64,000 bases of DNA. It comes from Candidatus Magasanikbacteria bacterium RIFOXYD1_FULL_40_23 (GTDB taxonomy: Bacteria; Patescibacteriota; Patescibacteriia; Magasanikbacterales; GWA2-37-8). Of this stretch, positions 1 through 64,000 are shown in pieces. The notes beneath the pieces were generated by a model, which saw only the letters and a list, made by a program, of their open reading frames with translations, was not told the DNA's origin and searched no databases. The position numbers were made by a program, and so were the translations under genes. How positions within the stretch are numbered: the stretch's first letter is position 1; each line of letters starts with the position of its first letter. The DNA lies in contig MFRA01000005.1 of assembly GCA_001783215.1 (NCBI GenBank), positions 29,845 through 93,844 on the forward strand. Reading direction: 5' to 3'.

Positions 1-809
1 GCCGCAGTTGGCCAAACATAACCAGAAACAGTTGGTAGTTGTTTTGATGAAGGCGGCGTTGCAACTCTTGCCACATTACGTGGAGGCACAACTGTAGATT
101 TTTGTGCAGCTCGCACACCATTTGGAATCAAAATCTTTTCTCCAGAAACAAGATCGGAACCATCGGCTTTTAACTTGTTAAACTTCACGATCTCATCAAT
201 ACTTGCGCTATATAGCGCAGCAATCTTTTTCAAATTATCACCTTTCTTTATAGTGTGATTAAGACCGGTGATTGGCAAAATACGAAGCTTATCGCCAGGG
301 TGTAAATAAGAATTAATTCCAAGATTATTTTCCCAAAGAATTGTATTTATACTAATCTGGAATCTTGCAGCAATACTACCCAACGAATCTCCCGGCTCTA
401 CCATATAATCAACGGTCTTTTCTCTAACACCATTTACAATGGTGCCAGACAAAATTGTTGGCTTAGACAAAGCTGTGCCACCAGCCACTACCGTGCCTAA
501 TTCTATAGTCTCAAAACTATTATGGGTAAACTGATCCTGACTTAACACACCAGTTTTCCAAGCTGGGTTAGCGGTATTTTCAAAATCTGTTGCCACACTA
601 GCCGTTACTTCTTCTACGCTATAATCTTCGTCATTTGGAGTAAGAGAATAAGCCACAGTCTTTTGACCTGGCAAACTCACATCTTTTTTGGCATAAAGTT
701 TTGTTTGAGGTAAAGCTACTACAAACAAAATAATAAAAATTATAATCTGTAAATTGTCTCGTTTTACCAACTGACCATCTAGCCCGGCTACACCCGATAT
801 CTTTCGCAT
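1..809 (-). CDS. LysM-domain peptidoglycan-binding protein, N-terminal part; the C-terminus runs past the window start and may be an M23-type hydrolase. Not in the ORF track because it is open-ended.
   Basis: Manual minus-strand translation gives MRKISGVAGLDGQLVKRDNLQIIIFIILFVVALP (TM anchor), then two LysM motifs (DYMVEPGDSLGSIAARFQISINTILWENNL and HTIKKGDNLKKIAALYSASIDEIVKFNKL). No stop codon before the window edge. Confidence 0.6.
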   Translation of the reverse strand, partial: MRKISGVAGLDGQLVKRDNLQIIIFIILFVVALPQTKLYAKKDVSLPGQKTVAYSLTPNDEDYSVEEVTASVATDFENTANPAWKTGVLSQDQFTHNSFETIELGTVVAGGTALSKPTILSGTIVNGVREKTVDYMVEPGDSLGSIAARFQISINTILWENNLGINSYLHPGDKLRILPITGLNHTIKKGDNLKKIAALYSASIDEIVKFNKLKADGSDLVSGEKILIPNGVRAAQKSTVVPPRNVARVATPPSSKQLPTVSGYVWPTA

Positions 810-1050
810 CAGGTAGTCCAATTTATAATGAACAAGCCCAATAACTCGCCAACCAGGAGCGGCAGCCTTGCCCAAAACAAAAAAAATTTGGGTGCCAAAC
901 CACCAAAAAAACCTCTTTGTATATATCAATACTTTCAGGGTTTTTAACAGTATTTTATAGCGCATACAAATTAGCCCATTTAGCTGGGGACTTACGGGGT
1001 TGACCCCATTAAATCCGGCTTAGCCGGTGTGCTTTCAGCACAATTTAACA

Positions 1051-1083
1051 GGGGTTGACTTGGGAGCTATATTAACATATCAT
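1051..1083 (+). promoter_or_regulatory. sigma70-like promoter for hppA (GGGGTTGACT, 17-nt spacer, TATCAT)
   Basis: TTGACT at 1055-1060, 17-nt spacer, TATCAT at 1078-1083. A GGGG run precedes the -35, as at several other promoters in this window. Confidence 0.45.
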
Positions 1084-1169
1084 AATGATTAAAACAACCC
1101 GGTTGGACCCTACCACATTAGGGTAAACAACCGCTCTAATTAGCTAATTTAAGTATTAATTCTCAACAT

Positions 1170-3152
1170 ATGTCCGTCTTTCTCTACGCCATATTGCCAG
1201 CAGTTTTGGCAATAGTTTATGGGGTAATTTTAATTGCCTGGATAAACAAACAACCAGCCGGAGATGATCGCATGAAGGCAATTGCCAAAGCTATCCAAGA
1301 AGGAGCAAACGCTTATCTTGGCAGACAATATAGAACTATCGCGGTAGTGGCTCTAGCAGTTTTTGTCCTTATGGGTTTTGGAGTTAACTGGTTAACTGCT
1401 ATTGGTTTCTTGGTGGGCGCAGTGCTTTCCGGATTAGCCGGTATTATTGGTATGAACGTATCTGTAAGAGCCAATATCAAAACTGCAGAAGCTGCCAAAA
1501 AAGGCATGGTAGAGGCACTAAACGTAGCTGTGCGCGGCGGGTCCATCACCGGTCTTATGGTAGTTGGTCTTGGCCTACTAGGCGTAGCTGGTTTTTATTT
1601 AATTACAAAAGATTTATCTGCTTTGGTTGGTTTGGCATTTGGCGGAAGTTTGATTTCTGTATTTGCTAGAATCGGTGGCGGTATATTTACCAAAGCAGCC
1701 GATGTGGGTGCCGATCTTGTTGGTAAAGTAGAAAAAGGTATTCCAGAAGATGATCCACGCAACCCAGCTGTTATTGCCGATAATGTTGGTGACAACGTAG
1801 GAGACTGCGCTGGTATGGCTGCCGACTTATTTGAAACTTACGCTGTAACTGCTATCGCTACTATGGTGCTTAGCGGCTTACTATTTGTAGGCAATGAAAA
1901 AGCTGTTATTTATCCTCTAGTTTTGGGTGGGGTGTCTATCCTTGCTTCTATTGCCGGTACATTCTTTATTCGCTTGGGCAAAAAACAAAACATCATGCAA
2001 GCTTTATACAAAGGCTTGGCTGCATCTGGCTTGCTTGCACTAGTAGCTTTTTATCCTGTCACCAAATGGCTTATGAGCGACTTGGCTGGATACGATGTAA
2101 ACAAAATTTATGCTTCTTCTGTGGTTGGTTTAGTACTTGCTGCTATTATGGTTTGGATTACTGAATACTACACTTCTACCGAATACGCTCCGGTAAAACA
2201 AATTGCCAAAGCAAGTGAAACTGGTCACGGCACAAACGTAATTGCCGGTTTAGCCGTTTCTATGAAATCTACTGCTTGGCCAGTATTATTTATCGTAGCT
2301 GCCATTCTTTCTACATACTGGCTTGCTGGTTTATACGGCGTAGCAGTAGCTGCAATGAGTATGCTTTCTCTAGCAGGTATAATTGTTACAATTGATGCTT
2401 ACGGCCCTATTACAGACAATGCTGGCGGTATTGCAGAGATGAGCGAACTCCCAGAACACGTAAGAGAAATCACAGATAAATTAGATGCTGTAGGAAATAC
2501 TACAAAGGCTGTTACCAAAGGCTACGCAATTGCTAGTGCAGCTTTGGCATCTCTGGTTCTGTTTGCCGATTACACACACAAACTTCCAGAAAGCGTACAG
2601 TTCTTAATCAACGATCCAAAAGTTTTGGCCGGATTATTTATCGGTGGTTTACTGCCATACTTATTCGGTTCTATGCTTATGGAATCCGTTGGTAAAGTAG
2701 CTAGCCAAGTAGTAGAAGAAGTTCGCAGACAGTTCCGAGAAATTCCAGGAATTATGGAACGTACAAACAAGCCAGACTACGGCAAAGCTGTAGATATTGT
2801 TACTAAAGGCGCGATCAATCAAATGGTTCTTCCAGCTGTAATTCCAGTTCTTGCTCCAGTATTAGTTGGCTGGTTGTTGGGCGTAGAAGCTTTGGGTGGA
2901 TTATTACTTGGTACAATTATTACTGGATTATTCGTAGCAATCTCTATGACTACTGGTGGTGGTGCTTGGGACAACGCCAAAAAATATATTGAAAAAGGAA
3001 ACTACGGTGGCAAAGGATCTTTTGCTCATCAAGCAGCTGTAACTGGCGACACCGTTGGTGATCCATACAAAGATACTGCCGGCCCTGCTATCAACCCAAT
3101 GATTAAAGTTGCAAACATTGTTGCGTTGCTGATTGTTGGATTATTGATCTAA
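1170..3152 (+). CDS. hppA: membrane-bound H+(or Na+)-translocating pyrophosphatase
   Basis: 660 aa, polytopic. Carries the H+-PPase signature [20 protein letters not shown] and the DNVGDNVGD motif. Confidence 0.92.
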
Positions 3153-3168
3153 AACAAACTTAAACATA

Positions 3169-3196
3169 TTGACAAAACTATTAAATAATATAGTAT
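3169..3196 (+). promoter_or_regulatory. promoter-like TTGACA / 16-nt spacer / TAGTAT upstream of the GC-rich ORF at 3229
   Basis: TTGACA at 3169-3174, TAGTAT at 3191-3196. Confidence 0.35.
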
Positions 3197-3228
3197 TATT
3201 TTATCTAACCCAAGGTTAGGAGGATACT

Positions 3229-3627
3229 GTGCAAATTCTGCAACTCACCGAGTCCATGCTGACCCCGTTCGTTGGCGGACAACTTGAAATCATGGATCAT
3301 AAGAACTTTTGTGCATACTGCGGCGAAATAGAAAGTGTTAGGATTATAAGGGACTTTCTCGTCGTGAAATTCGCCTGGTGCGCAAGCAACGACGACAATG
3401 GCAACCAACAAGGGTTAGGCACAAACTGGACGTCAATCAATAAACTCACCTACAGCTGGATGCTTCCGGAAGGAATCATCTCTAAAGAGTACGGTGGAAG
3501 AATTACGGTAGGCTTCGGAATGCGTCTCGTCGAGCTTCTCATCTTCCTTCCAAAGGAGTGTGGGCCAAGCTACGAGGAATATAGACTTAATCGCAGCCAA
3601 GTCAAAGGGCTAGATGCCGTTCCATAG
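3229..3627 (+). CDS. hypothetical protein in a GC-rich islet; GTG start with a strong SD (AGGAGGA)
   Basis: AGGAGGATACT GTG. GC content is clearly higher than the flanks. A hairpin (GTGCGACC..GGTCGCAC) follows at 3646-3672. Confidence 0.45.
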   Translation: MQILQLTESMLTPFVGGQLEIMDHKNFCAYCGEIESVRIIRDFLVVKFAWCASNDDNGNQQGLGTNWTSINKLTYSWMLPEGIISKEYGGRITVGFGMRLVELLIFLPKECGPSYEEYRLNRSQVKGLDAVP

Positions 3628-3815
3628 GCTACAATTCAAGGCCAGTGCGACCAGTAGAGGGGGTCGCACACAACAACGACCATTCGTACCTCTACTTTAG
3701 ATCCTAAATAATTTGGGGCTTAAAGTAGTGCGAGTGGTTTTTTGTTTACAAAAGTCTCAATCCTATTTGACCTTCAAATTATTTTACAGTAAACTGCATG
3801 ATCAGGAGGAATACG

Positions 3816-4004
3816 ATGAAAATCTCTCTTCGAACAATATCAAAAGTATTAGCTTTTGGTGGAGCGTTTGCCGCCTCGGCACTTATTTGGCTCATAGCAG
3901 AGCATGCAAAATGGACACCCGTACCTACTGCAATAGTGGCAGTAATATCCGCTATCGTCTGTATCATGCTCCCACAAATATTGTTATCAACACGGAGAAA
4001 ATAG
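3816..4004 (+). CDS. small (62 aa) two-helix membrane peptide; SD-led, hypothetical, possibly toxin- or holin-like
   Basis: CAGGAGGAATACG ATG then MKISLRTISKVLAFGGAFAASALIWLIAEHAKWTPVPTAIVAVISAIVCIMLPQILLSTRRK. Convergent with the 4178-4444 gene. Confidence 0.4.
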   Translation: MKISLRTISKVLAFGGAFAASALIWLIAEHAKWTPVPTAIVAVISAIVCIMLPQILLSTRRK

Positions 4005-4117
4005 CTAGACTTTGCCCTGCGTTCAGTGTGTACCACCATGAAGCATGTTGAACAGATAAAATAATTCGTGGTTCATATAAAGCAGCTTTTACAAAGGCTG
4101 TTTTTAAATTTTTTGTA

Positions 4118-4166
4118 ATAAAAAAATACCGCCGAACCGGCTGCTTTATAGGCAGTGGTCGGCGGA
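4118..4166 (-). terminator. rho-independent terminator for the minus-strand gene ending at 4178
   Basis: Stem CCGCCGACCACTGCC/GGCAGCCGGTTCGGCGG followed by TATTTTTTTATT on the minus strand. Confidence 0.6.
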
Positions 4167-4177
4167 TAGAAACAGAG

Positions 4178-4444
4178 TCAGGAATTCTCCTTGGTTGCAT
4201 GGGCAGCATCATTTAGGCTCACAAGCCATTTGCGTAACTCGAGTTCATCGAACTTAAGAACATGGTTGGGGTCATCTGGGGGTATTACCCAAAAAATCTT
4301 GCCGAAGCGGCCAACCACACTAGATTCTCTAGCCCTTAGCAAAAGACTGCTAATACCATCGCGCGGGAAATCCGATTCTTCTAGAACGAGAACTTGAGGA
4401 GGGCAGGTCAGAGGCGCTGCGACAGGTCGGTCGCCCATGTACAT
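4178..4444 (-). CDS. hypothetical 88-aa protein; SD-led (AAGGAG), in a GC-rich islet
   Basis: AAGGAGTCGAGCC ATG TAC ATG GGC. The track ORF 4178-4492 is trimmed to the SD-supported start. A terminator lies downstream. Confidence 0.5.
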   Translation of the reverse strand: MYMGDRPVAAPLTCPPQVLVLEESDFPRDGISSLLLRARESSVVGRFGKIFWVIPPDDPNHVLKFDELELRKWLVSLNDAAHATKENS

Positions 4445-4684
4445 GGCTCGACTCCTTCTCTGTTGATGTCTGCATCGCTTCGAAAACTTCAAAGCAATGA
4501 AAAAACAGATAGATAATAGTATTATACTTTTTTACTATTATGTCAATACTTTTTTGAAAAAACTTGCAATAATTATTAAATTAAAAAATATAATTTTACC
4601 ATTAAGCTACATTGACAAAACCGCTTTATTATGATAGTGTTATTTTAATTCAAAAATTTTTCTCCTCCACATAAGGAGTCTGAA

Positions 4685-5041
4685 ATGGAATGGTCCCTGA
4701 AAATTCTAACGGGAATTGTCATTCTAATACTAGTAGCTATGCTTGGCTATGCCGGCATACAATGCTACGACTGTGTTGGAATAAAAACCTCGACCGGAGA
4801 AGCTACCGTAACAGGCTGTACATACAAAGCTCCATGGATACAGGTTACCATAGTGGGTAAAACACCTATGGTAATAAGTCACCCCGAAGAATGGTGGTTA
4901 TGGATGCGCATAGACGCCCAACAAGCCGCTCTTCACGTTACCGAAAGCACTTGCCACTCTCCCATTGGCACGGTATATAAAGTAAAATATGGTTATGGTC
5001 GTCGTAGTGGCGACTTAATTATCAAGGACTTTGCCCCCTAA
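4685..5041 (+). CDS. hypothetical small secreted or membrane-anchored protein
   Basis: N-terminal hydrophobic helix. AAGGAGTCTGAA ATG. Confidence 0.45.
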   Translation: MEWSLKILTGIVILILVAMLGYAGIQCYDCVGIKTSTGEATVTGCTYKAPWIQVTIVGKTPMVISHPEEWWLWMRIDAQQAALHVTESTCHSPIGTVYKVKYGYGRRSGDLIIKDFAP

Positions 5042-5121
5042 GCCCACCCCTAACAGATACACGTATAGTTCGCTGGCTACTAAAACAGCCGGCGTTTTTT
5101 ATAAATATAACCACTAAGACA

Positions 5122-5154
5122 GGGGTTGACATTTCGCTAATTTTAAACTAGTAT
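5122..5154 (+). promoter_or_regulatory. sigma70-like promoter for tig (GGGGTTGACA / 17 nt / TAGTAT)
   Basis: TTGACA at 5126-5131, TAGTAT at 5149-5154. Confidence 0.5.
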
Positions 5155-5181
5155 TACCTCGTTAAATATTTTAAAAAAGTT

Positions 5182-6471
5182 ATGCAATATACACTAAAAA
5201 ATCTAGAAAAATCCCAAGTAGAACTAACCATTACCGTAGAACCAAAGGATTACAAAAAACATTTAGAAGAGGCTGCTGTTCGCATTTCCGAACGCGCCGC
5301 TATTGCTGGCTTTCGCCCAGGCAAAGCCCCTTATGAAACCGTAAAACAACAGGTGGGTGAAATCCGAATCATAGAAGAAGCAATGCAAAGCATAGTAGAA
5401 AGAAATTTCTTTTTGGCTGCCAAAGAAGCTGCTTTAGATACTGTTGGCATGCCCCAAATTACTATTACCAAAATTGCTCCAGGCAATGATTTGGCCTTTA
5501 CTGCTACTGTAGCCCTGCTCCCAAAAATTAAATTGGGTGATTTGGCAACTGTAAAAGTAAAACATCAAGCCAAAGAAATTACCGACGAAGAAGTAGATAA
5601 AACTTTGAACGATTTAAAAAAGATGCAAACCAGAGAAATTCTAAAATCTGGTCCAGCTACCAAAGAAGATAAAATGGTAATTAACCTAGAAATGTTCTTG
5701 GACAAAGTACCAGTAGAAGGCGGACAAGCTCCAAACCACCAAGTATACTTGGGCGAACCTCACTATATTCCAGGACTAGCAGAACAATTAATTGGCTTAC
5801 AAAAAGATGAAACCAAAGAATTTACTCTCAAATTTCCAAAGGATCACTACCAAAAACATTTGGCTGGCAAAGATATTGAATTCAAAACAAAAGTACACGA
5901 TGTGTTTGAATTACAATATCCAGAAATAAATGAAGAATTTGCCAAATCTTTGGGCCAAGAAAGTATAGAAAAATTAAAAAATATTATAAAAGAAAACATG
6001 GCGGCTGAGCAGAAACACAAAGATGAACAAAAAATAGAAATAGAAATCTTGGATCAAATGATAGAAGCTAGTGAAATCTCCGAAATTCCAGACGTTCTAA
6101 TCAATACCGAAAAAAATAAAATCTTCCAAGAACTTCGCCGAAGTCTAGAAGCTCAAGGCATAGAGATGGAAAAATACTTAAAAGACTTAAAGAAAAGTGA
6201 AGAAGATATTTACAAGGACTTTACCGAACAAGCGATGCGCAGAGTAAAGGCCGCTCTTATCTCTCGCCAGATTGCGCTAGACAACAATATCAAAGCCGAG
6301 AAGTCCGAAATTGATGATGAAATAAAACAAATCAAAGCCGCATACCCAGATAATAAAAATGTAGAAGAAAATCTAAAAAAACCAGAAGTAATTGATACTC
6401 TAGCTCTAACAATTCAAAACAGAAAAGTAATGAGTTGGCTAAAGGAAAAAATTACAGATAAAAAATCCTAA
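5182..6471 (+). CDS. tig: trigger factor (ribosome-associated chaperone with PPIase domain)
   Basis: 429 aa. N-terminus MQYTLKNLEKSQVELTITVEPKDYKK...FRPGKAPYETVKQ is typical of trigger factor. Confidence 0.9.
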   Translation: MQYTLKNLEKSQVELTITVEPKDYKKHLEEAAVRISERAAIAGFRPGKAPYETVKQQVGEIRIIEEAMQSIVERNFFLAAKEAALDTVGMPQITITKIAPGNDLAFTATVALLPKIKLGDLATVKVKHQAKEITDEEVDKTLNDLKKMQTREILKSGPATKEDKMVINLEMFLDKVPVEGGQAPNHQVYLGEPHYIPGLAEQLIGLQKDETKEFTLKFPKDHYQKHLAGKDIEFKTKVHDVFELQYPEINEEFAKSLGQESIEKLKNIIKENMAAEQKHKDEQKIEIEILDQMIEASEISEIPDVLINTEKNKIFQELRRSLEAQGIEMEKYLKDLKKSEEDIYKDFTEQAMRRVKAALISRQIALDNNIKAEKSEIDDEIKQIKAAYPDNKNVEENLKKPEVIDTLALTIQNRKVMSWLKEKITDKKS

Positions 6472-6487
6472 ATCTCATATTCTCTAA

Positions 6488-6528
6488 AATAAAACAGTCC
6501 TGCAACAAGGATTGTTTTATTTTTTAAG
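6488..6528 (+). terminator. rho-independent terminator after tig
   Basis: ACAGTCCTGCAACAAGGATTGT hairpin followed by TTTATTTTTT. Confidence 0.5.
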
Positions 6529-6606
6529 CAATCAGTATTTTAAAAAGCGCCCTGCCAGAGAAAATCTCCGACAGAGCGCGCACCCTCCCCCTTACTACAG
6601 ACGAGC

Positions 6607-6834
6607 TCAGTCGTCTTGGCTCAGTCGCATCTCTCGGTCCCCCAACCGATCGGTGTCGAACAAGAACCCATCCTCGAGCCACGGCGACAACGGCAACGCC
6701 CGAAGCTGAACATCCACCTTGGCCTCCAAGGCAGCTTCGGGGTCAACTTTCGCACAGTCATCACAGACGGCAACGTCCTCGTCGTCGGTCTCGATCTCCC
6801 TCTCACAAAGAACACATTCGACAGTCTTCGGCAT
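6607..6834 (-). CDS. small acidic zinc-ribbon protein (CxxC-x13-CxxC) in a GC-rich islet
   Basis: MPKTVECVLCEREIETDDEDVAVCDDCAK. GGGGGA precedes the ATG. Local GC is well above the flanks. Confidence 0.45.
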   Translation of the reverse strand: MPKTVECVLCEREIETDDEDVAVCDDCAKVDPEAALEAKVDVQLRALPLSPWLEDGFLFDTDRLGDREMRLSQDD

Positions 6835-6922
6835 CCGGAATCCCCCATGTTGTTATCTGCGAATTTGCAGATAGTAGATTATACACTCCAAAACGGCTTT
6901 TTGTCAATCGTATGATATAATT

Positions 6923-6951
6923 TTGACTATAGGATTTTTAAATACTATAAT
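6923..6951 (+). promoter_or_regulatory. near-consensus sigma70 promoter for nfo (TTGACT / 17 nt / TATAAT)
   Basis: TTGACT at 6923-6928, 17-nt spacer, TATAAT at 6946-6951. Confidence 0.55.
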
Positions 6952-6971
6952 GACACTACTAAATAAACTAT

Positions 6972-7808
6972 ATGCTTTTTGGCGCACATGTATCCATTGC
7001 TGGCGGATTATTCAACGCCCCTATAAACGCGGCTGCTATTGGCTGTGAAGTATTCCAAATGTTTTCTCGTTCCCCTCGCGGTGGTTGGGTAGCTCCACTA
7101 GACAAAAACATTGCCAAACAATTTAAAGAAAACTGCGAAAAGCATAACCAAAAAGAATGGTATATTCATGCGCCGTATTTTATAAACTTTGCTTCTACCA
7201 ATCCACGCATCAAACATGGCTCTGTGGCTGTATTACGAGAAGAACTAGAGCGTGGCACAATGCTGGGCGCAAAATACATAATGACTCATTTGGGCAGCTA
7301 CAAAGATGTGGGCCAAAAAGAAGGTTATAAACAATTAATAGAGGGTTTAGAAAAAGTAATGAAGGGATATAAGGGCACAACCCAATTTCTAATAGAAATC
7401 TCTGCTGGTGCCGGTAATATCCTTGGGGACACATTTGAAGAGGTAGGCGCTGCCTTACATCACAAAAAAATAGAAAAATATAATATCGGTGTCTGCTACG
7501 ATACCCAACATGCATTTGCTAGCGGCTACGATTGCCGCACGCCCAAAGCATTTGATGAAACTCTAAAAAAATTTGATAAAGAAATTGGCCTGGATAGATT
7601 AAAAATGTTTCATTGCAATGATTCCAAACCAGAACTTGGATCTCACCGAGATCGTCACGAACATATCGGCAAGGGCCAAATAGGATTGGCTGGATTTAAA
7701 ACAATCTTAGGTGATAAAAGATTAAAAGATAAAAACTTTATAGCAGAAACCGAAGATGACGAAATCGTACAAGACTTAAAACTACTAAAAAAGATTAGGG
7801 ATAAATAA
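6972..7808 (+). CDS. nfo: endonuclease IV (AP endonuclease family 2)
   Basis: MLFGAHVSIAGGLFNAPINAAAIGCEVFQMFSRSPRGGW is the Nfo N-terminal signature. 278 aa. Confidence 0.88.
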   Translation: MLFGAHVSIAGGLFNAPINAAAIGCEVFQMFSRSPRGGWVAPLDKNIAKQFKENCEKHNQKEWYIHAPYFINFASTNPRIKHGSVAVLREELERGTMLGAKYIMTHLGSYKDVGQKEGYKQLIEGLEKVMKGYKGTTQFLIEISAGAGNILGDTFEEVGAALHHKKIEKYNIGVCYDTQHAFASGYDCRTPKAFDETLKKFDKEIGLDRLKMFHCNDSKPELGSHRDRHEHIGKGQIGLAGFKTILGDKRLKDKNFIAETEDDEIVQDLKLLKKIRDK

Positions 7809-7847
7809 ACGGTCGTAAAAAATATTTATATTAAATAATAATAAATT

Positions 7848-8285
7848 ATGGATGAAAACATGTTAAACACAGCCCCATCTACAAGCAAAACAAAACTAAT
7901 CGTTGGCGTTCTAGTTTTATTAGTTGTTTTGGGTGGTGCTGCTTTTGTCTGGTACTCAAAAACTAAACCAGAAAATAAAATCCCCGTACCAACCACAAAT
8001 AATAGCGGTGCAACTGAGCCAAACATAACCCAACCAAGTTCCGAAGAAAATAATGGCGCCTCTCCTAACCCAGCCGTTCCCGCCACACCAGACACCTCTG
8101 ATACAGACCACTCCAATCCACCTAGCACTACTACGCCTCCATCAACTTCTACTTCTACAATCCCAAGACAAGATACAGGAGTAGATACTTTTGACCCAGG
8201 AAACTTACCACCTACTACCTCTACACCTCCAAGACCACCTGGCACACAAACAAATCCAGACAGCAGCACGGTACTTTCTCAATAA
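7848..8285 (+). CDS. Pro/Thr/Ser-rich low-complexity protein with an N-terminal TM anchor
   Basis: TM helix LIVGVLVLLVVLGGAAFVW followed by a PT-rich tail. The antisense ORF 7826-8269 is judged artefactual. Confidence 0.4.
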   Translation: MDENMLNTAPSTSKTKLIVGVLVLLVVLGGAAFVWYSKTKPENKIPVPTTNNSGATEPNITQPSSEENNGASPNPAVPATPDTSDTDHSNPPSTTTPPSTSTSTIPRQDTGVDTFDPGNLPPTTSTPPRPPGTQTNPDSSTVLSQ

Positions 8286-8300
8286 TTAATAACGAAAAAC

Positions 8301-8330
8301 AAAAATACACCGCTTAATAGGTGTATTTTT
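8301..8330. terminator. bidirectional hairpin terminator
   Basis: AAAAATACACC GCTTAATA GGTGTATTTTT. Confidence 0.5.
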
Positions 8331-8333
8331 GTT

Positions 8334-8603
8334 TTAAGGGTTATCTATTCCACCCTTACTCCACGGATTACAGCGCAATATTCGCCAGGCCGCTAGTGCA
8401 ACACCCACCACTAAACCTCGTTTTCTTATTATTTCATATCCATACTCACTACAGGTGGGCGTAAACCTGCAATAGCCATAGGGGAATTGAGATTTAAACA
8501 GCCCATGATCTGGAGAAATTGTTTTTTGGTATATTTTTATCAAAAATAAGAGCGGCGTTCTTGGCAAGAATAAGAGAAAATCAAGGATTTTTTTTATTTT
8601 CAT
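8334..8603 (-). CDS. yidD: membrane protein insertion efficiency factor YidD
   Basis: [39 protein letters not shown]...[14 protein letters not shown]. The start may be 6 codons upstream at 8621. Confidence 0.8.
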
Positions 8604-8690
8604 ACAAAGTGAAGGAAACAAAAATTTATTTTTATTTCTGAGCGTGTATAGAAAATACCTTTAGTATTTTCATATTAAGCAAACTTTGGA

Positions 8691-8724
8691 TGTCATCCCG
8701 AGCGAGCCGTAGCGACGAGGGATC
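8691..8724. repeat. GTCATCC...GGATC palindromic repeat unit (family R, single unit) at the 3' end of rnpA
   Basis: TGTCATCCCGAGCGAGCCGTAGCGACGAGGGATC; ATCCC/GGGAT stem. Confidence 0.6.
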
Positions 8725-8742
8725 TACAATATAAAATAAATG

Positions 8743-9138
8743 TTATGCTTTCAAAACCTTCGCCTTACTTAATAAAACTTTTACTTCTTGGCTAATGGCT
8801 GCATAATCTTTGTTCAAAACATCCTTTTTGGCTACCACAAGTATATAGTAGCCGTTTTTTATAACCCCATCTTTGAGTAGAAGCCTTATTACCTCTCTTA
8901 TCTGCCTTCGCACCCTATTTCGCTTTACTGCACTTTTATGCACCTTTAACCCTGTAGAAATGGCTAGCTTTAGCTGATTTTGGAAATTAATTGGATCTTC
9001 TTTTTCTGGGAAGAACTTTGTATTTTTGGCTAATTCTAGTACTTTTATATCCAAAAACTGGCCATTTGCCCAATAGCCATGCTTTAGTACCAAGTTAAAA
9101 TCTCTAAGTTTTCGTAAACGATTGTCTTGTTGGAGCAT
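8743..9138 (-). CDS. rnpA: ribonuclease P protein component
   Basis: 131 aa, basic. The motif VHKSAVKRNRVRRQIRE is typical of RnpA. Synteny is rpmH-rnpA-yidD. Confidence 0.85.
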   Translation of the reverse strand: MLQQDNRLRKLRDFNLVLKHGYWANGQFLDIKVLELAKNTKFFPEKEDPINFQNQLKLAISTGLKVHKSAVKRNRVRRQIREVIRLLLKDGVIKNGYYILVVAKKDVLNKDYAAISQEVKVLLSKAKVLKA

Positions 9139-9274
9139 ATTATAAAATAGTATAACAAATTACCGTTGATTTGTCTTTGACAACACATCGCAGTCACGAC
9201 TCGCGTCGGGACGAGATCTGAATGCCCGAGTCATCCACAGATGGCGAGAGGCTGTTTGGCAAAGATAAATTAAT

Positions 9275-9325
9275 GGTAATTAAACATAAAACCCGCCTTT
9301 GAAGGGGGTTTTATGTTTAATTACC
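9275..9325 (-). terminator. 20-bp perfect inverted repeat hairpin between rpmH and rnpA (terminator or attenuator)
   Basis: GGTAATTAAACATAAAACCC ...GCCTTTGAAGGG... GGGTTTTATGTTTAATTACC. The minus-strand reading is followed by a U-rich stretch. Confidence 0.55.
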
Positions 9326-9499
9326 AGGTTTTTCTTGTTCTCTTGCCTTTGCGTTCGTTGGAAACTGTTAGTTTCTTTCTGCCTTTTGCACGTCTGCGGC
9401 TAAGAACTGCGCGTCCTCCCTTGGTTTTCATACGAGCACGGAAACCGTGGGATTTTGCTCTCTTGCGTTTTTTAGGTTGATAAGTTCGCTTTGTTGCCA
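9323..9499 (-). CDS. rpmH: 50S ribosomal protein L34 (below the 60-aa cutoff, so absent from the ORF track)
   Basis: Manual translation gives [59 protein letters not shown], with the L34 motif HGFRARM..GGR.VL..RR.KGR..L. Confidence 0.85.
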
Positions 9500-9697
9500 T
9501 ATATAAGACAGCTAATAATTACAAAACCAATTGTACATAATTACCCGTGTTTTGTCAAGGTAAGTGAGTTTTATCCCCAAAAACAATCTATCCACACCTT
9601 GTCCCCAGTCTTTCCCCCACCTGTTTTTGGCTAACTATTGGACACCTAGCTTTATTATGTTAAGATTAAAAAGTTAAATAATAAAGGTTCTAAAAAT

Positions 9698-11098
9698 ATG
9701 TCCAACCACGAAATATGGCAAGCTGTTTTGGCAGAATTGGAACTTACCATCTCTAAACCAAACTTTGTTACCTGGTTTAAGAATACAGATATCCTATCCT
9801 ACCAAGACAATTGCGCTGTATTGTGCGTACCCAATGACTTCAACCGTGCCTGGCTAGAGAAAAAATACCACCACATGATTGTAACTTCTCTAGAGAGAGT
9901 AACCGAAAAACCAATCAAACGACTAGAATACAAGATATATAATATAAAAAACATTGTTCCAGAAAGCGCTGTTGTAGAAACCAAAACAGAAAATGTTTCC
10001 CAAGAAACACCTGTGCTTTCTCCTGTTTTTACTTCTTCCGAAGTGTCTGCCCCTCCAAGAGTGGGTGAGTTTGGCTTAAATCCAAAATATGTTTTTGAAA
10101 CTTTCGTAGTTGGCGGTGGATCCGAACTTGCTTATGCAGCCGCTCAAGCCGTAGTAAACAAACCAGGCGAAGCCTACAACCCACTATTTATCTACGGTGG
10201 CGTAGGTTTAGGCAAAACCCACTTGGTACAAGCTATCGGCAACCATCTACTCAAAGCCAGACCAAATATAAATATCATGTATGCCAGCGCCGAAAAGTTC
10301 TCTAACGACTATATCTCTTCTGTTCGAGACGGCAATGCCAAAAACTTTCAAAACAGATACCGCAATATAGACGTACTTCTTATAGACGATATTCAATTTA
10401 TCTCTGGCAAAGACAAAACCCAAGAATCTTTCTTCCACACCTTCAACGAATTACACCAACAAAACAAACAAGTAGTAATGACTTCTGACCGACCACCAAA
10501 AGCTATTCCTGCCCTAGAAGACCGCCTAAAATCCCGTTTTGAATGGGGTATGATTGTAGATGTGGCTCCACCAGAACTAGAAACTAGAATAGCTATTCTG
10601 CAGAAAAAAAGCGTAGAAAAGAACTTTCATCTTAACCAAGACATTTTGCAATTGGTGGCCACCACTATCCACCGCAACATCCGCGAACTAGAGGGCGCAC
10701 TAAACAAAATTATCGCGGTTCACCAGCTAAAAAACATGGAACCTACTATGGAATCGGTAAAGGCACTACTAGCCAACACCGAAATGCGTTCGGCATACAA
10801 ATCTATTACCCCTCAACAGATTATAGACGCGGCCAGTGAATTCTTTACAATCAATACTTCCGATCTACTTGGCCAAAGCCGAGAAAAGAAATTCTCTCAC
10901 CCTCGCCAAATTATCATGCACCTAATGCGCAAAGAACTTAACATGTCTTATCCGGCTATTGGCAACGAGCTTGGCGGAAGAGATCATACAACCGCTATGC
11001 ATGCCGACAACAAAATAAGCACAGAGATAGAACAAGACCTAAAACTAAAACAAGAAGTAGAGCTAATAAAACAAAAGCTTTATATAAACATTACCTAG
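9698..11098 (+). CDS. dnaA: chromosomal replication initiator DnaA
   Basis: 466 aa. AAA+ Walker A GGVGLGKTHL, DnaA domain IV, and the MSNHEIWQAVLAELELTIS N-terminus. Confidence 0.93.
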   Translation: MSNHEIWQAVLAELELTISKPNFVTWFKNTDILSYQDNCAVLCVPNDFNRAWLEKKYHHMIVTSLERVTEKPIKRLEYKIYNIKNIVPESAVVETKTENVSQETPVLSPVFTSSEVSAPPRVGEFGLNPKYVFETFVVGGGSELAYAAAQAVVNKPGEAYNPLFIYGGVGLGKTHLVQAIGNHLLKARPNINIMYASAEKFSNDYISSVRDGNAKNFQNRYRNIDVLLIDDIQFISGKDKTQESFFHTFNELHQQNKQVVMTSDRPPKAIPALEDRLKSRFEWGMIVDVAPPELETRIAILQKKSVEKNFHLNQDILQLVATTIHRNIRELEGALNKIIAVHQLKNMEPTMESVKALLANTEMRSAYKSITPQQIIDAASEFFTINTSDLLGQSREKKFSHPRQIIMHLMRKELNMSYPAIGNELGGRDHTTAMHADNKISTEIEQDLKLKQEVELIKQKLYINIT

Positions 11099-11218
11099 TT
11101 GTCATTCCGACCGAGCCTTTAGGCGAGTGGAGGAATCCCTTAAACTTAGTATTTGCAACTACCAGGTATAAGGGATCCCTCGACGGAGTTTATGCCCCGA
11201 GGGGTGCTCAGGATGACA
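11099..11218. repeat. inverted pair of GTCATYC...GGATC repeat units (family R) immediately after the dnaA stop
   Basis: GTCATTCCGACCGAGCCTTTAGGCGAGTGGAGGAATCCCT ... AGGGATCCCTCGACGGAGTTTATGCCCCGAGGGGTGCTCAGGATGACA. Confidence 0.6.
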
Positions 11219-11225
11219 AATCCAC

Positions 11226-11517
11226 AGTTAATAATCAGTGGATAACCGATGTATAACTACCAAATATTTGCACCACTTATACACACTACTTACAACTTAT
11301 TCACAACCAATTACAAAATAATATTTTATCCCCACACCTTATTAGTCAAACACCAACAACTTACCCACAACACAAAAATCTAAAAACCCGTTTGGATAAA
11401 CAAGAATTCTGACTTATACACTTTATCCACTGCTATATAGTAACGATTGGAATTTATATATAAATATATAACGATATAATAATAGACAACTAAAAGTTTA
11501 CCCACTAGTTAAATTTT
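11226..11517. other. candidate oriC: DnaA-box cluster plus AT-rich unwinding region between dnaA and dnaN
   Basis: TTATCCCCA, GTTTATCCA (rc), TTATACACA x2, TTATCCACT and TTACCCACA x2, followed by ATTTATATATAAATATATAACGATATAATAATA. Confidence 0.6.
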
Positions 11518-12639
11518 ATGAAATTTTTCTGCACAAAGGAGAACCTATCAAAATCGTTGGCTCTAGTAATTGGAGTCGCTGGCAAAAACATTAACCTGCC
11601 AATCTTGGGTAATGTTTTAATTAAGGCTAGCGAACAAAAGGTAGAGTTTATGGCCACCAACCTAGAATTGGCTATAACTTCCAACCTTCGTGCCAAAGTA
11701 GAGGTACCAGGTACATTTACCGTGCCTGCCCGAACTCTAAACGATTTTGTAAACCTATTGTCGGAAGAAAAAGTAGAGTTGTCTTTAAAAGACAACGAGT
11801 TAGAAGTTGTATGTGGAAGGTCTTCTACACGCATAAAAGGCGCCCCAGCCGACGAGTTTCCTGTTGTGCCGGTAGTAGGTGAAGGTAAAGGTTATGTAGT
11901 AGATATAGAAGCATTCAAAAGTGGTTTGGGGCAAGTGTTCCAGGCTGCATCCAAAAACGAAATAAGGCCGGAATTAGCGGGTGTGCTGTTTAATTTCAAC
12001 GAAGATCAAGGAAGCCTAACAATGGCCGCCACAGACAGCTATAGACTGGCAGAGAAGAAGATAAAACTAATCCAAGGCGAAGAAAAATCCAGAGTGATTA
12101 TGCCAGCTCGCACAGCTCAGGAGATAAGTCATATTTTGATTTTGTCCAAAGGGTTAGAGAATGAAAGGAATGTACGACTGTTAGTTACAGAGAATCAAGT
12201 AATCTTGCGTTGTAACGACGTAGAGTTGGTATCTCGTCTGGTAGATGGCCAGTATCCAGATTACACTCAAATTATTCCAAAAGAGTTCAAAACTTCAGCC
12301 GAATTTTCTACCAATCAAATTACCAAAGAAATAAAAGCAGCTAGTTTGTTTACCACTATCGGTATAAACGCTGTAAGTTTTGATTTTGATCCAACCAGTG
12401 GTGTAGTTACGGTTTCTTCTGTGTCTACCCAAACCGGCGAACACAAATCCGAACTACAAGCAGAAATAAAAGGAGAGAAAAATAATACCCTTCTTAACCA
12501 CCGTTATGTGCTAGACGGCTTGGCTAATATAGATACAGAAAATGCAGTGCTCAAAGTAATTAATGCCGATAGCCCATGTGTACTTGCGCCAAAAGGCGAT
12601 CAAAGCTTTGTTTATATTGTGATGCCGATACGACAGTAA
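11518..12639 (+). CDS. dnaN: DNA polymerase III beta sliding clamp
   Basis: 373 aa, three-domain clamp. N-terminus MKFFCTKENLSKSLALVIGVAGKNINLPILGNVLI. Confidence 0.9.
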   Translation: MKFFCTKENLSKSLALVIGVAGKNINLPILGNVLIKASEQKVEFMATNLELAITSNLRAKVEVPGTFTVPARTLNDFVNLLSEEKVELSLKDNELEVVCGRSSTRIKGAPADEFPVVPVVGEGKGYVVDIEAFKSGLGQVFQAASKNEIRPELAGVLFNFNEDQGSLTMAATDSYRLAEKKIKLIQGEEKSRVIMPARTAQEISHILILSKGLENERNVRLLVTENQVILRCNDVELVSRLVDGQYPDYTQIIPKEFKTSAEFSTNQITKEIKAASLFTTIGINAVSFDFDPTSGVVTVSSVSTQTGEHKSELQAEIKGEKNNTLLNHRYVLDGLANIDTENAVLKVINADSPCVLAPKGDQSFVYIVMPIRQ

Positions 12640-12650
12640 AATATATAATA

Positions 12651-12684
12651 AAAAACCGCGGTAATAAGCTGCGGTTTTTTATTA
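12651..12684 (+). terminator. rho-independent terminator after dnaN
   Basis: AAAACCGCGGTAATAAGCTGCGGTTTTTTATT. Confidence 0.7.
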
Positions 12685-12745
12685 TATAGATTGACGAAAT
12701 AGGGTGGGTATGTTTAAATTATTTTTGTAAAGCATGGAGGTTGAA

Positions 12746-13369
12746 ATGGGTGAGCCACTCTCGTTGCTTGTTGTTGATGTGTCAGAAGATTGGGAAGAGG
12801 TGCTAAAAGCACAGGAACGAGGCTATGAGATAGACTTTGATAATAAGTGGCCGGGAAGCTACTTGCGAAATAGCCTTGATCCAAACAGGCTAATGAAACT
12901 TCATTATCCGCATGGATCTGTTCGTGCCGGATTCAATGCAGTTATTGATACTACGCGCATTGCGCACCAACTTTCCATTCCAATTTACGCAGCCGAATAC
13001 TATGATGGGTGGACGGATGGTGAGGAGCAAACTTGCTTTTCTTTACAGTGGTATATACCAAAAGTAAACCGCTACGAAAAAGGCCAGCTCAGTGCTTTTC
13101 GATCTAGTTTGGCAGAAAGGCTAAAGACGGAGAATTGCCAACATCTCATGGTTATTGGTTATGACAGGGATGATTGTGTGATGGCAACGATTCGCGATGC
13201 TGTTGAGCGAGGTATTACGGTAGTTACCTCAGAGCATTGTATGCTTACTACAAACCGCGACAATCGGCGCGATGCTTCGTTGGCTTATTTCAAGGAAAAC
13301 ACAGTGTTTTTGGAAACACTGGTTGATGTGTGGAATTATATTTCCAACTCTGTAATTAGAGGGAGGTAG
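12746..13369 (+). CDS. isochorismatase-family (cysteine hydrolase)-like protein; SD-led, moderately GC-rich
   Basis: GGAGGTTGAA ATG. LLVVDVSED (Asp) and GYDRDDCVMATIRDAVERGITVV (catalytic Cys region) fit the isochorismatase-like fold. Confidence 0.45.
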   Translation: MGEPLSLLVVDVSEDWEEVLKAQERGYEIDFDNKWPGSYLRNSLDPNRLMKLHYPHGSVRAGFNAVIDTTRIAHQLSIPIYAAEYYDGWTDGEEQTCFSLQWYIPKVNRYEKGQLSAFRSSLAERLKTENCQHLMVIGYDRDDCVMATIRDAVERGITVVTSEHCMLTTNRDNRRDASLAYFKENTVFLETLVDVWNYISNSVIRGR

Positions 13370-13372
13370 AGA

Positions 13373-13636
13373 ATGAAAAGATACGAGATTGATGATACGG
13401 ATTATAACAAGCTGGTTCGGCATTATGGTCGTGAAAATAAAATTCTTACCACGGTCGGCCCCCTTAGACGTATAAGTAGGGGTAGTGAAAATGTTTGGCG
13501 GAGAGTTGTTAGTGAGAAAATATGGTTTGTAATACAGAGTATGCTTCGAGTGTTGAACAAGCTTCCACGATCGGAGCAGAACAAACTCGCTTCTTCTAAG
13601 CCGAAAAAAGCAAAACAGAAGAAACGTCGGTGTTAA
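13373..13636 (+). CDS. hypothetical protein with a basic C-terminus (KPKKAKQKKRRC); translationally coupled to the upstream gene
   Basis: GGGAGGTAGAGA ATG. Its start overlaps the upstream stop. Confidence 0.4.
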   Translation: MKRYEIDDTDYNKLVRHYGRENKILTTVGPLRRISRGSENVWRRVVSEKIWFVIQSMLRVLNKLPRSEQNKLASSKPKKAKQKKRRC

Positions 13637-13663
13637 TCTGTGTGTTGTGTAAGGGGGAAGGTT

Positions 13664-13692
13664 GGGCAGCCGTTTATGGCTGTCTTTTTTTA
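13664..13692. terminator. hairpin plus T-run between the convergent genes (bidirectional)
   Basis: CAGCCGTTTATGGCTG TCTTTTTTTATT. Confidence 0.5.
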
Positions 13693-16539
13693 TTCCACCA
13701 CCACATTCAAAATCTTCTCCGTAGTCTTCCCCGCATTATCCGTCAGCACGGCCTTTAAAGAATGTTCGCCTACACCTGGAGAATTTTTCCAGGTAAATGT
13801 TAGGGCGCCATTTGCAAGTGTATCTTCTCGATGATTAAAGTTATAAATCAACTTCGGTGCTTTGTCGCCAACAGTTAAATATATATCTATCTTTTTCATA
13901 TCATCCCAGCGGAAAGGTGTCAGGCTAATCACGCGCGGGAAATCGCTGGCGGTGAGCGTCACCGATTCGCCATCAAACCACTCAAAATCTGGCGCATCAT
14001 ATTCTGCTTGCATTGCAAAGGTAATATTTTTTTGAGAACTGTTGCCAGCATCGTCTACTGCCACCACAGAAAGCATGTGTGGGCCTTTGAGAAGCGTTTT
14101 GGCGTAGTAGGAGAGATTAAATGGTACTTCTGTCGACTCGCCAATTGAATGGCCGTCTATTTGGTATTTTACTTTGGTTACTCCGCGCGGAGCCACAGCA
14201 GTAACTTGTATTTCCATTTGTCTGGAAGTAAGAATGGCGCCCTCTACTGGCGAAACAAATTCTATAGTAGGAGAAAGCTCCGAAGAGTGTGTGCCTTCGT
14301 ATTCGGTTGGCGGTTCAGCAAAAGAAGAGCCTAGTTGTTTATCCATCCAAACTTTCAAGGCCTTTTCCCAATTTTCGTATTGAGGATCATCGGCAGGATA
14401 TGCCGGCACTGGCCCACGAGGATCGGATCTATCTACGTAATGAAGAATATCGTGTGGAGGTAGATATGTACGCTGGACAATCAAACTTTCTGGAGTAGAA
14501 GAGTTGGCGATTTTGCCAGTCTCGGAATTTATATTTAGCACAATGCCGTCGTTGCCACCACGAAGAACTGGTTTGGTAGCATCGTTTGGTGGCGGAGTTG
14601 GGAAGTTTTCTACAGGCGTTCCCTTTAGCGCTTCTCTCATAAACTTGTTCCAGATTGTACCAGCCAAGGCATTACCACCAGCTTTCATAGGTGTGGGGAT
14701 TGTATTTCCAACCCAAACACCGGTAGCTAGAGATGGTGTATAGCCCAGAGTCCAAGCATCTTTGTTATCGTTGGTAGTACCGGTTTTTGCTGCTACTGGT
14801 CGGCCAGGCAAAGTTAAGTTTCCATTTGCACCAAAGATCCAAGAACGGGCTACGTCATCGGATAAAACGTCGGCAGTAGTGGCTGCAATTTCTGGTGTGA
14901 TTGCTTCTGTACCTTCGTTTTCTTCCCATTCATACAAAGTCTCGCCGGCATTGCTAGTTACTCTCAAAATACTAACTGGTTGGTGGTATATGCCGTTGTT
15001 TGCCAGAGTGGCATAGCCATTGGTGTGTTCTAACAGGTTTACTTCTCCGCCACCGAGCACCAAACTCAAGCCATAATCACCAGTAAAAGTGCTGTAGCCA
15101 AATCGTTTAGCAAAATCTATTGTGTCTTTTGTGCCAACCAGATAAAGAGCTTTAACTGCTGGAATATTTAGTGAGCCTTGCAAAGATTTGCGAATAGTAA
15201 CCAGTCCGTGTTCTTTACCATCATAATTTTTTGGAGTGTAATCTTCACCGGCGCGCGCATCAAAGTTGGTAATCACGTCGTAGATTACTGTATCTGGCGT
15301 ATATCCTTTTTCAAAAGCAAAAGTATAAACAAATGGTTTAAAAGAAGAACCAGGTTGGCGTTTGCCAAGAGTGGCTACATCAAATTGGCCGTTTATTTCA
15401 TCGTTGTTATAATCACGCGAACCAACCATTGCCAGTATCTGCGCAGTCTTTGGATCTAGTGCTACCAGCGCAGCGTTGTTGGCGTTGGCATCTTTTAGAT
15501 TTTTGTCACCAATTTCTTTTACAATCTTTTCGGCGATTTGTTGTTTTTCAAAATCAAGCGAAGTAATTATTTTGAGTCCGCCTTCGTCTATTGCTCTTTC
15601 GCCAAACTGGTCGGCCAACAATTGTTTTACATAAAGTACAAAGTGTGGGGCTTCCATTGGGCCAGCACTTTTGAATAATCGCAAAGCTACGCCTTGGGCT
15701 TCATTCTTTTGTTCTTCGGTTATCATGCCTTGGTCATACATTAGAGCTAACACAACATCGCGTCTATCTCGTAGAGCATCCAAATCTTTTAAGTATCGGC
15801 TTGGAGCTTTTGGAATCGCAGCTAGTGTTGCAGCTTCGGCAAGAGTTATTTCTTTGGCGGTTTTTTTAAAGTATGCCTGGCTGGCTGCTTCTATACCATA
15901 GTTGGTAGAGCCGTATGGGATTTCATTTAAATATAATTTTAAGATTTGTTCTTTGGTATATTTTTTCTCCAAACGAATAGCGAGAATGGCCTCTTTGATT
16001 TTTCTAAAATAACCGGCAAAACCAGTTCGCGCATCTCCAACAATAGTATTTTTAATTAACTGTTGGGTAAGTGTAGAACCTCCGCCCGAACCGGCTCTGC
16101 GGCCAATAAGACTATAAAATCTGGCGCGGAGAATGCTTTGGATTCGGATACCGCTATGTTCATAGAAATTTTTGTCTTCCACGGCCACAGTAGCTTTTTT
16201 GGCATAGTCAGAGATCTGATCCATTTCTACCAGAGTTCGTTTTTGGTTTTGGTAAACTTCATAAAGCAGATGTTCGCCTGTGCGGTCGTAGATTTTGGTG
16301 CTCTGGGATACTTGGCGTTCGTTTAGCTTGTTTGGGTCTGGTAGGTCTCGACTTATCCAGGCCACAGCAATAGTGCCCAAAATAAAACAAGCGCTAAAGC
16401 CAATAGCGATAGTTGTTAGTATGATTTTGAAGAATTTCTTCTTTTTTTCTTTGGGCGACAACGGTTCGTAGTCTGGCAGGTGTCCGTAGTGCCTTCTTTG
16501 GTTTAGTTGGGGGATTGGCATATTTGTTTCATGATACAT
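13690..16539 (-). CDS. mrcA: bifunctional class A penicillin-binding protein (glycosyltransferase GT51 plus transpeptidase) with a long C-terminal Ig-like extension
   Basis: GT51 motif GSTLTQQLIKN. Transpeptidase SSFKPF (SxxK), SLN and KTGTT. N-terminal TM. 949 aa. Confidence 0.88.
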   Translation of the reverse strand: MYHETNMPIPQLNQRRHYGHLPDYEPLSPKEKKKKFFKIILTTIAIGFSACFILGTIAVAWISRDLPDPNKLNERQVSQSTKIYDRTGEHLLYEVYQNQKRTLVEMDQISDYAKKATVAVEDKNFYEHSGIRIQSILRARFYSLIGRRAGSGGGSTLTQQLIKNTIVGDARTGFAGYFRKIKEAILAIRLEKKYTKEQILKLYLNEIPYGSTNYGIEAASQAYFKKTAKEITLAEAATLAAIPKAPSRYLKDLDALRDRRDVVLALMYDQGMITEEQKNEAQGVALRLFKSAGPMEAPHFVLYVKQLLADQFGERAIDEGGLKIITSLDFEKQQIAEKIVKEIGDKNLKDANANNAALVALDPKTAQILAMVGSRDYNNDEINGQFDVATLGKRQPGSSFKPFVYTFAFEKGYTPDTVIYDVITNFDARAGEDYTPKNYDGKEHGLVTIRKSLQGSLNIPAVKALYLVGTKDTIDFAKRFGYSTFTGDYGLSLVLGGGEVNLLEHTNGYATLANNGIYHQPVSILRVTSNAGETLYEWEENEGTEAITPEIAATTADVLSDDVARSWIFGANGNLTLPGRPVAAKTGTTNDNKDAWTLGYTPSLATGVWVGNTIPTPMKAGGNALAGTIWNKFMREALKGTPVENFPTPPPNDATKPVLRGGNDGIVLNINSETGKIANSSTPESLIVQRTYLPPHDILHYVDRSDPRGPVPAYPADDPQYENWEKALKVWMDKQLGSSFAEPPTEYEGTHSSELSPTIEFVSPVEGAILTSRQMEIQVTAVAPRGVTKVKYQIDGHSIGESTEVPFNLSYYAKTLLKGPHMLSVVAVDDAGNSSQKNITFAMQAEYDAPDFEWFDGESVTLTASDFPRVISLTPFRWDDMKKIDIYLTVGDKAPKLIYNFNHREDTLANGALTFTWKNSPGVGEHSLKAVLTDNAGKTTEKILNVVVE

Positions 16540-16653
16540 GATTCACACAGCATTATTCACTTGCATCATGTTGTGTGCATTATGAATTCATGTTTGTTAG
16601 GGATATTTTATACCAATGAGCGAAAATTTACCAGTCTGTTAGGTTGGGTTGGA

Positions 16654-16686
16654 AGGGTTGACAAAAAGGGCGATTTGTGATATATT
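16654..16686 (+). promoter_or_regulatory. sigma70-like promoter for the 3D-domain gene (GGGTTGACA / 17 nt / TATATT)
   Basis: TTGACA at 16658-16663, TATATT at 16681-16686. Confidence 0.5.
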
Positions 16687-16742
16687 TAGACGTTAATTCA
16701 TGAGGGTATCCTGTAAGGGATACTTTTAAATTAATTAAGAAT

Positions 16743-17294
16743 ATGAGCTTAAATAAGCCAAATTTGACCACAAAAGCCTTGAAAGTTGCAGTAAACTTGC
16801 CAATATTTATGGCTTTACTTAGCAATTTAGCCTTGCCATCTATCGTAAAAGCTGATATTGAGCAAGAAATGGCTAACTCTACACAAAAAATGGCCTTTAC
16901 CGGGATAAAAGCCCCAGAAGTGGCTAAGATGCCAAAAAAATTGGCTTCTGCTGCTGGTGGGTTAGCTCCGGATAAGGTATTGGATGCTGTAATTACAGCC
17001 TATACCAGTACCCCTGGCCAAACCGATGATACTCCGTTTATCGCTGCTAGCGGTAAAAGAGTGCACGACGGCATGATTGCGGCCAACGGTTTACCATTTG
17101 GTACTCAAATCGTAATTCCTGAGCTTTATGGTGATAAGGTCTTCGTAGTAGAAGATCGTATGAATCGCCGTTATGGCTTAGGCCGTATGGATATCTGGTT
17201 AGACACTACTCGCGCTGAAGCTATGAAATTTGGTGTAAAGCGTGTAGAAGTATTAATCTTCTATCCAAAAAAGGCTGTTGCCAAAGTTAAGTAA
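16743..17294 (+). CDS. 3D-domain (MltA/YuiC-like) cell-wall protein
   Basis: AYTSTPGQTDDTPFIAASGKRVHDGMIAANGLPFGTQIVIPELYGDKVFVVEDR carries the three conserved Asp of the 3D domain. N-terminal signal/TM. Confidence 0.7.
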   Translation: MSLNKPNLTTKALKVAVNLPIFMALLSNLALPSIVKADIEQEMANSTQKMAFTGIKAPEVAKMPKKLASAAGGLAPDKVLDAVITAYTSTPGQTDDTPFIAASGKRVHDGMIAANGLPFGTQIVIPELYGDKVFVVEDRMNRRYGLGRMDIWLDTTRAEAMKFGVKRVEVLIFYPKKAVAKVK

Positions 17295-17308
17295 GAATTT
17301 TAAAACAA

Positions 17309-17340
17309 AAAAGGCCCCAGAGATGGGCCTTTTTTGTTTT
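17309..17340 (+). terminator. rho-independent terminator
   Basis: AAGGCCCCAGAGATGGGCCTTTTTTGTTTT. Confidence 0.7.
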
Positions 17341-17360
17341 ATTTCTTTTCAATAATCTCT

Positions 17361-17775
17361 CCCCACTTCTTTAGTAGAAGTGGGCAAGAATCGCTCACGG
17401 TGGAAAGGTTCAGGAAATTTAGGACTCATTTTCTTTAATTTTCAAAACTCAACAGCTTTTTATTCGCAAAAAGCTGTCTCAAACATTGAAAATTTCCTGC
17501 GAAGGAACACTCAAACTCATCTCTAAATTTTAACTTCACCTTTCCAAAGTTCGCCTGGACAATCGACGGACAACGATTCGCTATCCGAGCACATGGTGAG
17601 TGATGCTACTGGCCACGGTGAGGGGGGGGCGGTGCCTTTTTTAAGGCACAGGTAGTCATAGGGTAGTTTGCTGATTGACTGCCTGAGTAAACCCGAACCG
17701 ATTGGCAGTAGCAGAGCGAGACATCAGCTCGGAAACTTTTCCCTCCAGCTTTTGGTTTCAAAAGGTGGAAAATGG
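17361..17775 (+). ncRNA. copy 1 of an unclassified ~430-nt structured repeat/ncRNA candidate (appears 3'-truncated relative to copy 2)
   Basis: About 80% identical to 61940-62355 over conserved blocks. The stem in the 5' hairpin differs between copies in a compensatory way (CCCACUUC/GAAGUGGG here versus CGCUUUC/GAAAGCG in copy 2) with an identical UUUAGUA loop. There is no ORF. Confidence 0.5.
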
Positions 17776-17776
17776 T

Positions 17777-18511
17777 TTATTTTTCTATAATCTCTAGTGA
17801 AAGAATTTTAACTGGACTTACTGGGCTAGACATTGCACCGTCTGCACCCATAGTAGTTGGAGCTGTGGCAATCTTGTCTACTACATCTAGTCCTTTGGTT
17901 ACTTTTCCAAAAATTACATAATCTTTTTGTAGAGGAACGTCGGCATGCATAATAAAGAACTGACTGCCGGCTGAATTTGGAGCAGCGGTTCGAGCCATAG
18001 CTAGAGTACCACGAGTATAATCTCCTTCAAAACTTTCATCTTTAATAGTATAACCAGGTCCACCACGGCCAGTTCCTTCTGGGTCGCCGCCTTGGATCAT
18101 AAATCCTTTAATTATTCTGTGGAAGATTACATTGTCGTAGAAATTTTTCTTGGCCAAGAAAACGAAATTGTTTACGGTGTTTGGAGTGGCGGCTGCATTT
18201 AGAGATATTTCCATTTCTCCGGCAGTTGTTTTCATTTTGGCGGTGTAGGTTTTGTTTTTGTCGATTATCATAATAGGTGTTTTATATTGCGATAAGTCTA
18301 GTGGCTTATCTGAATTAGATTTTGTAGCTTCTTTTGTTGTGGTAGCCAATTCTGCTGGCACTGGTGTTTCGCTGGTTACTTCTACCTGTGTTGACTCGCT
18401 ATATTTATCTGTTTTAGTTTCGGTAGTTGGTGTTGGGGTTGTCTTTGCGCAACCGGCGCCAGCTAGCATAACAACTGCTAGAAGTATCGCTAGAGATGAA
18501 ATTTTTTGCAT
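17777..18511 (-). CDS. ppiB: cyclophilin-type peptidyl-prolyl cis-trans isomerase, lipoprotein
   Basis: FHRIIKGFMIQGGDPEGTGRGGPGY. N-terminal lipobox LAGAGC. Confidence 0.85.
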   Translation of the reverse strand: MQKISSLAILLAVVMLAGAGCAKTTPTPTTETKTDKYSESTQVEVTSETPVPAELATTTKEATKSNSDKPLDLSQYKTPIMIIDKNKTYTAKMKTTAGEMEISLNAAATPNTVNNFVFLAKKNFYDNVIFHRIIKGFMIQGGDPEGTGRGGPGYTIKDESFEGDYTRGTLAMARTAAPNSAGSQFFIMHADVPLQKDYVIFGKVTKGLDVVDKIATAPTTMGADGAMSSPVSPVKILSLEIIEK

Positions 18512-18574
18512 ACAATTTTTATTAAATTTTTAAGTGCTAGAATTGTAGCAGAACTATAAATTTTGACAAGTTAT

Positions 18575-18898
18575 TTATTTTTTATCCATCTTATCCTGTA
18601 TCATTTTCCAATGATATATAGGTAAATCAGGCAGAGCTCTTGGATTAAAAACTTCATCAATAGAAAAAGTTCTTCCAAAATTTTTCATTGCCCAATCATT
18701 GTCTAGGAGTTCAGTTTTAAAATCCCAGCCTGGTCCGGCACCCATTTCTGGGGTGGAATGAGAATAAAACTGCCTTAGGGTGTAGCGTGATTTTTCGTAA
18801 TGATATGTTTTACCGTTTACAATTTTAATGTCGCCTTCTTTTGGGGCAATGTCGGTTTCCTTGGTAGAAGGGTTAAAACCACTTTCGTTTTCTGGCAT
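18575..18898 (-). CDS. hypothetical protein
   Basis: 107-aa ORF with no recognised motif. Confidence 0.35.
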   Translation of the reverse strand: MPENESGFNPSTKETDIAPKEGDIKIVNGKTYHYEKSRYTLRQFYSHSTPEMGAGPGWDFKTELLDNDWAMKNFGRTFSIDEVFNPRALPDLPIYHWKMIQDKMDKK

Positions 18899-18907
18899 AT
18901 ATTTATA

Positions 18908-20422
18908 TTATTCTATTTTAGCTCTAAATTGTAATGCTTCCGCCACATGTCCTAGTTGTATATTATCACTCTTTCCCAAATCGGCAATCGTACGGCTTAA
19001 TTTAAGAATACGATTATAGGCGCGAGCAGACAAATGCATTTGGGTAACCGCCGCACGTAGCAGATCTATAGATGCATCATCTAGTTTACAAAATTCTTTT
19101 ATTTCCGTATTGCGCATTTCGCTGTTGGCATGAGTATTAAAATCTTTAAATCTTGTAGTTTGGATTTCTCTGGCATCTTCTACCCTTTGGCGAATGCTCT
19201 CTGATTTTTCACCTAGTGTGTCGGAAGATAACTTTTCAAATTGTACGCGCGGTACTTCTACATGCAAATCTATGCGGTCTAGAAGCGGCCCACTAATTCT
19301 TTTTTGGTAGCGCGCAATTTGGGCGGGTCCACAAATACATTGTCTGTCTGGGTCGCTGAGTAGTCCGCAAGGGCAAGGATTTTGGCTGGCTACCAAAATA
19401 AATCTGGCGGGAAACATTAACACGCTTTGGATTCTAGAAATTGTAATCACGCCGTCTTCTAACGGTTGGCGCAAACTTTCTAGTACAGATCTAGGGAATT
19501 CTGGAAATTCGTCTAAAAATAAAACCCCGCGATGAGCAAGAGAAATTTCTCCCGGTCGTGGATATTTACCACCACCCACAAGCGATACACCTGAAGCCGT
19601 GTGATGAGGAGACCTAAACGGCCGTTCTTTTACAAATCCACTGGATAGTAGTCCGGCTACAGAATAAATTTTCGTTACTTCTAGTGCTTCGTCGGCAGTA
19701 AGTTTGGGTAATATAGATGGAAAGCTACGAGCCAGTAATGTTTTACCAGATCCAGGTGGTCCACTCATAAGTATGTTGTGAGCACCGCTAGCTGCAATCT
19801 CTAGCGCGCGTTTTACAAATTCTTGCCCCTTTATCATAGACATATCCAGTTCGTATTGGGGCGCGCTAAACTCGTTCCAGTTTTCTGGTCTATCGTATGG
19901 GGTTATAGTTTCTGGGCCAACCAAATGGTCTACCAATTGTTTTAAATTTTTAACCGGATAAATTTCTATGCCGTCTACCAAAGCGGCTTCCGGCGCATCG
20001 GCTTCGGGTAAGAAAATTCTTGTTAGTCCTATTTTTTTGGCAAAAATTGTAATAGGCAAGATGCCGTTGGTATGGCGCAGTGTTCCGTCTAGTGCTAGTT
20101 CGCCCACCAGCAGCGCGTCGTCCAAATTTATTTGTAAATCATTGCTAATTATTATTACTCCCAGCGCCATTGGTAAATCATAAGCAGGGCCTTCTTTGTG
20201 CAAGTCGGCCGGAGCAAGATTAACTAGAATGCGAAAGTTGAATGGATAATTAAAGCCAGAATTTTTGAGTGCCGAATGTATGCGATCTTTGGCTTCGTGG
20301 ATAGAAGTGTCTGGCAACCCCACAATATTGAAAGCGCTTTGTCCCTTGTTTATATCTACTTCTACATCTATAGGCAAACAATCTAGGCCAACCGCAGCGG
20401 CCGAATTTAATTTAAGAAACAT
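18908..20422 (-). CDS. comM: YifB/ComM family Mg-chelatase-like AAA+ ATPase
   Basis: 504 aa. N-terminal Lon-like domain (MFLKLNSAAAVGLDCLPIDVEVDI), Walker A GPPGSGKT, and a C-terminal ChlI-like region. Confidence 0.85.
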   Translation of the reverse strand: MFLKLNSAAAVGLDCLPIDVEVDINKGQSAFNIVGLPDTSIHEAKDRIHSALKNSGFNYPFNFRILVNLAPADLHKEGPAYDLPMALGVIIISNDLQINLDDALLVGELALDGTLRHTNGILPITIFAKKIGLTRIFLPEADAPEAALVDGIEIYPVKNLKQLVDHLVGPETITPYDRPENWNEFSAPQYELDMSMIKGQEFVKRALEIAASGAHNILMSGPPGSGKTLLARSFPSILPKLTADEALEVTKIYSVAGLLSSGFVKERPFRSPHHTASGVSLVGGGKYPRPGEISLAHRGVLFLDEFPEFPRSVLESLRQPLEDGVITISRIQSVLMFPARFILVASQNPCPCGLLSDPDRQCICGPAQIARYQKRISGPLLDRIDLHVEVPRVQFEKLSSDTLGEKSESIRQRVEDAREIQTTRFKDFNTHANSEMRNTEIKEFCKLDDASIDLLRAAVTQMHLSARAYNRILKLSRTIADLGKSDNIQLGHVAEALQFRAKIE

Positions 20423-20433
20423 AATTTACTCTT

Positions 20434-20883
20434 TTACACTTTTTTCAATCCAAACAATCTTAACATATAAATCCCCAATCCGAAAACAATCATTATATCT
20501 GCCAAGTTTATGATAGCTGTGCCGATTATAAAATAGTCTCGTACGTAGGAATAAAATAATCTATCTACAAAATTGGAAGTAGCACCGCAAAAAATTGCAG
20601 ACCAAGCTAGGAGTAAACGAAAATCACCCGCAGGTTTTTTTAATTCGGTAATAAGTAGATAAGCGACCAAAAATATTATTGGTAGGGTAATAAAAATAGT
20701 GACCTGGTTTGGTATGGGCAAACTAAAGGCGACACCGGTATTGGCAAACGGTTCCCAGCCCACACGGTTCCAGAGCAAATATGAAGCATTCCATTTGTGG
20801 ATAGAGAGCCATTTCAAAAATTGGTCAGAGAGCAAAAAAAGCCCACTGAGTAAAATAATCAAGTGGGCTTTTTTGATGGACAT
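20434..20883 (-). CDS. lspA: lipoprotein signal peptidase II
   Basis: Motifs NTGVAFSL, FVDRL and INLADIMIVFGLG. 149 aa, four TM helices. Confidence 0.85.
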   Translation of the reverse strand: MSIKKAHLIILLSGLFLLSDQFLKWLSIHKWNASYLLWNRVGWEPFANTGVAFSLPIPNQVTIFITLPIIFLVAYLLITELKKPAGDFRLLLAWSAIFCGATSNFVDRLFYSYVRDYFIIGTAIINLADIMIVFGLGIYMLRLFGLKKV

Positions 20884-20902
20884 ATCTTTTGTCGTGATGA
20901 GT

Positions 20903-21286
20903 TTATACTTCTTGAGTAATGGTTTTTTTGCAGCTCATGCAGGAACTAGAAGTTGGGCGAGCGAGAAGACGTTTTTCTTCGATTGGTTTTTTGCAGTATT
21001 TACAGATACCATAATCTCCCTTTTTCAATCGTTCCAAAGATTGGTTGGTGTCGCGCAAAGATTTCTCTAGGTTTTCTTCTAGCGATAGATTTACTACATA
21101 GTCTGCTACCTCGGCAGCGTTTTCATCTTCTTTGTCACCATAATCAGGGAAGGCAGTATCTCCATCCGCGGCATTATTTTTAGAAAATTTAGCCATTTCT
21201 CTGTCTAGTCTGGCTTTTTCTTCCAAAAGCAGAGCCTCTATTTTTTTGAGTAATTCTGCAGAATAAGGTGATTTTATCTTTGTCAT
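20903..21286 (-). CDS. DksA/TraR-family C4 zinc-finger protein
   Basis: C-terminal CKYCKKPIEEKRLLARPTSSSCMSCKK plus an N-terminal coiled coil. Confidence 0.7.
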   Translation of the reverse strand: MTKIKSPYSAELLKKIEALLLEEKARLDREMAKFSKNNAADGDTAFPDYGDKEDENAAEVADYVVNLSLEENLEKSLRDTNQSLERLKKGDYGICKYCKKPIEEKRLLARPTSSSCMSCKKTITQEV

Positions 21287-21469
21287 ATAGGTCTAACTTA
21301 ATATTTATATAATACCTTATATTTGAGGGTAAAGGAAATAGCCTAGGCTAGGCCACCCCCTACGGATTAAGATCGTATTTTATCAACGATTTGGCGGGGT
21401 GTCAATAATGTTATCTAAAATAAAGAAACCCTCAGGTATGGCCGATATTTAGGCCTAAACCCAAAGGTT

Positions 21470-21943
21470 TTAATCAAGTAGTGGTTTCTGGCGCATTACT
21501 AGCCACCCATACTCCTCGCCAAGCTTTGCATGTTCGTAGAATTGACGCATTGGTCTGGGCGCTAATCCCTGGTCAAATCCGAAGATATATGGTGTGTTTG
21601 TATGTTCTCGCTTAACCAAAACGATTATCGGGTGGTCAAGGTAGATTAGCCCCAAAGACAGAGCTATGAGATGGCACTGCTCAAAGGCAAATGCTCTGGC
21701 TAGATGTTCTTCATCTGGAGTCAGAAGCCTATAGCCAAGGCTTTGCAGCTTAAACGACGCTTCGCTTGGGGTGGTCTCGCTCTGGAAATGGTGTTCGTAT
21801 AGCTCCCATTCGGTGGCATGCAAAGGCACGTCTGGTCCAGGAATATTGAAAATAAGCCTTTGCGCCATAGGCTGGCGTGCACATCCTAGAGCCAGAAAGG
21901 CGAAAACGATGGTAGAAAGAGCAAGATTGATCCGGTGGCGCAT
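21470..21943 (-). CDS. hypothetical lipoprotein in a GC-rich islet; SD-led (GGAGGT)
   Basis: Lipobox FLALGCA. GGAGGTCCAAC ATG. GC content is elevated compared with the surrounding host DNA. Confidence 0.5.
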   Translation of the reverse strand: MRHRINLALSTIVFAFLALGCARQPMAQRLIFNIPGPDVPLHATEWELYEHHFQSETTPSEASFKLQSLGYRLLTPDEEHLARAFAFEQCHLIALSLGLIYLDHPIIVLVKREHTNTPYIFGFDQGLAPRPMRQFYEHAKLGEEYGWLVMRQKPLLD

Positions 21944-22389
21944 GTTGGACCTCCGTGTGTAGGGATTAAACAGCCTTTTTCAATTTCAAGCAAGTATATT
22001 GGCAATAGGGGGCTTCGCCGCATATATTCTCATTCACTCGGAAATAGTTTGGCAAACCAACTGTTTCACTCATTCACTTCGAATATTAAAAAAGGCGATC
22101 ACCCTCTAAATCAATTTGCATTGGTACAGAGGCGGATCGCCTTTACGTTGATACTACTAAGGGGAGGTACTTTCCCCTTTACGGGGAACATGTACTCTAC
22201 CTACCTTGGGTAGTATTAAAATTGACCTCAACCGCTTGTGGGTAGAGCCCTGGTGTCTTGACCCGAAGGTCTCGACTAATTAGGGTTGCCCGGGAAGAAG
22301 TTGGGCGTGCCATTGTTTCTCTGTTTTCTACAGATAACAGTTGCATACCCGCTTTCTCTTTTACAGTTTGAGAGTCATTATCTGCTTAG

Positions 22390-22640
22390 GAGCAGACTAG
22401 ATAAATTGTAGAATGAACTACATAAGTAAGTATACACTATTTTTAGTGTTTTGTCAACACGTTTGTATACACTAGTATACACAAATGCTTTTTTGGCTAA
22501 TCATAAACAAAATTATTATTTCTTATCCACATTGTAAGTGAGTTATACCCAGGCTTATCCACAGTTGTATAGACTTGTGTATACAAAAAAAGATTAGTTA
22601 TCCACTTTTCAGGTGTTTATAATTGACAAAATACAATTTT
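22390..22640. promoter_or_regulatory. dense secondary cluster of DnaA-box-like motifs (at least 7), 11 kb from dnaA
   Basis: TTATCCACA x2 (perfect), TTATCCACT, TTATACCCA, and TGTATACAC/TTGTATACA x3-4. Confidence 0.5.
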
Positions 22641-22682
22641 TCTTATAACAATACCTTACGCAAATCACAAAGAGGGGGATTT

Positions 22683-23216
22683 ATGGAAACTTGGAGTGTT
22701 TCCAGGGTGTTTGCTTCTACGCGAGTAGTTGGTTTGTTTCTTCCCGGACAAATATTTTCCGTAAAGGATAAGTTTGTTGTTGGGTGCGGTCCCAGTACAC
22801 CCATCAGGTTTAATTGGGTAGTTGACCGGTTCCTTTGGTACTTTGGTATGGTTCCTTATTTAGTAGAGCATGGAGTTGTGCTACTGGAATGCCATGTATT
22901 GGCGAAGGAGTTCACTAGCACCAAAGACATGTTCAAGGCTGTTGGTGGCCCAGGGGATCAAGATGCCTTTGTTACCGTTCCAGAGGTATATGCCCTGCTG
23001 TTGGGCCATGCTGAGGATAGAGAGAACTGCGCACTATCTAGTAATCATGGGAATATCTTTTTTCTTCAGGGAACGCACGAATCGTCTTGGATTTTGAATC
23101 TAACCTGGTGTGAGAACTCTGGCTGGATTGTTACCTTTTGTGAGAGCCTTATTCCTCACAATTGGCTAAAAAATCAGAGAGTCTTCTCTCGTCACAAGTT
23201 CAAGCCGGCAGTATGA
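22683..23216 (+). CDS. hypothetical protein in a GC-rich islet; SD-led (AGAGGGGGA)
   Basis: Start trimmed to the ATG that follows the strong SD (METWSVSRVF...). The track ORF begins at 22623. Confidence 0.45.
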   Translation: METWSVSRVFASTRVVGLFLPGQIFSVKDKFVVGCGPSTPIRFNWVVDRFLWYFGMVPYLVEHGVVLLECHVLAKEFTSTKDMFKAVGGPGDQDAFVTVPEVYALLLGHAEDRENCALSSNHGNIFFLQGTHESSWILNLTWCENSGWIVTFCESLIPHNWLKNQRVFSRHKFKPAV

Positions 23217-23251
23217 GTGCCAGCACCAGTTTATTAGACCTTTTTGTTGGC

Positions 23252-23290
23252 CGGCCGCCTTAATCCCTTCGGGATAGGGCGGCATTTTTA
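23252..23290 (+). terminator. rho-independent terminator
   Basis: GCCGCCTTAATCCCTTCGGGATAGGGCGGC ATTTTTAT. Confidence 0.7.
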
Positions 23291-23298
23291 TAATTGAA

Positions 23299-23465
23299 AT
23301 ATAGGTAAACCATATTTACTCGCACGCTCGGAAAAGTACATAAATGTACTTTTCGCTCACTTTGCTTGTAAATGAATGAGGAAATAGTTGGTTTACCAAA
23401 CTATTTCCGAGTGAATGAAATTATATGTAAAACTATATAATTGTAATATAGGTAAACCATATTTC
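23299..23465 (+). promoter_or_regulatory. copy G of the ~85-nt leader element family; not fused to a real gene and flanked by 19-bp perfect direct repeats
   Basis: ATATAGGTAAACCATATTT is repeated at 23299-23317 and 23447-23465. Between them are Box1 ACTCGCACGCTCGG, an 11-bp perfect IR GAAAAGTACAT/ATGTACTTTTC, Box2-like GCTCACTTTGC, then ATG opening a 22-codon ORF that contains a 10-bp IR GGAAATAGTT/AACTATTTCC. Confidence 0.5.
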
Positions 23466-23535
23466 TTATTTGATTATTATTTTGGTGGGGGATATACTTC
23501 AATGTGGGTTTTTTTAATCATTTTTACTCAATCGT

Positions 23536-24969
23536 ATGCGCAATATTCCTTTGGCTCTTACCTACGACGATGTATTAATTATTCCAAAACGCTCATCGCT
23601 TACATCTCGCAGTGAAGCCAACACCAAAACTAGATTAACGAAAAAAATAAATTTAAATATTCCAATTGTTAGTGCCAATATGGACACTGTTTCTGAATCA
23701 GAAATGGCAATTGCTTTGGCGCGATTGGGTGGTATTTCTTTTATCCACCGGTTCATGAGTATAGAGGATAACGTAGAGGAAATAAAACGAGTAAAGCGCG
23801 CGCAAAACTTTATTGTGGCTGATCCATATACCATAGAAGCTAGTGCCACCATTGGTGAAGCCAAAAAGTTTATAGCCGCTCACGGAGTAAGTGGTTTGTT
23901 AGTAGCAGACAGTAACAAAAAATTAAAAGGCATTTTATCTAAAAGAGATTTTGTTTTTGTAAAAGATGACAGTCAGACAGTGGAGCAAACCATGACTCCG
24001 CGAGAAAAATTAGTAGTAGGAGATAGAAATACCAGCTTTGTTCAGGCCAAAGAAAAAATGATCCAAAATAAAATAGAGAAGCTGCCGTTGGTAGATGAAA
24101 ATGACAATATAGTTGGTTTAATTACTGCAGATGATATTAAAAATTTAATTGAATATCCTTTGGCCAATGTAGATTCTGATGGGCGATTGATAGTGGGTGG
24201 GTCGGTTGGTGTGCACGGAGATTATTTAGAAAGAGCTCAAGCTTTGGTAAAAGCCGGAGTTGATGTGTTAGTAGTAGACATTGCTCATGGTCATTCGGAA
24301 ATGATGTTTAATGCTATTAAAAAAATACGAGAAGTGTGCGGCGATGTGCAAATTATCGCAGGCAATATTGCTACTGCCGAGGCCGCCAGAGATTTGTGTG
24401 AAGCCGGAGTGGATGCACTAAAGGTGGGTGTAGGCCCCGGTACGATTTGTATCACCAGGCTAGTAACTGGTTGTGGTGTGCCGCAATTAACTGCGGTGTT
24501 GTCTGTAGCCGAAGTGGCCAAGCAGTATGGTGTGCCAGTAATTGCTGATGGTGGAATACAAAAATCCGGAGATATTGTAAAAGCCATTGGTGCGGGCGCA
24601 GACACAGTAATGTTGGGTGGGTTGCTTGCTGGTACCAAAGAAAGTCCGGGGCAAATAATGAACAGAGGTGATAAAAAATATAAGGTATGCCGTGGCAGTG
24701 CTAGCTTTGCCGTAGCTCAACGCAGGCAAGCGGTTAGCCAAGAAGGCAAAAATTTAAATGAAGTAGTGCCAGAAGGTGTAGAGTCGGTGGTGCTGTACAA
24801 AGGGCCGGTAGCAGAATTAATAGGGCAGTTGGTAGGCGGAGTTAAATCCGGAATGAGTTATACCAATTCACGAACTATTTCTGATTTGCAAAACAATGTT
24901 GATTTTATGCAGATAACTTCGGCTGGTGCGCGCGAGAGCGGAGCGCACGATTTGATAGATGTTAAATAA
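23536..24969 (+). CDS. guaB: IMP dehydrogenase (with CBS pair)
   Basis: LTYDDVLIIPKRS, catalytic loop GVGPGTICITRLVTGCGVPQ, and 477 aa length. Confidence 0.88.
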   Translation: MRNIPLALTYDDVLIIPKRSSLTSRSEANTKTRLTKKINLNIPIVSANMDTVSESEMAIALARLGGISFIHRFMSIEDNVEEIKRVKRAQNFIVADPYTIEASATIGEAKKFIAAHGVSGLLVADSNKKLKGILSKRDFVFVKDDSQTVEQTMTPREKLVVGDRNTSFVQAKEKMIQNKIEKLPLVDENDNIVGLITADDIKNLIEYPLANVDSDGRLIVGGSVGVHGDYLERAQALVKAGVDVLVVDIAHGHSEMMFNAIKKIREVCGDVQIIAGNIATAEAARDLCEAGVDALKVGVGPGTICITRLVTGCGVPQLTAVLSVAEVAKQYGVPVIADGGIQKSGDIVKAIGAGADTVMLGGLLAGTKESPGQIMNRGDKKYKVCRGSASFAVAQRRQAVSQEGKNLNEVVPEGVESVVLYKGPVAELIGQLVGGVKSGMSYTNSRTISDLQNNVDFMQITSAGARESGAHDLIDVK

Positions 24970-24996
24970 GAAAAAGTATCCTTAATTTCTGTAGTT

Positions 24997-25005
24997 TGGT
25001 ATAAT
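24997..25005 (+). promoter_or_regulatory. extended -10 element TGGTATAAT upstream of the 25071 gene
   Basis: TGnTATAAT, 65 nt upstream of the ATG. Confidence 0.35.
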
Positions 25006-25070
25006 ATTTAGGTAACCTGTTAATTTTTAATTACCTTTATTTACTTTTTGTAGAAAAGTAAACTTTTTTT

Positions 25071-25706
25071 ATGCCAAAGGCTGCTGGGCCAGAAAAATAT
25101 TTGGCCTTTCCATTAGAAAAAATTAGAGGTGTGTTGCCGGAACTAAAAGAAGCAGACATAATCTTTGTTCATCACCACCGCAGCTTTATTAGGTATTTGC
25201 TGCGAAAGATTATGCATAGCTACTGGGATCATGTGGCGCTGGTTTTGTTTACAAAAGATGTTGAAAAAGGTCAGTATTATAACCAGATAATCGAAGCCTC
25301 TTATCCGCGTGGCATCGAAATCCACAAGCTAGAAAAATATTTACGCGATCCAAGCAAGTATGATATAGCCATAAAACGCGTGCCAAATTTGGATGCTCCT
25401 ACGCGTAGAAGAGTTACGGCATTTATGCTTATGAATGTAGATGCGCCATATTACAAAGCCTCACTTATCGGAATGATTTTGGCAGCATTTTCCAAAAAAT
25501 TTAGTTTAGCGTTTTTGGCGCAGCAAAGATTTTGTAGTAGCGGGTTTGTGCAAAAATCTTTTTATGAAGCTTCTAATTGGGACGAAAGAGAAAAGTTTAT
25601 TTTTAGAACCGACCACCTGTCTCCTTTGGAGTTAGAAGATTTAACCACGCCTGCCGATATCGCAAATAGTGACAAGACTGTTTGGGTATATAACAAAAGG
25701 GTATGA
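25071..25706 (+). CDS. permuted papain-fold (YiiX/DUF830-like) putative amidase, paralog 1
   Basis: His (SYWDHVALV) precedes Cys (FCSSGFVQKSF). Tandem paralog of the next gene. Confidence 0.4.
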   Translation: MPKAAGPEKYLAFPLEKIRGVLPELKEADIIFVHHHRSFIRYLLRKIMHSYWDHVALVLFTKDVEKGQYYNQIIEASYPRGIEIHKLEKYLRDPSKYDIAIKRVPNLDAPTRRRVTAFMLMNVDAPYYKASLIGMILAAFSKKFSLAFLAQQRFCSSGFVQKSFYEASNWDEREKFIFRTDHLSPLELEDLTTPADIANSDKTVWVYNKRV

Positions 25707-26326
25707 GAAAGAAAGAACTGAGAAAAATACGAGAAGAGTCTTGGGCAAAGATAGAGCCAAAACTGCAAGTAGCAGATATTATTTTATCTCAAGAAAAATC
25801 ATGGCTCTCTCGTAGCATACGAGATGCCACCAACAGTTATTGGAGTCATGTCTCTATTGTTTTTTCTGTGCCGGACAAACACTTTAGCAATACCTTGGTA
25901 ATTAGCGCCGAAAGATCTGGAATAGAGATTCACCGCCTTCAAAAATATACAAACAGGCTAGATTTCTATGATTTGGGCGTAAAAAGAATACCTGGCCTTT
26001 CGAGCAAAACACGCGGGATGGTTTTGTCTTATGTTCTAAACAACGTGGATCTGCCATATGACTATGGTCGGCTATTTGGTTTGTTTTTGGGGTATTTGGG
26101 TACTAGATTTTTGGGCAAGAAAATATATCACCCTGTTTGCAACGAGGGTGCTTTTATTTGTAGTGCTTTTATTCAGAAGGCTTTTTATAATGTTTTGCCG
26201 GAAAACAAAAAAGACTCAGTTGTGTTTAAGGCTAAAGATATAAATAAATTCTTTTTGGAAGAAGTAACGCCGGCCGATATTGCTCGCAGCAAAAATTGCG
26301 AGTGGTTGTATAATGAGCAGCCATAA
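25703..26326 (+). CDS. permuted papain-fold (YiiX/DUF830-like) putative amidase, paralog 2
   Basis: SYWSHVSIV ... FICSAFIQKAF. Overlaps the paralog 1 stop by 4 nt. The shared C-terminus is VTPADIA. Confidence 0.4.
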   Translation: MRKKELRKIREESWAKIEPKLQVADIILSQEKSWLSRSIRDATNSYWSHVSIVFSVPDKHFSNTLVISAERSGIEIHRLQKYTNRLDFYDLGVKRIPGLSSKTRGMVLSYVLNNVDLPYDYGRLFGLFLGYLGTRFLGKKIYHPVCNEGAFICSAFIQKAFYNVLPENKKDSVVFKAKDINKFFLEEVTPADIARSKNCEWLYNEQP

Positions 26327-26390
26327 ATCGGGCTATTTTCAAAATTTTTTCTTTATGATAGGGTAAGTTGAAATTATAAGATTTCAGCTT

Positions 26391-28934
26391 ATGGATTGGA
26401 AAAAATATTTATTAATTAATTTAATACTGCTCGGCAGTTTTTTTGTTTCTTATCAGGTTTTTGGCGCAAACACAGATGTTATTATAAACGAAATTGGCGC
26501 ATATGAAGCCTCTGGTCATGAATGGATAGAAATTTGGAATAAAGGAAGTGAGCCGGTAGATATTAGGGATTGGAAATTGTGGGAAGAAAACGCCACTTCG
26601 CAAAATCATAAATTAACTACTACAACTGATTCAGTTGTGTCGGTTGGTGAATATGCCGTAGTTACCCAAGATGCGGCGCAATTTATTTTGGATTATCCAA
26701 ATTTTATTGGTTCGGTTTTTGATTCTTCTTTTGTATTAAATGAAAGTGGAGAAGAGATTGGTTTGATAGACGATACTGGAAATGTTGTAGAAAAATTTAC
26801 ATATATTTCGGCATCTAGTTTTTCTTTGCAAAGACGTAGTTCTTTTTTGGCAGATTATACCAGCTCTAACTGGGCAGAACATATTAGTGGCAATACAGTG
26901 GGTGCAGTAAATTATTTTGCTAGTGTGCAAGCATCTTCAACTCCAATATTTTCGCCAGCGCCAGCAGCTTCGCAAAACACGCAACAAGCCTCGTCTCAAA
27001 TTAATGGTTCATCTGTTTTGCAATATCAGAATTTGGCAGCGTTAAAAATAAATGAATTGGTCGTAGATCCAGAGAGTGAAAATGAATGGGTGGAATTATA
27101 TAACACTTCTCAGGTGTCTGTAGATATAACTGACGCCATAGTCTGTGATGCGCGCAACACCACTTCTACTTGTAAAAAATTAGTGGGAGCAGTTGGGCCA
27201 AATGGTTGGCTGTTTGTAGATTTGCAAACTAGAAGTTTTTTGAACAATTCGGGTGATAGTGTGATTTTAAAAGATGCGCGTGGAGTGGTGGTAGATAGGA
27301 TAGATTATGAAGACGAACTTACCCCAGATGAAGGGCAGTCTTTGGCGCGAAAAGCAGACGGTGTAGACACAGACAGTGAAGTTGATTGGGTGGTAACGGA
27401 CACTATTTCTCCTGGGAAGCCAAATGTTATTGTGAGTGAAAATCAAGAAGAGGAAGGTCAAAAAATTAGCTCTACCACGGCCAAAATTACCAAGAAAATA
27501 CCGTCTATTTTTGTTTGGGATATTGTGGCACCAACTACAGCCGAGATAAATGAGCAGGTAATGATTAGCGCAGAAGACACAGCCGACCCTCGAGGAGGAA
27601 TAATTTCTTTTGTATGGGATATTGGTGGTAGTAAATTATTTGGTCCAGTAGTTACAACCAGTTTTGCTACTTCGGGAATTTATAATGTAATTGTATTTGC
27701 CACTAGCACTAGTGGTTATGGCGAGCAGAAAAATATAGAAATTACAGTTGGCAGAGGTTTAAGTCAAAATGCGGAAGTAGTTATTTCGGAAATTTTACCA
27801 AACCCAGACGGCGACGACAGTAGAGAATTTGTTGAGATAAAAAATAATTCAATAGGACAGGTAAATTTGTCTGGCTGGTCGATAAAGGTGCAAGATAAAA
27901 AATATATTTTTCCGGAAAATACGATAGTAAACCCGAGCGGTGTTTTGGTTTTTTATAAAGCAGTAACTAAAATTAGTTTGGTAAACACTGCTGGTAAAGT
28001 AGAGTTATTAAACAAAGATAAATCAGTGGTGGATTTGGTAAAGTATGATAAGCCCCAAGCAGGGCAGAGTTATTCGCTGGTAAATAATCAGTGGGTATGG
28101 ACTAACCCAAGTCCGGGCACAAGCTCAAACCCCGCTGGTTTAGTGGCAGGAGAAAAAATTACAAACATTGCCAAGATTGTAGGTAAATCTAGCAGGCCAC
28201 TTATTACAAAAATTGCCGATGCGCGCGGGGCGGTAAAAGGTCAGTATGCAAAGCTAAAGGGCGTTGTTTCGGTTTTGCCGGGTGTGTTTGGTAGCCAGTA
28301 TTTTTATTTAAATAATGACAACGCTGGAATACAAATATATCAGAACAAAAAAGACTTTCCGCCGTTGGCTGTAGGCGATAGCGTGGAAATACAAGGTGCA
28401 GTTTCGGAAGCAAACGGCATAAAAAGAATAAATATTAAAAACAGCCAGAGTGTAGATATTTTATCTATTCATAATCGTGTTACCAGTACAGAATTAAATT
28501 TGGATGAAATAGAAGAAAGTGGAGCCGGTGCGTTAGTGTGGGTAGAGGGACAGATTACAGAGATAAAATCTACCTTTATGTATGTAGATAATGGTGTAGC
28601 CGAGATAAAAGTATATTTTAAACAGGGCGCCAAAATTGATAAGCAAAGGTTGAAAGAAGGAGAGGGCGTAAAAGTGGTAGGTATTTTAGAAAATGTTAAA
28701 GACGAATGGCAGATTTGGCCAAGATCCAACGAAGATTTAGAGTCTTTGGGTATGCCAGATAGCTCACAAGACGAAGAAACAGCTAAATCTACAACTAGTC
28801 CAGGCGAAAAGTATCTTATGGTTACGGTTGGTGGAGTGATAGGGCTATTGTTGGCGTTTTTGGGTAAGGCCAAGGGGTTGGCGTTGGTAAGTTGGCTAAA
28901 AAAGATGTCTGAAAAATTGGTTAAAAAGCCATAG
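26391..28934 (+). CDS. large cell-surface protein with three lamin-tail (LTD) domains, a PKD-like domain and a C-terminal TM anchor
   Basis: LTD-like segments: VIINEIGAYEASGHEWIEIWNKGSEPVDIRDWKL, LKINELVVDPESENEWVELYNTS, and VVISEILPNPDGDDSREFVEIKNNSIGQVNLSGWSI. C-terminal helix LMVTVGGVIGLLLAFLG. Confidence 0.6.
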   Translation: MDWKKYLLINLILLGSFFVSYQVFGANTDVIINEIGAYEASGHEWIEIWNKGSEPVDIRDWKLWEENATSQNHKLTTTTDSVVSVGEYAVVTQDAAQFILDYPNFIGSVFDSSFVLNESGEEIGLIDDTGNVVEKFTYISASSFSLQRRSSFLADYTSSNWAEHISGNTVGAVNYFASVQASSTPIFSPAPAASQNTQQASSQINGSSVLQYQNLAALKINELVVDPESENEWVELYNTSQVSVDITDAIVCDARNTTSTCKKLVGAVGPNGWLFVDLQTRSFLNNSGDSVILKDARGVVVDRIDYEDELTPDEGQSLARKADGVDTDSEVDWVVTDTISPGKPNVIVSENQEEEGQKISSTTAKITKKIPSIFVWDIVAPTTAEINEQVMISAEDTADPRGGIISFVWDIGGSKLFGPVVTTSFATSGIYNVIVFATSTSGYGEQKNIEITVGRGLSQNAEVVISEILPNPDGDDSREFVEIKNNSIGQVNLSGWSIKVQDKKYIFPENTIVNPSGVLVFYKAVTKISLVNTAGKVELLNKDKSVVDLVKYDKPQAGQSYSLVNNQWVWTNPSPGTSSNPAGLVAGEKITNIAKIVGKSSRPLITKIADARGAVKGQYAKLKGVVSVLPGVFGSQYFYLNNDNAGIQIYQNKKDFPPLAVGDSVEIQGAVSEANGIKRINIKNSQSVDILSIHNRVTSTELNLDEIEESGAGALVWVEGQITEIKSTFMYVDNGVAEIKVYFKQGAKIDKQRLKEGEGVKVVGILENVKDEWQIWPRSNEDLESLGMPDSSQDEETAKSTTSPGEKYLMVTVGGVIGLLLAFLGKAKGLALVSWLKKMSEKLVKKP

Positions 28935-28985
28935 GTTAGCTCTTGATTATTGGCAATTTTTATGTTAGTCTATCGGTATTATTTT

Positions 28986-29021
28986 TGTCATCCCGAGCGA
29001 GGCTTTTACCGACGAGGGATC
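28986..29021. repeat. GTCATCC...GGATC repeat unit (family R) between the LTD gene and tRNA-Ser
   Basis: TGTCATCCCGAGCGAGGCTTTTACCGACGAGGGATC. Confidence 0.6.
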
Positions 29022-29039
29022 TGCGTTTACAATAAAATT

Positions 29040-29127
29040 GGAAGGGTGGCCGAGCGGTTTAAGGCAACAGTCTTGAAAACTGTCGTATCGAAAGGTACCG
29101 TGGGTTCGAATCCCACCCCTTCCGCCA
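29040..29127 (+). tRNA. tRNA-Ser (anticodon UGA), class II with long variable arm; CCA encoded
   Basis: GGAAGGGTGGCCGAGCGGTTTAAGGCAACAGTCTTGAAAACTGTC...GGTTCGAATCCCACCCCTTCCGCCA. The anticodon loop CTTGAAA gives UGA. Confidence 0.85.
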
Positions 29128-29300
29128 AATGTAGAGGGATGAGAAGTTTATTTTCAAGTTGAGCGAGAGGAAAGAAAATTTATCTTCTTTCCCGAGCGAA
29201 TGAAGAAAATACCTTAGTATTCCCCATAGCGGGGCGACGGGGCAAATTCCACCCCTTTTCTCTAGCGGTGTTAATAGCAAAAAGCTAACCCGATAACTTT

Positions 29301-30098
29301 ATGGGTATTGAAAATGGAAAAAATTTTAATCCGGAGGATAAAGTTTTGTCTTCGGAAACTAAAAAAGTAGAAAAAACAAAACAGCTTTTTGGGCATTGTT
29401 TTGAAATCTTAAAATTTAATGAAGGAGATCGTATACCTGTTGGTGGTGAGAGTGTTTTTTCTGATGAGGTTAACATAAAAGTTACTGGTGATTTTGAAAA
29501 TTTTAAACAATTTTTCGACCAAACTCACGAATTAGTAGATAATTATAACCTTCCTAAATTGAGAGAGTGGCTTGACTCACAAGGAATAGAAATAGATGAG
29601 AAGTTATTTGCTACACTTTTTGCTTTTACTAAAAAGTTTGAGGCAAATTATCCTAGTAACCCTGAAAGAGCAGAAGCGCGACGAAAAATTTATGGAGACA
29701 AGGGTAAAGAAGTTAATCTGAGCAAAATTTTTAGCGTTAACGCTGCTGAATGCGCAGAAATTGCCGCGCTAGCCCAAGCTTATTTACAGCAAGAAGGCGT
29801 TCCCTCGACTTACTTCAGTGGTGATGTGCTTTGGGATAAAGAATGGGAATTTTCCGAGGAGCATAGTTTTATTATTATTCGGCAAGGAGATAAGGTGTAT
29901 ATTTACGACCCTACCAATCCTACCAATACGACTTCCGGGAAGTTCCCTAGCATATACACTGCCGAGGCTAATTTTGATGAGGAAATGGCAAAAAAACAAA
30001 AACGATTTGTTACTGCCAAAAATATTTTGAGTAAGAAAGAGGCTTTTTACGGAACAAATAACGGGACTAATATTTGGGCTGAAAAACATGTTGTTTAG
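29301..30098 (+). CDS. transglutaminase-like / papain-like cysteine protease domain protein
   Basis: Cys-His-Asp spacing: NAAECAEIAALAQAYLQQEGVP ... EEHSFIIIRQGDKVYIYDPTNP. Confidence 0.45.
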   Translation: MGIENGKNFNPEDKVLSSETKKVEKTKQLFGHCFEILKFNEGDRIPVGGESVFSDEVNIKVTGDFENFKQFFDQTHELVDNYNLPKLREWLDSQGIEIDEKLFATLFAFTKKFEANYPSNPERAEARRKIYGDKGKEVNLSKIFSVNAAECAEIAALAQAYLQQEGVPSTYFSGDVLWDKEWEFSEEHSFIIIRQGDKVYIYDPTNPTNTTSGKFPSIYTAEANFDEEMAKKQKRFVTAKNILSKKEAFYGTNNGTNIWAEKHVV

Positions 30099-30112
30099 CA
30101 GCTAAAAAATCT

Positions 30113-30652
30113 ATGAACCAATTCATCTTAGTGTTAAATGGGCCAATTTGTTCTGGAAAAAGTACGGTAGTTGATCTACTTCTTGCTCGGCATGAAAAAC
30201 TTTTTCTAGCCTCTTATGATACAATAAAATGGTTAGTGTCTAATTATTCTTCCGATAAACATCTTGCTGTTGTGACAGATATAGTCCTACCATTGGCAGA
30301 ATCCGCTTTTGATAAGGGTTTTTCTATAGTTGCCGACGCCGTTACGCTAAAAACAACTCGTGAGCGATTTGCCGAGCTGGCACAGCGCAAAGGTGTAAAA
30401 TTTATCGAAGTTAATTTGGAAGCGCCTCTACCTGCGCTAGAAGAGAGGTTCAAAAAAAGAGTTGAAGACTCTATTAGAATGGGTACAAAAATCTCTATTA
30501 CCGATATGCAAGGTATGATGAAGATATTTACGCGTTATCAAGAGAATAAAAATTTTAATGCCCCGACATTTGATTCAAGTATCCTTTCTGCAGAACGAAT
30601 TGCAGCTGAAATAGAAAATTTAATTAATTTAAATGTTTATGTCAAAAGTTAG
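30113..30652 (+). CDS. P-loop kinase (AAA_33 / zeta-toxin-like small-molecule kinase family)
   Basis: Walker A LNGPICSGKST. Confidence 0.5.
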   Translation: MNQFILVLNGPICSGKSTVVDLLLARHEKLFLASYDTIKWLVSNYSSDKHLAVVTDIVLPLAESAFDKGFSIVADAVTLKTTRERFAELAQRKGVKFIEVNLEAPLPALEERFKKRVEDSIRMGTKISITDMQGMMKIFTRYQENKNFNAPTFDSSILSAERIAAEIENLINLNVYVKS

Positions 30653-31073
30653 TACCTATCTAAATTTCGTTCGTAATACCGAAGAAGCTTTTAATTTTTA
30701 TAAATCCGTATTCGGCGGAGAGTTTGAAGGAGGTATAAATCGTATGGGTGCTGTGCCACCACAACCGGGTATGCCGCCTATGGCCGAAGAAGACAAAAAT
30801 TTGGTGATGCATGTATCTTTGCCGATTTTGGGTGGACATATGCTTATGGGTACAGACGCTCCAGAATCTATGGGCTTTAAAGTTATGCAAGGAAATAACG
30901 TACATATTAGCTTGCACCCAGATACTAGAGAAGAAACAAAAAGATTGTTTGATACTTTGTCCGAAGGTGGCAAAGTGACAATGGAGCTTCAAGATATGTT
31001 TTGGGGAGATTATTATGGCGCTTTTACAGATAAATTTGGCGTGCAATGGATGGTTAATTGCTCAAGTAAATAA
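30639..31073 (+). CDS. VOC-family (glyoxalase/bleomycin-resistance, PhnB-like) protein
   Basis: MSKVSTYLNFVRNTEEAFNFYKSVFGGEF ... MELQDMFWGDYYGAFTDKFGVQWMVN. Confidence 0.6.
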   Translation: MSKVSTYLNFVRNTEEAFNFYKSVFGGEFEGGINRMGAVPPQPGMPPMAEEDKNLVMHVSLPILGGHMLMGTDAPESMGFKVMQGNNVHISLHPDTREETKRLFDTLSEGGKVTMELQDMFWGDYYGAFTDKFGVQWMVNCSSK

Positions 31074-31089
31074 AAATTTCAATAAAATA

Positions 31090-31126
31090 AAACAGGCCGT
31101 TAAGCTGGCCTGTTTTATTTTTTATG
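31090..31126 (+). terminator. rho-independent terminator
   Basis: AACAGGCCGTTAAGCTGGCCTGTTTTATTTTTT. Confidence 0.7.
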
Positions 31127-31161
31127 TTATACTATTCTTAGATTAATCCTTATATAAACAT

Positions 31162-31764
31162 ATGTACAAAAAATATCTCGCAGAGCTTGTTGGAACATTT
31201 GCCTTGTCGTTTGTCGTTTTGTCCGCTGTGGCATCTGGCGGAGGTTTGCCAATCGCCGTGCCTCTTATTGCCGCGCTTACTTTGGGTTTATTTGTTTATA
31301 CTATTGGTCCAGTTTCCGGCTGCCACATTAATCCGGCAGTTACTTTGGGGTTATTGTCGATCAAAAAAATATCTTCTATAGAGGCAGTTCGTTATATTTT
31401 AGCCCAGCTCTTGGGAGCTTTGGCCGCCATTCTGGTATCCAAAATTTTTGTTATCACCAGTCCAATGACTGCCTCGCCATTTAATAGTAGGGTGTTCTTG
31501 GCAGAAGGGCTAGGCACGTTTTTCTTTTGTTTTGGTATTGCTTCAGTTGTATATGGTCAGGCCAAAGAGCAAATGTCTGGGTTGGTGATAGGCGGTTCGC
31601 TTTTGTTGGGTGTACTCATCGCATCCTTGGTTGGTGCGGCGGGCATACTTAATCCGGCTGTAGCTTTTGCCCTAAATTCTGCTACAATTTTGTATACAGT
31701 TGCTCCGGTTGTGGGTTCGGTGCTTGGGTTTAAAACTTATAAATATATTGTAAACGTCCAATAA
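31162..31764 (+). CDS. aqpZ: MIP-family channel (aquaporin/glycerol facilitator-like, short 200-aa form)
   Basis: Two NPA motifs (HINPAVT, LNPAVAFA). Confidence 0.8.
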   Translation: MYKKYLAELVGTFALSFVVLSAVASGGGLPIAVPLIAALTLGLFVYTIGPVSGCHINPAVTLGLLSIKKISSIEAVRYILAQLLGALAAILVSKIFVITSPMTASPFNSRVFLAEGLGTFFFCFGIASVVYGQAKEQMSGLVIGGSLLLGVLIASLVGAAGILNPAVAFALNSATILYTVAPVVGSVLGFKTYKYIVNVQ

Positions 31765-31773
31765 TTTTTTATT

Positions 31774-32562
31774 ATGTTAACTAGAAATCTAGAAAAAGCT
31801 CGAGATGCCTTTCGCAAGAATGATCCGGAAGCAAGTCGTAAAGCCCACGATGGCGATAGTGCGCCTGAAGAGCACCAAACAGGGCATGGGCAATATCTAA
31901 AAAGTTTTGTTTACGGCGGGTTAGACGGAATCGTCACCACCTTTGCCGTAGTAGCTGGTGTGGCAGGCGCCAATTTGTCTTCTAGCGTAGTAATTATTTT
32001 GGGCGTGGCCAATCTTATTGCCGATGGTATTTCTATGGCTTTTGGTGATTATCTGGGCAGTAAAGCCGAAAACGAATATGCAGCTGCCGAGCGCGTGCGC
32101 GAAACTTGGGAAGTGCGCAATTATCCAGATGGAGAAAAAAGAGAGATGGTAGAATTGTATGTAGGAAAAGGTATTGCTGAGGTAGATGCCAAAATCGCAG
32201 TAGAAGCCTTGTCTAAAAACGAAAAAGCCTGGGTAGATATTATGATGGTAGAAGAATTGGGAATGATAGAAAACCAAGAATCTGCAATCAAAAATGCAAT
32301 GGTTACTTTTGGTTCATTTATTTTCTTTGGCTCTATCCCCGTTTTAATTTATGCAGTCGCTCGATTCATTCCATTTTTTGCAGAGCATACATTTATTACC
32401 GCCTGTGTTCTTACTGGTATAACTTTATTTATCCTTGGAACTTTAAAAATATATTTTACTCGTCAGCCATGGTACAAAGCTGGTACGGAAATGCTTTTGC
32501 TTGGTGGTTTTGCCGCTGGTGCCGCCTATATTGTTGGTATATTACTGGGCGGATTAGTTTAG
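31774..32562 (+). CDS. VIT1/CCC1-family iron/manganese transporter
   Basis: [19 protein letters not shown] ... [21 protein letters not shown]. Confidence 0.7.
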
Positions 32563-32594
32563 TTTAATTAAATTATAGGGGTTAAAGCCAACAT

Positions 32595-32930
32595 ATGAGG
32601 AACTTTTTTCGAGTAGCTGCAAGCTTGGTAGTTATCATGCTCATGATAAGCATAATCAATTGGGTGAGCGATGATTATATTTTGGCCGGTATTTATATCT
32701 TGATTATTTTGGCAGACATGGCAGTAAGGAAAAGAAAACACGATACAGTAGCTTTGGTGTTTGGATTTTTTGCAATGACAATGTTTGAATATCTATTTGT
32801 CACTACCGGCGTAGAAACTTTTACTCGCCAAAGTTTGCTAGGAGTAATGCCAATTTGGTTGCCGATTCTGTGGTCGTATGGATTTGTTTCTATAAAAAGA
32901 GCAGTAGAGATTATAGAGAAAGGTAAATAA
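32595..32930 (+). CDS. hypothetical small membrane protein
   Basis: 111 aa, three predicted TM helices. Confidence 0.35.
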   Translation: MRNFFRVAASLVVIMLMISIINWVSDDYILAGIYILIILADMAVRKRKHDTVALVFGFFAMTMFEYLFVTTGVETFTRQSLLGVMPIWLPILWSYGFVSIKRAVEIIEKGK

Positions 32931-32977
32931 AATTTTTAAATTAAAAAACGGAGCGTATAGCCCCGTTTTTTGTTTTG

Positions 32978-33364
32978 TTAAGATTTGTTTGCTTCCTGCG
33001 TATTTGCATAGTGTAGCATTCCATCTCGCATATATTCGGCCAGACCCACAGCCACATTTTCGTAGTTGGCTTTGAATCGCGGGTCGTCCACATACATTTT
33101 GGCCATGCCACGGTACATTTGTAAGTTTGGTTCATAAAATGCGCGCAGGCCGTCGTAGTGTCTGGTAATTAATTTTTGTACTTCTTCGCTTTTTGGAGCT
33201 AACCCATTTTTCATTGCGGCTGCAATTTCTTGGGTTAGCGCGCCAGCTTCTTCTAGTACTTTGGCCAGCCCAGCTTTGCCCATCTGTTTTACTCGTTCTT
33301 GGGATTGCTTAAAGGCCTCGGTATGGCCCCAGCGTTGTTTGGCTTCTTCGGTATATATTTCCAT
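32978..33364 (-). CDS. stand-alone TipAS-like antibiotic-recognition domain protein
   Basis: MEIYTEEAKQRWGHTEAFKQSQERVKQMGKAG... is a TipAS-like N-terminus. Leader element F immediately precedes it. Confidence 0.6.
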   Translation of the reverse strand: MEIYTEEAKQRWGHTEAFKQSQERVKQMGKAGLAKVLEEAGALTQEIAAAMKNGLAPKSEEVQKLITRHYDGLRAFYEPNLQMYRGMAKMYVDDPRFKANYENVAVGLAEYMRDGMLHYANTQEANKS

Positions 33365-33448
33365 ATTTGAAATGAGTGAAATAAGTAATCAAATGTTTTG
33401 GTTACTTATGAGCGAGTGAGAATATATGCGGCTTTAGCCCCTATCTCT
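33365..33448 (-). promoter_or_regulatory. leader element F (-10-like TATATT / Box1 CTCACTCGCTC / hairpin ATAAGTAA..TTACTTAT / Box2 CACTCATTTC / aaATG) in front of the TipAS gene
   Basis: Gene-sense reading: ATAGGGGCTAAAGCCGCATATATTCTCACTCGCTCATAAGTAACCAAAACATTTGATTACTTATTTCACTCATTTCAAATATG. Its distal part also encodes the last 12 codons of the MerR ORF. Confidence 0.6.
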
Positions 33449-33825
33449 TCTTTGGAGAAATTACCGTATAGTTCCTCGTCTTGCATAGTGGTTTCTTTGT
33501 TAATTTTTTTAATAGTCTTATCTATGGTGTTTATTAGTCCGTCTAGCCGGTTTCGCTTTAGTTGGATTAGGCCCCTTTGGTCATTTAGGGCTGTTTTCAT
33601 ATCAAAGCGAGGGGAGGATAAAATCCGCTTTATTTTCTCTATAGAAAAGTCTAATTCCCGGAAAAACAGGATTTGCTGTAATCTTAGCAATTCCGGTTCT
33701 TCATAGTGTCTATAGCCATTACCTTGTGTTCGGGCAGGGCTAAGCAGACCCACCTGATCATAGTAATGGAGGGTCCGGACGCTTACTTTGGCTAAATTGG
33801 CTAATTGTTGCACAGAATAAGACAT
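33406..33825 (-). CDS. MerR-family HTH transcriptional regulator with a coiled-coil linker but no effector domain (like the N-half of TipAL)
   Basis: MSYSVQQLANLAKVSVRTLHYYDQVGLLSPARTQGNGYRHY is a MerR HTH. Start trimmed from the track ORF 33406-33888. Confidence 0.65.
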   Translation of the reverse strand: MSYSVQQLANLAKVSVRTLHYYDQVGLLSPARTQGNGYRHYEEPELLRLQQILFFRELDFSIEKIKRILSSPRFDMKTALNDQRGLIQLKRNRLDGLINTIDKTIKKINKETTMQDEELYGNFSKEEIGAKAAYILTRS

Positions 33826-33889
33826 ATTGTAGATTTGAAATTGATAGGCGTCGACCCTGTATGTTGGCTTACATACACACCATACCACA

Positions 33890-33920
33890 AGTCTAAACTA
33901 TTACGCAACGTTAGAGTCAA
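33890..33920 (-). promoter_or_regulatory. MerR-type promoter with a 19-bp spacer (TTGACT-19-TAGACT) upstream of the merR-family gene
   Basis: On the minus strand: TTGACT at 33920-33915, a 19-nt spacer containing AACGTT, then TAGACT at 33895-33890. Confidence 0.4.
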
Positions 33921-33992
33921 GAGGGGGGGTGCTGATAGACAAAACCACGTCAGAATAGTATGATTTAAGGGGTAAATTAACTATAAAATTGT

Positions 33993-34409
33993 ATGTTGGA
34001 GTCCAAAACCGCTGGTGGAATAGTGTTAAACAAAGATGGGGTAATTTTGGTTGTAAACCAAAATGGTAATTCTTGGTCTTTTCCAAAGGGGCACATAGAA
34101 GAAGGGGAAGAAGTTTTGGTTGCAGCTAAACGAGAAATAGAAGAAGAAACCGGCATTACCCACTTAGAATATTTAGGGGAATTGGGAACCTATAGTAGAT
34201 ACAAAATAGGCAAAAATGTAGATGAAGAAGACAAATCAGAAATAAAATATATAACAATGTTTTTATTTCGTACCGACCAGATGAAATTACAGCCAATAGA
34301 TCCGGATAATCCAGAAGCTAGATGGGTCGCCAGAGAAGAGGTTGTAAATTTGCTAACACACAAAAAAGATAAAGAGTTTTGGCTGAGTGTAAAAGATAAA
34401 CTTGATTAG
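33993..34409 (+). CDS. Nudix hydrolase
   Basis: Nudix box GHIEEGEEVLVAAKREIEEETG. Confidence 0.8.
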   Translation: MLESKTAGGIVLNKDGVILVVNQNGNSWSFPKGHIEEGEEVLVAAKREIEEETGITHLEYLGELGTYSRYKIGKNVDEEDKSEIKYITMFLFRTDQMKLQPIDPDNPEARWVAREEVVNLLTHKKDKEFWLSVKDKLD

Positions 34410-35019
34410 CATGTCTGAATTTTCAGAAGCAATGAAATTTTTAAAAAAATCAGATCCGGTGCTGGCCAAATTATTTGGCAAAGTACAGCCTTCTGTTTTG
34501 CGACCAAGTAAAAATTATTTTGAATCTCTTACCGACGCAATAATTAGTCAGCAACTGTCGGGCAAAGCAGCGGCAACAATCTTTAAACGCTTTCAAGGTT
34601 TGTTTCCTGGGAACAAGTTTCCAACACCAGCACAAGTGTTGGCAAAAAGCGATATTGAGTTGCGAACAGTAGGAGTGTCTGGTTCCAAAGCATCTTATAT
34701 AAAAAACATTGCCGCTGGTTTTGAAGATGGCTCGCTAGATTTTAAACATATAAATAAAAAAACAGACGAAGAAATAGTAGAGATGTTGGTAAAGGTAAAA
34801 GGGATTGGTAAGTGGACTGCAGAAATGTTTCTTATTTTTTCTCTTGGCCGGCCAGATGTATTTTCTTTTGGGGATTTGGGTTTGCGTAATGGGGTAAAAA
34901 AAGTTTATGGTTTGCGCAAAGACCCCTCGCCAGCAAAACTAAAACAGCTCTCGGCGAAATGGCAGCCGTATCGTACGTGTGCCTCTTTGTATCTTTGGGC
35001 TAGTTTGGATAACAAATAA
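34402..35019 (+). CDS. HhH-GPD superfamily DNA glycosylase (AlkA / 3-methyladenine glycosylase II-like)
   Basis: VKGIGKWTAEMFLIFSLGRPDVFSFGDLGLRNG. Confidence 0.7.
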   Translation: MISMSEFSEAMKFLKKSDPVLAKLFGKVQPSVLRPSKNYFESLTDAIISQQLSGKAAATIFKRFQGLFPGNKFPTPAQVLAKSDIELRTVGVSGSKASYIKNIAAGFEDGSLDFKHINKKTDEEIVEMLVKVKGIGKWTAEMFLIFSLGRPDVFSFGDLGLRNGVKKVYGLRKDPSPAKLKQLSAKWQPYRTCASLYLWASLDNK

Positions 35020-35066
35020 ATTTATAATAAAAAACTCCCACATGGCAATATGTAGGAGCATCTTCT

Positions 35067-35558
35067 TCACTTATAAATAGATTGAAAGAAATCAAAGAGC
35101 TCTTTTTGTTTATGTAGTGGAAGCGCGGAGAGTGGCTTGTTGCTCTTTGGTGAATTTCCTCCCCATGGTTTGCCAGAAATCATAAGCGATGTGCTTGGGC
35201 CGTTTAGCGGACGCACATAGTGCGCTCCATTTGGCTCCGTCATTTCATATTCCGACCCAGCCACGAGAATTATGCGCGCCGCTATAGGCATATCAGAGGT
35301 CTCCGAGCCGTATCCGATACCCATCTCGTAGCTGCCATCCAAAACCTTCATTGCCGAAGGCCAGGGGTGGGTGTGAAACAGAGCTTCTTCTGGTTCGCAT
35401 GGGTGAATGCGGTGGAGGTAAATACGATTCCCTTGCCACTCGCACCACAGGCGCTCCACGAAGGGGTGGTGGTAATCAATAAATACATTTTTCCACCTCG
35501 CTTCATCGCGAAGCAGGGCAGGAAGAACAAGTTCGGCTTGGTGTAGAAGGTTGAGCAT
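35067..35558 (-). CDS. hypothetical protein (His-rich HTHPW motif); moderately GC-rich
   Basis: Start trimmed to MLNLLHQ. Its AAGGAAAAAA SD overlaps the upstream stop. Confidence 0.35.
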   Translation of the reverse strand: MLNLLHQAELVLPALLRDEARWKNVFIDYHHPFVERLWCEWQGNRIYLHRIHPCEPEEALFHTHPWPSAMKVLDGSYEMGIGYGSETSDMPIAARIILVAGSEYEMTEPNGAHYVRPLNGPSTSLMISGKPWGGNSPKSNKPLSALPLHKQKELFDFFQSIYK

Positions 35559-35559
35559 G

Positions 35560-35811
35560 TTATTTTTTCCTTTGACCAATAATAGACAAGATAATTGATG
35601 CAGCGAAGTTATCCATCTCGCCAAAATCTTGGCCTGTTTCTGACTCTCTATCTAAGTCACATTCCACATTTTTAGAACCACAGAATTTGCAAGTAGTTTC
35701 TTCTTTGCGCATTTCTTGAAGCTGTTCGGGAGTCTTGCCCAAACCAGTCTTGTAGCCAACCCAATTACGAGCCCGGCCACAGCTATTACATTTCATCTTG
35801 TAGGCTTCCAT
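35560..35811 (-). CDS. small zinc-ribbon protein (CxxC...CxxC)
   Basis: MKCNSCGRARNW ... CKFCGSKNVEC. Confidence 0.4.
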   Translation of the reverse strand: MEAYKMKCNSCGRARNWVGYKTGLGKTPEQLQEMRKEETTCKFCGSKNVECDLDRESETGQDFGEMDNFAASIILSIIGQRKK

Positions 35812-35904
35812 GGAATTTTTCCTTGTTGTTAAGGTGCGCTTTGCTGCTAGTATCTACCTTCTTGCATTTTTGTTCAATCTGTCGTACAATTACGACAACA
35901 ATCA

Positions 35905-36694
35905 TATGGAACAGTTAACTACACAATTAAAAAGCCTTGGGCTGGGGGAATACGAGTCCCTGGTGTATGGTGTCCTTTTAAGTGCTTCTCCGGCAAGCGC
36001 TACTTTTATAGCAAAAAAATGTAGTCTTTCTCGCAGTAGTGTATATACAACGCTTAGCAGTCTTATAGCCAAAGGATTAGTAGGCACAACTTACAAAAAT
36101 AATGTGAAGCAGTTTACAGTCCAGGACCAAACAGCCCTTGAGCAATTATTAAAGAAAGAAAAAGAAGCGTTGGATAAAAAATTTAAATTAGTGGAGTCTC
36201 TAAAAGATACGGCCAAGTTTTTTGGACGATCTGATATGCAAATACCACAGATTATATTTTTTGAAGGACAGGAAGGGCTAAAGAAAATATATTTGTCTAT
36301 GATGCGCCAGGCTCCAAAGAACTCCACACGTTATCTTTTGCGAGACGAGTTCGTGTGGCAGTCAGAATGGGAGTTTGTTTTTAAACAAGATTGGAACGAT
36401 ACAGTAAAACGATGGGCAGCAGAAAAGAAGATGAAGACAAAGCTATTGGTAAATTCGTCAAAACTAGAAAAGAGCAAAGCTAAATTTTATCAATCTCAAA
36501 AAGCTTTTGAATATAGATTTTTGCCTATTCAAAACGCTATTCAGCAGTTTGCCCAGTACATTATGGGAGACACTATTGCCATAATGTCCATGGAAAAAAA
36601 TAACTTCGTAGGTATTCAGATTACCAACAAGCATTTGGCCGATAATTTTAAAAATAATTTTGATACGCTTTGGAAAGCTTCTTCTGCTAAGTAA
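35905..36694 (+). CDS. TrmB-family transcriptional regulator
   Basis: MEQLTTQLKSLGLGEYESLVYGVLLSASPASATFIAKKCSLSRSSVYTTLSSLIAKGLV is a wHTH. Start trimmed from the track ORF. Confidence 0.55.
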
Positions 36695-36747
36695 GGGGCT
36701 TTGGTAATAGACAAAACGATTAGTTTTAGTTAGAATTGATTTTCAAT

Positions 36748-36832
36748 GGAGAGGTGTCTGAGTGGTTGAAAGTACCGCTCTCGAAAAGCGGTAGGCCGCA
36801 AGGCCTCGTGGGTTCAAATCCCACCCTCTCCG
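36748..36832 (+). tRNA. tRNA-Ser (anticodon CGA), class II; CCA not encoded
   Basis: GGAGAGGTGTCTGAGTGGTTGAAAGTACCGCTCTCGAAAAGCGG...GGTTCAAATCCCACCCTCTCCG. The anticodon loop CTCGAAA gives CGA. Confidence 0.8.
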
Positions 36833-37163
36833 CAGCGTAATGAAATGAAGCGAGGAAGAGGAGAGACCAAACTGCTTTGGTCGCGAGTGGGGTTTGAACG
36901 CCGGAGCGATGTTTGGCGACGCAGGCGAGCGAGCTAAACCGCGAGGCGGCCCGCCCGGATGAATCCGTTCGGACGGGTGGCTAGACAAAATTTTCGGAAG
37001 AAAATTTTAGTCGAAGCAAAATCCCACCCCCCCCCGCTTTTTAATAGTATTTTATAGGTTTATATAGTAAACTTATAAAATATCTTTAATCTTTATAGGT
37101 TTTATACTAAAAGTTATAAATTAACCTTGACTTTTATAGGTTTTTGTGGTATAATATTTTCAT

Positions 37164-37889
37164 ATGAATGAAATAAAATTACGAATAGGCGAAGCTGCAA
37201 AGATACTGGGAGTATCGGAGCAAACCATGCGAAACTGGGAAAAATCTGGCAAACTTCGTGCCGAGCGAAGTAGAGGGAATCAGCGCTTTTATTTATTAAA
37301 AGACCTCAAAATTTTTTCCCTTGATTTAAAAGTATTGGCTTTAGCATGGGCTACAAGTGCTTTACCACCAGAACTTCCTAGCGAATATTACTGTGAGCGA
37401 CCAGATCGTTTTACAAGTCGAGTGGCCAGGATGGGTGCCGAACTTCAGAAGGCTGGAGGAGTGTCAGAAGATTTAGCATCTCTTCTAACCCTTGTTGCTG
37501 GGGAAATTGGTGATAATTCTTTTGCTCACAATGTTGGTAATTGGCCGGATCTTGCGGGTGTGTTTTATGGATACAACATAGATAAGCGAATTATAGTAAT
37601 TGCAGACCGAGGACGTGGTGTGAAAACAACACTTCAGCAAGTCAGACCCAATCTTGCAACGGATATAGAAGCTCTTAATGTAGCTTTTACAGAAATTGTT
37701 TCTGGAAGAAATCCGGAAAAGCGTGGCAACGGACTCAAAGTGGTTCGTAAAGTGACAGAGTCAAAAGAAATCGGTCTTTTATTCCGTTCGGGTATCGGGC
37801 TCGTTACCATACCCATTCATCCCGGACCGATGCGAATAACGATGACTGATGGAAATGTTCGCGGAACATATGCTGTTATACAATTTTAA
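37164..37889 (+). CDS. fusion of a MerR/Xis-type HTH with a GHKL (HATPase_c, RsbW-like anti-sigma kinase) domain
   Basis: HTH: MNEIKLRIGEAAKILGVSEQTMRNWEKSGKL. ATPase N-box-like GEIGDNSFAHN and G-box-like IADRGRGV. Confidence 0.5.
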   Translation: MNEIKLRIGEAAKILGVSEQTMRNWEKSGKLRAERSRGNQRFYLLKDLKIFSLDLKVLALAWATSALPPELPSEYYCERPDRFTSRVARMGAELQKAGGVSEDLASLLTLVAGEIGDNSFAHNVGNWPDLAGVFYGYNIDKRIIVIADRGRGVKTTLQQVRPNLATDIEALNVAFTEIVSGRNPEKRGNGLKVVRKVTESKEIGLLFRSGIGLVTIPIHPGPMRITMTDGNVRGTYAVIQF

Positions 37890-37900
37890 ACATATTAAAT

Positions 37901-38215
37901 ATGCAAACCATCCAACTTAAAAAATTTGGCAACGTACTTGTTTCTCGACCAGCAGGCCTGGAAGCTTTTAATGCTATTCGCCCACAACTTAATCCTGATA
38001 CACCTATTGAAATTGATTTTGACCAAGTATTAACTGTAACGCCTTCATGGCTTGATGAATTTTTAACACAACTTACAGATTATAATGGAGGAAAGGTGGA
38101 GTTGCTTCCTACTAAAAACGCGTCCGTACTTGCGGCACTGCCAGTATTGGCAGAGGCACGTAAAGATTTTGTTGCCGCTACTGTTTTGCGAGCTCTTAAG
38201 CAAATGCAAGGTTAA
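37901..38215 (+). CDS. STAS-like (DUF4325-type anti-sigma-antagonist-like) small protein
   Basis: 104 aa. IEIDFDQVLTVTPSWLDEFLTQL resembles the STAS core. Immediately follows the GHKL gene. Confidence 0.4.
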   Translation: MQTIQLKKFGNVLVSRPAGLEAFNAIRPQLNPDTPIEIDFDQVLTVTPSWLDEFLTQLTDYNGGKVELLPTKNASVLAALPVLAEARKDFVAATVLRALKQMQG

Positions 38216-38306
38216 AATTATATATTAAGTGTTTTTATTTGAACACTTTGCTTTAATATATCTAATATTATAAACAAATATTTAAGAATATTTAACTTAA
38301 CAAATC

Positions 38307-38678
38307 ATGGAAGAGATTGATGTAATTTATAATAGGTATGGAACGCCAATGTTAAGGTTGCTAGAAGATGGCAGGCTTGTTTCGTTCACGGGCAAAAGTA
38401 TTGGATTTATAAAAGAAAGTAATTTGTTTAATTACTCAGGGGAATATTGTGGATGGTTTGAAAATGGAATAATGAGAGATCAAAATGGACATTGTGTTGG
38501 GTTTGGGGAAAACGCAAGTGATTTCCCAGCACCATTTTTTCCCTTTAAGCAGTTTAAACCCTTTCCGGGATTTGTAGAATTTGAACCATTCCGTCCTTTT
38601 ACAGGATTTATTCCTTTTAAGCCATTAAAAACTTTTTCTTGGTCAGAAAAAGACCCGATAAGTTTATTTTTTAAATAA
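38307..38678 (+). CDS. hypothetical protein with C-terminal Pro/Phe repeats
   Basis: PFFPFKQFKPFPGFVEFEPFRPFTGFIPFKPLKTF. Confidence 0.35.
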   Translation: MEEIDVIYNRYGTPMLRLLEDGRLVSFTGKSIGFIKESNLFNYSGEYCGWFENGIMRDQNGHCVGFGENASDFPAPFFPFKQFKPFPGFVEFEPFRPFTGFIPFKPLKTFSWSEKDPISLFFK

Positions 38679-38679
38679 T

Positions 38680-39036
38680 ATGTCGGGGAATAATAATGGA
38701 AAAAATAAGAATGATTTAACACCAAGGGAGCAAAAGACCACGGCTGCTTTTAAGATGCTTTCAGGTCAAAATGATACGCTTAAAAAATCACTAAAAAAAA
38801 CACAGGATGAGCTGGAGAAGATGCGTGCTGAAAAATTTCAGCACGAAAAAAGAAATGCAGTTTTAGAAAATAAACAAAAAACTTTAATTTGGATCGAAAT
38901 TTTTAAATTTTTGTCGAGTGCCGGAGTTGGTTTTGCCATCAATTATTATTTTATAGGAAATGTCAGCTATGCCCTTGTTGTCGGAATACCGTCACTTCTC
39001 CTTTTTATTGTAGTTGAATTTTTATCAAATAAATAG
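38680..39036 (+). CDS. hypothetical coiled-coil protein with a C-terminal TM helix
   Basis: N-terminal KKSLKKTQDELEKMRAEKFQHEKRNAVLENKQK. C-terminal hydrophobic segment. Confidence 0.35.
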   Translation: MSGNNNGKNKNDLTPREQKTTAAFKMLSGQNDTLKKSLKKTQDELEKMRAEKFQHEKRNAVLENKQKTLIWIEIFKFLSSAGVGFAINYYFIGNVSYALVVGIPSLLLFIVVEFLSNK

Positions 39037-39067
39037 TAACGAGGCCGTGCTAAAGCCTCGTATAGAC

Positions 39068-39877
39068 CTACTCATTCACCAGCCGCTTTGAGCGCTCTGC
39101 CAGCGCCAGAAGTTCGGCATTGGTATATTTCTTCCGCACGATTGGTTGCCAGTCGTGTCCGGCAAACGTCGGGTCGTACGGATTTACCGACCTAACCCAG
39201 CCAAGGTGTGGCAAAACTTCCATCGGGTCGTTTGGGTTTACACGCGTGTAGTGGATTACTTGGCAATTGCCGATTTTGAACCATTTCTGGTTTTCGCTTT
39301 CCACCGTATGGTAGGTATCTGCGGTCATGTGCTCCAAGATAATGCGAAAGGCCTGCATCAGGCCGCCGTGCGAGACAATAATCACCTGCTTGTCTGCCAT
39401 CTCGCGATGTAGTGTGCTGAGAATATTGGTGCGAAGTCGATCGCAAATCTCTGGAATGGATTCTCCATCGGGCCAAGGCGCGTAGAGTAGATGCTGTTGG
39501 CGCAGCCGCATATACCTTTGGAACTGTTCTTTCCGCGTACTGTTGGCAAGCATATCCACTTGGCCATGATCGCGTTCGCGAAGCTGGAAGTCCATATTCC
39601 AATCTGCATCTGGCAGATCCAGCAGTGCAGCCGTTTCTACGGCTCGTGTATATTCCGACACGTAGTAGCCGTCAAATCGGTCTAGTCCTTGGCTTTTTAG
39701 CCAGTCGCCAGCCATTTTGGCCTGCACTTTGCCTTTGTCAGTGAGTCGCAGTTTAGTGCTGTGCCTGTTTAGAAATTCTGGCGTGAAGTCGGAGTTGTCT
39801 CCTTTGCGCGAACGCCTGTTGGCAATGTTACCTTCGGATTCGCCGTGGCGAACAATTACAAGATTGAGGGGGAGCAT
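39068..39877 (-). CDS. histidine phosphatase (phosphoglycerate-mutase-like) family protein; GC-rich, likely horizontally acquired
   Basis: N-terminal RHG motif VIVRHGESEGN. Local GC is clearly higher than the host. Confidence 0.6.
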   Translation of the reverse strand: MLPLNLVIVRHGESEGNIANRRSRKGDNSDFTPEFLNRHSTKLRLTDKGKVQAKMAGDWLKSQGLDRFDGYYVSEYTRAVETAALLDLPDADWNMDFQLRERDHGQVDMLANSTRKEQFQRYMRLRQQHLLYAPWPDGESIPEICDRLRTNILSTLHREMADKQVIIVSHGGLMQAFRIILEHMTADTYHTVESENQKWFKIGNCQVIHYTRVNPNDPMEVLPHLGWVRSVNPYDPTFAGHDWQPIVRKKYTNAELLALAERSKRLVNE

Positions 39878-40038
39878 TTTGTTTTTCCTTGGTTTGGGTT
39901 GGTTGTTAATGAACTGTCTGAAAGTAATATAACAAGGAAATAAAAATTATGTATCAAAATAGATACTAAAGTGTATCTATGCATTTTTAATCTGGGCTAT
40001 TGACCCTTTGTTTAAAGAGGTTTATACTATAAATATAA

Positions 40039-40782
40039 GTGTATCTTTTTATATACAGTGTGAAAGAATTACTAATAAAACTCGGTCTATCTACAATAGA
40101 AAGTGCTCTATACGAAGCTTTGGTAACAAAAGGGTCTTTGTCTGTTTCGGCGCTTGCCGAAGCTAGTGGTTTGTATCGCCCACAGGTATATAAATACCTT
40201 CCAGGTTTAATAGACAAAGGTTTGGTTACAGAAACTCGACACGGAAGCAGAGTGGTATATATGGCTGAGTCGCCACGACATCTGGAAAAATTAATAGATA
40301 ACTTGAAAAGCGAAGTTTGCGGACAGATGCCACAACTGCTCAAACTATATTCCAATACAGAGAGCCGTCCGACTGTTAGTTATTTTGAAGGTGAAAAGGG
40401 AATTCGTCATATCTACAAAGATTTGGTAGCCACATGCAAAAAAGGCGATATTTTTTATCGATACGAATCACCACGCAACTACCATGCAGTCCGTAAATAT
40501 TTACCTCAAGAATACTATGATCGTTTTCGAGATAGCGCCGAGGTAGAACGCCTGATAATTACCAACGAAGTGACCAAGCAACAGAAAAAAGAACGTCTTG
40601 GCCGTATTATCAAGGTGGTTCCACCAAAGTACGATTTGTTTGACTATGATATTTCCCAATTAATTTATGGAGACAAAGTAGCGTTTATAGATTTTCGTTC
40701 CGAAACTGCCAGCCTAATAGAGAGTCCGCTATTTGCCCAGTTCCAGCGAAAAATATTTAAACTTTTGTTTGATAAACTGTAA
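40039..40782 (+). CDS. TrmB-family transcriptional regulator
   Basis: wHTH LGLSTIESALYEALVTKGSLSVSALAEASGLYRPQVYKYLPGLIDKGLV. The start may be an internal GTG. Confidence 0.55.
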   Translation: MYLFIYSVKELLIKLGLSTIESALYEALVTKGSLSVSALAEASGLYRPQVYKYLPGLIDKGLVTETRHGSRVVYMAESPRHLEKLIDNLKSEVCGQMPQLLKLYSNTESRPTVSYFEGEKGIRHIYKDLVATCKKGDIFYRYESPRNYHAVRKYLPQEYYDRFRDSAEVERLIITNEVTKQQKKERLGRIIKVVPPKYDLFDYDISQLIYGDKVAFIDFRSETASLIESPLFAQFQRKIFKLLFDKL

Positions 40783-40787
40783 AATGT

Positions 40788-41441
40788 ATGGAAGAAAATA
40801 TTCTAATCTCAAAAATAGTTGCCGAAGTGAAATTAAAAATGGAAGGCGAAGGCTCCGGCCATGACTGGTGGCATGTATATCGTGTTTGGCAAATGGCCAA
40901 GCGAATTGGCGAGCAAGAAAAAGCAAATTTACTCATTGTAGAATTAGGCGCGCTTTTGCATGATATTGCTGATTGGAAATTTCATGATGGTGACGATACG
41001 GTTGGTCCGCGCGTGGCCGAAGAGATTTTGGCAAAGAATGAAGCATCCCAAGAAATAATTGAAGCAGTAAGTAAGATTATCTCAGAAGTAAGTTTTAAAG
41101 GTGTGGGTGTAAAAACAGAGCCATCTACACTTGAAGGTAAAGCTGTGCAAGACGCTGATAGAATTGATGCTCTTGGTGCAATTGGTATTGCGCGAGCATT
41201 TGCATATGGCGGACATAAAAATAGAGTAATGTATGATCCGAATATAAAACCAGTTATACATACAACTAAAGAGGAGTATATAAAAAGCGAAGGTACAACA
41301 GTCAATCATTTTTATGAAAAACTGCTCTTATTAAAAGATTTATTAAATACCGAGACAGCAAAGGAGATTGCCCAAAGCCGCCATAAATTTATGGCAGAGT
41401 ATTTAGATAGATTCTATAAAGAATGGGAAGGTACTATGTAG
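40788..41441 (+). CDS. HD-domain phosphohydrolase
   Basis: HDWWHVYRV ... LLHDIAD. Confidence 0.7.
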   Translation: MEENILISKIVAEVKLKMEGEGSGHDWWHVYRVWQMAKRIGEQEKANLLIVELGALLHDIADWKFHDGDDTVGPRVAEEILAKNEASQEIIEAVSKIISEVSFKGVGVKTEPSTLEGKAVQDADRIDALGAIGIARAFAYGGHKNRVMYDPNIKPVIHTTKEEYIKSEGTTVNHFYEKLLLLKDLLNTETAKEIAQSRHKFMAEYLDRFYKEWEGTM

Positions 41442-41490
41442 TGTAGATAAAATTTAGAATGGTAGAATTATTATTAATTATAAAAATGTA

Positions 41491-41572
41491 TATAGGGGCT
41501 AAAGCCACATATATACTCATTCGCTCGTAAATAATAAAACAAGTTTGATTATTTAACTCACTCATTTCGTAT
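41491..41572 (+). promoter_or_regulatory. leader element A (TATATA / Box1 ACTCATTCGCTCG / hairpin / Box2 ACTCACTCATTTCG / tatATG) in front of the LUD-domain gene
   Basis: TATAGGGGCTAAAGCCACATATATACTCATTCGCTCGTAAATAATAAAACAAGTTTGATTATTTAACTCACTCATTTCGTATATG. Confidence 0.6.
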
Positions 41573-42190
41573 ATGCAATATAATGAATTAGCAACTAAAG
41601 AGGCCTTACAACAAACTATAGAAGCGCTTGGTAAAAAAAATATAGAAGCGTTTGCAGTAGAGAGTGGCGCAGACGCACTAGCAAAAGTAAAAGAATTGGT
41701 TCCGGCTGGTGCATCGATAATGAATGGCGCTTCTCGTACGCTAGAGCAAATTGGTTTTGTGGAACATCTAAAATCCGGCACTCATGGTTGGAACAATCTT
41801 CACGAAGGAATTTTGGCCGAAACAGATCCAGCCAAACAAGCAATGCTGCGCAAACAAGCAGTATTGTCGGATTATTATGTAGCTAGCGTGCATGCGGTAG
41901 CCCAAACCGGCGAATTACTTATTGCTTCTAACACAGGTAGTCAATTACCTCATATTGTTTTTACTTCTCCTAATGTTATTTTTGTCGTGGGAGCACAAAA
42001 GATTATGCCAACCCTAGCCGACGCTCTTAGTCGTTTGGAAGAATATGTAAAGCCGCTCGAAGACAAACGTGCGCAAGAGGCATATGGTTCCGGCACGGCC
42101 GACAATAAAATTGTAATCTTTAAAGGCGAAAATCCAATGATGGGCAGAAAAGTGAAAGTTATTTTTGTGAATGAAAAGCTTGGGTTTTAA
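41573..42190 (+). CDS. LUD-domain (lactate-utilisation LutB/C-like, YkgG family) protein
   Basis: 205 aa. The ASRTLEQIG ... VVGAQKI pattern is compatible with DUF162/LUD. Confidence 0.45.
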   Translation: MQYNELATKEALQQTIEALGKKNIEAFAVESGADALAKVKELVPAGASIMNGASRTLEQIGFVEHLKSGTHGWNNLHEGILAETDPAKQAMLRKQAVLSDYYVASVHAVAQTGELLIASNTGSQLPHIVFTSPNVIFVVGAQKIMPTLADALSRLEEYVKPLEDKRAQEAYGSGTADNKIVIFKGENPMMGRKVKVIFVNEKLGF

Positions 42191-42271
42191 GTATAAGGGC
42201 TTTGTCGTATACATACTCATTCGTTCGTATAAAGTTAAATATTTTTAACTTTATACTCACTCATTTCGAAT
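42191..42271 (+). promoter_or_regulatory. leader element B in front of the DUF45 metallohydrolase gene
   Basis: GTATAAGGGCTTTGTCGTATACATACTCATTCGTTCGTATAAAGTTAAATATTTTTAACTTTATACTCACTCATTTCGAATATG, with a perfect palindromic spacer AAGTTAAATATTTTTAACTT. Confidence 0.6.
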
Positions 42272-42841
42272 ATGCAAAACAGGATAGAGTTGGGTAAAAG
42301 AATTATAAATTATACTCTTCGTATAAGCAGGCGAGCTAGACATCTACGATTGGCTGTCTATAATGGCGGTGATTTTATCGTCACCGCCCCTCGGCACTTG
42401 AGCTTGCCCGCCATAGAGCGGTTTATTATTCGTAAATCCAAATGGGTGCTAGAAAAAATAGATAAACTGATTTCTCTGCCCAAGCCAGTAAAAATAAAAA
42501 GTTCCAGGATTGATTATATAAAATACAAAGCGGTAGCCAGAAAAATTGCCAGAGACAAGATGGGATACTTTAATAAGTTTTATGGGCATAGCTGGAAGAA
42601 TATTTCTATAAAAAATACAAAGACTCGCTGGGGTAGCTGTTCCAAGAAGGGGAATATTAACTTTAATTACAAAATAGCGCTTCTGCCTGAAAAGTTGGTG
42701 GATTATATAATCGTGCACGAGCTGTGCCATTTGGCGCAGTTTAACCACTCGCGAAAGTTTTGGAGTTTGGTAGCCCAAGCAGTCCCCGACCATAAACAGA
42801 TTAGAACAGAGCTTCGCAAGATTGGGCTAACTGCAGGCTAA
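42272..42841 (+). CDS. YgjP/DUF45-family zinc metallohydrolase (WLM-like HExxH)
   Basis: IIVHELCHLAQFNHS. Confidence 0.65.
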   Translation: MQNRIELGKRIINYTLRISRRARHLRLAVYNGGDFIVTAPRHLSLPAIERFIIRKSKWVLEKIDKLISLPKPVKIKSSRIDYIKYKAVARKIARDKMGYFNKFYGHSWKNISIKNTKTRWGSCSKKGNINFNYKIALLPEKLVDYIIVHELCHLAQFNHSRKFWSLVAQAVPDHKQIRTELRKIGLTAG

Positions 42842-42935
42842 AATAGTGATTTTTACTATAGAAAAGAACCCTGCAGGGGTTGCTTTTTTCTGTATTTGGT
42901 GGTAGTGTATGGCGAAGTGTTTTTAATGTAAAAAT

Positions 42936-43853
42936 GTGGTAAACAAAAAACTTTTTCATGTTACAGATATTGGCGTGCCCCACGGAAATGGGGTAGATTC
43001 CAACGTGCGTATTGCCAAACAATACCGCAGGCTTGGTGTTGATGTTTCTATTATCTCGGCCGGAGATTCACCTTGTCATATAGCTTTTGCTGGCTGTGCC
43101 GACCTTTCGCCAGATGCAGTAAAAAATGCCAACAACACAATGCTAAAATTAGGTTTAAAAATACCAGAGTCACTTCCAGTTTCTCTAAACAGCGCCCCTA
43201 GAAATAGTAAAACTACCCAGAACAATGCCAAAGAAGATTATATCTATCGTGTTAAATATACCGATAAGCCAGCTTTTCTTTTGTATGGTCCGGAAGTTCT
43301 AAAATGGGTTTTGGTTTTTTGTTCTAGAAAATGGGTACAAGTAGAAAAAATACTTTCTATTACAGATATTATCCCAGACACTTCTTGCGGGTCCCAGTTT
43401 AGATCTGCTCAACATTTGCCAATTGCTCACTTTTTGGAATCCGAAGGACGTTTGGAAGCAAACTCAAACAGAGAAGATGTAGATGTAAGTACCATTGCCG
43501 AAATTTTCCCTAACAGAGATAAAAATATTCTGGTTGTACCACCAGACGAATATGGTAATTGCAGATTGGTGGTAGATAAAATTTTGGCTGCCAAAATTTT
43601 GGCAAAAGGAAAAATTAAAATTGCCGGCATTAACAGTAAAGCGCTAAGCACTTGTGAATCTCTTACTTCGGTTGTTCCGGACAAGATTTCTATTTGGCCA
43701 AGCTCTAATTATCTTCCAGATACTACTCTGACTGTACTCAACATCGGTACAAGATGGAAGCCGGGTACAACCAAGACAACCAACAAAGAAGTAATTAAAC
43801 TCTCTCAAAAATTTGCCAAAGAAGTTGGTAAAACATACAAAATTAAAGTTTAA
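42936..43853 (+). CDS. hypothetical protein
   Basis: 305 aa with no secure motif. A weak resemblance to SAM-hydroxide adenosyltransferase-like N-termini ([14 protein letters not shown]) is not relied upon. Confidence 0.3.
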
Positions 43854-43855
43854 AT

Positions 43856-44224
43856 ATGCAACTCAACCAATTAACTCCAGAAGAGGAAAGAGTTATTGAG
43901 CATAAAGGTACCGAAGCGCCATTTACGGGCGAGTACGAAGATTTTTTTGTAGAAGGGACATATCTTTGTCGCCGTTGTAATACGCCATTATATACTTCGG
44001 ATAGTAAATTTCATTCTGGTTGTGGTTGGCCAAGTTTTGATCAAGAGATATCCGGAGCAGTAAAAAAGACTATGGATGCCGATGGAAGTCGTACCGAAAT
44101 TACCTGTGCTACCTGTGGCGGACATTTGGGCCATGTGTTTACCGGAGAAAAATATACACCCAAAGACACTCGTCATTGTGTAAACTCTCTTTCTCTAAAA
44201 TTTGTTCCAAAAGAAAAATTATAA
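43856..44224 (+). CDS. msrB: peptide-methionine (R)-S-oxide reductase
   Basis: [18 protein letters not shown] ... [17 protein letters not shown]. Confidence 0.88.
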
Positions 44225-44273
44225 TTCTTCAAACAAAAAATCGACCGTATGGCCGATTTTTTGTTTGGTAATT

Positions 44274-44660
44274 TTAATTGAAATTTATATTAAAACTAAA
44301 CATTCCCATAGAGCACATTCCGCGAATGCTGGTGCCGGCCTTTTGCGCGGGCACATCTACCAAAGTCTCTCCGGAAGGTGGTAAATTTTTTCTATAATTT
44401 AGTGCTGGGATTACGAGAGATGAAGAGCAATCGAAAGTTCCTCTGGTATCTATCTTTATTACCGTGGGCATATCGGCTTTGGCATTGGTAATTCGTGGAG
44501 TATATCCACCCTTGGCGTTTATAGTTATAATCTGTTTGCCGTCTTTGATTTTTATATTATTGGCGCTAGGACCGGTATCTTTTTCTCCGCCAGAAAATAG
44601 TATAGCGCCGGTAATTACGGCAGCCACGAAGATAAAAATGGCAATAAAAGTTTTTTTCAT
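44274..44660 (-). CDS. secreted cupredoxin-like (PF13473-like) protein, copper-island member
   Basis: Signal/TM, then IKIKDGKQIITINAKGG...IRGMCSMGMFSFNINF. Leader element C precedes it. Confidence 0.3.
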   Translation of the reverse strand: MKKTFIAIFIFVAAVITGAILFSGGEKDTGPSANNIKIKDGKQIITINAKGGYTPRITNAKADMPTVIKIDTRGTFDCSSSLVIPALNYRKNLPPSGETLVDVPAQKAGTSIRGMCSMGMFSFNINFN

Positions 44661-44750
44661 ATGCGAAGTGAGTGAGTAAAATATTTAGCTTACTAAAGTA
44701 TTTTCGAACGAACGAGTATGTATGTGGCTTCAGCCCCTATATTAAAAATT
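44661..44750 (-). promoter_or_regulatory. leader element C in front of the cupredoxin-like gene
   Basis: Gene-sense: AATATAGGGGCTGAAGCCACATACATACTCGTTCGTTCGAAAATACTTTAGTAAGCTAAATATTTTACTCACTCACTTCGCATATG. Confidence 0.6.
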
Positions 44751-45761
44751 AAATAATGGTGGAATGAGGCCAAATCCCACCAAGCTATTTATTAAATTAA
44801 AAATACCAAAAAATATTACTACTAAGCCGGCAGTTTTGAAAAATATTCCAGACTGCGCTTTTTTGTGGATGCCAAGCGAGCTAAAGCTGAGCAGTGCCAA
44901 AACTGGCAAAGTGCCCAAAGCAAAAGTAAACATTATGAATGCGCCAGTCCAGAAGTTGCCGGTAGTAAGTGTATAAATTTGCATTGATTGAGTAAACCCA
45001 CAAGGCAAGAAAAATGTAGCCACACCCACCAGCATCGGTGTAAGAGTGTGGTTTATATTTTTTAGACTATGTACGCGCTTGCCAATAAAAGTAGGCATTG
45101 CCGGTTGAAGTTTTTTTACCCAAGGAAAAATATCCAAAAGATTAATACCTAGAATTAAAAGCACAGATGCTACTAGCAGGTTGAGTATAAATGTGCCGGC
45201 GATACCTAGTTGAAAAGTAGAGCCAAGCGCGCCCACCACCCCGCCTAGAATAAAAAATGAAGCCAAGCGGCCCACATGAAAAAGTATTTGTGGTTTGGTT
45301 TTGTCTCCTTCTTTGGCAAAGTTGGCTGACATAGACAACACTAGTCCGCCCACTATAGCCATACAGGTAGAAACAGAAGCGATTAAGCCTATTACAAAAG
45401 CTGTGCCATAACTAACTTCGGAAGCGGTAACTAGGTTTACGATCCCCATTTTTTGTAGGGCAATAAATACAACTATAAATCCAGCCGCAATTGGTATAGC
45501 TTTATAAAAATCAGACCAGTTAATTATTTTGGTTTCTTTTTCTAAAGATAAAGTATATCCGTGCGGTTGTAGAGTCGTAGATAGTTCTGCAGCGATTTGT
45601 TCATTTGTTTTTTCGCCAAATTCTCCGGTAACCTCTACGCTTAAATCTGGTAAGCAAGCCTTTACTTGTTTAACTTGAGGCAAATCGCCTAGCTCGCTTT
45701 CTGTAAGCACTACGCACGAGTTGCAGTGCATACCGTTTACATGAAATTTATATGTTTGCAT
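44742..45761 (-). CDS. N-terminal heavy-metal-associated (HMA) domain fused to a DsbD_2/CcdA-like polytopic membrane domain
   Basis: GMHCNSC (HMA). Membrane Cys pair VSTCMAIVGG / FFLPCGFT. Confidence 0.55.
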   Translation of the reverse strand: MQTYKFHVNGMHCNSCVVLTESELGDLPQVKQVKACLPDLSVEVTGEFGEKTNEQIAAELSTTLQPHGYTLSLEKETKIINWSDFYKAIPIAAGFIVVFIALQKMGIVNLVTASEVSYGTAFVIGLIASVSTCMAIVGGLVLSMSANFAKEGDKTKPQILFHVGRLASFFILGGVVGALGSTFQLGIAGTFILNLLVASVLLILGINLLDIFPWVKKLQPAMPTFIGKRVHSLKNINHTLTPMLVGVATFFLPCGFTQSMQIYTLTTGNFWTGAFIMFTFALGTLPVLALLSFSSLGIHKKAQSGIFFKTAGLVVIFFGIFNLINSLVGFGLIPPLFNF

Positions 45762-45768
45762 ATTGTTT

Positions 45769-45840
45769 TGTCATCCTGAACGGAGTGAAGGATCCCTTAC
45801 ACCCAAATGAGAGGGATTCTTCGCTTTGCTCAGAATGACA
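45769..45840. repeat. inverted pair of GTCATYCTGA...GGATC units (family R) between copA and the HMA-DsbD_2 gene
   Basis: TGTCATCCTGAACGGAGTGAAGGATCCCT ... GAGGGATTCTTCGCTTTGCTCAGAATGACA. Confidence 0.6.
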
Positions 45841-45907
45841 GTTAAAGTTAATTTTTAAATCGATTTATCTACTACATAGTGTAGTAGCAATAATTATGTT
45901 TGTCAAC

Positions 45908-48241
45908 CTAAAGTTTTTTAGTTTTAATTCGTAAAGAATTTCCTACTACTGATACACTAGATAAAGCCATAGCTAATCCGGCAAAAATAGGGTTGAGCAA
46001 CCAGCCAAACAGTGGGTAGAATACTCCAGCGGCCAGTGGTATGCCAACTATATTGTATATAAACGCCCAGAAAAGATTTTGTTTTATTCCGCGCATTGTC
46101 ATTTTGGAAAGTTTGATTGCTTTGACTAGTTTGGATATATCTCCGCCAAGCAGAGTGATGCCGGCAGATTCTATGGCCACATCTGTGCCTGTGCCCATGG
46201 CAATGCCTACGTCGGCTTGAGCCAGTGCTGGCGCATCGTTTACTCCATCTCCGGCCATAGCTACCACTTTGCCTTGTGTTTGTAGCTCTTTTATTTTTAT
46301 CAGTTTGTCTTGTGGCAAAACATGTGCCATTACATCATCAATATCAACTAGAGAGGCAATATAGTTGGCGGCTCTTTGGTCATCACCTGTAACCATTACC
46401 ACTTTAATTCCTAATTTATGAAGATCATTTACTGCTTGTTTTGATTCTGCTTTTATTTCATCAGCCACCATTACAAATCCGAGCACTTTTTCTTTGGTAG
46501 CCAAAATTACCGGAGTTTTTCCTTGGGCAGTAAATTGTTCAATTTTTGTAGAATCAAAAGTTATGCCAAGATCTTGGATAAGTTTTGTGTTGCCGGCAAA
46601 ATATTGTATTTCGTCTACCAAACCTGTAACCCCCTTGCCTTGAAGTCCTTCAAAATCGTGAACATCTTTGGTGTCAATATTTTTTTCTGTTGTGTAATTT
46701 ACAATTGCGTGCGCAATTGGGTGTTCTGATTTTTTTTCGAGTGATGCCAGAATAGAAACAAGCTCGGCATCTTTTAGGTCTGATAAATTTTGAATATCAA
46801 CCAACGTTGGTTTGCCGATAGTAATTGTGCCGGTTTTATCTACAACTACAGTGTTTACTTTGTGAAGCTTTTCCAAGGTAGCCGCATCTTTTATTAAAAT
46901 TCCAGCGCGCGCGCCTTTGCCTACTCCAACTATAATAGCGGTCGGTGTAGCCAGTCCAAGTGCACAAGGGCAAGCGATAACAAGTACGCCGACAAAAGAT
47001 ACTAAACCGTATGATAATGCTTGAGAAAATCCAAGTGGGCCAGTACCAAATATAAGCCAAGCACCCAAGGATAAGACAGAAATAACAAGAACTATAGGAA
47101 CAAAGACGCTAGATATTTTGTCGGCCAGAGCTTGAATAGGTGCTTTGCTTCCTTGCGCATCTTCTACCATTTTTATTATTTGAGCTAGTAGAGTTTCGGA
47201 TCCTACTTTGGTAGCTTTAAAAGTAAATGACCCGCTTGTATTTATAGTGCCCGACACTACATTGTCGCCAACTTTTTTTTGCGCAGGCATTGGCTCGCCT
47301 GTTACCATTGATTCGTCTACAAAAGAAGCGCCTTCGGTAATAGTGCCATCTACCGGGATTTTTGTACCCGGTTTTACAATAATTAAATCACCGTGTTTTA
47401 CATTGTTTACGGGTACTTCTATTTCTTTACCGTCGCGAATAACCAAAGCTGTTTTGGCCTGCAAGTTAAGAAGTTTTTCTATTGCATCTCCGGTTTTTAT
47501 TTTTGATTTTGCTTCCAAATATTTACCAAAAGCTATAAATGCTATAACTATGATAGTCACATCATAATAAGTATTCTCAACATTTATATAAGGGCTTAAT
47601 CCTTTTTCGAAAGCAGTTACAGCAAAACTATATAAAAAAGCTACTGAAGTGCCAATACCAATCAAAGTGTCCATGTTGGCTTTGCCATAGCGTAAGAACC
47701 TATAAAATCCCAAGAGGTACGGCTTTCCTACTACAAATAACATGTAAGTAGCAATCAGAGGTAGTAAGTGATGAAAAAATTCCATTAGCGTTTCGTTGGG
47801 TGCGGCAATATATTTTAGTTCGGAAAAAATATCCCAACTCATGATAAAAGCGCTTAGTATGGTTAGCGGTATAGAAATTAAAACCATAGTTTGCATGTTG
47901 GCTATTTCGGCTAGCTTTTCTTTTTTTGATTGGTTCAATCCCAAGTGGGCAGCGTGCTCATCTGCAGACATTCCCATTTCTTCGGCTGACATGTCTTTAT
48001 GTTTGATTGGCATGCTCATTTCTTCATTTTCAGGTATAGAAAGCGTATATCCGAGGTGTTCTATTTTTTTGGAAAGATCGTGGGCGCTAGTTTTATTTTC
48101 ATCAAAAGAAATTTTGGTTGTTTCGGTACCATAGTTTACTTCGGCCGAGTGTACTCCTTCGGTTTTTTTGAAAGTTTTTTCTATAATGCCGGCGCAAGAG
48201 GCGCAATGCATTCCTTTTACCCGATAGGTCTGGCTTTGCAT
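45908..48241 (-). CDS. copA: copper-translocating P1B-type ATPase
   Basis: [17 protein letters not shown] motif [11 protein letters not shown], phosphorylation site DKTGTIT, and [10 protein letters not shown]. Confidence 0.92.
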
Positions 48242-48248
48242 ATATTTT

Positions 48249-48515
48249 TTATTTACGTTTTAATTTATACACCTTAAGAATTTCTTGTTTGGCTTTGTCG
48301 GTTTGGCCGGATTTTATTTGGTTTATAATACAACCACCCAAGTGGTTTTCTAAGAGTAAATCTTCTACATTTGAGAGGGCTTGTTTAGCTGCTGAGGTTT
48401 GAGTAATTACATCTATACAGTAAATATCGCCCGCAACCATTTTTTGCAGGCCACGAATTTGACCTTCTATTAGTTTAAGGCGGCGCATTATTTTGGGTTT
48501 ATTTTTATTATGCAT
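48249..48515 (-). CDS. csoR: CsoR/RcnR-family copper-sensing repressor
   Basis: 88 aa. [13 protein letters not shown], then Cys ... H-x3-C (DIYCID...ENHLGGC) matching the CsoR Cu(I) ligand spacing. Confidence 0.8.
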
Positions 48516-48538
48516 ATATTTTTATAATATACCATATG

Positions 48539-48555
48539 ATACCCTATGGGGGTAT
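48539..48555. promoter_or_regulatory. CsoR-type operator ATACCCTATGGGGGTAT overlapping the csoR-copA promoter
   Basis: GC-rich pseudo-palindrome TACCC-N5-GGGTA, 24-40 nt upstream of the csoR ATG. Resembles characterised CsoR operators. Confidence 0.6.
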
Positions 48556-48570
48556 TGTTAACAAGTCTTT

Positions 48571-48612
48571 ATAATAGGATGAGATTATTTATAAATAATC
48601 TCATCCTATTAT
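48571..48612. repeat. 42-bp perfect palindrome (ATAATAGGATGAGATTATTTA | TAAATAATCTCATCCTATTAT)
   Basis: Every position pairs with its partner. Sits between the Met-rich gene 3' end and the csoR promoter. Confidence 0.8.
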
Positions 48613-48630
48613 CGTATTTCGTAAAAATTA

Positions 48631-48969
48631 TTATTTACTCATCATATTTTTCATTGTCCCGCTGCTTTCTGATGCTTTTATATTTTCTTTCATATATTTT
48701 TCTCCCATCATTTCCATATCTTTTCCTTTGGAAACAGCCCCATCATTTTTTAATTCCATTCCCATTTCTTGCATCATTGAGCCGCCTGTTTTCATCATAG
48801 TAGCCATTGTTTGAATAGAGGCTGATTGTTCTTTCATCATGGCAATTGAATCCTGCAGCTCTTTGGTTTGAGCGCTATTATTATTTATATTTTTTCCAGA
48901 TGAATAACCAATGCCTCCGCCAACAGCGAGGGCAATAATTATTCCGATGGTGAATGTTGTAGTTTTCAT
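48631..48969 (-). CDS. Met-rich secreted protein (putative periplasmic Cu(I)-binding, MxM/MMxxM motifs)
   Basis: Signal peptide, then MMKEQSASIQTMATMMKTGGSMMQEMGME...MEMMGEKYM...MKNMMSK. Confidence 0.45.
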   Translation of the reverse strand: MKTTTFTIGIIIALAVGGGIGYSSGKNINNNSAQTKELQDSIAMMKEQSASIQTMATMMKTGGSMMQEMGMELKNDGAVSKGKDMEMMGEKYMKENIKASESSGTMKNMMSK

Positions 48970-49043
48970 ATGTGAAATGAGTGAATATAAAGTTAAATGT
49001 TTTTAACTTTATATGAGCGAATAAGTATATACCTTAGTATATT
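48970..49043 (-). promoter_or_regulatory. leader element D in front of the Met-rich protein gene
   Basis: Gene-sense: AGGTATATACTTATTCGCTCATATAAAGTTAAAAACATTTAACTTTATATTCACTCATTTCACATATG. Confidence 0.55.
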
Positions 49044-49056
49044 TAAGATAAGTTAA

Positions 49057-49278
49057 TTAAATAATTTTTCCTTGCTTTTCAAGCATCATATGATGAATCG
49101 TGCTGACTGCAAGCCAAATAGCGATTAGGATAAGAATGCCAGAGCAAAGCAGGGCATCTATTTTTGTAATTCCAAAAACGAGATTATCGCCTCCGCCAAG
49201 AATTGCCGTTGTAAATGTTATGATTCCGGTAGTTCCTACTACGACACTTGCAACGTGCATTAATTTTGATAGTTTCAT
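49057..49278 (-). CDS. small two-TM membrane protein, hypothetical
   Basis: 73 aa, downstream of the RND pump gene. Confidence 0.35.
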   Translation of the reverse strand: MKLSKLMHVASVVVGTTGIITFTTAILGGGDNLVFGITKIDALLCSGILILIAIWLAVSTIHHMMLEKQGKII

Positions 49279-49374
49279 ATGTGTGAATATATGTATTAAA
49301 TATTTAACTTCCGATTGTTGAGTGTAATTATATTACATATTTTATGGATTAATTAGTAAGTTTGAATCTTGTTA

Positions 49375-52300
49375 TTAAAACCCGGATGCCCCTGTTTCTT
49401 TATTTTGATTTTGCAATGCAGTTTTTTTGCCGAAACGATAGAATAATGCAGGTGTTAAGAATAAAGAAATGATAGTAGAAGAAATAAGTCCCCCAAATAT
49501 TACAACTGCCAATGGGTTAAGCATTTCTTTGCCCGGTTCTCCACCGGAAATGATAAGTGGGATAAGCGCAAGTGCAGCTACAAGCGATGTCATAAGTACT
49601 GGCACTACACGATCGAGGGTGGCTTTTACGATTGTTTCTGGCTCAAATGGTAATCCTTCTTTTTGTACTAGTGCTAAACTGCGTCCAATTAGCATGATTC
49701 CATTTCTAGAAACAATTCCAGCAAGTGAAATAAAACCAACCAAGTGCGCTAGACTTACGGATCCGCCGGTTAGCCAGACGCCAATCATTCCGCCTATTAA
49801 CACTGTGGGGATATTGGTCATTACCAAAAGTACAATTGGAATTGATCTAAAAGCATGGTACAACACGCCAAATATCATAATCATCCCGATAATAAACACT
49901 AGTGCCAGTCGCTGGGAATTTTCTTTTTGGCTTTTATAATTACCTTCAAAAGAAAGAGTTATTCCGGTAGGTAGTTTTTGGGACTCAAGTGCAGTTTTGG
50001 CTCTGCCAACAGCCCCAACCACATCTGTGCCCTGATAATTGGCAGAAACTACTAATACTCGTTTTCCTCCTTCATGGTTTTGGCTATTGCGGCCGCCTTC
50101 AACCAGAATATCTCCTACGCTTCCCAACGACGGCGCACCCATAAAAGGAAGCGATAAATCCCGTAATGATGCCATTGTGCCTTTTGATTCCGCGTCATAG
50201 CGTGCGATAACATCAACCGAAGCGGGGCCTAGACGGACTTGTCCTAAATTATCTCCCATAATTCCCATTGCCAAATCATTGGCAACTTCGCCGGGAGATA
50301 ATGCATATTCGGCTAAACGATTTCTATCAACATAAATACGAAATTCCGGTACAATGGTATTTTGCTGAATGCGTGGATTATCAATCCCCGGTTGTTTTTG
50401 CAGTTCGGCTAATACTTGTTTGGCCGCATGTTCCATATTTTCCGGATCATCACCAAATATTTTTACTACAATCGGCGATCGTACGCCCGATAGTAGCATT
50501 TCAACACGGTGTGTAATTGGCTGCCCCAAACTAAAGTCTGCGCCGCCAAACCGGTCAAGCACCGCTTGAATATCCTCGAGAATTTGATCGCGCTCACCCT
50601 CAAATTCTGGTTTAAGTGCAATCTGAACTTCGCTTGAATTTGCACTGCCTCCATGAGGGTCAGCCGATGCTCGTCCAGCAATATTACTTACTTGGCGCAC
50701 TCCTTCTACTTGCAGAATAGCCTTTTCAAGCTTGGCCATATAATCATTCGTTGTAGAAAGCGCCGTACCTGGCGGTAAGAAAACCATAGCCACCATTGAT
50801 CCTTCGTTAAATGGCGGAATTCCCTCTTTACCGGCAAAGAAATACATGCCTACGGTAAGAAAAAGCGCAACAATTGTAACACCAGTAATGATTTTTACAT
50901 TAATGATGCACCAGTTAATCCAAGGCGTTATATACTCCTTAATTTTTTGTACAACTTTAGTCTCCTTTTCATGCTTGGCTAGTGACTTGTCATTTAGCAG
51001 TAGTGCGGACAAAACCGGTGTTACTGTAAGTGATATTGCCATGGATGCAAAAAGAGATACAAGATAGGCAGAACCAAGAGCTATAAGCAAACGCCCTTCA
51101 ATTCCTGGCATAAAGAATATGGGTAAAAATACTACCGCGACAAGTATTGTTGCATATACGATTGAATTACGAACTTCTTGTGAAGCCAGTAAAACAACAT
51201 GTTCGCGATTTTCTTTTTTACCACCCAGCATCCACAAACGTAGACGACGAAAAATATTTTCCACATCAACAATTGCATCATCAACAAGTTCTCCCACTGC
51301 CACCGCGATACCGCCCAAGGTCATCACATTTACCGAAAGATCAAAAGCTTTAAATATGATAGCTGTGGCTAAAATAGATAGAGGAATTGCTGTTAGCGTA
51401 ATCATCGTCATTCTCATATTCATTAGAAATATAATGAGAACTAAAATGACAAGGACAGTACCGTCTAGAAGTGCTCGCTCTACATTGCTTAATCCGGCGC
51501 GAATGAAATTTTCTTGGCGGAAAAGATCTGGATGAAGCTCTACTCCGTTAGGAAGACTGGCCGAAAGGGAGTTGAATGTTTTATTGATTGCATCCGTAAC
51601 AGCAAGAGTTTGCGCATCTGGCTGGCGAATGATGCGTAAAATGACACCCTCTTTACCATCAATTGCTCCGCTGCCGCGAATAATACTCGCTCCTTCCACA
51701 ACCGATGCAATATCACCAAGTCGAAGTGGGCGTCCATCCATAATATTGCGTCCGATAGAAATATCTTCCAATTGCGAAGCTTCAGTTGGTGCGGTAAGAA
51801 TACGGATTACATATTCTTTTTCGTTCTCAGTAAGAAGACCACCGCTTTTATTCGTCAAAGTGTTTTCCACACTTTTGCGAACATCATCAATCATGATTCC
51901 ATAACGACGCATGCGTTCGGCATTAATATTTATCTGCCACTCACGCACATCACCGCCCATGACAAACACATTTGCGACTCCTGGCATTTTGAGCAGCGCG
52001 GGACGAATGGTCCAATCTGCAAGCGTTCGTAGTTCCATCGGAGTAATTTTTGCATCGGATGCTGTTATTCCAATCCAGGCGATTTCGCCCAAAAGAGATG
52101 TTGCCGGACCAAGAGTTGGCCTTACACCAAATGGCAACACTGCTTGTGTTAAACGTTCTTGCACTACTTGTCTGTTTCGCAATGTATCGCTCCCCCAAGC
52201 AAACTCCATATTAACGGTGGCTTGCGCGAATGAAGCGCTGCTTCGTATGCGATCAACTCCTGGCGCGCCCGCAACTGCCGCTTCTATTGGATTAAGAATG

Positions 52301-52491
52301 AGCCGCTCCACTTCTTCGGCCGCCATGCCTGGACTTTCCGCAAAGATGGTAACGGTTGGTTTATTTATATCTGGAAGAATATCCACTTTCATTGTGGCCA
52401 CGCTCCATAGACCTGTTATCGTCATAATTCCGGCCAGAACAAGTACGGTAATTTTATTTCCTAGAGCCCAAGATATTATCTTGTTAAACAT
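49375..52491 (-). CDS. cusA: HME-family RND efflux permease (CusA/CzcA-like)
   Basis: 1038 aa, 12-TM RND architecture. N-terminus MFNKIISWALGNKITVLVLAGIMTITGLWSVATMKVDILPDINKPTV. Confidence 0.85.
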   Translation of the reverse strand: MFNKIISWALGNKITVLVLAGIMTITGLWSVATMKVDILPDINKPTVTIFAESPGMAAEEVERLILNPIEAAVAGAPGVDRIRSSASFAQATVNMEFAWGSDTLRNRQVVQERLTQAVLPFGVRPTLGPATSLLGEIAWIGITASDAKITPMELRTLADWTIRPALLKMPGVANVFVMGGDVREWQININAERMRRYGIMIDDVRKSVENTLTNKSGGLLTENEKEYVIRILTAPTEASQLEDISIGRNIMDGRPLRLGDIASVVEGASIIRGSGAIDGKEGVILRIIRQPDAQTLAVTDAINKTFNSLSASLPNGVELHPDLFRQENFIRAGLSNVERALLDGTVLVILVLIIFLMNMRMTMITLTAIPLSILATAIIFKAFDLSVNVMTLGGIAVAVGELVDDAIVDVENIFRRLRLWMLGGKKENREHVVLLASQEVRNSIVYATILVAVVFLPIFFMPGIEGRLLIALGSAYLVSLFASMAISLTVTPVLSALLLNDKSLAKHEKETKVVQKIKEYITPWINWCIINVKIITGVTIVALFLTVGMYFFAGKEGIPPFNEGSMVAMVFLPPGTALSTTNDYMAKLEKAILQVEGVRQVSNIAGRASADPHGGSANSSEVQIALKPEFEGERDQILEDIQAVLDRFGGADFSLGQPITHRVEMLLSGVRSPIVVKIFGDDPENMEHAAKQVLAELQKQPGIDNPRIQQNTIVPEFRIYVDRNRLAEYALSPGEVANDLAMGIMGDNLGQVRLGPASVDVIARYDAESKGTMASLRDLSLPFMGAPSLGSVGDILVEGGRNSQNHEGGKRVLVVSANYQGTDVVGAVGRAKTALESQKLPTGITLSFEGNYKSQKENSQRLALVFIIGMIMIFGVLYHAFRSIPIVLLVMTNIPTVLIGGMIGVWLTGGSVSLAHLVGFISLAGIVSRNGIMLIGRSLALVQKEGLPFEPETIVKATLDRVVPVLMTSLVAALALIPLIISGGEPGKEMLNPLAVVIFGGLISSTIISLFLTPALFYRFGKKTALQNQNKETGASGF

Positions 52492-52501
52492 ATAACTTTA
52501 A

Positions 52502-54259
52502 TTACATTTCCATTCCACCCATATCTTTATCCTTGCCCGACTTAGCAGGAGTAGAACCGGCGCCCTCTTTTGGAGCAGTTTTTATAAGATCATCAAGAAA
52601 CATATTTTCTTTTATTTCCGGTGTGGGATTTTGTATATAACGGTCACCATTCTTAAGTCCGGCATATACTTCCACCACAGCTCCGAGAGTGCGGCCAATG
52701 GTTATTTCTTGCGCAAATATTCTATCGGCTTCTGATATTGCCCATACTACCGGTGTTCCTTTTTCGTTCCAAAGAATTGAGGAATATTTAATTAACTCAA
52801 CAGCAGAGCTAGAAGGAGAAAGTACTCTTATAGAGGATCCCACGGGCCATTTTGTTGATTCTATAAAAATAGCATCAGCCATATATGAACCATCATCAAG
52901 AGAACTACCCACGCCTACAAGCCGTACCTTTTTTATATCGGTTCCAAAACCGGGACGAACGATAGAAAGCAGCTCTCCGATTTTTGGTTTTTGTATATTA
53001 TTTGGCATGCTTATTCTTACTAGTTCATTGCCATTATCATTTGCAGTTACAGTAGCTACTGGCATGCCCGGACCCACAAACTCACCTGGTTTTTTCATAA
53101 TACTAGATATGACACCGCTATTTGGCGCAACTATGGAGTAGCCGCCGCTGATTGAGCCCCTAACACTCGCATAAGCTGTTTCATTGGCGACGACATCTCC
53201 TTCCGACATGGCTAATTCTTTTTCTAACTCGGCAATCATTGCGTCTATCTCAGCCAAGGTATCAATGGATTCTCTTTGTGTATTAACACTTTCCAGTTCC
53301 ATGCTTTTAATTTCACCAAGCATGGCGACAAATTCTGACTGATCTTCAACCAGCATTTTTTTGAGTGTTTCCAGATCGGCTTCCATTAATGTTTCCATAT
53401 CAGCAATAGATGCGTTTGCAAGTTTAATTGCGCTATCAAAGTATAGAGATCCCGAGCGCTCTATTTCTTTTAGATCAAACAATGCCTTGTAAGTAATGTT
53501 GGGGAAATTATTACGCAAATTTTGATCTAAGATTCCGAATGTAGGTTTAAGTGGGATGCTAAAAAATAATCCGGCGGAGGGAATTCTACTTTGGCCATAC
53601 ATCATCGAAAAAGTTTTTGTGATTGATCCATTCAAAACCACTTGCGCCAATTTCTTTTTTGATTCAATTGAAGATAGCAAAATATTTCCGCTTGCGGACG
53701 TGTTTGATCCGATTAAGCCTATTTTTTGTTTATTTGAGCTTTCTGTATCTATACGAAGCTTTTGCAGTTGTGCAATTCTTTTGGCTGTATAAGTGCGTAG
53801 AGCCTCTACGCTCGTACGTGCTTCGGATAACATCTGAGATTTTTCCGAGAGCATGCTTACCATCTCCGGTGTTTGTGGCGGTCGTGAAAGTTTTCCGATA
53901 ATTTGACCTGCGGTGACGCGCTCGCCAATACGCACATACCACCTAGAGATAGTTCCCTCACGATCGGGTTGCACCTGTAAATTATTAAGAGAAATAATTT
54001 CTCCGGGCCATGAATTGTTTGAGGTGCCAGTAATTGAAAAATCCTCTTTTCCAACTATGGCTACTACTGGGCTGTCTGTAATTAGGTTGCTACTAGCAGA
54101 TTTACTATCTGCTATATTTGCTGATGCGCTTTTGCTTATAGAATAGAAAGCAAAGACCCCGGTAGCTATAACTAGCAAGATTGAAACAGATGCTATTGTA
54201 AGCGCCCGTTTTTCTAGCAGCTTAACACTCTGTATTAGGTTTTTTATTTTTTCTTTCAT
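52502..54259 (-). CDS. cusB: RND periplasmic adaptor (membrane fusion protein, CusB-like) with a Met-rich C-terminus
   Basis: N-terminal TM, biotinyl/lipoyl-like GEIISLN...GQIIGKL, C-terminal ...KDMGGMEM. Confidence 0.7.
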   Translation of the reverse strand: MKEKIKNLIQSVKLLEKRALTIASVSILLVIATGVFAFYSISKSASANIADSKSASSNLITDSPVVAIVGKEDFSITGTSNNSWPGEIISLNNLQVQPDREGTISRWYVRIGERVTAGQIIGKLSRPPQTPEMVSMLSEKSQMLSEARTSVEALRTYTAKRIAQLQKLRIDTESSNKQKIGLIGSNTSASGNILLSSIESKKKLAQVVLNGSITKTFSMMYGQSRIPSAGLFFSIPLKPTFGILDQNLRNNFPNITYKALFDLKEIERSGSLYFDSAIKLANASIADMETLMEADLETLKKMLVEDQSEFVAMLGEIKSMELESVNTQRESIDTLAEIDAMIAELEKELAMSEGDVVANETAYASVRGSISGGYSIVAPNSGVISSIMKKPGEFVGPGMPVATVTANDNGNELVRISMPNNIQKPKIGELLSIVRPGFGTDIKKVRLVGVGSSLDDGSYMADAIFIESTKWPVGSSIRVLSPSSSAVELIKYSSILWNEKGTPVVWAISEADRIFAQEITIGRTLGAVVEVYAGLKNGDRYIQNPTPEIKENMFLDDLIKTAPKEGAGSTPAKSGKDKDMGGMEM

Positions 54260-54372
54260 AATCGAAGTGAGTGAATTAAATAATGTAGGAGAAAATAATG
54301 AGCTTGCTCAATTATTTTCGAGTGGATTATTTATGAGCGAATGAGATTATATGGGCCTTAGCCTCTATAAAT
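54260..54372 (-). promoter_or_regulatory. leader element E (perfect TATAAT / Box1 CTCATTCGCTC / long hairpin / Box2 CACTCACTTCG / attATG) in front of cusBA
   Basis: Gene-sense: TATAGAGGCTAAGGCCCATATAATCTCATTCGCTCATAAATAATCCACTCGAAAATAATTGAGCAAGCTCATTATTTTCTCCTACATTATTTAATTCACTCACTTCGATTATG. Confidence 0.6.
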
Positions 54373-54452
54373 AAATGAATAAGTAAAATTAGCAATATAA
54401 AAAAATCCCTTAGCGGGGATTTGAAAGACATAGCTTTTTATAAAGCAAGCAG

Positions 54453-54914
54453 CTATGTCTTATATGAAAAAGAAGGGCTGTTTTCAAAAAGTGCCAGCCA
54501 CTTGGTTATGTTATTTAGTTTACATGAAGGCGGCCATTGTTTTATGCGATGTTTGGCCAAAAAAGATAAGTACAAATTTAGTTTTAAGAGCATCTGTCTG
54601 CCAAATAACCAAAAAAGAATTGAGAACGTAATAGTTAGTAACATTACTAGTAAAATACTTTTTGAGAAAAGAATATTAGAAAAAGTTTGGTAAGCAGAAA
54701 TATGGTGTATCGTTACCGCTAAAGTGTTTGTAGGGCAAAACTCATTACCTGGTAGAGAAAAGGGGCATTTACTAGTCATGTATTGGTTAGTGTCCATGCT
54801 CATATCCATCATAAAGATAAGCCCAAAAATAACTACCCCAATAAAAATTACAGAGGTAAAAATGGATGTAAGTTTAATTTTTAGTTTTTTATTTATCATA
54901 TCTAAATTAAGCAT
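54453..54914 (-). CDS. hypothetical polytopic membrane protein at the head of the copper island
   Basis: 153 aa, TM-rich. A CsoR-type operator overlaps its annotated start; the real start may be the internal Met at 54899. Confidence 0.4.
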   Translation of the reverse strand: MLNLDMINKKLKIKLTSIFTSVIFIGVVIFGLIFMMDMSMDTNQYMTSKCPFSLPGNEFCPTNTLAVTIHHISAYQTFSNILFSKSILLVMLLTITFSILFWLFGRQMLLKLNLYLSFLAKHRIKQWPPSCKLNNITKWLALFENSPSFSYKT

Positions 54915-54934
54915 ATACCCCCAGGGGGGTATAT
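54913..54934. promoter_or_regulatory. second CsoR-type operator ATATACCCCC-AG-GGGGGTATAT (10-bp perfect arms)
   Basis: Perfect inverted repeat at the 5' end of the membrane-protein gene. Same TACCC/GGGTA core as the csoR operator. Confidence 0.55.
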
Positions 54935-55105
54935 GTCAAGTGTGGATAAATATATAAATAAAAAACAACTCCGTTAGGAATTGTTTTTTAAATTTGTAAT
55001 TTCATGGAGGAGGCATTAGTGGAGCCAATTGTTTAGCTTAACTAATGCGCGCTCCTCCATGAATGTATCTGTTAGAGCGCGCCGACAACTGTGTCGGGTG
55101 GCGTT

Positions 55106-55864
55106 CTAGGCCACGGCGGCCATGATGCTGGACTGCTCGAACTTGGGGTTCGTCAGCAGGGCGAAGATCCGGGCGAAGCGCTCGTGGCCGAGCTCGCTGG
55201 ACTGCCACCCCTTCTGGTCCAGCTCGGCCTGCGTGTACTTCTGGGCGCAGGAGCCGTTGCGGGCGATGGTGACGTTGCCGTCCTTGTCGATGTGGTAGAC
55301 GGTGGCGCTCTTCTTCTTGGCACCATCGAGGAACACCAGGGCGATCAGCATGCCGCCGCTGACCTTCCAGATGACGGGGGTCATCGCCATGTTGGTGGCG
55401 TTGAACTCGTCGGTGGCGGGGTCGTTCTCCATGACCTTCCCCTGGAGGGCGGGCAAGCTGCCCGGGTACTGGAGGGAGACCGTGGTCTCGCCGGCGGTGA
55501 TCTTGATGGTCTCCATCGGCTGCGCGTTGCGCTTCTTCTGGGCCTTGTCCAGCCGGTGACCCACCAGGAGCCAGTGCCGCATGTTGCGCAGCTCCTGCCG
55601 CTCCCAGTAGGGCGAGCATGCCTTCTGCCGGATGCCGAAGTTCAGCTCGATCTTCGCCGCGACCTCGGGGCACATCGGGCAGACGATCCCGCTCCGCTCG
55701 TTGTGCAGGAACGGGCGCTTGCCACCCATGCAGAGGAAGTAGCTGTAGTTCTCGAGCGCGTACAAGGCGCCGGTCTCGGTGATGGCCTTCGTCGTGAAGG
55801 TCTGGCGCATGGTGCGCGCGTGCGAGGGGGTGAGCTTGTACGAGTCCTGGCTCATGGTGATCAT
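55106..55864 (-). CDS. hypothetical Cys-containing protein encoded in a very GC-rich block; strong SD (AAGGAGA)
   Basis: AAGGAGACTGCT ATG ATC ACC ATG. Balanced amino-acid composition, whereas the overlapping ORFs 55038-56048(-) and 55091-55960(+) are Arg/Ala/Gly/Pro artefacts. Cys-containing motifs FLCMGG, CPMCPE and KACSP. Confidence 0.5.
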   Translation of the reverse strand: MITMSQDSYKLTPSHARTMRQTFTTKAITETGALYALENYSYFLCMGGKRPFLHNERSGIVCPMCPEVAAKIELNFGIRQKACSPYWERQELRNMRHWLLVGHRLDKAQKKRNAQPMETIKITAGETTVSLQYPGSLPALQGKVMENDPATDEFNATNMAMTPVIWKVSGGMLIALVFLDGAKKKSATVYHIDKDGNVTIARNGSCAQKYTQAELDQKGWQSSELGHERFARIFALLTNPKFEQSSIMAAVA

Positions 55865-56036
55865 AGCAGTCTCCTTGGCGGTCGAAACGTCGTGTTGGTA
55901 ACCCTGAAACAGGGTCACCTATGGAAAAAATGGGATTTCTCCCTGTTTTGGAGGCCCTAATTAAGGCATCTAAAGCAGGGAAAAACCGTGTTTTAGTGAT
56001 AAATTGTAAAGAAAATGTTGCATATAGCAACCAAAC

Positions 56037-56069
56037 AATATACCACAAAAAAGCCCTTTTGTCAACCCC
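56037..56069 (-). promoter_or_regulatory. sigma70-like promoter (GGGGTTGACA / 17 nt / TATATT) on the minus strand, reading toward the GC-rich gene
   Basis: rc of 56060-56065 is TTGACA; rc of 56037-56042 is TATATT. Confidence 0.45.
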
Positions 56070-56136
56070 TTAATCCAACACTCAACTATTGTTTTTGGTG
56101 CCTTTCTATGTTATATATACTCATATCATTTATATG

Positions 56137-56949
56137 TTTTTAGATATTATAAAAGCTATAACCTTAGGTTTGGTAGAGGGCATTACCGAGTTTCTGCCCA
56201 TTTCTTCTACCGGTCATCTTATTATAGTAAATAAATGGCTAAGTTTTGCGCCATCATTTACAGTTATGTTTGATGTGGTAATCCAGCTCGGCGCGATTTT
56301 AGCTGTAATAGTAGTATTTTGGAAAAAGCTTTGGCCATTCGGTAAAGATGAAGCAAGCAAGTCTACTACATTAAATGTGCTTAGTTTACATATCTGGTAC
56401 AAGACAATTTTGGCCGTGTTGCCGGCATTAGTTTTGGGAGCATTGTTTGGAAGTTTTATAGAAGAAAAATTATTTAATCCATTGGTAGTCGCTGTTGCTT
56501 TAATTTTGGGTGGTGTGGTATTAATTGTCATAGAAAAAAGAAGGGTTGCTACACCGGTAAAGTTTACTTCGGAAATTTCTTATCGCACTGCTTTTTTAAT
56601 CGGTCTATTCCAATGTTTGGCTATGGTGCCAGGCACATCACGCGCAGCCGCCACAATTATCGGGGCAATGCTCTTGGGTGCAAGCAGAGTGGTGGCGGTA
56701 GAGTTTTCTTTTTTCTTGGCAATACCTACAATGCTGGCCGCTACGGCATATAGTTTGCTTAAGTATAATGCCAGTATTGGTATCAGCGAAGTTATAATTT
56801 TAGGTGTTGGTTTTATGGCAGCGTTTTTTACCGCCCTAGCTGTAATTAAATTTTTGTTAAATTATATTCAGAATAATAATTTCAAAGCGTTTGGTTATTA
56901 CCGTATTGGTTTGGGAGTTCTCATATTATTATTTTTTACAATATTATAA
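56137..56949 (+). CDS. uppP: undecaprenyl-diphosphatase (BacA/UppP)
   Basis: MFLDIIKAITLGLVEGITEFLPISSTGHLII. Start trimmed from the track ORF at 56089. Confidence 0.85.
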   Translation, partial: FLDIIKAITLGLVEGITEFLPISSTGHLIIVNKWLSFAPSFTVMFDVVIQLGAILAVIVVFWKKLWPFGKDEASKSTTLNVLSLHIWYKTILAVLPALVLGALFGSFIEEKLFNPLVVAVALILGGVVLIVIEKRRVATPVKFTSEISYRTAFLIGLFQCLAMVPGTSRAAATIIGAMLLGASRVVAVEFSFFLAIPTMLAATAYSLLKYNASIGISEVIILGVGFMAAFFTALAVIKFLLNYIQNNNFKAFGYYRIGLGVLILLFFTIL

Positions 56950-56952
56950 TTT

Positions 56953-57885
56953 ATGAATAATTACGAAATACTTTTATATTATAAATACGTGCACATTTCC
57001 GATCCGGATGAGTTTGCAGAAAAACACAGGTTGCTTTGTGAGAAGTTAGGATTTAAGGGGCGAATAATAATTACTGAAGAAGGTATAAACGGAACGGTAG
57101 AGGGGTTAAAAGAGAACACTCAAAAATATATAGATGAAATAACCAAGGACGCCAGGTTTGCCGACATGAATTTTAAAAGAAGTGAAGGTACCGGTAACGC
57201 TTTTCCTAAACTGTCTGTAAAGTCTCGTACCGAAATTGTAAGTGCTCATTTGGGAGAAGATGATGTAAATCCAAATGTGATGACTGGTAAATATTTGCCA
57301 GTCGAAGAATTGCACAAATGGATTCACAGCGATAAAGAATTTTATATTGTAGACATGCGCAATGACTACGAGCATTCAGTTGGATTTTTTAAAGATTCTA
57401 TTTTACCGCCACTAAAAAACTTCCGTGATTTGCCAAAAATTTTGCCAACGCTTGCGCACCTAAAAGATAAAACAGTGGTTACGGTTTGTACCGGAGGAGT
57501 TCGTTGTGAGAAAGCCTCTGGGTTTTTGGTTAAACACGGCTTCAAGGATGTTTATCAACTCCACAACGGAATTGTGTCTTATATGGAAAAGTATCCAAAC
57601 GAAGATTTTTTGGGGAAGCTTTATGTTTTTGATGGGCGAGTAACTATGGGTTTTAATACTCCTGATAAAGAGCCTGTGGTAGTAGGGAAATGCCGAAAAT
57701 GCGGGGTGAGTAGCGAACACTTTGTAAATTGCTTCCAGCCAAGTTGTCATGATCACTTTATTTGTTGTGAAAAATGTTTGAGTAAGAACGGTCAAGCATT
57801 TTGTAATTGGAAATGTGCTTTTATCAAAAAGATGCGAGATACTTTTCCAATTTTTAGGCACAGTGTAAAGAAAAAGAAGGATTAA
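56953..57885 (+). CDS. trhO: rhodanese-domain tRNA U34 hydroxylase (YceA/TrhO, UPF0176)
   Basis: MNNYEILLYYKYVHISDPDEF...ITEEGINGT. Rhodanese active-site CTGGVRCEKAS. C-terminal Cys cluster. Confidence 0.75.
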   Translation: MNNYEILLYYKYVHISDPDEFAEKHRLLCEKLGFKGRIIITEEGINGTVEGLKENTQKYIDEITKDARFADMNFKRSEGTGNAFPKLSVKSRTEIVSAHLGEDDVNPNVMTGKYLPVEELHKWIHSDKEFYIVDMRNDYEHSVGFFKDSILPPLKNFRDLPKILPTLAHLKDKTVVTVCTGGVRCEKASGFLVKHGFKDVYQLHNGIVSYMEKYPNEDFLGKLYVFDGRVTMGFNTPDKEPVVVGKCRKCGVSSEHFVNCFQPSCHDHFICCEKCLSKNGQAFCNWKCAFIKKMRDTFPIFRHSVKKKKD

Positions 57886-57895
57886 CTGGTTTAGT

Positions 57896-57968
57896 TGTCA
57901 TTCTGAGTAAAGCGAAGAATCCCTCTTGTCCGAACGAAAGGGATCCTTCACTCCGTTCAGGATGACAG
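57896..57968. repeat. inverted pair of GTCATTCTGA...GGATC units (family R) after trhO, overlapping the 5' end of the next ORF
   Basis: TGTCATTCTGAGTAAAGCGAAGAATCCCTC ttgtccgaacgaa AGGGATCCTTCACTCCGTTCAGGATGACA. Same two arm sequences as at 45769-45840 but in swapped order. Confidence 0.6.
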
Positions 57969-57979
57969 CTTCAAATTAT

Positions 57980-58318
57980 ATGAAGATAATATCTGGAATA
58001 GTAATAGAAGGAAAAAAGAAGGGTAGAGAATTGGGTTTTCCGACCGCCAATATTATTTTATTAGAAAAAATGGATGGTGGAATTTATGCTGGCAAAACAA
58101 TTATTTCTGACAAAGAGTATTTGGGAGCGATATTTGTTTATCCGGGAGGAGATCTATTTGAAGTGCATATTTTGGATTTCGAAGGAGATTTATACGGGCA
58201 GGCGTTAAAAGTTCATGTAGGAGAAAAAGTAAGAGATTCCAAACAATTTGATAACGAAGAAGAGTTGAAGGTGCAGATTGTGGCGGATATTGATTATATT
58301 AAAAACTTAAAGTTTTAA
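57980..58318 (+). CDS. riboflavin kinase domain protein (monofunctional RibF C-terminal-like)
   Basis: GIVIEGKKKGRELGFPTANI. Start trimmed so it does not begin inside the repeat pair. Confidence 0.6.
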   Translation: MKIISGIVIEGKKKGRELGFPTANIILLEKMDGGIYAGKTIISDKEYLGAIFVYPGGDLFEVHILDFEGDLYGQALKVHVGEKVRDSKQFDNEEELKVQIVADIDYIKNLKF

Positions 58319-58320
58319 GT

Positions 58321-58905
58321 ATGTTTACAGGTATTATAAAGAAAACTTCTGTTATAAAAGATTTATATAAGAAAGGTGAGAACCTGTTTGCTTCTGTTAC
58401 TAAAGAAAAAGATTGGCCAGTAGAACTTGGGCAAAGCATTTCTATAAATGGTGTTTGTTCAACTGTAAAAAGTTTTGATAAAACAAGTTTTTTGGTGGAG
58501 TGGATGCCAGAGACCTTGAAAAAAACCAGTGTAAATAGTTTTAAAAAAGGCACAATGGTAAATTTGGAAACAAGTTTGAATATGAGCACCATGTTAGATG
58601 GTCATATTGTGCAGGGGCATGTAGATACGGTGGGTAAGGTGATAGAAATTAAACCAAAGAAAGATTCTAGAGTTATAAAAATAAAATTGCCGGCCAAATT
58701 TATGAAGTTTATTGCCGACAAAGGCTCGGTGGCAGTAGATGGTATAAGTTTAACCGTAGTAGATACTGGTCGAGATTGGTTTACAGTATCGCTTGTTAGC
58801 TACACAATTTCTCATACCAATTTTTTAAATACCAAAAAAGGCGATCTAGTAAATATAGAAACAGACGTGTTAGCGAAGTATATACACAAATTATTGAAGA
58901 AGTAG
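58321..58905 (+). CDS. ribE: riboflavin synthase alpha chain
   Basis: MFTGIIKKTSVIKDL, and two lumazine-binding repeats (ISINGVCSTV / VAVDGISLTV). Confidence 0.85.
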   Translation: MFTGIIKKTSVIKDLYKKGENLFASVTKEKDWPVELGQSISINGVCSTVKSFDKTSFLVEWMPETLKKTSVNSFKKGTMVNLETSLNMSTMLDGHIVQGHVDTVGKVIEIKPKKDSRVIKIKLPAKFMKFIADKGSVAVDGISLTVVDTGRDWFTVSLVSYTISHTNFLNTKKGDLVNIETDVLAKYIHKLLKK

Positions 58906-58908
58906 TTT

Positions 58909-60231
58909 TTAGAGCGCCAAATCGGCAATATCTTTTTTGTATTTATCGGCCTGAGCCATTACGTTGTCGCCATAGAAACGATAACGAGTATTGGTTCCTC
59001 CGGAGAAGTAGCGCATTGCTGCTTTCCATTCACCATCACGTGTGCCATCGGCACCGTTGTTTTTTAATAATAGCGCGGCACCCATAAATGCATCTCGGAT
59101 ATCCCAAGGATCGGCTGGTTTTTTGCCTGTAATGGCGCTAACTTTGTCTTTGTAACCTATCCAAGTGGAAGGAATAAATTGAGCTGGACCCATAGCGCCA
59201 CCCCAACCAAGCTGGGAGCCGTCTTTGTTTTTCATAGGGCAGGATACTGGAGTAACATCTGGATCACGGCCAAGTTCTTCTACGATTTTTACAAATGGCT
59301 CTTGGTCGCGAGTTGGTTTCATAATTACCTTCCAGCCTTTTTCAGGTGGATCGCCTGGGCGATTGCAGGTGCCGACATTTTTGCCCAAGTTTGATTCTTG
59401 AGTAAGGATAGCAAGAAGAAAAGCAGCCGATACGCCGGTTTGTTTGTCTGTGGACTCCGCTATTTCTACTGCTTGGCCAAAAGTAATTTGGGTGCCTACG
59501 CCTAATAGTTCGTAGATGCGGCTTCGTATTTGGGCTGCATGTTTTTTGCTATCTTGGAGAAGGTTTTGGAATGTGGTTTCCAAGCCCTTTGTTTGCTCTA
59601 GTAGTTGGCTTTGCTCTTGGAGTTTGCCGCCCAGAGCGTTTTGTTGAATTTTTACAACACTAAGCAGTTTTTCGGCGTCATCTTGCTGGTCTTCGAAGTC
59701 TACTTGTTGCTGGCCTAGCTTTTTTTGTATTCCCTTTGATTCTTGTACGAGGTCATTTATAGAGGTAGACAACTTTTCGTAATTAGTTGCTTCTATAAAA
59801 GCTTTGTTTAGGCCGCTCTCTGCAAGAATATTAAGCAAAAATAAATCATTATCTTTTTGTTGCATTATGCGCAAGAGTTTGGCCAGCTCTATTCGTAAGT
59901 GGGCAATTTTTGCTTTGTTTACATCTATAGCTTTGGAAGTTTTAACTAGCTTGGTTTCTAGATCGTTTATTTTTACATTGGTAGATTTTATCTGTAGACG
60001 GAGTCTGGCTTCTTCGTTTTTAAGCTGTTTGATTTTATTGGCCAGAGTATTTTTTTCGCCTTTGGTAACGCTTAGTTGTTTTTCTAGTTCAGTAATTTGG
60101 TTTTCTATTGCAGTTAGTTCTGTTTCTAGTTGCTTACGTGTTTCTGTGTCGGTTTGGGCATAAACTTTTATACAAAAAACCACGCCAATTAGCGTTAGGA
60201 TTAAAGCAAACTTTTTAAAGTGTGGAAACAT
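58909..60231 (-). CDS. secreted coiled-coil protein with a C-terminal lytic-transglycosylase-like (SLT-like) domain
   Basis: About 230 aa of heptad-rich sequence, then AILTQESNLG...GGAMGPAQFIPSTW. Confidence 0.4.
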   Translation of the reverse strand: MFPHFKKFALILTLIGVVFCIKVYAQTDTETRKQLETELTAIENQITELEKQLSVTKGEKNTLANKIKQLKNEEARLRLQIKSTNVKINDLETKLVKTSKAIDVNKAKIAHLRIELAKLLRIMQQKDNDLFLLNILAESGLNKAFIEATNYEKLSTSINDLVQESKGIQKKLGQQQVDFEDQQDDAEKLLSVVKIQQNALGGKLQEQSQLLEQTKGLETTFQNLLQDSKKHAAQIRSRIYELLGVGTQITFGQAVEIAESTDKQTGVSAAFLLAILTQESNLGKNVGTCNRPGDPPEKGWKVIMKPTRDQEPFVKIVEELGRDPDVTPVSCPMKNKDGSQLGWGGAMGPAQFIPSTWIGYKDKVSAITGKKPADPWDIRDAFMGAALLLKNNGADGTRDGEWKAAMRYFSGGTNTRYRFYGDNVMAQADKYKKDIADLAL

Positions 60232-60293
60232 ACTGCTTATATATAACTATACCCATTTGGTGAGCTTTCGTTACTGATAGAATATCAGTTTCG

Positions 60294-61697
60294 GTGCTAT
60301 TTTTCAACGGCAACAAGGCAATATTTAATGATTTTTGTTTCGTAGACAGTCGCAAGCTTTCTTGTTATAGTATGGTAGTTATTTATGGGTTTATGTTGAT
60401 TTTGGCAGTGGCTTATTTTTTACTTTTTACCTGTGTAGCTTTGCATAATTTTCGCTGGGCTATTTTTGCTTTTATCCTCTTACTACCTTCGTATCTTATA
60501 CGTTTTGATGTTTTTTATTTTAAAAAGATAGTTTTTCCTTCCACAGTTTTGGAACTGTCTTTTGGGGCGATTTTCTTGGTTTGGCTTATCAAATATAGTA
60601 GGACAGATTGGTCAAAAATTTGGGCTATAGCCAAAAAACATATCTGGTTCTTTGTCGCCTTTGATTTATTTTTTATATCCTCTGTAGTGAGTATTTTTGT
60701 TAGTGATATGCCCATACCATCGCTGGGCGAGTGGCGCGCGTTTTTCTTGGAGCCAATGATTTTCTTTTTAATTTTAATTGGAAGAAAGGAAATTTTTAAA
60801 ACAAAAGATTTATTTTTGGCTTTGGCTTTTTCTACCCTGAGTATTAGTGTTTTTGCAGTTGCGCAAAAGTTTACTGGTTGGGGGATAGCTACGCCAGAAT
60901 GGTCGGCTGCAGCCACACGACGAGTAACTGCGTTTTTTAGTTCCCCCAATGCAGTTGGTTTGTATCTGGCACCTGTTTTTATGTTAATAGTCGCAGTAAT
61001 AGCTTCTTATGGACGAGACATTAAAGGTTTATTACGACGTCCATCGTATTTGGGGATTGTTGCGACAGCACTTTTTTGTGTATTAGCCATAACGTTTACC
61101 AAATCTCAGGGTACGTGGATAGGTTTGGGTGCGGGAATGCTGACATTTTTGTTTTTTGTAGATTATAAAAAATTGGCTATTGCTTTGGCTGTGGCTGGTG
61201 CAGTGTTTGCTTTGGTGGTGCCATCTATGCGACAGGCAGTCTTGTTTCAAGACCAAGCAAATCAGAATCGCCTAAGACTTTGGGGTTACTCCTGGACATT
61301 TTTGGAAGCATCTCCAAAAAACTTTGTTTTGGGTACAGGAGTGCGTCAGTTTTTTAGAAAAATACAAAAACCGTACTATGACAAGTATGTTATGGAGCGA
61401 CTTATCTATCCGCATAATATATTTCTTAATTTTTGGACAGAGATCGGTTTGGTGGGCATGCTAGCAGTTATGGGGGTACTTGCCTATGTTTTTTGTTTGG
61501 CAAATAGAATCAGAAAAAATAATAAATTAATTGGAGCTGGGCTTATGTCTGCGCTTGTTGTTTTGGTAGTGCATGGGCTAGTCGATGTGCCTTATTTTAA
61601 AAACGACTTAGCGTTTTTGTTTTGGATTTTAATGACGACGGTGTTTATCTTGTATGAAAATATATATAAAAGCGAAGCCGAACTCATACGAGGATAA
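60294..61697 (+). CDS. O-antigen ligase / Wzy_C-family polytopic membrane protein
   Basis: 12+ TM helices. Periplasmic loop ...RLWGYSWTFLEASPKNFVLGTG... and YPHNIFLNFWTEIGLVG. The start may be an internal Met. Confidence 0.6.
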   Translation: MLFFNGNKAIFNDFCFVDSRKLSCYSMVVIYGFMLILAVAYFLLFTCVALHNFRWAIFAFILLLPSYLIRFDVFYFKKIVFPSTVLELSFGAIFLVWLIKYSRTDWSKIWAIAKKHIWFFVAFDLFFISSVVSIFVSDMPIPSLGEWRAFFLEPMIFFLILIGRKEIFKTKDLFLALAFSTLSISVFAVAQKFTGWGIATPEWSAAATRRVTAFFSSPNAVGLYLAPVFMLIVAVIASYGRDIKGLLRRPSYLGIVATALFCVLAITFTKSQGTWIGLGAGMLTFLFFVDYKKLAIALAVAGAVFALVVPSMRQAVLFQDQANQNRLRLWGYSWTFLEASPKNFVLGTGVRQFFRKIQKPYYDKYVMERLIYPHNIFLNFWTEIGLVGMLAVMGVLAYVFCLANRIRKNNKLIGAGLMSALVVLVVHGLVDVPYFKNDLAFLFWILMTTVFILYENIYKSEAELIRG

Positions 61698-61872
61698 AGT
61701 AGAAAAGATAGATGATACGCATTTTGTAGTGGCAGTAAAAGAGCCACCGCAAAATGGGTTGGCCAACAAAGGCATATGCAGAACCTTGGCAAAATATTTT
61801 GAGGTATCGCAATCAATGGTGGTGGTAAAAAAAGGATTTACGAGTAAAAATAAAATTATTGAGATATTGTGA
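61654..61872 (+). CDS. DUF167/YggU-family small protein (UPF0235)
   Basis: IKAKPNSYEDKVEKIDDTHFVVAVKEPPQNGLANKGICRTLAKYFEV. Overlaps the preceding gene's 3' end in another frame. Confidence 0.55.
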   Translation: MKIYIKAKPNSYEDKVEKIDDTHFVVAVKEPPQNGLANKGICRTLAKYFEVSQSMVVVKKGFTSKNKIIEIL

Positions 61873-61879
61873 TTTACAT

Positions 61880-62390
61880 TAATCCACCTTTTGTAACTAC
61901 AACTCATCACCCCATTTTGTCAGCAAAAACATCTTTGCCGCTTTCTTTAGTAGAAAGCGGCGGAAAGAATCGCTCACGGTGGAAACTATCGGATAATTTA
62001 TGACTCATTGTCTCTTCCGCCCTAAACTCGCTTGCGAGCTCAAGCATAGGGCGGATTCCGCCAAGGAACCGTTCCAATTCACCTATAAATTGCACCGCTA
62101 GTTTCCAATGTTCGCCTAGACAATCGACGGACAACGGCTCGCTATCCGAGCATATGGCGAGCGATGCTACTGGCCACGGTGAGGGTGAGCAGTGCCTTCT
62201 TTAAGGCACAGGTAGTCATAAGGTAGTTTGCTGATTGACTACCTGAGCGAACCTGAGCCGATTGGCAGTAGCGGAGTGAGACATCAGCTCGGAAACTTTT
62301 CCCTCCAGCTTTTGGTTACAAAAGGTGGAAAACGTACTTCTACTAAAGAAGTGACAAGTAAAAGGTTTTTGGTTCCAAAAGGTGGAAATG
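61880..62390 (+). ncRNA. copy 2 (apparently complete) of the unclassified ~430-500-nt structured repeat/ncRNA candidate
   Basis: Conserved blocks shared with 17361-17775. 5' hairpin CGCUUUC-UUUAGUA-GAAAGCG. A 3' segment CUUCUACUAAAGAAG is complementary to the 5' hairpin arm. A flank CCACCTTTTGTAAC (61884) is complementary to GGTTACAAAAGGTGG (62320). Internal hairpins are preserved with a G-U to A-U change between copies. Confidence 0.5.
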
Positions 62391-62435
62391 AGGGTTTGTT
62401 AAAAAGAAAAAGATTTAAATTTTAATTGAAATAGT

Positions 62436-63575
62436 ATGGATAAAGTATATAAAGACTCGCTCAAGCTCCACAAAAAATTCCATGGAAAATTGGAATTGAA
62501 AAGTAAAGTACCAATAAAAAATAAAGCAGATCTTTCTCTTGCTTATACTCCAGGAGTAGCGCAGGTATGCCGTGAAATTGGCAAAGACAAAAGTTTGGCG
62601 CGTGAATATACTATAAAGAAAAATACCGTAGCTGTAATTTCTGATGGCTCGGCAATTTTGGGTTTGGGAAATCTGGGCCCAGAAGCAGCTATTCCAGTAA
62701 TGGAAGGTAAGGCTGTGCTATTTAAAGAGTTTGGGGGAGTGGATGCGTTTCCAATTTGTTTGGATACTCAGGATACGGAAGAGATTATTAAAACTGTAAA
62801 ATATTTGGCGCCGGTATTTGGTGGTATAAATCTAGAAGATATCTCTGCGCCAAGATGTTTTGAAATAGAAGAAAGATTAAAAAAGGAAATGTCTATTCCG
62901 GTAATGCACGACGATCAGCACGGTACAGCGGTGGTGGTGCTTGCTGCTATGATAAATGCGTTAAAGATAAAAAGATTAGATAAAAGCAAGGCTAAAGTAG
63001 TAATTAGCGGCGCGGGTGCAGCAGGTACAGCTGTAGCCAAAATTTTGATGAACTATGGTTTTAAAAATGTATCTGTTTGTGATAGCAAAGGTTTAATTTA
63101 CAAAGAGAGAGGGGATTTAAATAATGCAAAGTTGGACTTGGCTATTCTTACCGGCGCCAGCGCAGTACCGGATATTAGTCTAAAGGGTGTGTTGAAAAAT
63201 ACGGATGTATTTATTGGGGTAAGTGGTCCAAATATCATAACTCGTGCCGAAGTGAAGAGTATGAATGCAAAGCCGATTATTTTGGTGCTCGCCAATCCGG
63301 TGCCGGAAATTATGCCAGATGAAGCTAGGGCAGGTGGCGCATTTATTATTGGTACTGGCAGATCCGACTTTCCTAATCAAATAAATAATGTGTTGGCCTT
63401 CCCGGGAATATTTAGAGGGGCGTTGGATAATAAAGTAACTCAGATTACAGAAGAGATGCTGGTAAAAGCGGCCAAGAATTTGGCAAACTATGTAAAGAAA
63501 CCAAGCAGAGAAAATATTTTGCCAAAGCCGTTTGATAAAGGTGTGGCCAAGGCGGTGGCTAAAGCCATTAGGTAA
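62436..63575 (+). CDS. maeA: NAD(P)-dependent malic enzyme (short ~380-aa form)
   Basis: AYTPGVAQVCREI, and the NAD-binding VISGAGAAGTAVAKIL. Confidence 0.8.
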   Translation: MDKVYKDSLKLHKKFHGKLELKSKVPIKNKADLSLAYTPGVAQVCREIGKDKSLAREYTIKKNTVAVISDGSAILGLGNLGPEAAIPVMEGKAVLFKEFGGVDAFPICLDTQDTEEIIKTVKYLAPVFGGINLEDISAPRCFEIEERLKKEMSIPVMHDDQHGTAVVVLAAMINALKIKRLDKSKAKVVISGAGAAGTAVAKILMNYGFKNVSVCDSKGLIYKERGDLNNAKLDLAILTGASAVPDISLKGVLKNTDVFIGVSGPNIITRAEVKSMNAKPIILVLANPVPEIMPDEARAGGAFIIGTGRSDFPNQINNVLAFPGIFRGALDNKVTQITEEMLVKAAKNLANYVKKPSRENILPKPFDKGVAKAVAKAIR

Positions 63576-63595
63576 TAATTATAAACTTAGTTAAA

Positions 63596-63632
63596 ACAAA
63601 AAACCAAGCACAAGACTTGGTTTTTTGTTTTA
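63596..63632 (+). terminator. rho-independent terminator
   Basis: AAAACCAAGCACAAGACTTGGTTTTTTGTTTT. Confidence 0.7.
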
Positions 63633-63646
63633 TGTTTGGATTAATT

Positions 63647-64000
63647 TTATACTTCTGATTTTGGCGATTCTATTTCTTGTTCTTGCAGAGAGGTATTTTT
63701 ATTTTTTCTCAACGAGAATAGGCTCATACTAAATAGTAGGGTAGAGGTAGTAGCAGAAACCATGCAGTATATACACAAAGCTTTGATAACAAATATTTGT
63801 AGATATACGAATCGTGCGGAGACTAAGAATCCAAAGAAAGTAAGAATATTTGCGAGAAGGAAAAATGTTCTGTTTTTACTCTCTAGGTATATAGCGGTAA
63901 GTAATAAAACAGACAGGTAATAAAGAGATCCTGCCAACGCTACAGGTTGTCCAAAAAACAAAGAGTAGTGGCTAGTAGTTACTTGTTCGCAACCTTTTAG
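63647..64000 (-). CDS. VKOR-like (CxxC in TM) membrane protein, probably 5'-partial at the window edge
   Basis: ALCIYCMVSA in a TM helix. The ORF is open toward the window end. Confidence 0.3.
   Translation of the reverse strand, partial: LKGCEQVTTSHYSLFFGQPVALAGSLYYLSVLLLTAIYLESKNRTFFLLANILTFFGFLVSARFVYLQIFVIKALCIYCMVSATTSTLLFSMSLFSLRKNKNTSLQEQEIESPKSEV

Follow-up and report, generated by a model that had tools for sequence, protein, structure and literature searches.

Phage morons, a concept associated with Hendrix and Juhala, are reportedly autonomous single-gene transcription units that lie between genes which are adjacent in related phages. Genomic islands are usually AT-richer than their host, and integron cassettes are mostly promoterless. 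Departures from Shine-Dalgarno (SD) pairing have been described in two settings. In Bacteroidia, the anti-SD is sequestered by bS21, bS18 and bS6 (PMC9976891), and ribosomes without bS21 translate rpsU, a rare gene with an SD (PMC7797042, PMC9976891, PMC13000453). In the CPR, the CCTCCT motif is reportedly missing from about half of Parcubacteria, and enlarged forms of bS21 and bS6 have been reported (PMC9297842). A missing 16S anti-SD is reported mainly in a uL1-lacking subgroup of Parcubacteria, with the status of Magasanikbacteria not stated (Tsurumaki et al. 2022, PMC9297842). A search of the literature gave us no earlier account of SDs on the accessory genes of CPR bacteria.

The DNA analyzed here, a window of 64,000 nucleotides with a GC content of 40%, comes from a groundwater CPR bacterium, Candidatus Magasanikbacteria, and the small SD-led genes that it contains resemble each of these systems in part. 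Like morons, they sit one at a time between neighbors that are adjacent in relatives, with their own promoter and terminator and a deviant composition. However, they lie in a CPR chromosome, close to oriC, and not in a prophage; the searches returned neither phage genes nor viral relatives, and the SD in an SD-less host is an extra mark. As in horizontally acquired islets and ORFan genes, the GC3 and codon usage are atypical, the genes are missing from syntenic sites, and the homologs are patchy, but the units measure 0.3-0.8 kb, hold one gene and lack both mobility genes and integration at a tRNA. They differ from genomic islands in being GC-richer than the host, with GC3 unameliorated in at least one case. 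Integron cassettes are likewise single-gene mobile units that gather at hot spots, whereas the units here have their own promoters, and there were no attC-like inverted repeats, no repeated imperfect palindromes at the cassette ends, no array and, among the part of the window genes that was scanned, no integrase. As in Bacteroidia, SDs are missing from the native genes, whose starts are AU-rich and unstructured, and strong SDs are limited to a small minority of genes; but Bacteroidia are another phylum, and the SD gene there is a conserved, autoregulated ribosomal-protein gene, while those here are variable accessory ORFans. With the Parcubacteria that lack the anti-SD motif, this organism shares its place in the CPR/Parcubacteria group and the near absence of SDs on native genes.

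Our data indicate that the stretch flagged by a first-pass annotation (3200-4500), together with seven or more other places in the window, probably holds independent, horizontally acquired single-gene expression cassettes. The proposed cassette would begin with a promoter of the sigma-70 type and a leader of 20-70 nt, in which a canonical SD lies 5-7 nt from the start; a small ORF would follow, usually closed by a hairpin terminator, and the whole would occupy an intergenic spacer of the Ca. Magasanikbacteria genome. About a dozen small genes, lying between conserved genes, combine a predicted promoter of their own with a strong SD, and this combination would mark them as imported stand-alone cassettes.

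SD strength was scored as the duplex energy against CACCUCCUUU at the curated starts of 70 genes, and an SD was called strong at -7 kcal/mol or lower. Eleven of the 70 genes had a strong SD, namely the ten islet genes and a neighboring gene at 54453-54914 (minus strand). Outside the islet set, which had been picked by SD, 1 of 60 genes reached this threshold, and the background rate among all ATGs in the window was 6.0%. The first-pass annotation had noted SDs on genes in GC-elevated patches and none on the core genes, and these counts bear out the contrast in SD use. The nine SD-plus-start sites that it quoted were all found at the right coordinates and on the right strands, and a tenth is present at 4685 (AAGGAGTCTGAAATG). 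The gap between SD core and start is 5-7 nt in eight of the islet genes. The 10 kb that follow the window contain four further SD-led genes amid SD-less recA, corA, mgtC and others.

As had been expected, the SD tracks composition. The median GC3 was 0.449 for SD genes versus 0.328 for non-SD genes (Mann-Whitney p=2e-4), codon fit was poorer in SD genes (ln RSCU -0.07 versus +0.12; p=7e-6), and SD energy was correlated with GC3 among the window genes (Spearman -0.41, p=5e-4). A codon model trained on long ORFs overlooked 9 of the 10 islet genes. The description of the islets as GC-enriched was only partly right: the sole striking GC island in the window is 55040-55920 (GC 0.61-0.65), and A2 (0.42), C2 (0.41) and C1 (0.44) hardly exceed the genome mean of 0.40. 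Several SD-led minigenes in relatives likewise show a weak GC elevation. Two genes are intermediate cases: a 163-aa gene at 35067..35558 (minus strand; GC ~0.49), which has a partial SD (AAAGGAAAAAATAAC-ATG, -5.8 kcal/mol) and was overlooked by the codon-usage call, and a 269-aa histidine-phosphatase gene at 39068..39877 (minus strand; GC 0.52, GC3 0.58) with a partial SD (AAGGAAAAACAAA-ATG). The search for known RNA families returned two tRNA-Ser at the gathering threshold and nothing else credible at E<0.5 in the window.

The start regions fall into two classes, native and islet. In 49 native genes the median MFE of the -25..+25 region was -2.8 kcal/mol and the upstream A+T content was 81%, compared with -8.1 kcal/mol and 50% for the islet genes (p=2e-5 versus native). 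In some native genes the -10 box sits 8-10 nt from the ATG. A TTGACA-type promoter is predicted before each islet gene and terminators are predicted at several, and these sites are in register with the islet ORFs. The resident genes would start translation independently of an SD, on leaders that are short or missing, very rich in A and U, and unstructured. Because the islet start regions are GC-richer and folded, they would rely on SD-anti-SD pairing for recruitment of the ribosome. SD-sequestering hairpins (CTCCT...AGGAG) upstream of A4 and of a minigene in the related locus L014 were considered and rejected, as folding was no stronger than that of shuffled sequences (z 0 to +0.9).

Islet A contains four genes. 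A1 encodes a 132-aa protein (3229..3627, plus strand; GC3 0.55) that belongs to a conserved family of ~120 aa. It is preceded by a promoter-like site, TTGACA-16-TAGTAT (3169..3196, plus strand; 10/12 match), whose -10 hexamer stops 32 nt short of the start codon, and by the SD AGGAGG (3218..3223, plus strand; -10.2 kcal/mol) 5 nt before a GTG start, with which the N-termini of the A1 homologs line up. The AF2 model has a pLDDT of 86.5; the protein is small and rich in beta structure, is under purifying selection and offers a weak lead toward an Sm/LSm-like fold. A2 encodes a 62-aa peptide with two hydrophobic helices (3816..4004, plus strand), with the SD AGGAGG at 3804-3809 (-10.3 kcal/mol) and, by sequence match, a promoter-like site TTGACC-17-TAAACT at 3767..3795 (plus strand). 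A2 forms a single-sequence cluster, and the gene callers are split on it, some giving an 86-aa ORF on the opposite strand. A3, which is convergent with A2, is an 88-aa ORFan (4178..4444, minus strand) with the SD AAGGAG at 4452-4457 (-8.8 kcal/mol) and a promoter-like site TTGACA-17-AATACT at 4546-4518 (minus strand). Its only database match was itself, and its single-sequence AF2 model (pLDDT 60.6) was too low in confidence for use. An imperfect GC-rich hairpin between A2 and A3 (4129..4165), as read from the sequence, may act as a bidirectional terminator. A4 encodes a 118-aa protein with an N-terminal TM helix (4685..5041, plus strand); its SD AAGGAG lies at 4673-4678, and it is flanked by a promoter-like TTGACA site at ~4612-4640 and a terminator at 5071-5094 (plus strand).

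B1 encodes a 75-aa acidic CxxC...CxxC protein (6607..6834, minus strand; GC 0.58, GC3 0.70, -8.4 kcal/mol). It is preceded by a promoter that matches the consensus perfectly (6907-6878) and by GGGGGA (6846-6841), and a strong terminator follows at 6579-6547. This protein, the 62-aa two-TM peptide and the convergent 88-aa ORF were all as first described. C1 encodes a 207-aa isochorismatase-like hydrolase (12746..13369, plus strand; SD GGAGGT; Pfam PF00857 at 2e-11). It has 44 homologs, among them ones named Kaiserbacteria, Woesearchaeota and Nanoarchaeota; an SD also precedes the homologs in L062 and L063, and ATGGAGGTT is kept upstream in CPR contigs. C2, an 87-aa basic-tailed ORFan (13373..13636, plus strand; SD GGGAGGT, -13.3 kcal/mol), starts 4 nt past the C1 stop. 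D1 encodes a 157-aa predicted lipoprotein with a lipobox-like LALGC motif (21470..21943, minus strand; SD GGAGGT, -10.7 kcal/mol, GC3 0.48). D2 is a 177-aa ORFan (22683..23216, plus strand) with GGGGGA 3 nt before the ATG (-11.0 kcal/mol), and it is enclosed by a 47-nt inverted repeat (22021-22067 and 23381-23427). No homologs of A2, A3, A4, B1, C2, D1 and D2 were found except near-identical copies.

The surroundings of islets A, B and C were compared with 12 related species, and tblastn searches were run against 14 loci of related Magasanikbacteria. The gene order hppA-tig-nfo-yidD-rnpA-dnaA-dnaN-pbp is preserved in the relatives, and A1-A4, B1, C1 and C2 gave zero tblastn matches in the 14 loci. 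In most relatives the hppA-tig spacer measures 122-173 bp versus 2029 bp here, the tig-nfo spacer 17-85 bp versus 500 bp, and the dnaN-pbp spacer 4-60 bp versus 1050 bp. Judged by this synteny, the spacers have received insertions, which comprise the genes at 3229-5041, 6607-6834 and 12746-13636. In some relatives the same spacers house other SD-led minigenes (e.g. L014, L015, L016, L006), and one 78-aa gene is common to the L014 and L015 spacers. Repeated acquisition, as proposed in the first-pass annotation, is supported by the absence of islets A-C from all 14 syntenic loci and by the patchy A1 and C1 families, which bring their SD along. The flanking direct repeats that it had raised were not seen at islets A, B, C or E, and neither were att-like repeats; Pfam found no integrase or transposase domains. 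Entry of the cassettes would have been by recombination into the spacers, without a dedicated integrase.

The A1 family provides the broadest view of a single cassette. Its members share the motif FIGGQxEIQN...FAWxAK...FFP...LDPSxVxGL and occupy 40 metagenome-contig loci; like the C1 family, it is spread patchily in other CPR/DPANN-type contigs. An SD precedes the A1-family gene in 31 of 37 metagenome loci, as opposed to 10 of 154 neighboring long ORFs. For calibration, the same naive pipeline scored an SD at 17% in E. coli, where annotated starts give 37%. In 30 of 31 loci the family gene has a higher GC3 than its neighbors (p=3e-9); its dN/dS lies at 0.16-0.25. No neighboring gene family recurs in three or more A1-family loci, and none of the other islet proteins co-occurs in them. 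Similarity between loci stops ~100-250 nt from the gene; L040 and L045 have in common a 737-nt promoter-SD-ORF-terminator unit with 92% identity, and their flanks are otherwise largely unrelated. Among the A1 copies near the compositional equilibrium of their host, 7 of 10 have kept the SD. Copies with a weak SD have a smaller GC3 excess, the direction expected under amelioration, but the trend is not significant (rho -0.29, p=0.11; MWU p=0.15). Cassette-limited homology and SD retention are shown for the A1 family. The SD-using donors proposed in the first-pass annotation are unproven; no donor was found, and in 0 of 37 A1-family loci were the neighboring genes SD-rich. Because the equilibrium A1 copies and the CPR homologs of C1 keep the SD, our data suggest that it is functional in SD-poor hosts.

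E1 differs from the other islet genes in the extent of its GC enrichment. It is a 252-aa ORFan (55106..55864, minus strand; SD AAGGAG) with a GC content of 0.65 and a GC3 of 0.98, within a GC-rich block at ~55040-55920 defined by composition. E1 is present in the same-species contigs that are long enough to show the site (L066 and L067), and one homolog with 63% identity comes from another metagenome, where it has the same AT-rich surroundings. The AT-rich flanks of E1 and this homolog are 81% identical, and the island is therefore older than their split; the GC3 values are 0.98 and 0.96. In this pair, 11 of the 20 synonymous third-position differences are C<->G, versus 9 of 74 substitutions in the flanks (Fisher p=1.5e-4). 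The dN/dS of 0.82, from one pair, indicates weak protein constraint, and the frame is retained, with no stops, a GC3 of 0.98 and conserved blocks. Alternative coding frames in island E were examined, and none showed strong purifying selection. The GC3 of E1 appears to be actively maintained in this pair and not left over from transfer. Since island E is common to the related lineage and its GC3 is undecayed, recent import alone fails to explain it. If confirmed, a GC3 near 1.0 maintained in a 40%-GC genome would represent unusual selection or biased conversion on synonymous sites.

The islets could also be read as remnants of prophages or plasmids, or as toxin-antitoxin, defense or anti-defense minigenes, and the first-pass annotation had leaned toward such cargo. 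Small ORFans in variable hot spots are typical of mobile-element cargo, C1 and C2 lie 4 nt apart and A2 and A3 are convergent, and PHROGs matched B1 and C2 only, weakly (E 0.007-0.016) and to families without an assigned function. Against this, PADLOC returned no families for any of the ten islet proteins, and no toxin-antitoxin, defense, integrase or phage family was found among them by Pfam. The A1 family, which occupies 40 metagenome loci, had no member in 2.9 million viral contigs, its homologs have no recurring partner gene, and the A1 fold had no significant BFVD match. Single-protein scans, whose reach is close relatives, found no viral relatives of E1, C1, D2 and A4; the single viral hit of D1 was a word shared within a 671-aa protein on a viral contig and was rejected as spurious. 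Searches by tblastn against phage and plasmid records gave no matches. A1, A2 and A3 have separate predicted promoters and orientations, and the first gene of the C1-C2 pair encodes an isochorismatase-like enzyme. We consider this reading very unlikely, and neither phage or plasmid cargo nor a toxin/antitoxin or anti-defense role was borne out. An even smaller probability is given to chance or artifact, in which the ORFs are not genes, the SD strings are random in GC-richer DNA, or the assemblies are chimeric. The seven genes that have near-identical copies only, the earlier choice of ORFs partly by SD and the disagreement of gene callers on A2 would fit such an account. It is largely refuted by the duplex energies of -7 kcal/mol or lower in 10 of 10 islet genes versus 6% of ATGs, by the tight 5-7-nt spacing, by the real families of A1 and C1 and the one homolog of E1, by promoters and terminators in register, and by recovery of the same islet sequences in independent assemblies (ENA, NCBI, JGI, Logan).

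A further alternative is a maintained, gene-intrinsic expression regime, in which the SD and the GC-rich coding sequence are actively selected in accessory genes, either for a ribosome sub-population or state whose anti-SD is free, a parallel to Bacteroidia rpsU, or for GC-rich mRNA as a source of stability. The signature would then report function and not recent foreign origin, an account that overlaps with that of imported cassettes rather than excluding it. The age of the E1 island with its undecayed GC3 and C<->G excess, the SD kept by equilibrium A1 copies, the failure to find an SD-rich donor context, the reportedly enlarged bS21 and bS6 of CPR, and the anti-SD sequestration in Bacteroidia all speak for it. 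On the other hand, the genes were inserted in a species-specific manner and form no conserved regulon, the evidence from E1 comes from one pair and 20 sites with a dN/dS of 0.82, and GC-biased gene conversion, acting at recombination hot spots, could lift GC3 without selection on expression. We regard this regime as rather unlikely. The SD and GC may nevertheless be maintained properties of the islet genes, beyond a mere donor fingerprint, because the neighbors are not SD-rich, equilibrium copies keep the SD, and the GC3 of E1 is apparently maintained. An extended proposal, which we offer tentatively and as rather unlikely, is that CPR genomes carry a pool of minimal integrase-less cassettes whose high GC3 and SD are actively maintained in AT-rich, SD-less hosts of any kind, with the SD serving as a separate translation channel for these roaming accessory genes, possibly read by state-specific ribosomes, and not as a fading donor signature.

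Horizontally acquired cassettes remain our preferred explanation, and their expression would depend on a host ribosome with an accessible anti-SD that actually reads the cassette SDs. Conserved and well-spaced SDs on accessory genes suggest that the anti-SD is still in use here; in a lineage without the CCTCCT motif, the SDs could not work as proposed. No rRNA was found in the window, in the next 10 kb or, by regular expression, in the 62 loci searched, and rpsU was not found among the window genes scanned.

In practice, standard gene callers that rely on a host-trained model overlook or misplace the SD-led islet genes. If the cassette explanation is true, the SD would be a simple, sequence-only marker of mobile accessory genes in SD-less CPR lineages, and here a more consistent one than GC content. 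An SD could then be read even by ribosomes whose own genes never employ it, a point that bears on the retention or loss of the anti-SD in the CPR and in Bacteroidia-like lineages. The explanation would also mean that ultra-small bacteria exchange genes as self-sufficient single-gene units without recognizable mobility genes.

Shine-Dalgarno (SD) sites were scored in the 20 nt upstream of 70 curated gene starts, with the canonical 16S tail as the reference; sites at or below −7 kcal/mol were taken as strong. Strong sites preceded 11 of the 70 genes: the nine picked in the first-pass annotation, whose SD-plus-start strings are all present, one further gene at 4685, and 54453-54914, which adjoins a 65%-GC island. 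The first ten are the islet genes A1 (3229-3627, plus strand), A2 (3816-4004, plus), A3 (4178-4444, minus), A4 (4685-5041, plus), B1 (6607-6834, minus), C1 (12746-13369, plus), C2 (13373-13636, plus), D1 (21470-21943, minus), D2 (22683-23216, plus) and E1 (55106-55864, minus). In eight of them the SD core lies 5-7 nt from the start, which is canonical spacing. The claim that core genes lack SD sites held, as 1 of 60 genes outside the SD-picked set reaches −7 kcal/mol (chance level, 6% of all window ATGs). The pattern recurs in the 10 kb past the window, where the VKOR, DsbA-like, CorA, MgtC and RecA genes have no SD and four small genes without family assignment carry one. Two of these four (L075:14913-15317 and L075:16631-17029; third-codon-position GC, or GC3, 0.62 and 0.87) are GC-rich and uncalled.

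SD presence was found to track composition across the 70 genes, as had been proposed. GC3 and codon fit had played no part in picking the SD genes. GC3 was 0.449 in SD genes versus 0.328 in non-SD genes (p=2e-4), and synonymous codon usage in SD genes fitted that of the long genes less well (−0.07 versus +0.12, p=7e-6); SD energy correlated with GC3 (Spearman −0.41, p=5e-4). Nine of the ten islet genes escaped a gene call based on the codon usage of long ORFs. In a window of 40.1% GC, the description "GC-enriched" applies dramatically to the island at 55040-55920 only, and the enrichment is weak for A2, C1 and C2. Public gene calls conflict at A2: NCBI has an 86-aa minus-strand ORF (3779-4039), and elsewhere the call is the 62-aa ORF on the plus strand (3816-4004), the one with the SD and promoter. 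Three minus-strand genes (35067-35558, 35560-35811 and 39068-39877) have in common a partial SD, AAGGAAAAA, 8-10 nt before the ATG. Two of them have raised GC (0.49 and 0.52). The codon-usage call did not pick up the 163-aa gene at 35067-35558. The three look like a class intermediate between native and islet genes.

The start regions of the two groups also differ. Native genes (n=49) have 81% A+T in the 20 nt before the start and an essentially unfolded −25 to +25 region (median MFE −2.8 kcal/mol); the islet genes have 50% A+T upstream and an MFE of −8.1 kcal/mol (p=2e-5 and 9e-7). At 37164, 40039 and rnpA (9138, minus strand), good −10 boxes (TATAAT, TATACT) end 8-10 nt before the start; judged by this spacing, some native genes may have mRNAs that are leaderless or nearly so. 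The tig, nfo and rpmH leaders, estimated from −10 positions, are about 15-25 nt. The islet genes have their own TTGACA-type promoter-like sites 20-73 nt upstream, perfect in B1 (TTGACA-18-TATAAT), and often hairpin terminators, so that each looks like a self-contained expression unit. Small SD-occluding hairpins upstream of A4 and of one gene in a relative (L014) were no more stable than shuffled controls.

Some window genes follow a conserved upstream element of 75-90 nt that ends 4 nt before the ATG, with the layout [ATAGGGGCTAAAGCC-CATATATACTCATTCGCTCG], a palindrome of about 27 nt, and [TCACTCAYTTC]-N4-ATG. The palindrome varies in sequence among copies and keeps its self-complementarity, and the second box occupies the SD position. 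Copies precede 41573 and 42272 on the plus strand and 33364, 44660, 48969 and 54259 on the minus strand, with degenerate copies at 22021-22090 and 23310-23430; the genes behind them encode TipAS-domain, LUD, YgjP-like, cupredoxin-like and CusB-like/RND pump proteins. In two relatives the element instead precedes dnaN (L006:13219) and tig (L007:6986), and its presence at orthologous genes thus varies. It has no match in Rfam; a mobile promoter-leader module and a regulatory RNA are two possible readings.

The window sequence is identical in independently assembled contigs of one uncultured species from ENA, NCBI (GCA_001783315.1, MFRD01000031.1), JGI and Logan. These sources name the window proteins Candidatus Magasanikbacteria (RIFOXY bins), and the nearest genomes by the trigger-factor gene are Magasanikbacteria MAGs (Tig identity 75-88%). 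Its genes include hppA, tig, nfo, yidD, rnpA, rpmH, dnaA, dnaN, a class-A PBP, guaB, copA and an RND pump; two tRNA-Ser genes are the only RNA genes of the tRNA/rRNA kind, and a search of the 64 kb for rRNA found none. Cumulative GC skew reaches its minimum between dnaA and dnaN, at about 11-11.5 kb (region 9100-11600), so the replication origin is likely within the window; islets A, B and C are no more than about 8 kb from it.

To assess insertion, the window proteins were compared by tblastn with 14 loci of related species, throughout which the backbone LysM protein-hppA-tig-nfo-yidD-rnpA-dnaA-dnaN-PBP is conserved. A1, A2, A3, A4, B1, C1 and C2 had no match in any of these loci. The hppA-tig spacer measures 2029 bp in the window, 122-173 bp in five relatives and 310-2177 bp, with inserts, in five others; the tig-nfo spacer measures 500 bp versus 17-85 bp, and the dnaN-pbp spacer 1050 bp versus 4-60 bp, in five relatives each. 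The long spacers of relatives hold other small ORFs with strong SDs (five in L014, two each in L016 and L006, one in L015), which argues that the hot spots were filled separately in the various species. L014 and L015 have a 78-aa SD-led gene in common, with a weak match in L016; larger low-GC variable genes at these hot spots are without SD. The relatives' long ORFs are as SD-poor as those of the window (3/81 and 2/48 by a naive pipeline that gave 17% in E. coli, where annotated starts gave 37%). Most relatives encode, near nfo/yidD, a membrane-anchored protein rich in Pro, Thr and Ser (about 135-175 aa; 7848-8285, plus strand, in the window), with equivalents in L007, L008, L009, L010, L012, L013, L014 and L018. 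It diverges very fast (a tblastn match in L008 only, 36% identity), yet its start is always native-type, AU-rich and without SD, so rapid divergence alone brings no SD.

A1, which lies within the flagged range 3200-4500, was taken as a test case. It had no match in Pfam, PHROG or PADLOC, but a full HMMER scan recovered about 20 representative relatives (116-147 aa) with a clear common motif pattern, whose N-termini confirm the GTG start. The confident AlphaFold model (pLDDT 86.5) has a helix at the N-terminus and then a beta-rich domain; its sole structural resemblances are weak and Sm/LSm-like (E 0.06-0.3), and viral structure models gave no significant match. Metagenome contigs yielded 40 family loci. 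The SD of the family gene is −7 kcal/mol or lower in 31 of 37 analysable loci and −9 or lower in 20, versus 10 of 154 neighbouring long ORFs, which is background. Its GC exceeds that of the rest of the contig in 33/35 loci (mean excess 12.7 points), and its GC3 averages 0.67 versus 0.45 in neighbours (higher in 30/31 loci; Wilcoxon p=3e-9). Where the GC3 excess is at most 0.07, near compositional equilibrium (10 of 31 loci), a strong SD is kept in seven. Two members examined individually gave the same picture of an SD gene among SD-less neighbours. The protein is under purifying selection, as dN/dS is 0.16-0.25 among three close members. No neighbour family is found around the family genes in as many as three loci, the other islet proteins of the window are absent from these loci, and nucleotide similarity between loci ends about 100-250 nt from the gene. 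Two loci, L040 and L045, have in common a 737-nt unit (92% identity) in otherwise largely unrelated flanks, in the order TTGACT-17-TAAACT, leader with a small hairpin, AAAGGAGAC, ORF, terminator hairpin and about 190 nt more, such that the cassette reaches about 250 nt past the ORF (L040:5390-5640, L045:3973-4223). This last GC-rich stretch, GGTCGCCGCC...GGGGGGTGTGGGGGG..., is conserved, perhaps as a small RNA or as a site of recombination.

Outside its own cluster, isochorismatase-like C1 has 44 homologues (48-77% identity), some of them named Kaiserbacteria, Woesearchaeota and Nanoarchaeota. Two bacterial homologues retain a near-identical ATGGAGGTT upstream element among neighbours without SD; the archaeal homologue has no such element. 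D2 lies in 1.3 kb bounded by a 47-nt inverted repeat (22021-22067 and 23381-23427, 91% complementary), each arm being part of a copy of the conserved upstream element, and the repeat could have arisen if insertion duplicated the region upstream of guaB. The 580 bp of non-coding DNA that precede D2 contain clustered palindromes of the TGTATACA type (22450-22590; e.g. TTTGTATACACTAGTATACACAAA), which look, by their sequence, like repeated operator sites.

E1 has a GC3 of 0.98, against an average of about 0.33 for window genes, and a single homologue among 5.8 billion proteins (L074:414-1118, a Hainich groundwater contig; 63% identity), with the same arrangement, the same SD region and a GC3 of 0.96. 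The homologue's AT-rich upstream flank (36% GC), including a TTGACA promoter and a leader of about 180 nt, is 81% identical to that of E1 over 418 nt, so island E predates the split of the two lineages. Flank divergence is about 0.2 per site and the gene dS is 0.24, yet A or T occupies only 4 and 10 of the 230 third positions. C-G exchanges make up 11/20 synonymous third-position differences versus 9/74 flank substitutions (Fisher p=1.5e-4), which suggests, for one pair and few sites, that GC3 is held high by selection or GC-biased conversion. The dN/dS of 0.82 indicates that the protein itself is weakly constrained.

The first-pass annotation had suggested phage or plasmid cargo, possibly toxin/antitoxin-like or anti-defence genes. 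The cassette anatomy does match that of phage "morons", as well as that of small genomic islets, but Pfam, PHROGs, PADLOC, IMG/VR and plasmid/phage records gave no phage, plasmid, TA or defence signal. PHROG matches were weak and only to families of unknown function, IMG/VR held no relatives of the A1 family, E1, C1, D2 or A4, and tblastn against plasmid and phage records found no match; a D1 match on a viral contig was an 8-mer in common inside a 671-aa protein. No flanking direct repeats, which the annotation had proposed to look for, and no integrase or attC-like sites were found at islets A, B, C and E. Nor did the A1-family loci analysed include an SD-rich, GC-matched donor context. Homology searches of the small proteins gave families for A1 and C1 and the one E1 homologue, and left A3 a strict ORFan with an unreliable single-sequence model.

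The reading we favor is that 3200-4500 holds three independent single-gene cassettes (A1, A2 and A3), with A4 adjoining, and that the window has ten or more such cassettes, these four among them. Horizontal transfer would have brought the cassettes into intergenic spacers of a CPR genome that does not depend on SDs; as the route, natural transformation with illegitimate recombination is our guess. Cassette translation would proceed through SD-anti-SD pairing, because the GC-richer, folded starts would be closed to the AU-rich, unstructured mode of the host; that start regions of this latter kind control initiation in bacteria without SDs is established for Flavobacterium (PMC6847099). The host ribosome would need a usable anti-SD, to which SD conservation and spacing point, and this step matters because the CCTCCT motif is reportedly absent in about half of Parcubacteria (PMC9297842). 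We found no description in the literature of SD-led accessory genes in SD-less CPR genomes. The two-way split in translation resembles that of Bacteroidia, whose ribosomes disregard SDs in all but special circumstances (PMC7797042, PMC9976891, PMC13000453). That the cassettes form a roaming pool whose SD and GC3 are actively maintained seems to us rather unlikely. The SD and GC signature of the islet genes may be maintained as well as inherited.

Follow-up and report, generated by a model that had tools for sequence, protein, structure and literature searches.

TGTC-tagged hairpin repeats in a Magasanikbacteria genome and their probable kinship with the repeats of Ssn-type GIY-YIG nucleases

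Eight repeat units at five intergenic loci

The DNA analyzed here is a single 64-kb stretch (the window) of the aquifer metagenome genome of Candidatus Magasanikbacteria RIFOXYD1_FULL_40_23, a member of the CPR/Patescibacteria, to whose DnaA and DnaN the proteins encoded here are identical. Its initial annotation had drawn attention to a dispersed family of short palindromic units, occurring singly or as inverted pairs. In a search of the window, the motif GTCATYCYGA occurs eight times against 0.24 expected, and the full unit pattern TGTCATYCYGA-N(6-36)-GRRGRATCY also has eight matches against 0.00 expected; their coordinates agree with those annotated before to within 1 nt (Table 1). These matches make up two single units and three inverted pairs at five loci, each of which is a short spacer flanked by co-directional genes, and none of the units lies within a mobile element.

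Table 1 Repeat units in the 64-kb window, with their composition and neighboring genes.
Feature	Position	Strand	Detection	Composition and setting
Single unit, 35 nt	8691..8725	+	Pattern match; covariance model, 30.9 bits, E 8e-5	TGTC tag, stem ATCCC/GGGAT, GA..GA, 15-nt inner insert, tail CT; between rnpA stop (8743, minus strand) and yidD start (8621, minus strand)
Left unit, dnaA doublet	11100..11138	+	Pattern match; covariance model, 15.8 bits	TGTC tag, stem ATTCC/GGAAT, inner hairpin GCC-TTTA-GGC; immediately after dnaA stop codon (11096-11098); doublet in dnaA-dnaN spacer
Right inverted unit, dnaA doublet, 46 nt, tag outward	11173..11218	-	Pattern match	Missed by the covariance model because of its long inner insert
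Single unit	28986..29022	+	Pattern match; covariance model, 31.2 bits, E 7e-5	52 nt past stop of an 847-aa PKD-domain gene; tRNA-Ser(TGA) (29040) 18 nt farther on
Unit A, 27 nt, TGTCATCCTGAACGGAGTGAAGGATCC	45769..45795	+	Pattern match; covariance model, 43.1 bits	Doublet 45769-45840 between copA stop (45908, minus strand) and HMA/DsbD_2 start (45761, minus strand)
Unit B, 27 nt, TGTCATTCTGAGCAAAGCGAAGAATCC, inverted partner of A, tags outward	45814..45840	-	Pattern match; covariance model, 44.7 bits	
Unit B', one substitution relative to unit B	57896..57922	+	Pattern match; covariance model	Doublet 57896-57967 between trhO stop (57885) and riboflavin-kinase start (about 57984)
Unit A copy, identical to 45769-45795, inverted partner of B'	57941..57967	-	Pattern match; covariance model	

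The doublets beside copA and trhO had been described as containing the same two arms in swapped order, and they are indeed one composite, consisting of A, an 18-nt spacer and inverted B, inserted in opposite orientations. The two 18-nt spacers are unrelated in sequence. The further statement that units always mark gene 3′ ends is only half of the picture: at all five loci they lie just past a stop codon, at distances of 10-68 nt, but they also lie 8-300 nt ahead of the next start codon or tRNA gene, and one unit is only 8 nt ahead of a start codon.

Two degenerate relatives had been listed at 9197-9250 and 29160-29215. Neither was recovered when a covariance model built for the family was run at E ≤ 10 without filtering, and positions 29169-29192 form a separate 11-nt inverted repeat. 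The same model reported a match at 2924-2951 on the minus strand, which is a chance match within a coding ORF with its stem unpaired and was also among the 150 training sequences. An ORF of 95 aa beside the unit at 8691 (8334-8621) was considered as a candidate nuclease gene and rejected, as it encodes YidD (PF01809). At the Rfam gathering threshold the window yields two tRNAs only, and permissive Rfam scans return only chance miRNA-like hairpin matches over the doublet. Searches of literature text for the unit sequence strings found only primers and unrelated matches.

Anatomy, distribution and turnover of the units

The units share a plan that comprises an unpaired TGTC tag, a Watson-Crick stem of 5 bp, two G·A/A·G pairs in a 5'-YGAR-3' context, a center and an unpaired C-Y-C tail. 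Tandem sheared G·A pairs stack well where 5'-YGAR-3' is juxtaposed with 5'-YGAR-3'. Inside the 5 bp, the G·A/A·G pairs are followed by 2 bp and then by a 3-nt GNA loop; the center takes the form of a d(GCGNAGC) mini-hairpin in some units and of a longer nested hairpin in others. GCGNAGC is a mini-hairpin DNA motif of extraordinary stability (PMC13037366). The commonest unit reads TGTCAT-YCY-GA-GCGNAGC-GA-RGR-ATCT; in longer units the loop holds nested hairpins, some of which repeat the same design (CCCTGA...GAAGGG).

Every unit in the window carries the tag TGTC, a stem that begins with AT and ends with AT, and GA...GA inside the stem, and tags, tails and stems are perfect in all eight. The centers are 7 nt long (ACGGAGT, GCAAAGC) or are replaced by an insert of 15-26 nt, and the tails are CCC or CT. 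Folding on a short stem had been proposed from the letters alone; this stem is present in the eight copies in the form ATYCY/RGRAT, realized as ATCCT/AGGAT, ATTCT/AGAAT, ATCCC/GGGAT and ATTCC/GGAAT, so that its inner three positions covary (CCT/AGG, TCT/AGA, CCC/GGG, TCC/GGA).

Covariation was quantified in 150 distinct 28-nt sequences from many organisms, collected with the pattern GTCAT-NNN-GA-N7-GA-NNN-ATC, which leaves the stem and the core free. In this set, 97% of stem cells pair, and double-sided changes number 153 against 43 in shuffles, none of 500 shuffles scoring as high. Compensatory change is found at five of the five variable pairs, with additional stem variants such as GCT/AGC, TTC/GAA, GTT/AAC and CTC/GAG, and G·T wobbles in the outer stem occur at a rate of about 1 in 150 per pair. 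Invariance of the stem-initial AT in this alignment is not independent evidence, because the search pattern fixed it. Among units from viral contigs, the variable stem positions are perfectly complementary in 179 of 192.

Where flanks were left unconstrained, the 5′ flank is TGTC in 87% of units and CGTC in 7%, and the stem is followed by C at +1 (98%), T at +2 (83%) and C at +3 (60%). The bases immediately before the palindrome are G (98%), T (97%) and C (97%), with C after it (98%), and all eight window units comply. In thermodynamic prediction, single units, folded as RNA or as DNA, do no better than shuffled sequence; two doublets fold as one long DNA hairpin, with z = -4.4 (45769-45840) and z = -2.95. 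Nearest-neighbor models score sheared G·A pairs and GNA loops poorly. Because single units fold no better than shuffles, the case for the hairpin rests on covariation.

The repeat had been taken as specific to this lineage, which the wider searches contradict. The unit pattern has at least 120 matches in IMG/VR contigs and at least 120 in GTDB contigs (one genome per species), the titles of the latter naming more than 15 phyla. Titles among the GTDB matches listed include Chloroflexota, Acidobacteriota, Nitrospirota, Bacteroidota, Ignavibacteria, Saccharibacteria, Gracilibacteria, Planctomycetota, Verrucomicrobiota, all Proteobacteria classes, Firmicutes, Cloacimonadota, Caldisericales, Gemmatimonadota, Nitrospinae and Binatia. 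The unit family occurs across most bacterial phyla.

The arrangement seen in the window recurs in this broad sample. Neighboring units within 100 nt of each other point their tags outward in 48 cases and inward in nine, and tags lie outside in all three window doublets. Spacers holding units are co-directional in 151 cases, convergent in 61 and divergent in 21, counts that depend on crude ORF calls; these calls are unreliable in high-GC contigs and placed 100 of the 389 units within an ORF. Convergent spacers thus exceed divergent ones, as a family enriched at gene 3′ ends had been expected to show. The assignment of the family to the REP/BIME-like class, made at the outset, also holds: the units are dispersed and palindromic, intergenic, and single or in inverted doublets. 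In phage contigs, units sit between structural genes. When the 492 ORFs within 300 nt of units were clustered, portal, adaptor, capsid and terminase proteins from related phage contigs formed the largest clusters, and the sole recurrent non-phage family was GIY-YIG.

Comparison with close relatives, chosen as having DnaA or TrhO in the same 90% cluster as the window's, was made at orthologous sites. One relative (L325) has no 120-nt doublet after dnaA, although the remainder of the DnaA-box-rich spacer is conserved; its yidD-rnpA spacer, which contains one unit in the window, carries a different doublet, made of a CGTC-tagged B-like unit and an A-like unit. In L327 the copA doublet is missing and the neighboring palindrome is conserved, and in L327, L328 and L329 trhO is separated from the kinase gene by 1-12 nt, without a doublet. 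Conversely, L328 has an A-like unit upstream of its malic-enzyme gene and the window has none at that site. Overall, the relatives carry one unit in about 57 kb, compared with eight in the 64-kb window. All three doublets are missing at the relatives' matching sites, which implies recent gain or loss, and from these alignments the window repeats look like recently mobile or rapidly turning-over DNA. The three filled/empty comparisons defined neither a target-site duplication nor a motif at the insertion sites.

Small GIY-YIG genes beside the units

The unit-adjacent cluster consists of single-domain GIY-YIG proteins of 93-123 aa (PF01541) from Saccharibacteria (L133), Chitinophagales (L132), Acidobacteria (L164), Gracilibacteria (L195) and Bacteroidetes (L201). 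A single unit precedes the start codon of the Saccharibacteria gene by 5 nt, and three others follow just past its stop; the Gracilibacteria protein ends in ...RDSSLRSE, which is a translated inverted unit. An alignment of these proteins was used to find 80 metagenomic loci encoding relatives; as the loci are the best matches to one protein, the statistics describe that clade rather than all Ssn genes. A strict unit lies within 250 nt of the GIY-YIG gene at 60 of the 80 loci, a relaxed unit at 71, and units are present on both sides of the gene at 51. Per kb, 3.4 units occur near the gene and 0.35 farther off. The usual spacing places the end of a unit about 28 nt before the start codon and the beginning of another about 10 nt past the stop.

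The Saccharibacteria protein is 46% identical (E 4e-16) to the product of a Neisseria gonorrhoeae gene that is itself immediately flanked by canonical NTS repeats, CGTCATTCCCGC...GCGGGAATC. At 93 aa it is also close in length to SsnA (94 aa). Invariant Y17 and E64 of our alignment are two of the catalytic positions Y6/Y17/E64 of Nm SsnA, and invariant Y7 is one position off Y6. GIY-YIG homologs are at least 70% identical across phyla, which suggests horizontal spread. NCBIfam has no model specific to the unit-adjacent proteins, and the PDB search returned UPF0213 GIY-YIG structures only. Neither the 64-kb window nor about 70 kb of DNA from five relatives contains a GIY-YIG/Ssn-like ORF, and the Magasanikbacteria label is absent among the best 120 GIY-YIG homologs listed.

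One of the closest known systems is that of SsnA in Neisseria, a 94-aa GIY-YIG nuclease that binds NTS (CGTCATTCCCGCGMAVGCGGGAATCYRG; also NTS/dRS3), one of the Ssn-related motifs (SRM), as ssDNA (Chenal 2025, PMC11893778). SsnA cuts a few nucleotides upstream of NTS and is inactive on dsDNA, on RNA and on the opposite strand; cutting depends most on the three bases before the palindrome and binding on the C after it (PMC11893778). These positions are conserved in our units as well. Single-domain ssn genes of the cd10448 type are typically repeat-flanked (PMC11893778), and Ssn enzymes differ in specificity. Our units resemble this SRM/NTS-SsnA system in being directional hairpins with an HGTC tag before an AT-starting palindrome and a conserved C after it, in having tens to hundreds of intergenic copies, and in the placement of repeats on both sides of a single-domain GIY-YIG gene of about 94 aa, a placement seen here in other organisms, where the gene products are homologous to the gonococcal protein. 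They differ in structure: NTS has a GC-rich stem of 8 bp, whereas in the units only 5 Watson-Crick bp are formed before the tandem G·A pairs, and the interior is a GCGNAGC mini-hairpin or is filled by nested inserts. The tag is also TGTC rather than CGTC, the host is a CPR bacterium, and SsnA-type cleavage of the units is a prediction by analogy. The published SRM search sequence, HGTCWYN(0-2)YYVSBRHN(0-5)WNVSBRGN(0-2)RNCYNB, matches none of the 389 units, none of the eight window units and nothing elsewhere in the window; because none of the 389 matches this regular expression, the subtype lies outside the published motif definition.

The units also resemble the CGTC-tagged REPs, which have an unpaired CGTC tag (changed to TGTC in many, with CCTC as a further form), a 3-nt tail and stems starting with complementary A and T, have no dedicated transposase and, in families CGTC-1 to CGTC-4, give rise to peptide footprints that include VIPAKAGI, VIPWLDHGI and VIAGLDPAI (PMC3733652). 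Common to both are the unpaired TGTC/CGTC tag, the stem-initial A/T and a short unpaired tail, though of different sequence; dimers whose tags are mostly outside, with frequent heterodimers and variable spacers; and a location between unidirectional or convergent ORFs with no flanking transposase. However, CGTC-1 to CGTC-4 have stems of 8-9 bp and loops of 4-5 nt, whereas our units combine a 5-bp stem and G·A pairs with either a GNA triloop or long inserts; the footprint of our units is VILSEAKDL and their tail is CYC instead of CCA. The subtype fits none of these four families as described, and its distribution is far wider than the five phyla from which CGTC-tagged REPs were reported (PMC3733652). 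With the REP/BIME and REPIN-RAYT systems of Enterobacteria and Pseudomonas, the units have in common the build of a short imperfect palindrome that carries a conserved tetranucleotide on its 5′ side, the joining of two unit types across a short spacer into an inverted doublet, and a single-copy gene for an ssDNA-processing enzyme that is itself repeat-flanked. Those systems have a GTAG tag and an HUH Y1 transposase (RAYT), where ours have TGTC and GIY-YIG.

A probable ssDNA hairpin repeat and its predicted nuclease

Several explanations can be weighed against this background. The initial annotation had offered a terminator or transcript stabilizer as one function, namely RNA-level 3′ hairpins that, like those suggested for the REPs of E. 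coli, would end transcription or shield mRNA from 3′ exonucleases. The placement of all five window loci just downstream of a stop codon would suit such a role, as would the ability of doublets to form long hairpins and, in the broad sample, the excess of convergent over divergent spacers and of units nearer the upstream stop (87) than the downstream start (56) in co-directional spacers. Yet the unit, directional from tag to tail, is found about as often on one strand as on the other with respect to its co-directional neighbors (75 vs 69; 47 vs 39 for isolated units), and a motif that has a direction but is indifferent to that of transcription speaks against a strand-specific role as RNA. Hairpins at the window loci lack a following T-run that would give a U-tract, outer-stem G·U is nearly absent, no Rfam family matches, and two window units lie close ahead of the next gene, one 8 nt from a start codon and the other 18 nt from a tRNA gene; SsnA, for its part, does not bind RNA (PMC11893778). 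The absence of orientation bias, the strictly Watson-Crick outer stem and the stable DNA mini-hairpin core together point to action of the units at the level of DNA, and we consider an RNA-level role quite improbable. At the DNA level, the units could be duplex binding sites of a general chromosomal protein such as gyrase, an IHF-like protein or a nucleoid protein, in the manner of E. coli BIMEs. Dispersed intergenic palindromes serve in this way in E. coli (background cited in PMC3733652), and one of our doublets abuts the DnaA-box region. Pairing is kept while the sequence changes, however, which points to an intrastrand hairpin and not to a fixed duplex recognition sequence; copies are dispensable, being missing at orthologous sites in relatives; and an asymmetric tag and tail would be unexpected for a dimeric dsDNA binder. 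This reading is scarcely plausible.

Mobilization as REP/REPIN elements by RAYT or another HUH tyrosine transposase of the IS200/IS605 type would account for a hairpin with a conserved 5′ tetranucleotide, for inverted doublets and for intergenic dispersal (PMC3116915, PMC6006769), but the unit tag is TGTC and not GT[AG]G, the 492 ORFs near units include no Y1 transposase cluster, and no tyrosine transposase gene is flanked by CGTC-type units (Di Nocera 2013, PMC3733652), so that we judge it highly improbable. The units in the Magasanikbacteria genome might instead be inert, near-neutral relics or hitch-hikers, brought by recombination or horizontal transfer into a genome with no resident nuclease. 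An ssn gene was not found in the window or in the relatives' loci, few units are present in relatives, phages with units between their structural genes could act as vectors, and CGTC repeats without a dedicated transposase have been described as maybe heading to extinction (Di Nocera 2013, PMC3733652). Against this stand the intactness of the copies, with two unit A copies identical, and several recent insertions in one strain, which look like recent activity rather than decay; moreover, the gene was sought in only about 6% or less of a genome of about 1 Mb. Inertness is unlikely on this evidence.

We conclude that the units are probably ssDNA hairpin repeats of the CGTC/TGTC-tagged REP superfamily, of a subtype that accompanies a widespread clade of small single-domain GIY-YIG proteins homologous to SsnA. 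They are best explained as putative cognate ssDNA hairpin sites of an Ssn-type nuclease, and protein binding would be the best supported of the functions suggested at the outset. On the model of SsnA and NTS (PMC11893778), the hairpin would form when the tag-bearing strand turns single-stranded, as might happen on the lagging-strand template, in incoming transforming DNA or during repair. An Ssn-type nuclease would bind the hairpin, reading GTC before and C after it, and would nick the ssDNA a few nucleotides upstream of the unit. Recombination or transformation may be modulated as a result, and the repeats themselves would probably spread.

A further possibility, which we advance tentatively, is that TGTC doublets are non-autonomous elements copied in trans by the Ssn-clade GIY-YIG nuclease as a counterpart of REPIN-RAYT, horizontally spread with the gene, and that the empty and filled sites reflect fresh transposition or homing. 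If so, element and gene would have spread through most bacterial phyla, CPR bacteria and tailed phages. To our knowledge, GIY-YIG enzymes make no covalent DNA intermediate, and for this reason a mechanism of transposition is not obvious.

Repeats of this kind were known from work published in 2013 and 2025, and our additions are modest, namely a subtype, a very wide range, presence in CPR bacteria and phages, and strain-level polymorphism. For annotation, the units explain very common spurious small ORFs and odd protein termini, such as that of the Gracilibacteria protein noted above. The discovery of Ssn in 2025 supplied a partner enzyme for the long-puzzling CGTC-tagged repeats, and the published motif covers GC-rich-stem variants only; the differently built hairpin described here, in which a 5-bp stem and G·A pairs enclose a GNA mini-hairpin, is probably among the most widespread of Ssn-associated repeats. 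A new ssDNA cleavage specificity is predicted, with possible use as a tool. As the subtype is found in CPR bacteria and phages and varies in presence between close strains, it offers a natural system for studying the movement of such repeats and the role of the nuclease outside Neisseria.

Putative replication origin and neighboring repeats

We probably located oriC in the dnaA–dnaN spacer, where DnaA-box-like 9-mers (TTATCCACT, TTATCCCCACA and TTATACACA) are abundant; the spacer is kept in a close relative (L325), and cumulative GC skew reaches its minimum at ~12 kb in the window. A unit doublet (an inverted pair of the hairpin repeats) lies at the edge of this putative origin, immediately 3′ of the dnaA stop codon. 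The rpmH–rnpA region contains two further features, a long inverted repeat and a GC-rich patch. The inverted repeat shows no relationship to the units, and its only Rfam matches are weak and at chance level. The patch is similar to the start (ACGACTCGCCGGGTGACGAGTCG) of a larger insert in a second relative (L326) and may represent a second small foreign element; the covariance model of the units, run over the window, did not identify the patch as a family member.

Features in the window and in related sequences
Sequence	Positions	Feature	Details
Window	9195–9255	60-nt GC-rich patch between rnpA and rpmH	CACGACTCGCGTCGGGACGAG...
Window	9274–9326	Perfect 21-bp inverted repeat at rpmH 3′ end, between rpmH and rnpA	Arms TGGTAATTAAACATAAAACCC / GGGTTTTATGTTTAATTACCA, 11-nt loop
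Window	11219–11517	dnaA–dnaN spacer	
Window	45869–45887	Palindrome 3′ of copA, conserved in relative L327	CTACTACATAGTGTAGTAG
L326	2560–2975	GC-rich insert of ~500 nt in dnaA–dnaN spacer	134-aa ORF
L173 (Dehalococcoidia chromosome OZ244885.1)	6246–7142	Seven units within 900 bp	
L195 (Gracilibacteria)	6272–6601	Ssn-like protein	Annotated C-terminus ...RDSSLRSE, a translated inverted unit
L331 (Planktothrix agardhii plasmid NZ_LR882964.1)	480–1020	Ssn-like gene	68% identity to Saccharibacteria locus L133

The copA doublet is inserted ~30 nt from the palindrome, which may itself be a metal-repressor operator, because relatives encode a CsoR-type repressor (PF02583) within the copA operon.

Arrays, nested units and peptide footprints

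The Dehalococcoidia units form a BIME-like cluster, a tandem array whose period is ~330 nt and in which orientations alternate. Some units in four other sequences (L014, L086, L098 and L120) are recursive, as in TGTCATCCTGA-CCCTGA-ACGAAGT-GAAGGG-GAAGGATCT. Because their loops hold a second stem-GA...GA-stem module, we suggest that they grew as the same motif was duplicated or inserted in nested fashion. Units are also a likely source of spurious small ORFs and of the very common peptide ends of the 'RDSSLRSE / VILSEAKDL' type in metagenomic protein sets.

Units on a plasmid and in phage contigs

The plasmid-borne Ssn-like gene (a small GIY-YIG gene) of Planktothrix is flanked by an MmeI-type restriction-modification gene on one side and DISARM drmA on the other. 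Downstream of it, the 5′ half of a unit (CTGTCATTCTGAGTTCTCCTGTG) is tandemly repeated twice and followed by a complete unit, an arrangement that may be the footprint of cleavage and repair.

Several related phage contigs from IMG/VR (L098, L120, L069, L014 and L060) carry three to seven units each, positioned between structural genes (SPP1-type portal, SU10 adaptor, capsid and terminase), and the retrieved stretches of these contigs contain no ssn gene. Phages may be carriers of units from host to host; alternatively, the units may be sites at which host Ssn acts on phage DNA.

Follow-up and report, generated by a model that had tools for sequence, protein, structure and literature searches.

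Why does the chromosome of Candidatus Magasanikbacteria bacterium RIFOXYD1_FULL_40_23 carry a second cluster of DnaA boxes 11 kb from its replication origin? The question was raised by an initial annotation of a 64-kb stretch of DNA, here called the window, in which a DnaA-titration locus, a DnaA-regulated promoter, a second or relic origin, and the origin of an integrated element surviving as a GC-rich foreign islet were listed as possible explanations. The answer we favor, with a probability of about 0.55, is that positions 22458-22610 constitute a conserved module that binds DnaA and controls the promoter of a noncoding RNA (ncRNA), and that this module would also be an origin-proximal DnaA sink.

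The second cluster is real, and the region ranks second in the 64 kb after the dnaA-dnaN oriC. The earlier description of the latter also holds, with seven boxes of at most one mismatch at 11237-11431 and an AT-rich stretch between these and dnaN. The core of the second cluster (22523-22606) is made up of two perfect TTATCCACA boxes, one TTATACCCA and one TTATCCACT. The features concerned are as follows.

11218-11517, unstranded: canonical oriC between dnaA and dnaN (boxes, AT-rich stretch, skew minimum)
22523-22531, plus strand: DnaA box 1, perfect TTATCCACA (motif match)
22543-22551, plus strand: DnaA box 2, TTATACCCA, two mismatches, 3 bp upstream of box 3
22555-22563, plus strand: DnaA box 3, perfect TTATCCACA, followed by GT and then by the palindrome palR
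22598-22606, plus strand: DnaA box 4, TTATCCACT, one mismatch, 16 bp upstream of a rightward -35

Boxes 1-3 share orientation, and just 3 bp separate boxes 2 and 3. The two perfect boxes that had been claimed are found at 22523 and 22555 on the plus strand. The window holds a third perfect TTATCCACA at 54941 and no others, the chance expectation being 0.47. Box density was measured in sliding 250-bp windows over the 64 kb using three box definitions, and the cluster came second after oriC with all of them. Counting TTATCCACA with at most one mismatch, there are three boxes per 250 bp in the cluster, seven in oriC and 0.11 in the background. Using TTATNCACA with at most one mismatch the corresponding numbers are seven, eight and 0.33, which places the cluster above background, a comparison that the initial annotation had named as a possible refutation. 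Allowing two mismatches to TTATCCACA gives nine boxes in both the cluster and oriC. The DnaA protein encoded in the window has a Bac_DnaA_C domain with the motifs HPRQ and GGRDHTTAMHA, which we take to correspond to the E. coli DnaA contact residues R399 and D433-H439.

Three or four further boxes had been counted in the same stretch. Motifs of this GTATACAC type are indeed present, at 22429, 22464, 22474, 22566, and 22577, but most of those reading TGTATACAC are palindrome halves, and one is the -10 of the RNA promoter. The latter motif (22429-22437) coincides in part with the -10 hexamer (22429-22434) of a promoter on the minus strand and is not kept as a box among the relatives in the module alignment. 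The remaining GTATACAC motifs are halves of two 20-bp palindromes, and a second inverted repeat lies between these.

22464-22483, unstranded: palL, proximal 20-bp palindrome, TGTATACACTAGTATACACA, starting 6 bp past the -35 hexamer of the ncRNA promoter
22490-22513, unstranded: IR2, second conserved inverted repeat, TTTTGGCTAA-N-TTAGCCAAAAT, identified in the module alignment, its right arm degenerate in the source genome
22566-22585, unstranded: palR, distal 20-bp palindrome, TGTATAGACTTGTGTATACA, starting 102 bp from the start of palL

The order from left to right is thus RNA promoter, palL, IR2, boxes 1-3, and palR, so that the palindrome pair brackets the boxes, which lie 65-110 bp upstream of the RNA -35. 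The family consensus of palL is TGTATACACTAGTGTATACA, and no further copy of the palL palindrome occurs in the 64-kb window. palR is a perfect TGTATACACTAGTGTATACA in nine lineages, and the spacing between the two palindrome starts is 101-103 bp in 15. The exact 10-mer TTTTGGCTAA is found at three places in the window (9024, 9625, and 22491), the copy at 9625 being within the dnaA upstream region. The palindromes are the most conserved elements of the module, and the window encodes no candidate for a protein that would bind them; a search for such a regulator gene nearby returned just MerR-like and TrmB-like regulators, located elsewhere in the window. The parS palindrome TGTTNCACGTGAAACA has no site above chance. 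A ParB domain is absent among the window ORFs scanned outside 11.5-17.3, 29.3-32.9, and 60.3-64 kb, and also from the precomputed Pfam matches of the genes of this locus (L001, ~12.7-33.2 kb of the window).

Could the cluster be an origin? Iteron plasmid origins such as those of pSC101, RK2, and P1 pair direct or inverted repeats of ~20 bp with DnaA boxes within ~150 bp, and the two repeats of ~20-24 bp that flank the boxes here give the locus a similar appearance. In addition, the module marks the precise point where gene orientation flips, the genes on its left being on the minus strand and those on its right on the plus strand, and divergent promoters would supply negative supercoiling. The GC-skew analysis proposed in the initial annotation nevertheless gave no origin signal at 22.5 kb. 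Cumulative GC skew has its minimum at 11-12 kb, and when GC skew was regressed on the position of the origin together with coding strand, the optimum fell at 10.5-13 kb (R2 0.545, vs. 0.40 at 22.5 kb). The minus-strand genes at 13.7-21.9 kb still have a non-negative skew. DnaA-trios are absent by the module, where at most two of nine triplets after box 3 fit a trio, and the module alignment displays no conserved AT-rich unwinding element adjoining the boxes, since the sequence past palR is not conserved. A second or relic origin is therefore not supported. When it comes to an integrated element, no rep or initiator gene is found at the locus, where the neighbors are a dksA-like gene, orphans, and guaB. 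The chromosomal synteny from dksA to guaB is conserved, and searches of plasmid, phage, and viral collections returned nothing similar to the locus, so an element-borne origin is not supported either. The module further differs from iteron origins in having two repeats only. An origin of any of these kinds, iteron-like or not, is hardly to be entertained. The lesson is that finding further DnaA boxes clustered close to an origin is not enough to call a second origin; a coding-strand-corrected skew test and comparative data are needed first.

The GC-rich noncoding stretch with hairpins to the left of the module had been regarded as part of a foreign islet. It is noncoding and structured as described, but rather than being foreign it is an ancestral ncRNA gene, transcribed leftward from the promoter next to palL.

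22088-22421, minus strand: structured ncRNA gene, ~335 nt, of no known class (fold, covariation, promoter, terminator)
22088-22144, minus strand: intrinsic terminator of the ncRNA, an inverted repeat with arms at 22091-22144 and a U-run at 22093-22088
22429-22457, minus strand: sigma-70-type ncRNA promoter with -35 TTGACA (22457-22452), a 17-nt spacer, and -10 TATACT (22434-22429), scoring 11/12 in the promoter scan

Transcription is predicted to start near 22421. The RNA begins with a 5' hairpin and a variable hairpin, continues with a three-way-junction core whose junction strands CCCAACUUCUUCCCGGG and CCCACAAGCGGUU are invariant, and ends in a variable 3' hairpin, capped by a GNRA tetraloop, and the terminator. 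Its minimum-free-energy fold has a z of -6.9. Covariation was measured on an alignment of 14 sequences (A2), in which 75 pairs are predicted and 95.3% of the cells are paired. It contains 32 compensatory pairs, compared to 14.6 +/- 2.4 in shuffled alignments (0/500) and 5-11 in slid controls. The terminator stem has ten invariant closing pairs (AAAGGCGATC / GATCGCCTTT), and the terminator helix (helix 16) is unchanged in 13 of the 13 sequences that cover it. In nearly all relatives the same place is taken by a TTGACA followed at a 17-nt spacing by a -10 resembling TATAAT (TATAAT, TATAGT, or TATACT), the -10 being weaker in L079 and L082. Gene callers had placed a 49-aa ORF in the stretch, but no ORF keeps its frame, strand, or length across lineages, and the protein-coding reading was rejected. 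The fold, the covariation with its controls, the lack of a conserved ORF, and the conserved promoter and terminator together establish the ncRNA gene as real.

No Rfam family reached its gathering score over the window, and nothing credible was found at E<=10 using a 2.4-kb or a 371-nt query; ARAGORN found no tmRNA. Known families (RNase P regions I and V, SRP helix 8, tmRNA, and 6S RNA) were also compared by eye and none was accepted. The resemblance to RNase P (AGAAAGCGGGC, ACAAGCGGUU) is superficial and is contradicted by the helices that covariation supports. A literature search gave no relevant DnaA-linked ncRNA or Magasanikbacteria RNA motif. The ncRNA is thus a previously unclassified structured RNA gene of Magasanikbacteria, which belong to the candidate phyla radiation.

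The other parts of the supposed islet are explained by the genes and repeats on either side.

21470-21943, minus strand: ORF157, an orphan gene inserted between the ncRNA and the dksA-like gene, lineage-restricted, with a lipoprotein-like signal sequence and no Pfam match
22623-22652, plus strand: putative sigma-70-type promoter of ORF177, TTGACA, an 18-nt spacer, and AACAAT, scoring 10/12 in the scan
22683-23216, plus strand: ORF177, a lineage-restricted orphan with the Shine-Dalgarno sequence AGAGGGGGA, no Pfam match
23290-23465, unstranded: lineage-specific insertion of ~175 bp from an intergenic repeat family, holding the right arm of an apparent 47-nt inverted repeat

The GC content is raised as had been noted, if only modestly, the fractions being 0.487 for ORF157, 0.445 for the RNA, and 0.453 for ORF177 compared to 0.401 for the window. 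A foreign origin is not supported, as the ncRNA gene is ancestral, the two ORFs are lineage-restricted orphans, and the 47-nt repeat belongs to a repeat family. Among 5.8 billion proteins ORF157 has five homologues, all from close relatives, and ORF177 has two, also from close relatives, with 65 and 60% identity. The AlphaFold2 model of ORF177, made from a three-sequence alignment, has a pLDDT of 37.8 and is unusable. Neither ORF, nor any of the variable downstream ORFs of the relatives, has a Pfam match. ORF157 is missing in L012, L013, and L018, where the RNA is directly followed by dksA. On the far side of the module the gene differs by lineage, and ORF177, an ~85-aa family, other orphans, a metallophosphatase gene, or the terminator of a methyltransferase gene may be found; unrelated small ORFs occupy the position of ORF177 in other lineages. 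We considered and rejected a mobile element having the arms of the 47-nt inverted repeat (22021-22067 and 23381-23427) as its termini, since both arms come from a genome-wide repeat family. The ~175-bp insertion is absent from the sister lineages L011/L090 and L010.

The comparison across related genomes that had been suggested in the initial annotation shows that the module is conserved in 17 lineages, namely 14 main-clade sequences and three strongly diverged ones (L086-L088; DksA 64-66% identical). The unit that recurs consists of palindrome, DnaA boxes, palindrome, promoter, RNA, and the dksA-like gene; in the 14 main-clade sequences it comprises palL, IR2, boxes 1-3, palR, the -35 and -10, and the RNA. 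A perfect TTATCCACA is kept between the palindromes in 16 of the 17, and the box density of the module over all loci is 11.9 per kb vs. a background of ~0.42. The spacers differ between lineages and the boxes persist, and the boxes are under strong purifying selection in all 17 lineages. Measured from the -35, box 1 is found at 63-65 bp and box 3 at 95-97 bp in 12 lineages. At the site of box 1 most relatives have a DnaA-box-like 9-mer, with turnover (TTATCCCCA, TTGTCCACA, TTATCCGCA); L011 and L081 carry an additional inverted CTATCCACA there, and the box is poor in L018, L075, and L078. Box 2 is almost invariant in the main clade, and box 3 is invariant in 13 of its 14 sequences. The tandem pair of boxes 2 and 3 has the equivalents TGTGGATAA-atc-TGTGGATAA in L087 and TGTGGATGA-atc-TGTGGATAA in L086, both pairs being made of better boxes. 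Box 4 is shared with L011 and has an inverted equivalent in L079 and L013, with no wider conservation. L088 has four boxes in convergent orientation.

The diverged ncRNA homologues in L086-L088 were found via the module and then by alignment. Searches with nhmmer using the RNA profile gave no matches in the more distant guaB-anchored loci L014-L021, nor in L085-L086. In L078 and L086-L088 the whole module is located ~70-80 bp farther from the promoter, so the module need not keep a strict position close to the promoter. The RNA is retained in L081 even though box 3 and palR have been lost there. L085 and L089 (DksA 64-66% identical) have neither the RNA nor the module, and the unit is therefore dispensable in relatives.

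Of the explanations first listed, a DnaA-regulated promoter is among the two best supported, although the regulated unit would be the ncRNA and not ORF177 at 22683. The module is assigned to the ncRNA because the two are co-inherited, the spacing to the promoter is fixed in the main clade, and the rightward gene is replaced between lineages. A titration locus is the other; the boxes, at a distance of 11 kb from oriC, are under strong purifying selection in all 17 lineages. From sequence alone the transcription role and the titration role would be inseparable. The analysis shows the anatomy of the locus, its conservation and phasing, the structure of the RNA, and where the origin lies; DnaA occupancy, the sense of the regulation, and the role of the RNA are inferred. 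The strong sigma-70-type promoter drives leftward synthesis of the structured RNA from ~22421 to ~22088, and we propose that DnaA would sit on the high-affinity boxes. Together with a candidate dimeric factor bound to both palindromes, DnaA would probably form a phased or looped nucleoprotein complex, and this complex may tune the transcription rate of the RNA to the level or nucleotide state of DnaA. The TTATCCACT box beside the rightward promoter probably puts ORF177 under the same control in the source genome. Since the cluster is 11 kb from oriC it would be duplicated right after initiation, and could therefore also act as a DnaA sink, like the DnaA-box clusters (DBCs) of B. subtilis.

Stable DnaA binding in B. 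subtilis requires local clusters of 4-10 boxes (PMC2533591), and the DBCs near oriC regulate adjacent genes and sequester DnaA (Ishikawa et al. 2007, PMC2533591). These clusters are intergenic, contain 4-10 boxes with at most one mismatch to TTATNCACA including TTATCCACA, lie near oriC, and are conserved in relatives (PMC2533591). The module resembles them in all these respects; the short intergenic region has seven such boxes in 250 bp, i.e., more than the four that define a cluster, two of them perfect TTATCCACA, and is conserved in 17 lineages, 16 of which have a perfect box. It differs in that its boxes are bracketed by a pair of 20-bp palindromes at a fixed spacing of 102 bp, and in that the predicted regulated unit is a large structured ncRNA and not a protein-coding gene.

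An alternative is that the locus is a dedicated control site for DnaA activity of the datA, DARS, or DBC type, the function of DARS being ADP release. Such a site would titrate DnaA or alter its nucleotide state, and its linkage to the RNA would be indirect, e.g., because a promoter firing away from it supplies negative supercoiling, or a matter of mere inheritance. We regard this as unlikely. It agrees with the phased high-affinity tandem boxes 11 kb from oriC and with the internal geometry of 101-103 bp, which is kept even though the distance to the promoter shifts by ~70 bp. The datA and DARS sites and their spacings are conserved because they are important for fitness, and datA, like the module, is a cluster outside oriC in which box identities and spacings are under selection (PMC4585315). 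In E. coli datA also adjoins a stable-RNA operon, glyVXY, and is modulated by transcription (PMC10950094). The transcription in question enters datA, however, whereas synthesis of the ncRNA runs outward from the module, and datA is ~1 kb compared to ~125 bp for the module. Furthermore, datA depends on an IHF site located between its second and third boxes, while the E. coli-type consensus WATCAANNNNTTR, which may not be that of this phylum, is absent from both strands of the 14 main-clade modules. E. coli DARS1 and DARS2 share with the module a compact three-box core with conserved spacing outside oriC (PMC4585315), but their rules for box orientation and their flanking IHF and Fis sites are not matched. 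The number of good boxes, just two to four, also speaks against a dedicated site, as does its strict association with the RNA promoter: no copy of the module was found elsewhere, and lineages without the RNA (L085, L089) lack the module as well.

The invariance of the palindromes, which are unique to the locus, might instead indicate an operator array for one or more factors other than DnaA that read GTATAC-type palindromes, the likeness to DnaA boxes being incidental or secondary. Palindromes of the form T-GT-N-AC-A are typical operators of the GntR family, and the halves GTATACAC are only weak relatives of DnaA boxes. Within each of L087 and L088 the two palindrome copies are identical, as expected from co-evolution with a dedicated binding protein. 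Against this, a perfect TTATCCACA is retained despite turnover in the position, number, and orientation of the boxes, which fits selection for DnaA binding itself and not for one fixed composite operator. As a rough estimate, a perfect 9-mer would arise by chance in the ~80-bp spacer with a frequency of ~1e-3 per lineage. We consider an array independent of DnaA quite unlikely.

Even more doubtful is the suggestion that the boxes chiefly regulate the rightward gene or genes, here ORF177, in parallel to dnaA autoregulation at the rpmH-dnaA divergent region. That region (9553-9640 in the window) does share the grammar of the module, with a minus-strand TTGACA promoter, three co-oriented plus-strand boxes, and TTTTGGCTAA. 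It differs by having no GTATAC palindromes, a reversed order of boxes and TTTTGGCTAA, and dnaA as downstream partner. The location of box 4 close to the rightward -35 would fit such a role, and the second downstream ORF of L012 has a TTATCCACT within its promoter spacer. The rightward gene is nevertheless not conserved, L088 lacks a divergent gene altogether, the distance between palR and the rightward promoter varies by 25-85 bp among relatives, and box 4 is confined to a few lineages.

A speculative and rather unlikely extension is that the ncRNA represents a new class of large structured ncRNA in the DnaA regulon of these ultra-small bacteria, gated by DnaA and a palindrome-binding partner in a looped complex 11 kb from oriC, and acting on growth or replication control. 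In that case the RNA could work through the CU-rich strand of its junction, which is invariant, or could form a ribonucleoprotein with the protein encoded by the dksA-like gene that always adjoins it. The CU-rich strand has no extended complement elsewhere in the window, and when targets were predicted using RNAduplex against the translation-initiation regions of the window, dnaA and its neighbors were not outstanding.

The bacteria of the candidate phyla radiation are uncultured, and their replication control and regulatory RNAs are almost entirely undescribed. The locus provides a concrete case in which a deeply conserved DnaA-box array, with tandem boxes between twin palindromes about ten helical turns apart, accompanies a structured RNA that has a strong promoter and matches no known family. 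If DnaA controls this RNA, the role of DnaA as a transcription factor would extend to a large ncRNA, and the RNA would be a candidate cell-cycle-linked regulator. If the RNA in turn acts on replication it would constitute an RNA arm, with no described counterpart, of the replication-initiation circuit.

As the initial annotation described, the stretch at 22390-22640 carries a dense cluster of DnaA boxes. Perfect TTATCCACA boxes are found at 22523 and 22555, together with TTATCCACT at 22598, TTATACCCA at 22543 and GTATACAC-type motifs at 22429, 22464, 22474, 22566 and 22577. In sliding 250-bp windows the stretch is second to oriC alone in box density under three box definitions, and it holds seven sites of TTATNCACA with at most one mismatch, where the background is 0.33 per 250 bp. 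Such a density is far beyond chance, and the cluster is thus real. The enrichment of about 28-fold is conservative, since the background rate across loci is slightly overestimated owing to the indexing of some short loci. The motif at 22429 overlaps the -10 hexamer of the promoter of a non-coding RNA (ncRNA), and the remaining TGTATACAC motifs are halves of palindromes. A third perfect TTATCCACA lies at 54941 beside a 336-aa ORF (55038-56048, minus strand) with no Pfam match, which lies in a 1-kb stretch with by far the highest GC content in the window (0.608).

The window derives from a Candidatus Magasanikbacteria genome of the candidate phyla radiation, and its oriC is flanked by two genes:
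9698-11098: dnaA
11518-12639: dnaN
The spacer between them contains seven boxes with at most one mismatch followed by an AT-rich stretch; upstream of dnaA, the minus strand encodes rpmH, rnpA and yidD. The cumulative GC skew reaches its lowest point at 11-12 kb and does not change sign at 22.5 kb, with no inflection near the cluster. Because gene orientation switches at the module that contains the cluster, per-gene skew was regressed jointly on replication side and coding strand. The optimum for the origin is 10.5-13 kb (R2 0.545, replication term +0.09, strand term +0.085), and R2 is 0.40 when the origin is set at 22.5 kb. The skew fits the former position and argues against the second, relic or element-borne origin proposed for the cluster. 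No DnaA-trios follow the box pair, and the module has no conserved AT-rich element, no parS and no IHF site of the E. coli type, a consensus that may not apply in this phylum. No rep gene was found, and the sequence resembles no plasmid, phage or viral contig. Between 13690 and 22421 the minus strand carries the strongly promoted ncRNA and all long genes but one, which are therefore head-on to forks from oriC (~11.4 kb); this strand switch coincides exactly with the module.

The ncRNA is delimited by two signals:
22457-22452 (TTGACA) and 22434-22429 (TATACT), minus strand: promoter with a 17-nt spacer and 11/12 matches, pointing into a GC-rich stretch
22144-22088: terminator, a strong hairpin and U-run closing the GC-rich stretch
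The minus strand folds much better than shuffled controls (z = -6.9). Homologues were retrieved from three species representatives (L012, L013 and L018) using guaB as anchor, and from ten metagenome contigs by a pattern built from the invariant core of the RNA, which had no match in viral contigs. The consensus structure of the 14-sequence alignment has 75 pairs, with 95.3% of the cells paired, and compensatory changes are seen in 32 pairs, compared with 14.6 +/- 2.4 in shuffles (0/500) and 5-11 with slid partners. No ORF conservation was seen in the region. Promoter, terminator, covariation and the lack of a conserved ORF thus identify a free-standing structured ncRNA gene of ~335 nt with a strong promoter. 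It is novel: it has no counterpart in Rfam, and ARAGORN found no tmRNA. The core is a three-way junction with the invariant junction strands CCCAACUUCUUCCCGGG and CCCACAAGCGGUU. When the translation-initiation regions in the window were scanned for targets, dnaA and its neighbours had no prominence. Two copies of a non-coding element of ~390 bp (17383-17772 and 61962-62332) share 83-92% identity; the GC-rich 3' half of the element folds well on either strand (z = -4.1 and -3.9). The element has no match in Rfam and could be either another unclassified RNA or a repeat.

Cross-lineage alignment of the region upstream of the ncRNA promoter gave the architecture of the module, which rightwards in the window orientation starts with the -10 and -35 and continues as follows:
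palL, the proximal 20-bp palindrome, next after the -35: consensus TTTGTATACACTAGTATATACAAA
second inverted repeat, between palL and box 1: TTTTGGCTAA-N-TTAGCCAAAAT
box 1: variable, a DnaA-box variant in most lineages, then a spacer of ~11 nt
box 2: TTATACCCA, 3 nt before box 3
box 3: TTATCCACA, unchanged in 13 of 14 sequences, followed by GT and palR
palR, the distal 20-bp palindrome: TGTATACACTAGTGTATACAAA, perfect in nine lineages
Conservation ends abruptly past palR. The elements are phased: in 12 lineages the distance from the -35 is 63-65 bp for box 1 and 95-97 bp for box 3. The palindromes are spaced by 101-103 bp, approximately ten helical turns. Distant lineages were reached via the adjacent DksA-like protein. 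In three of these (L086, L087 and L088; DksA 64-66% identical) the palindrome/box module is also found upstream of a TTGACA-17-TATAAT/TATAGT promoter, together with a divergent homologue of the RNA and the dksA-like gene; two others, L085 and L089, have neither RNA nor module. In L087 both boxes of the tandem pair are perfect (TGTGGATAA-atc-TGTGGATAA) and the pair directly adjoins the distal palindrome; in L088 two identical repeats enclose four boxes. A perfect TTATCCACA between the palindromes is retained in 16 of 17 lineages, so boxes have been kept while their number, position and orientation shifted, the pattern that selection for DnaA binding would predict. The rpmH-dnaA divergent region (9553-9640) has elements in common with the module, namely the -35 of the rpmH promoter (minus-strand TTGACA), co-oriented plus-strand boxes at 9571, 9588 and 9599, and TTTTGGCTAA at 9625, a 10-mer occurring only three times in the window.

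The sole constant partners of the module are the RNA promoter and, past the RNA, the dksA-like gene. The latter (20903-21286, minus strand) encodes a DksA/TraR-type zinc-finger protein, has its own TTGACA-17-TAAAAT promoter, and comes after the ncRNA and is co-oriented with it in all RNA-bearing lineages; this linkage may be functional. On the far side, the neighbouring gene is not constant. ORF177, for which structure prediction gave no usable model, is confined to this genome and two sister lineages, and is 100% identical to a RIFOXYD2_FULL_39 protein (contig MFRD01000031.1, assembly GCA_001783315.1). Elsewhere its place is taken by an ~85-aa family, other orphans, a metallophosphatase or the terminal part of a convergent methyltransferase gene, and the distance from palR to any rightward promoter varies by 25-85 bp. 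In the sister lineage L011 (the L090 lineage) the RNA is 98.6% identical, compared with only 65% for ORF177. ORF177 and ORF157, which lies between the ncRNA and the dksA-like gene, are lineage-restricted orphans inserted one on each side. Between the module and guaB lies a hotspot for small orphan ORFs whose identity differs among lineages (L012 4681-5898; L013 5466-5894; downstream of palR in L018, L076 and L080-L084). They have no Pfam match and include the ~85-aa family (KILLVEAD...HGY.LVFLGN..YPDAA), an 'EAVGPKN' family and an 'LRVEP' family; one in L012 has a TTATCCACT box in its promoter spacer.

The initial annotation saw a foreign islet here. A 47-nt inverted repeat was considered as its frame, and turned out to be two copies of a dispersed intergenic MITE- or REP-like family, with core CTCATTCACTCG and hairpins:
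22005-22083: repeat copy
23311-23427: repeat copy, within an insertion (23290-23465) flanked by a 29-bp direct repeat and absent from sister lineages
33355-33444: repeat copy
41492-41539: repeat copy
44651-44683: repeat copy
48960-48992: repeat copy
54250-54282: repeat copy
The islet reading fails since RNA and module are ancestral, the orphans are inserted and the 47-nt repeat is dispersed; just the flanking ORFs are recent.

The initial observation is thus confirmed and its interpretation supported in part: a DnaA-regulated promoter and a DnaA-titration locus are its best-supported readings, and neither the second origin nor the foreign islet is upheld. From its sequence the site is classed as a variant form of a known type of locus, the non-oriC DnaA-box cluster. 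In support of a role for DnaA, the rpmH-dnaA region shares elements with the module, and the DnaA encoded in the window has a canonical domain IV with the motifs HPRQ and GGRDHTTAMHA, which correspond to R399 and D433-H439 in the E. coli structure. DnaA probably occupies boxes 1-3, and because the cluster lies 11 kb from oriC it would also sequester DnaA soon after initiation. In B. subtilis, clusters close to oriC are stable binding sites for DnaA and also control the genes next to them (PMC2533591), which matches the sequestration proposed here, where DnaA binding is predicted from the boxes. The main rival explanation, less probable but plausible, is that the module has a purely datA- or DARS-like role (PMC4585315; PMC10950094). 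The distinguishing features of the site are the bracket of twin palindromes and its association with a novel gene for a structured ncRNA. No candidate for a palindrome-binding factor is encoded in the window. In the mechanism we favour, DnaA on boxes 1-3 and such a putative factor on the twin palindromes would form a phased complex that tunes transcription of the RNA.
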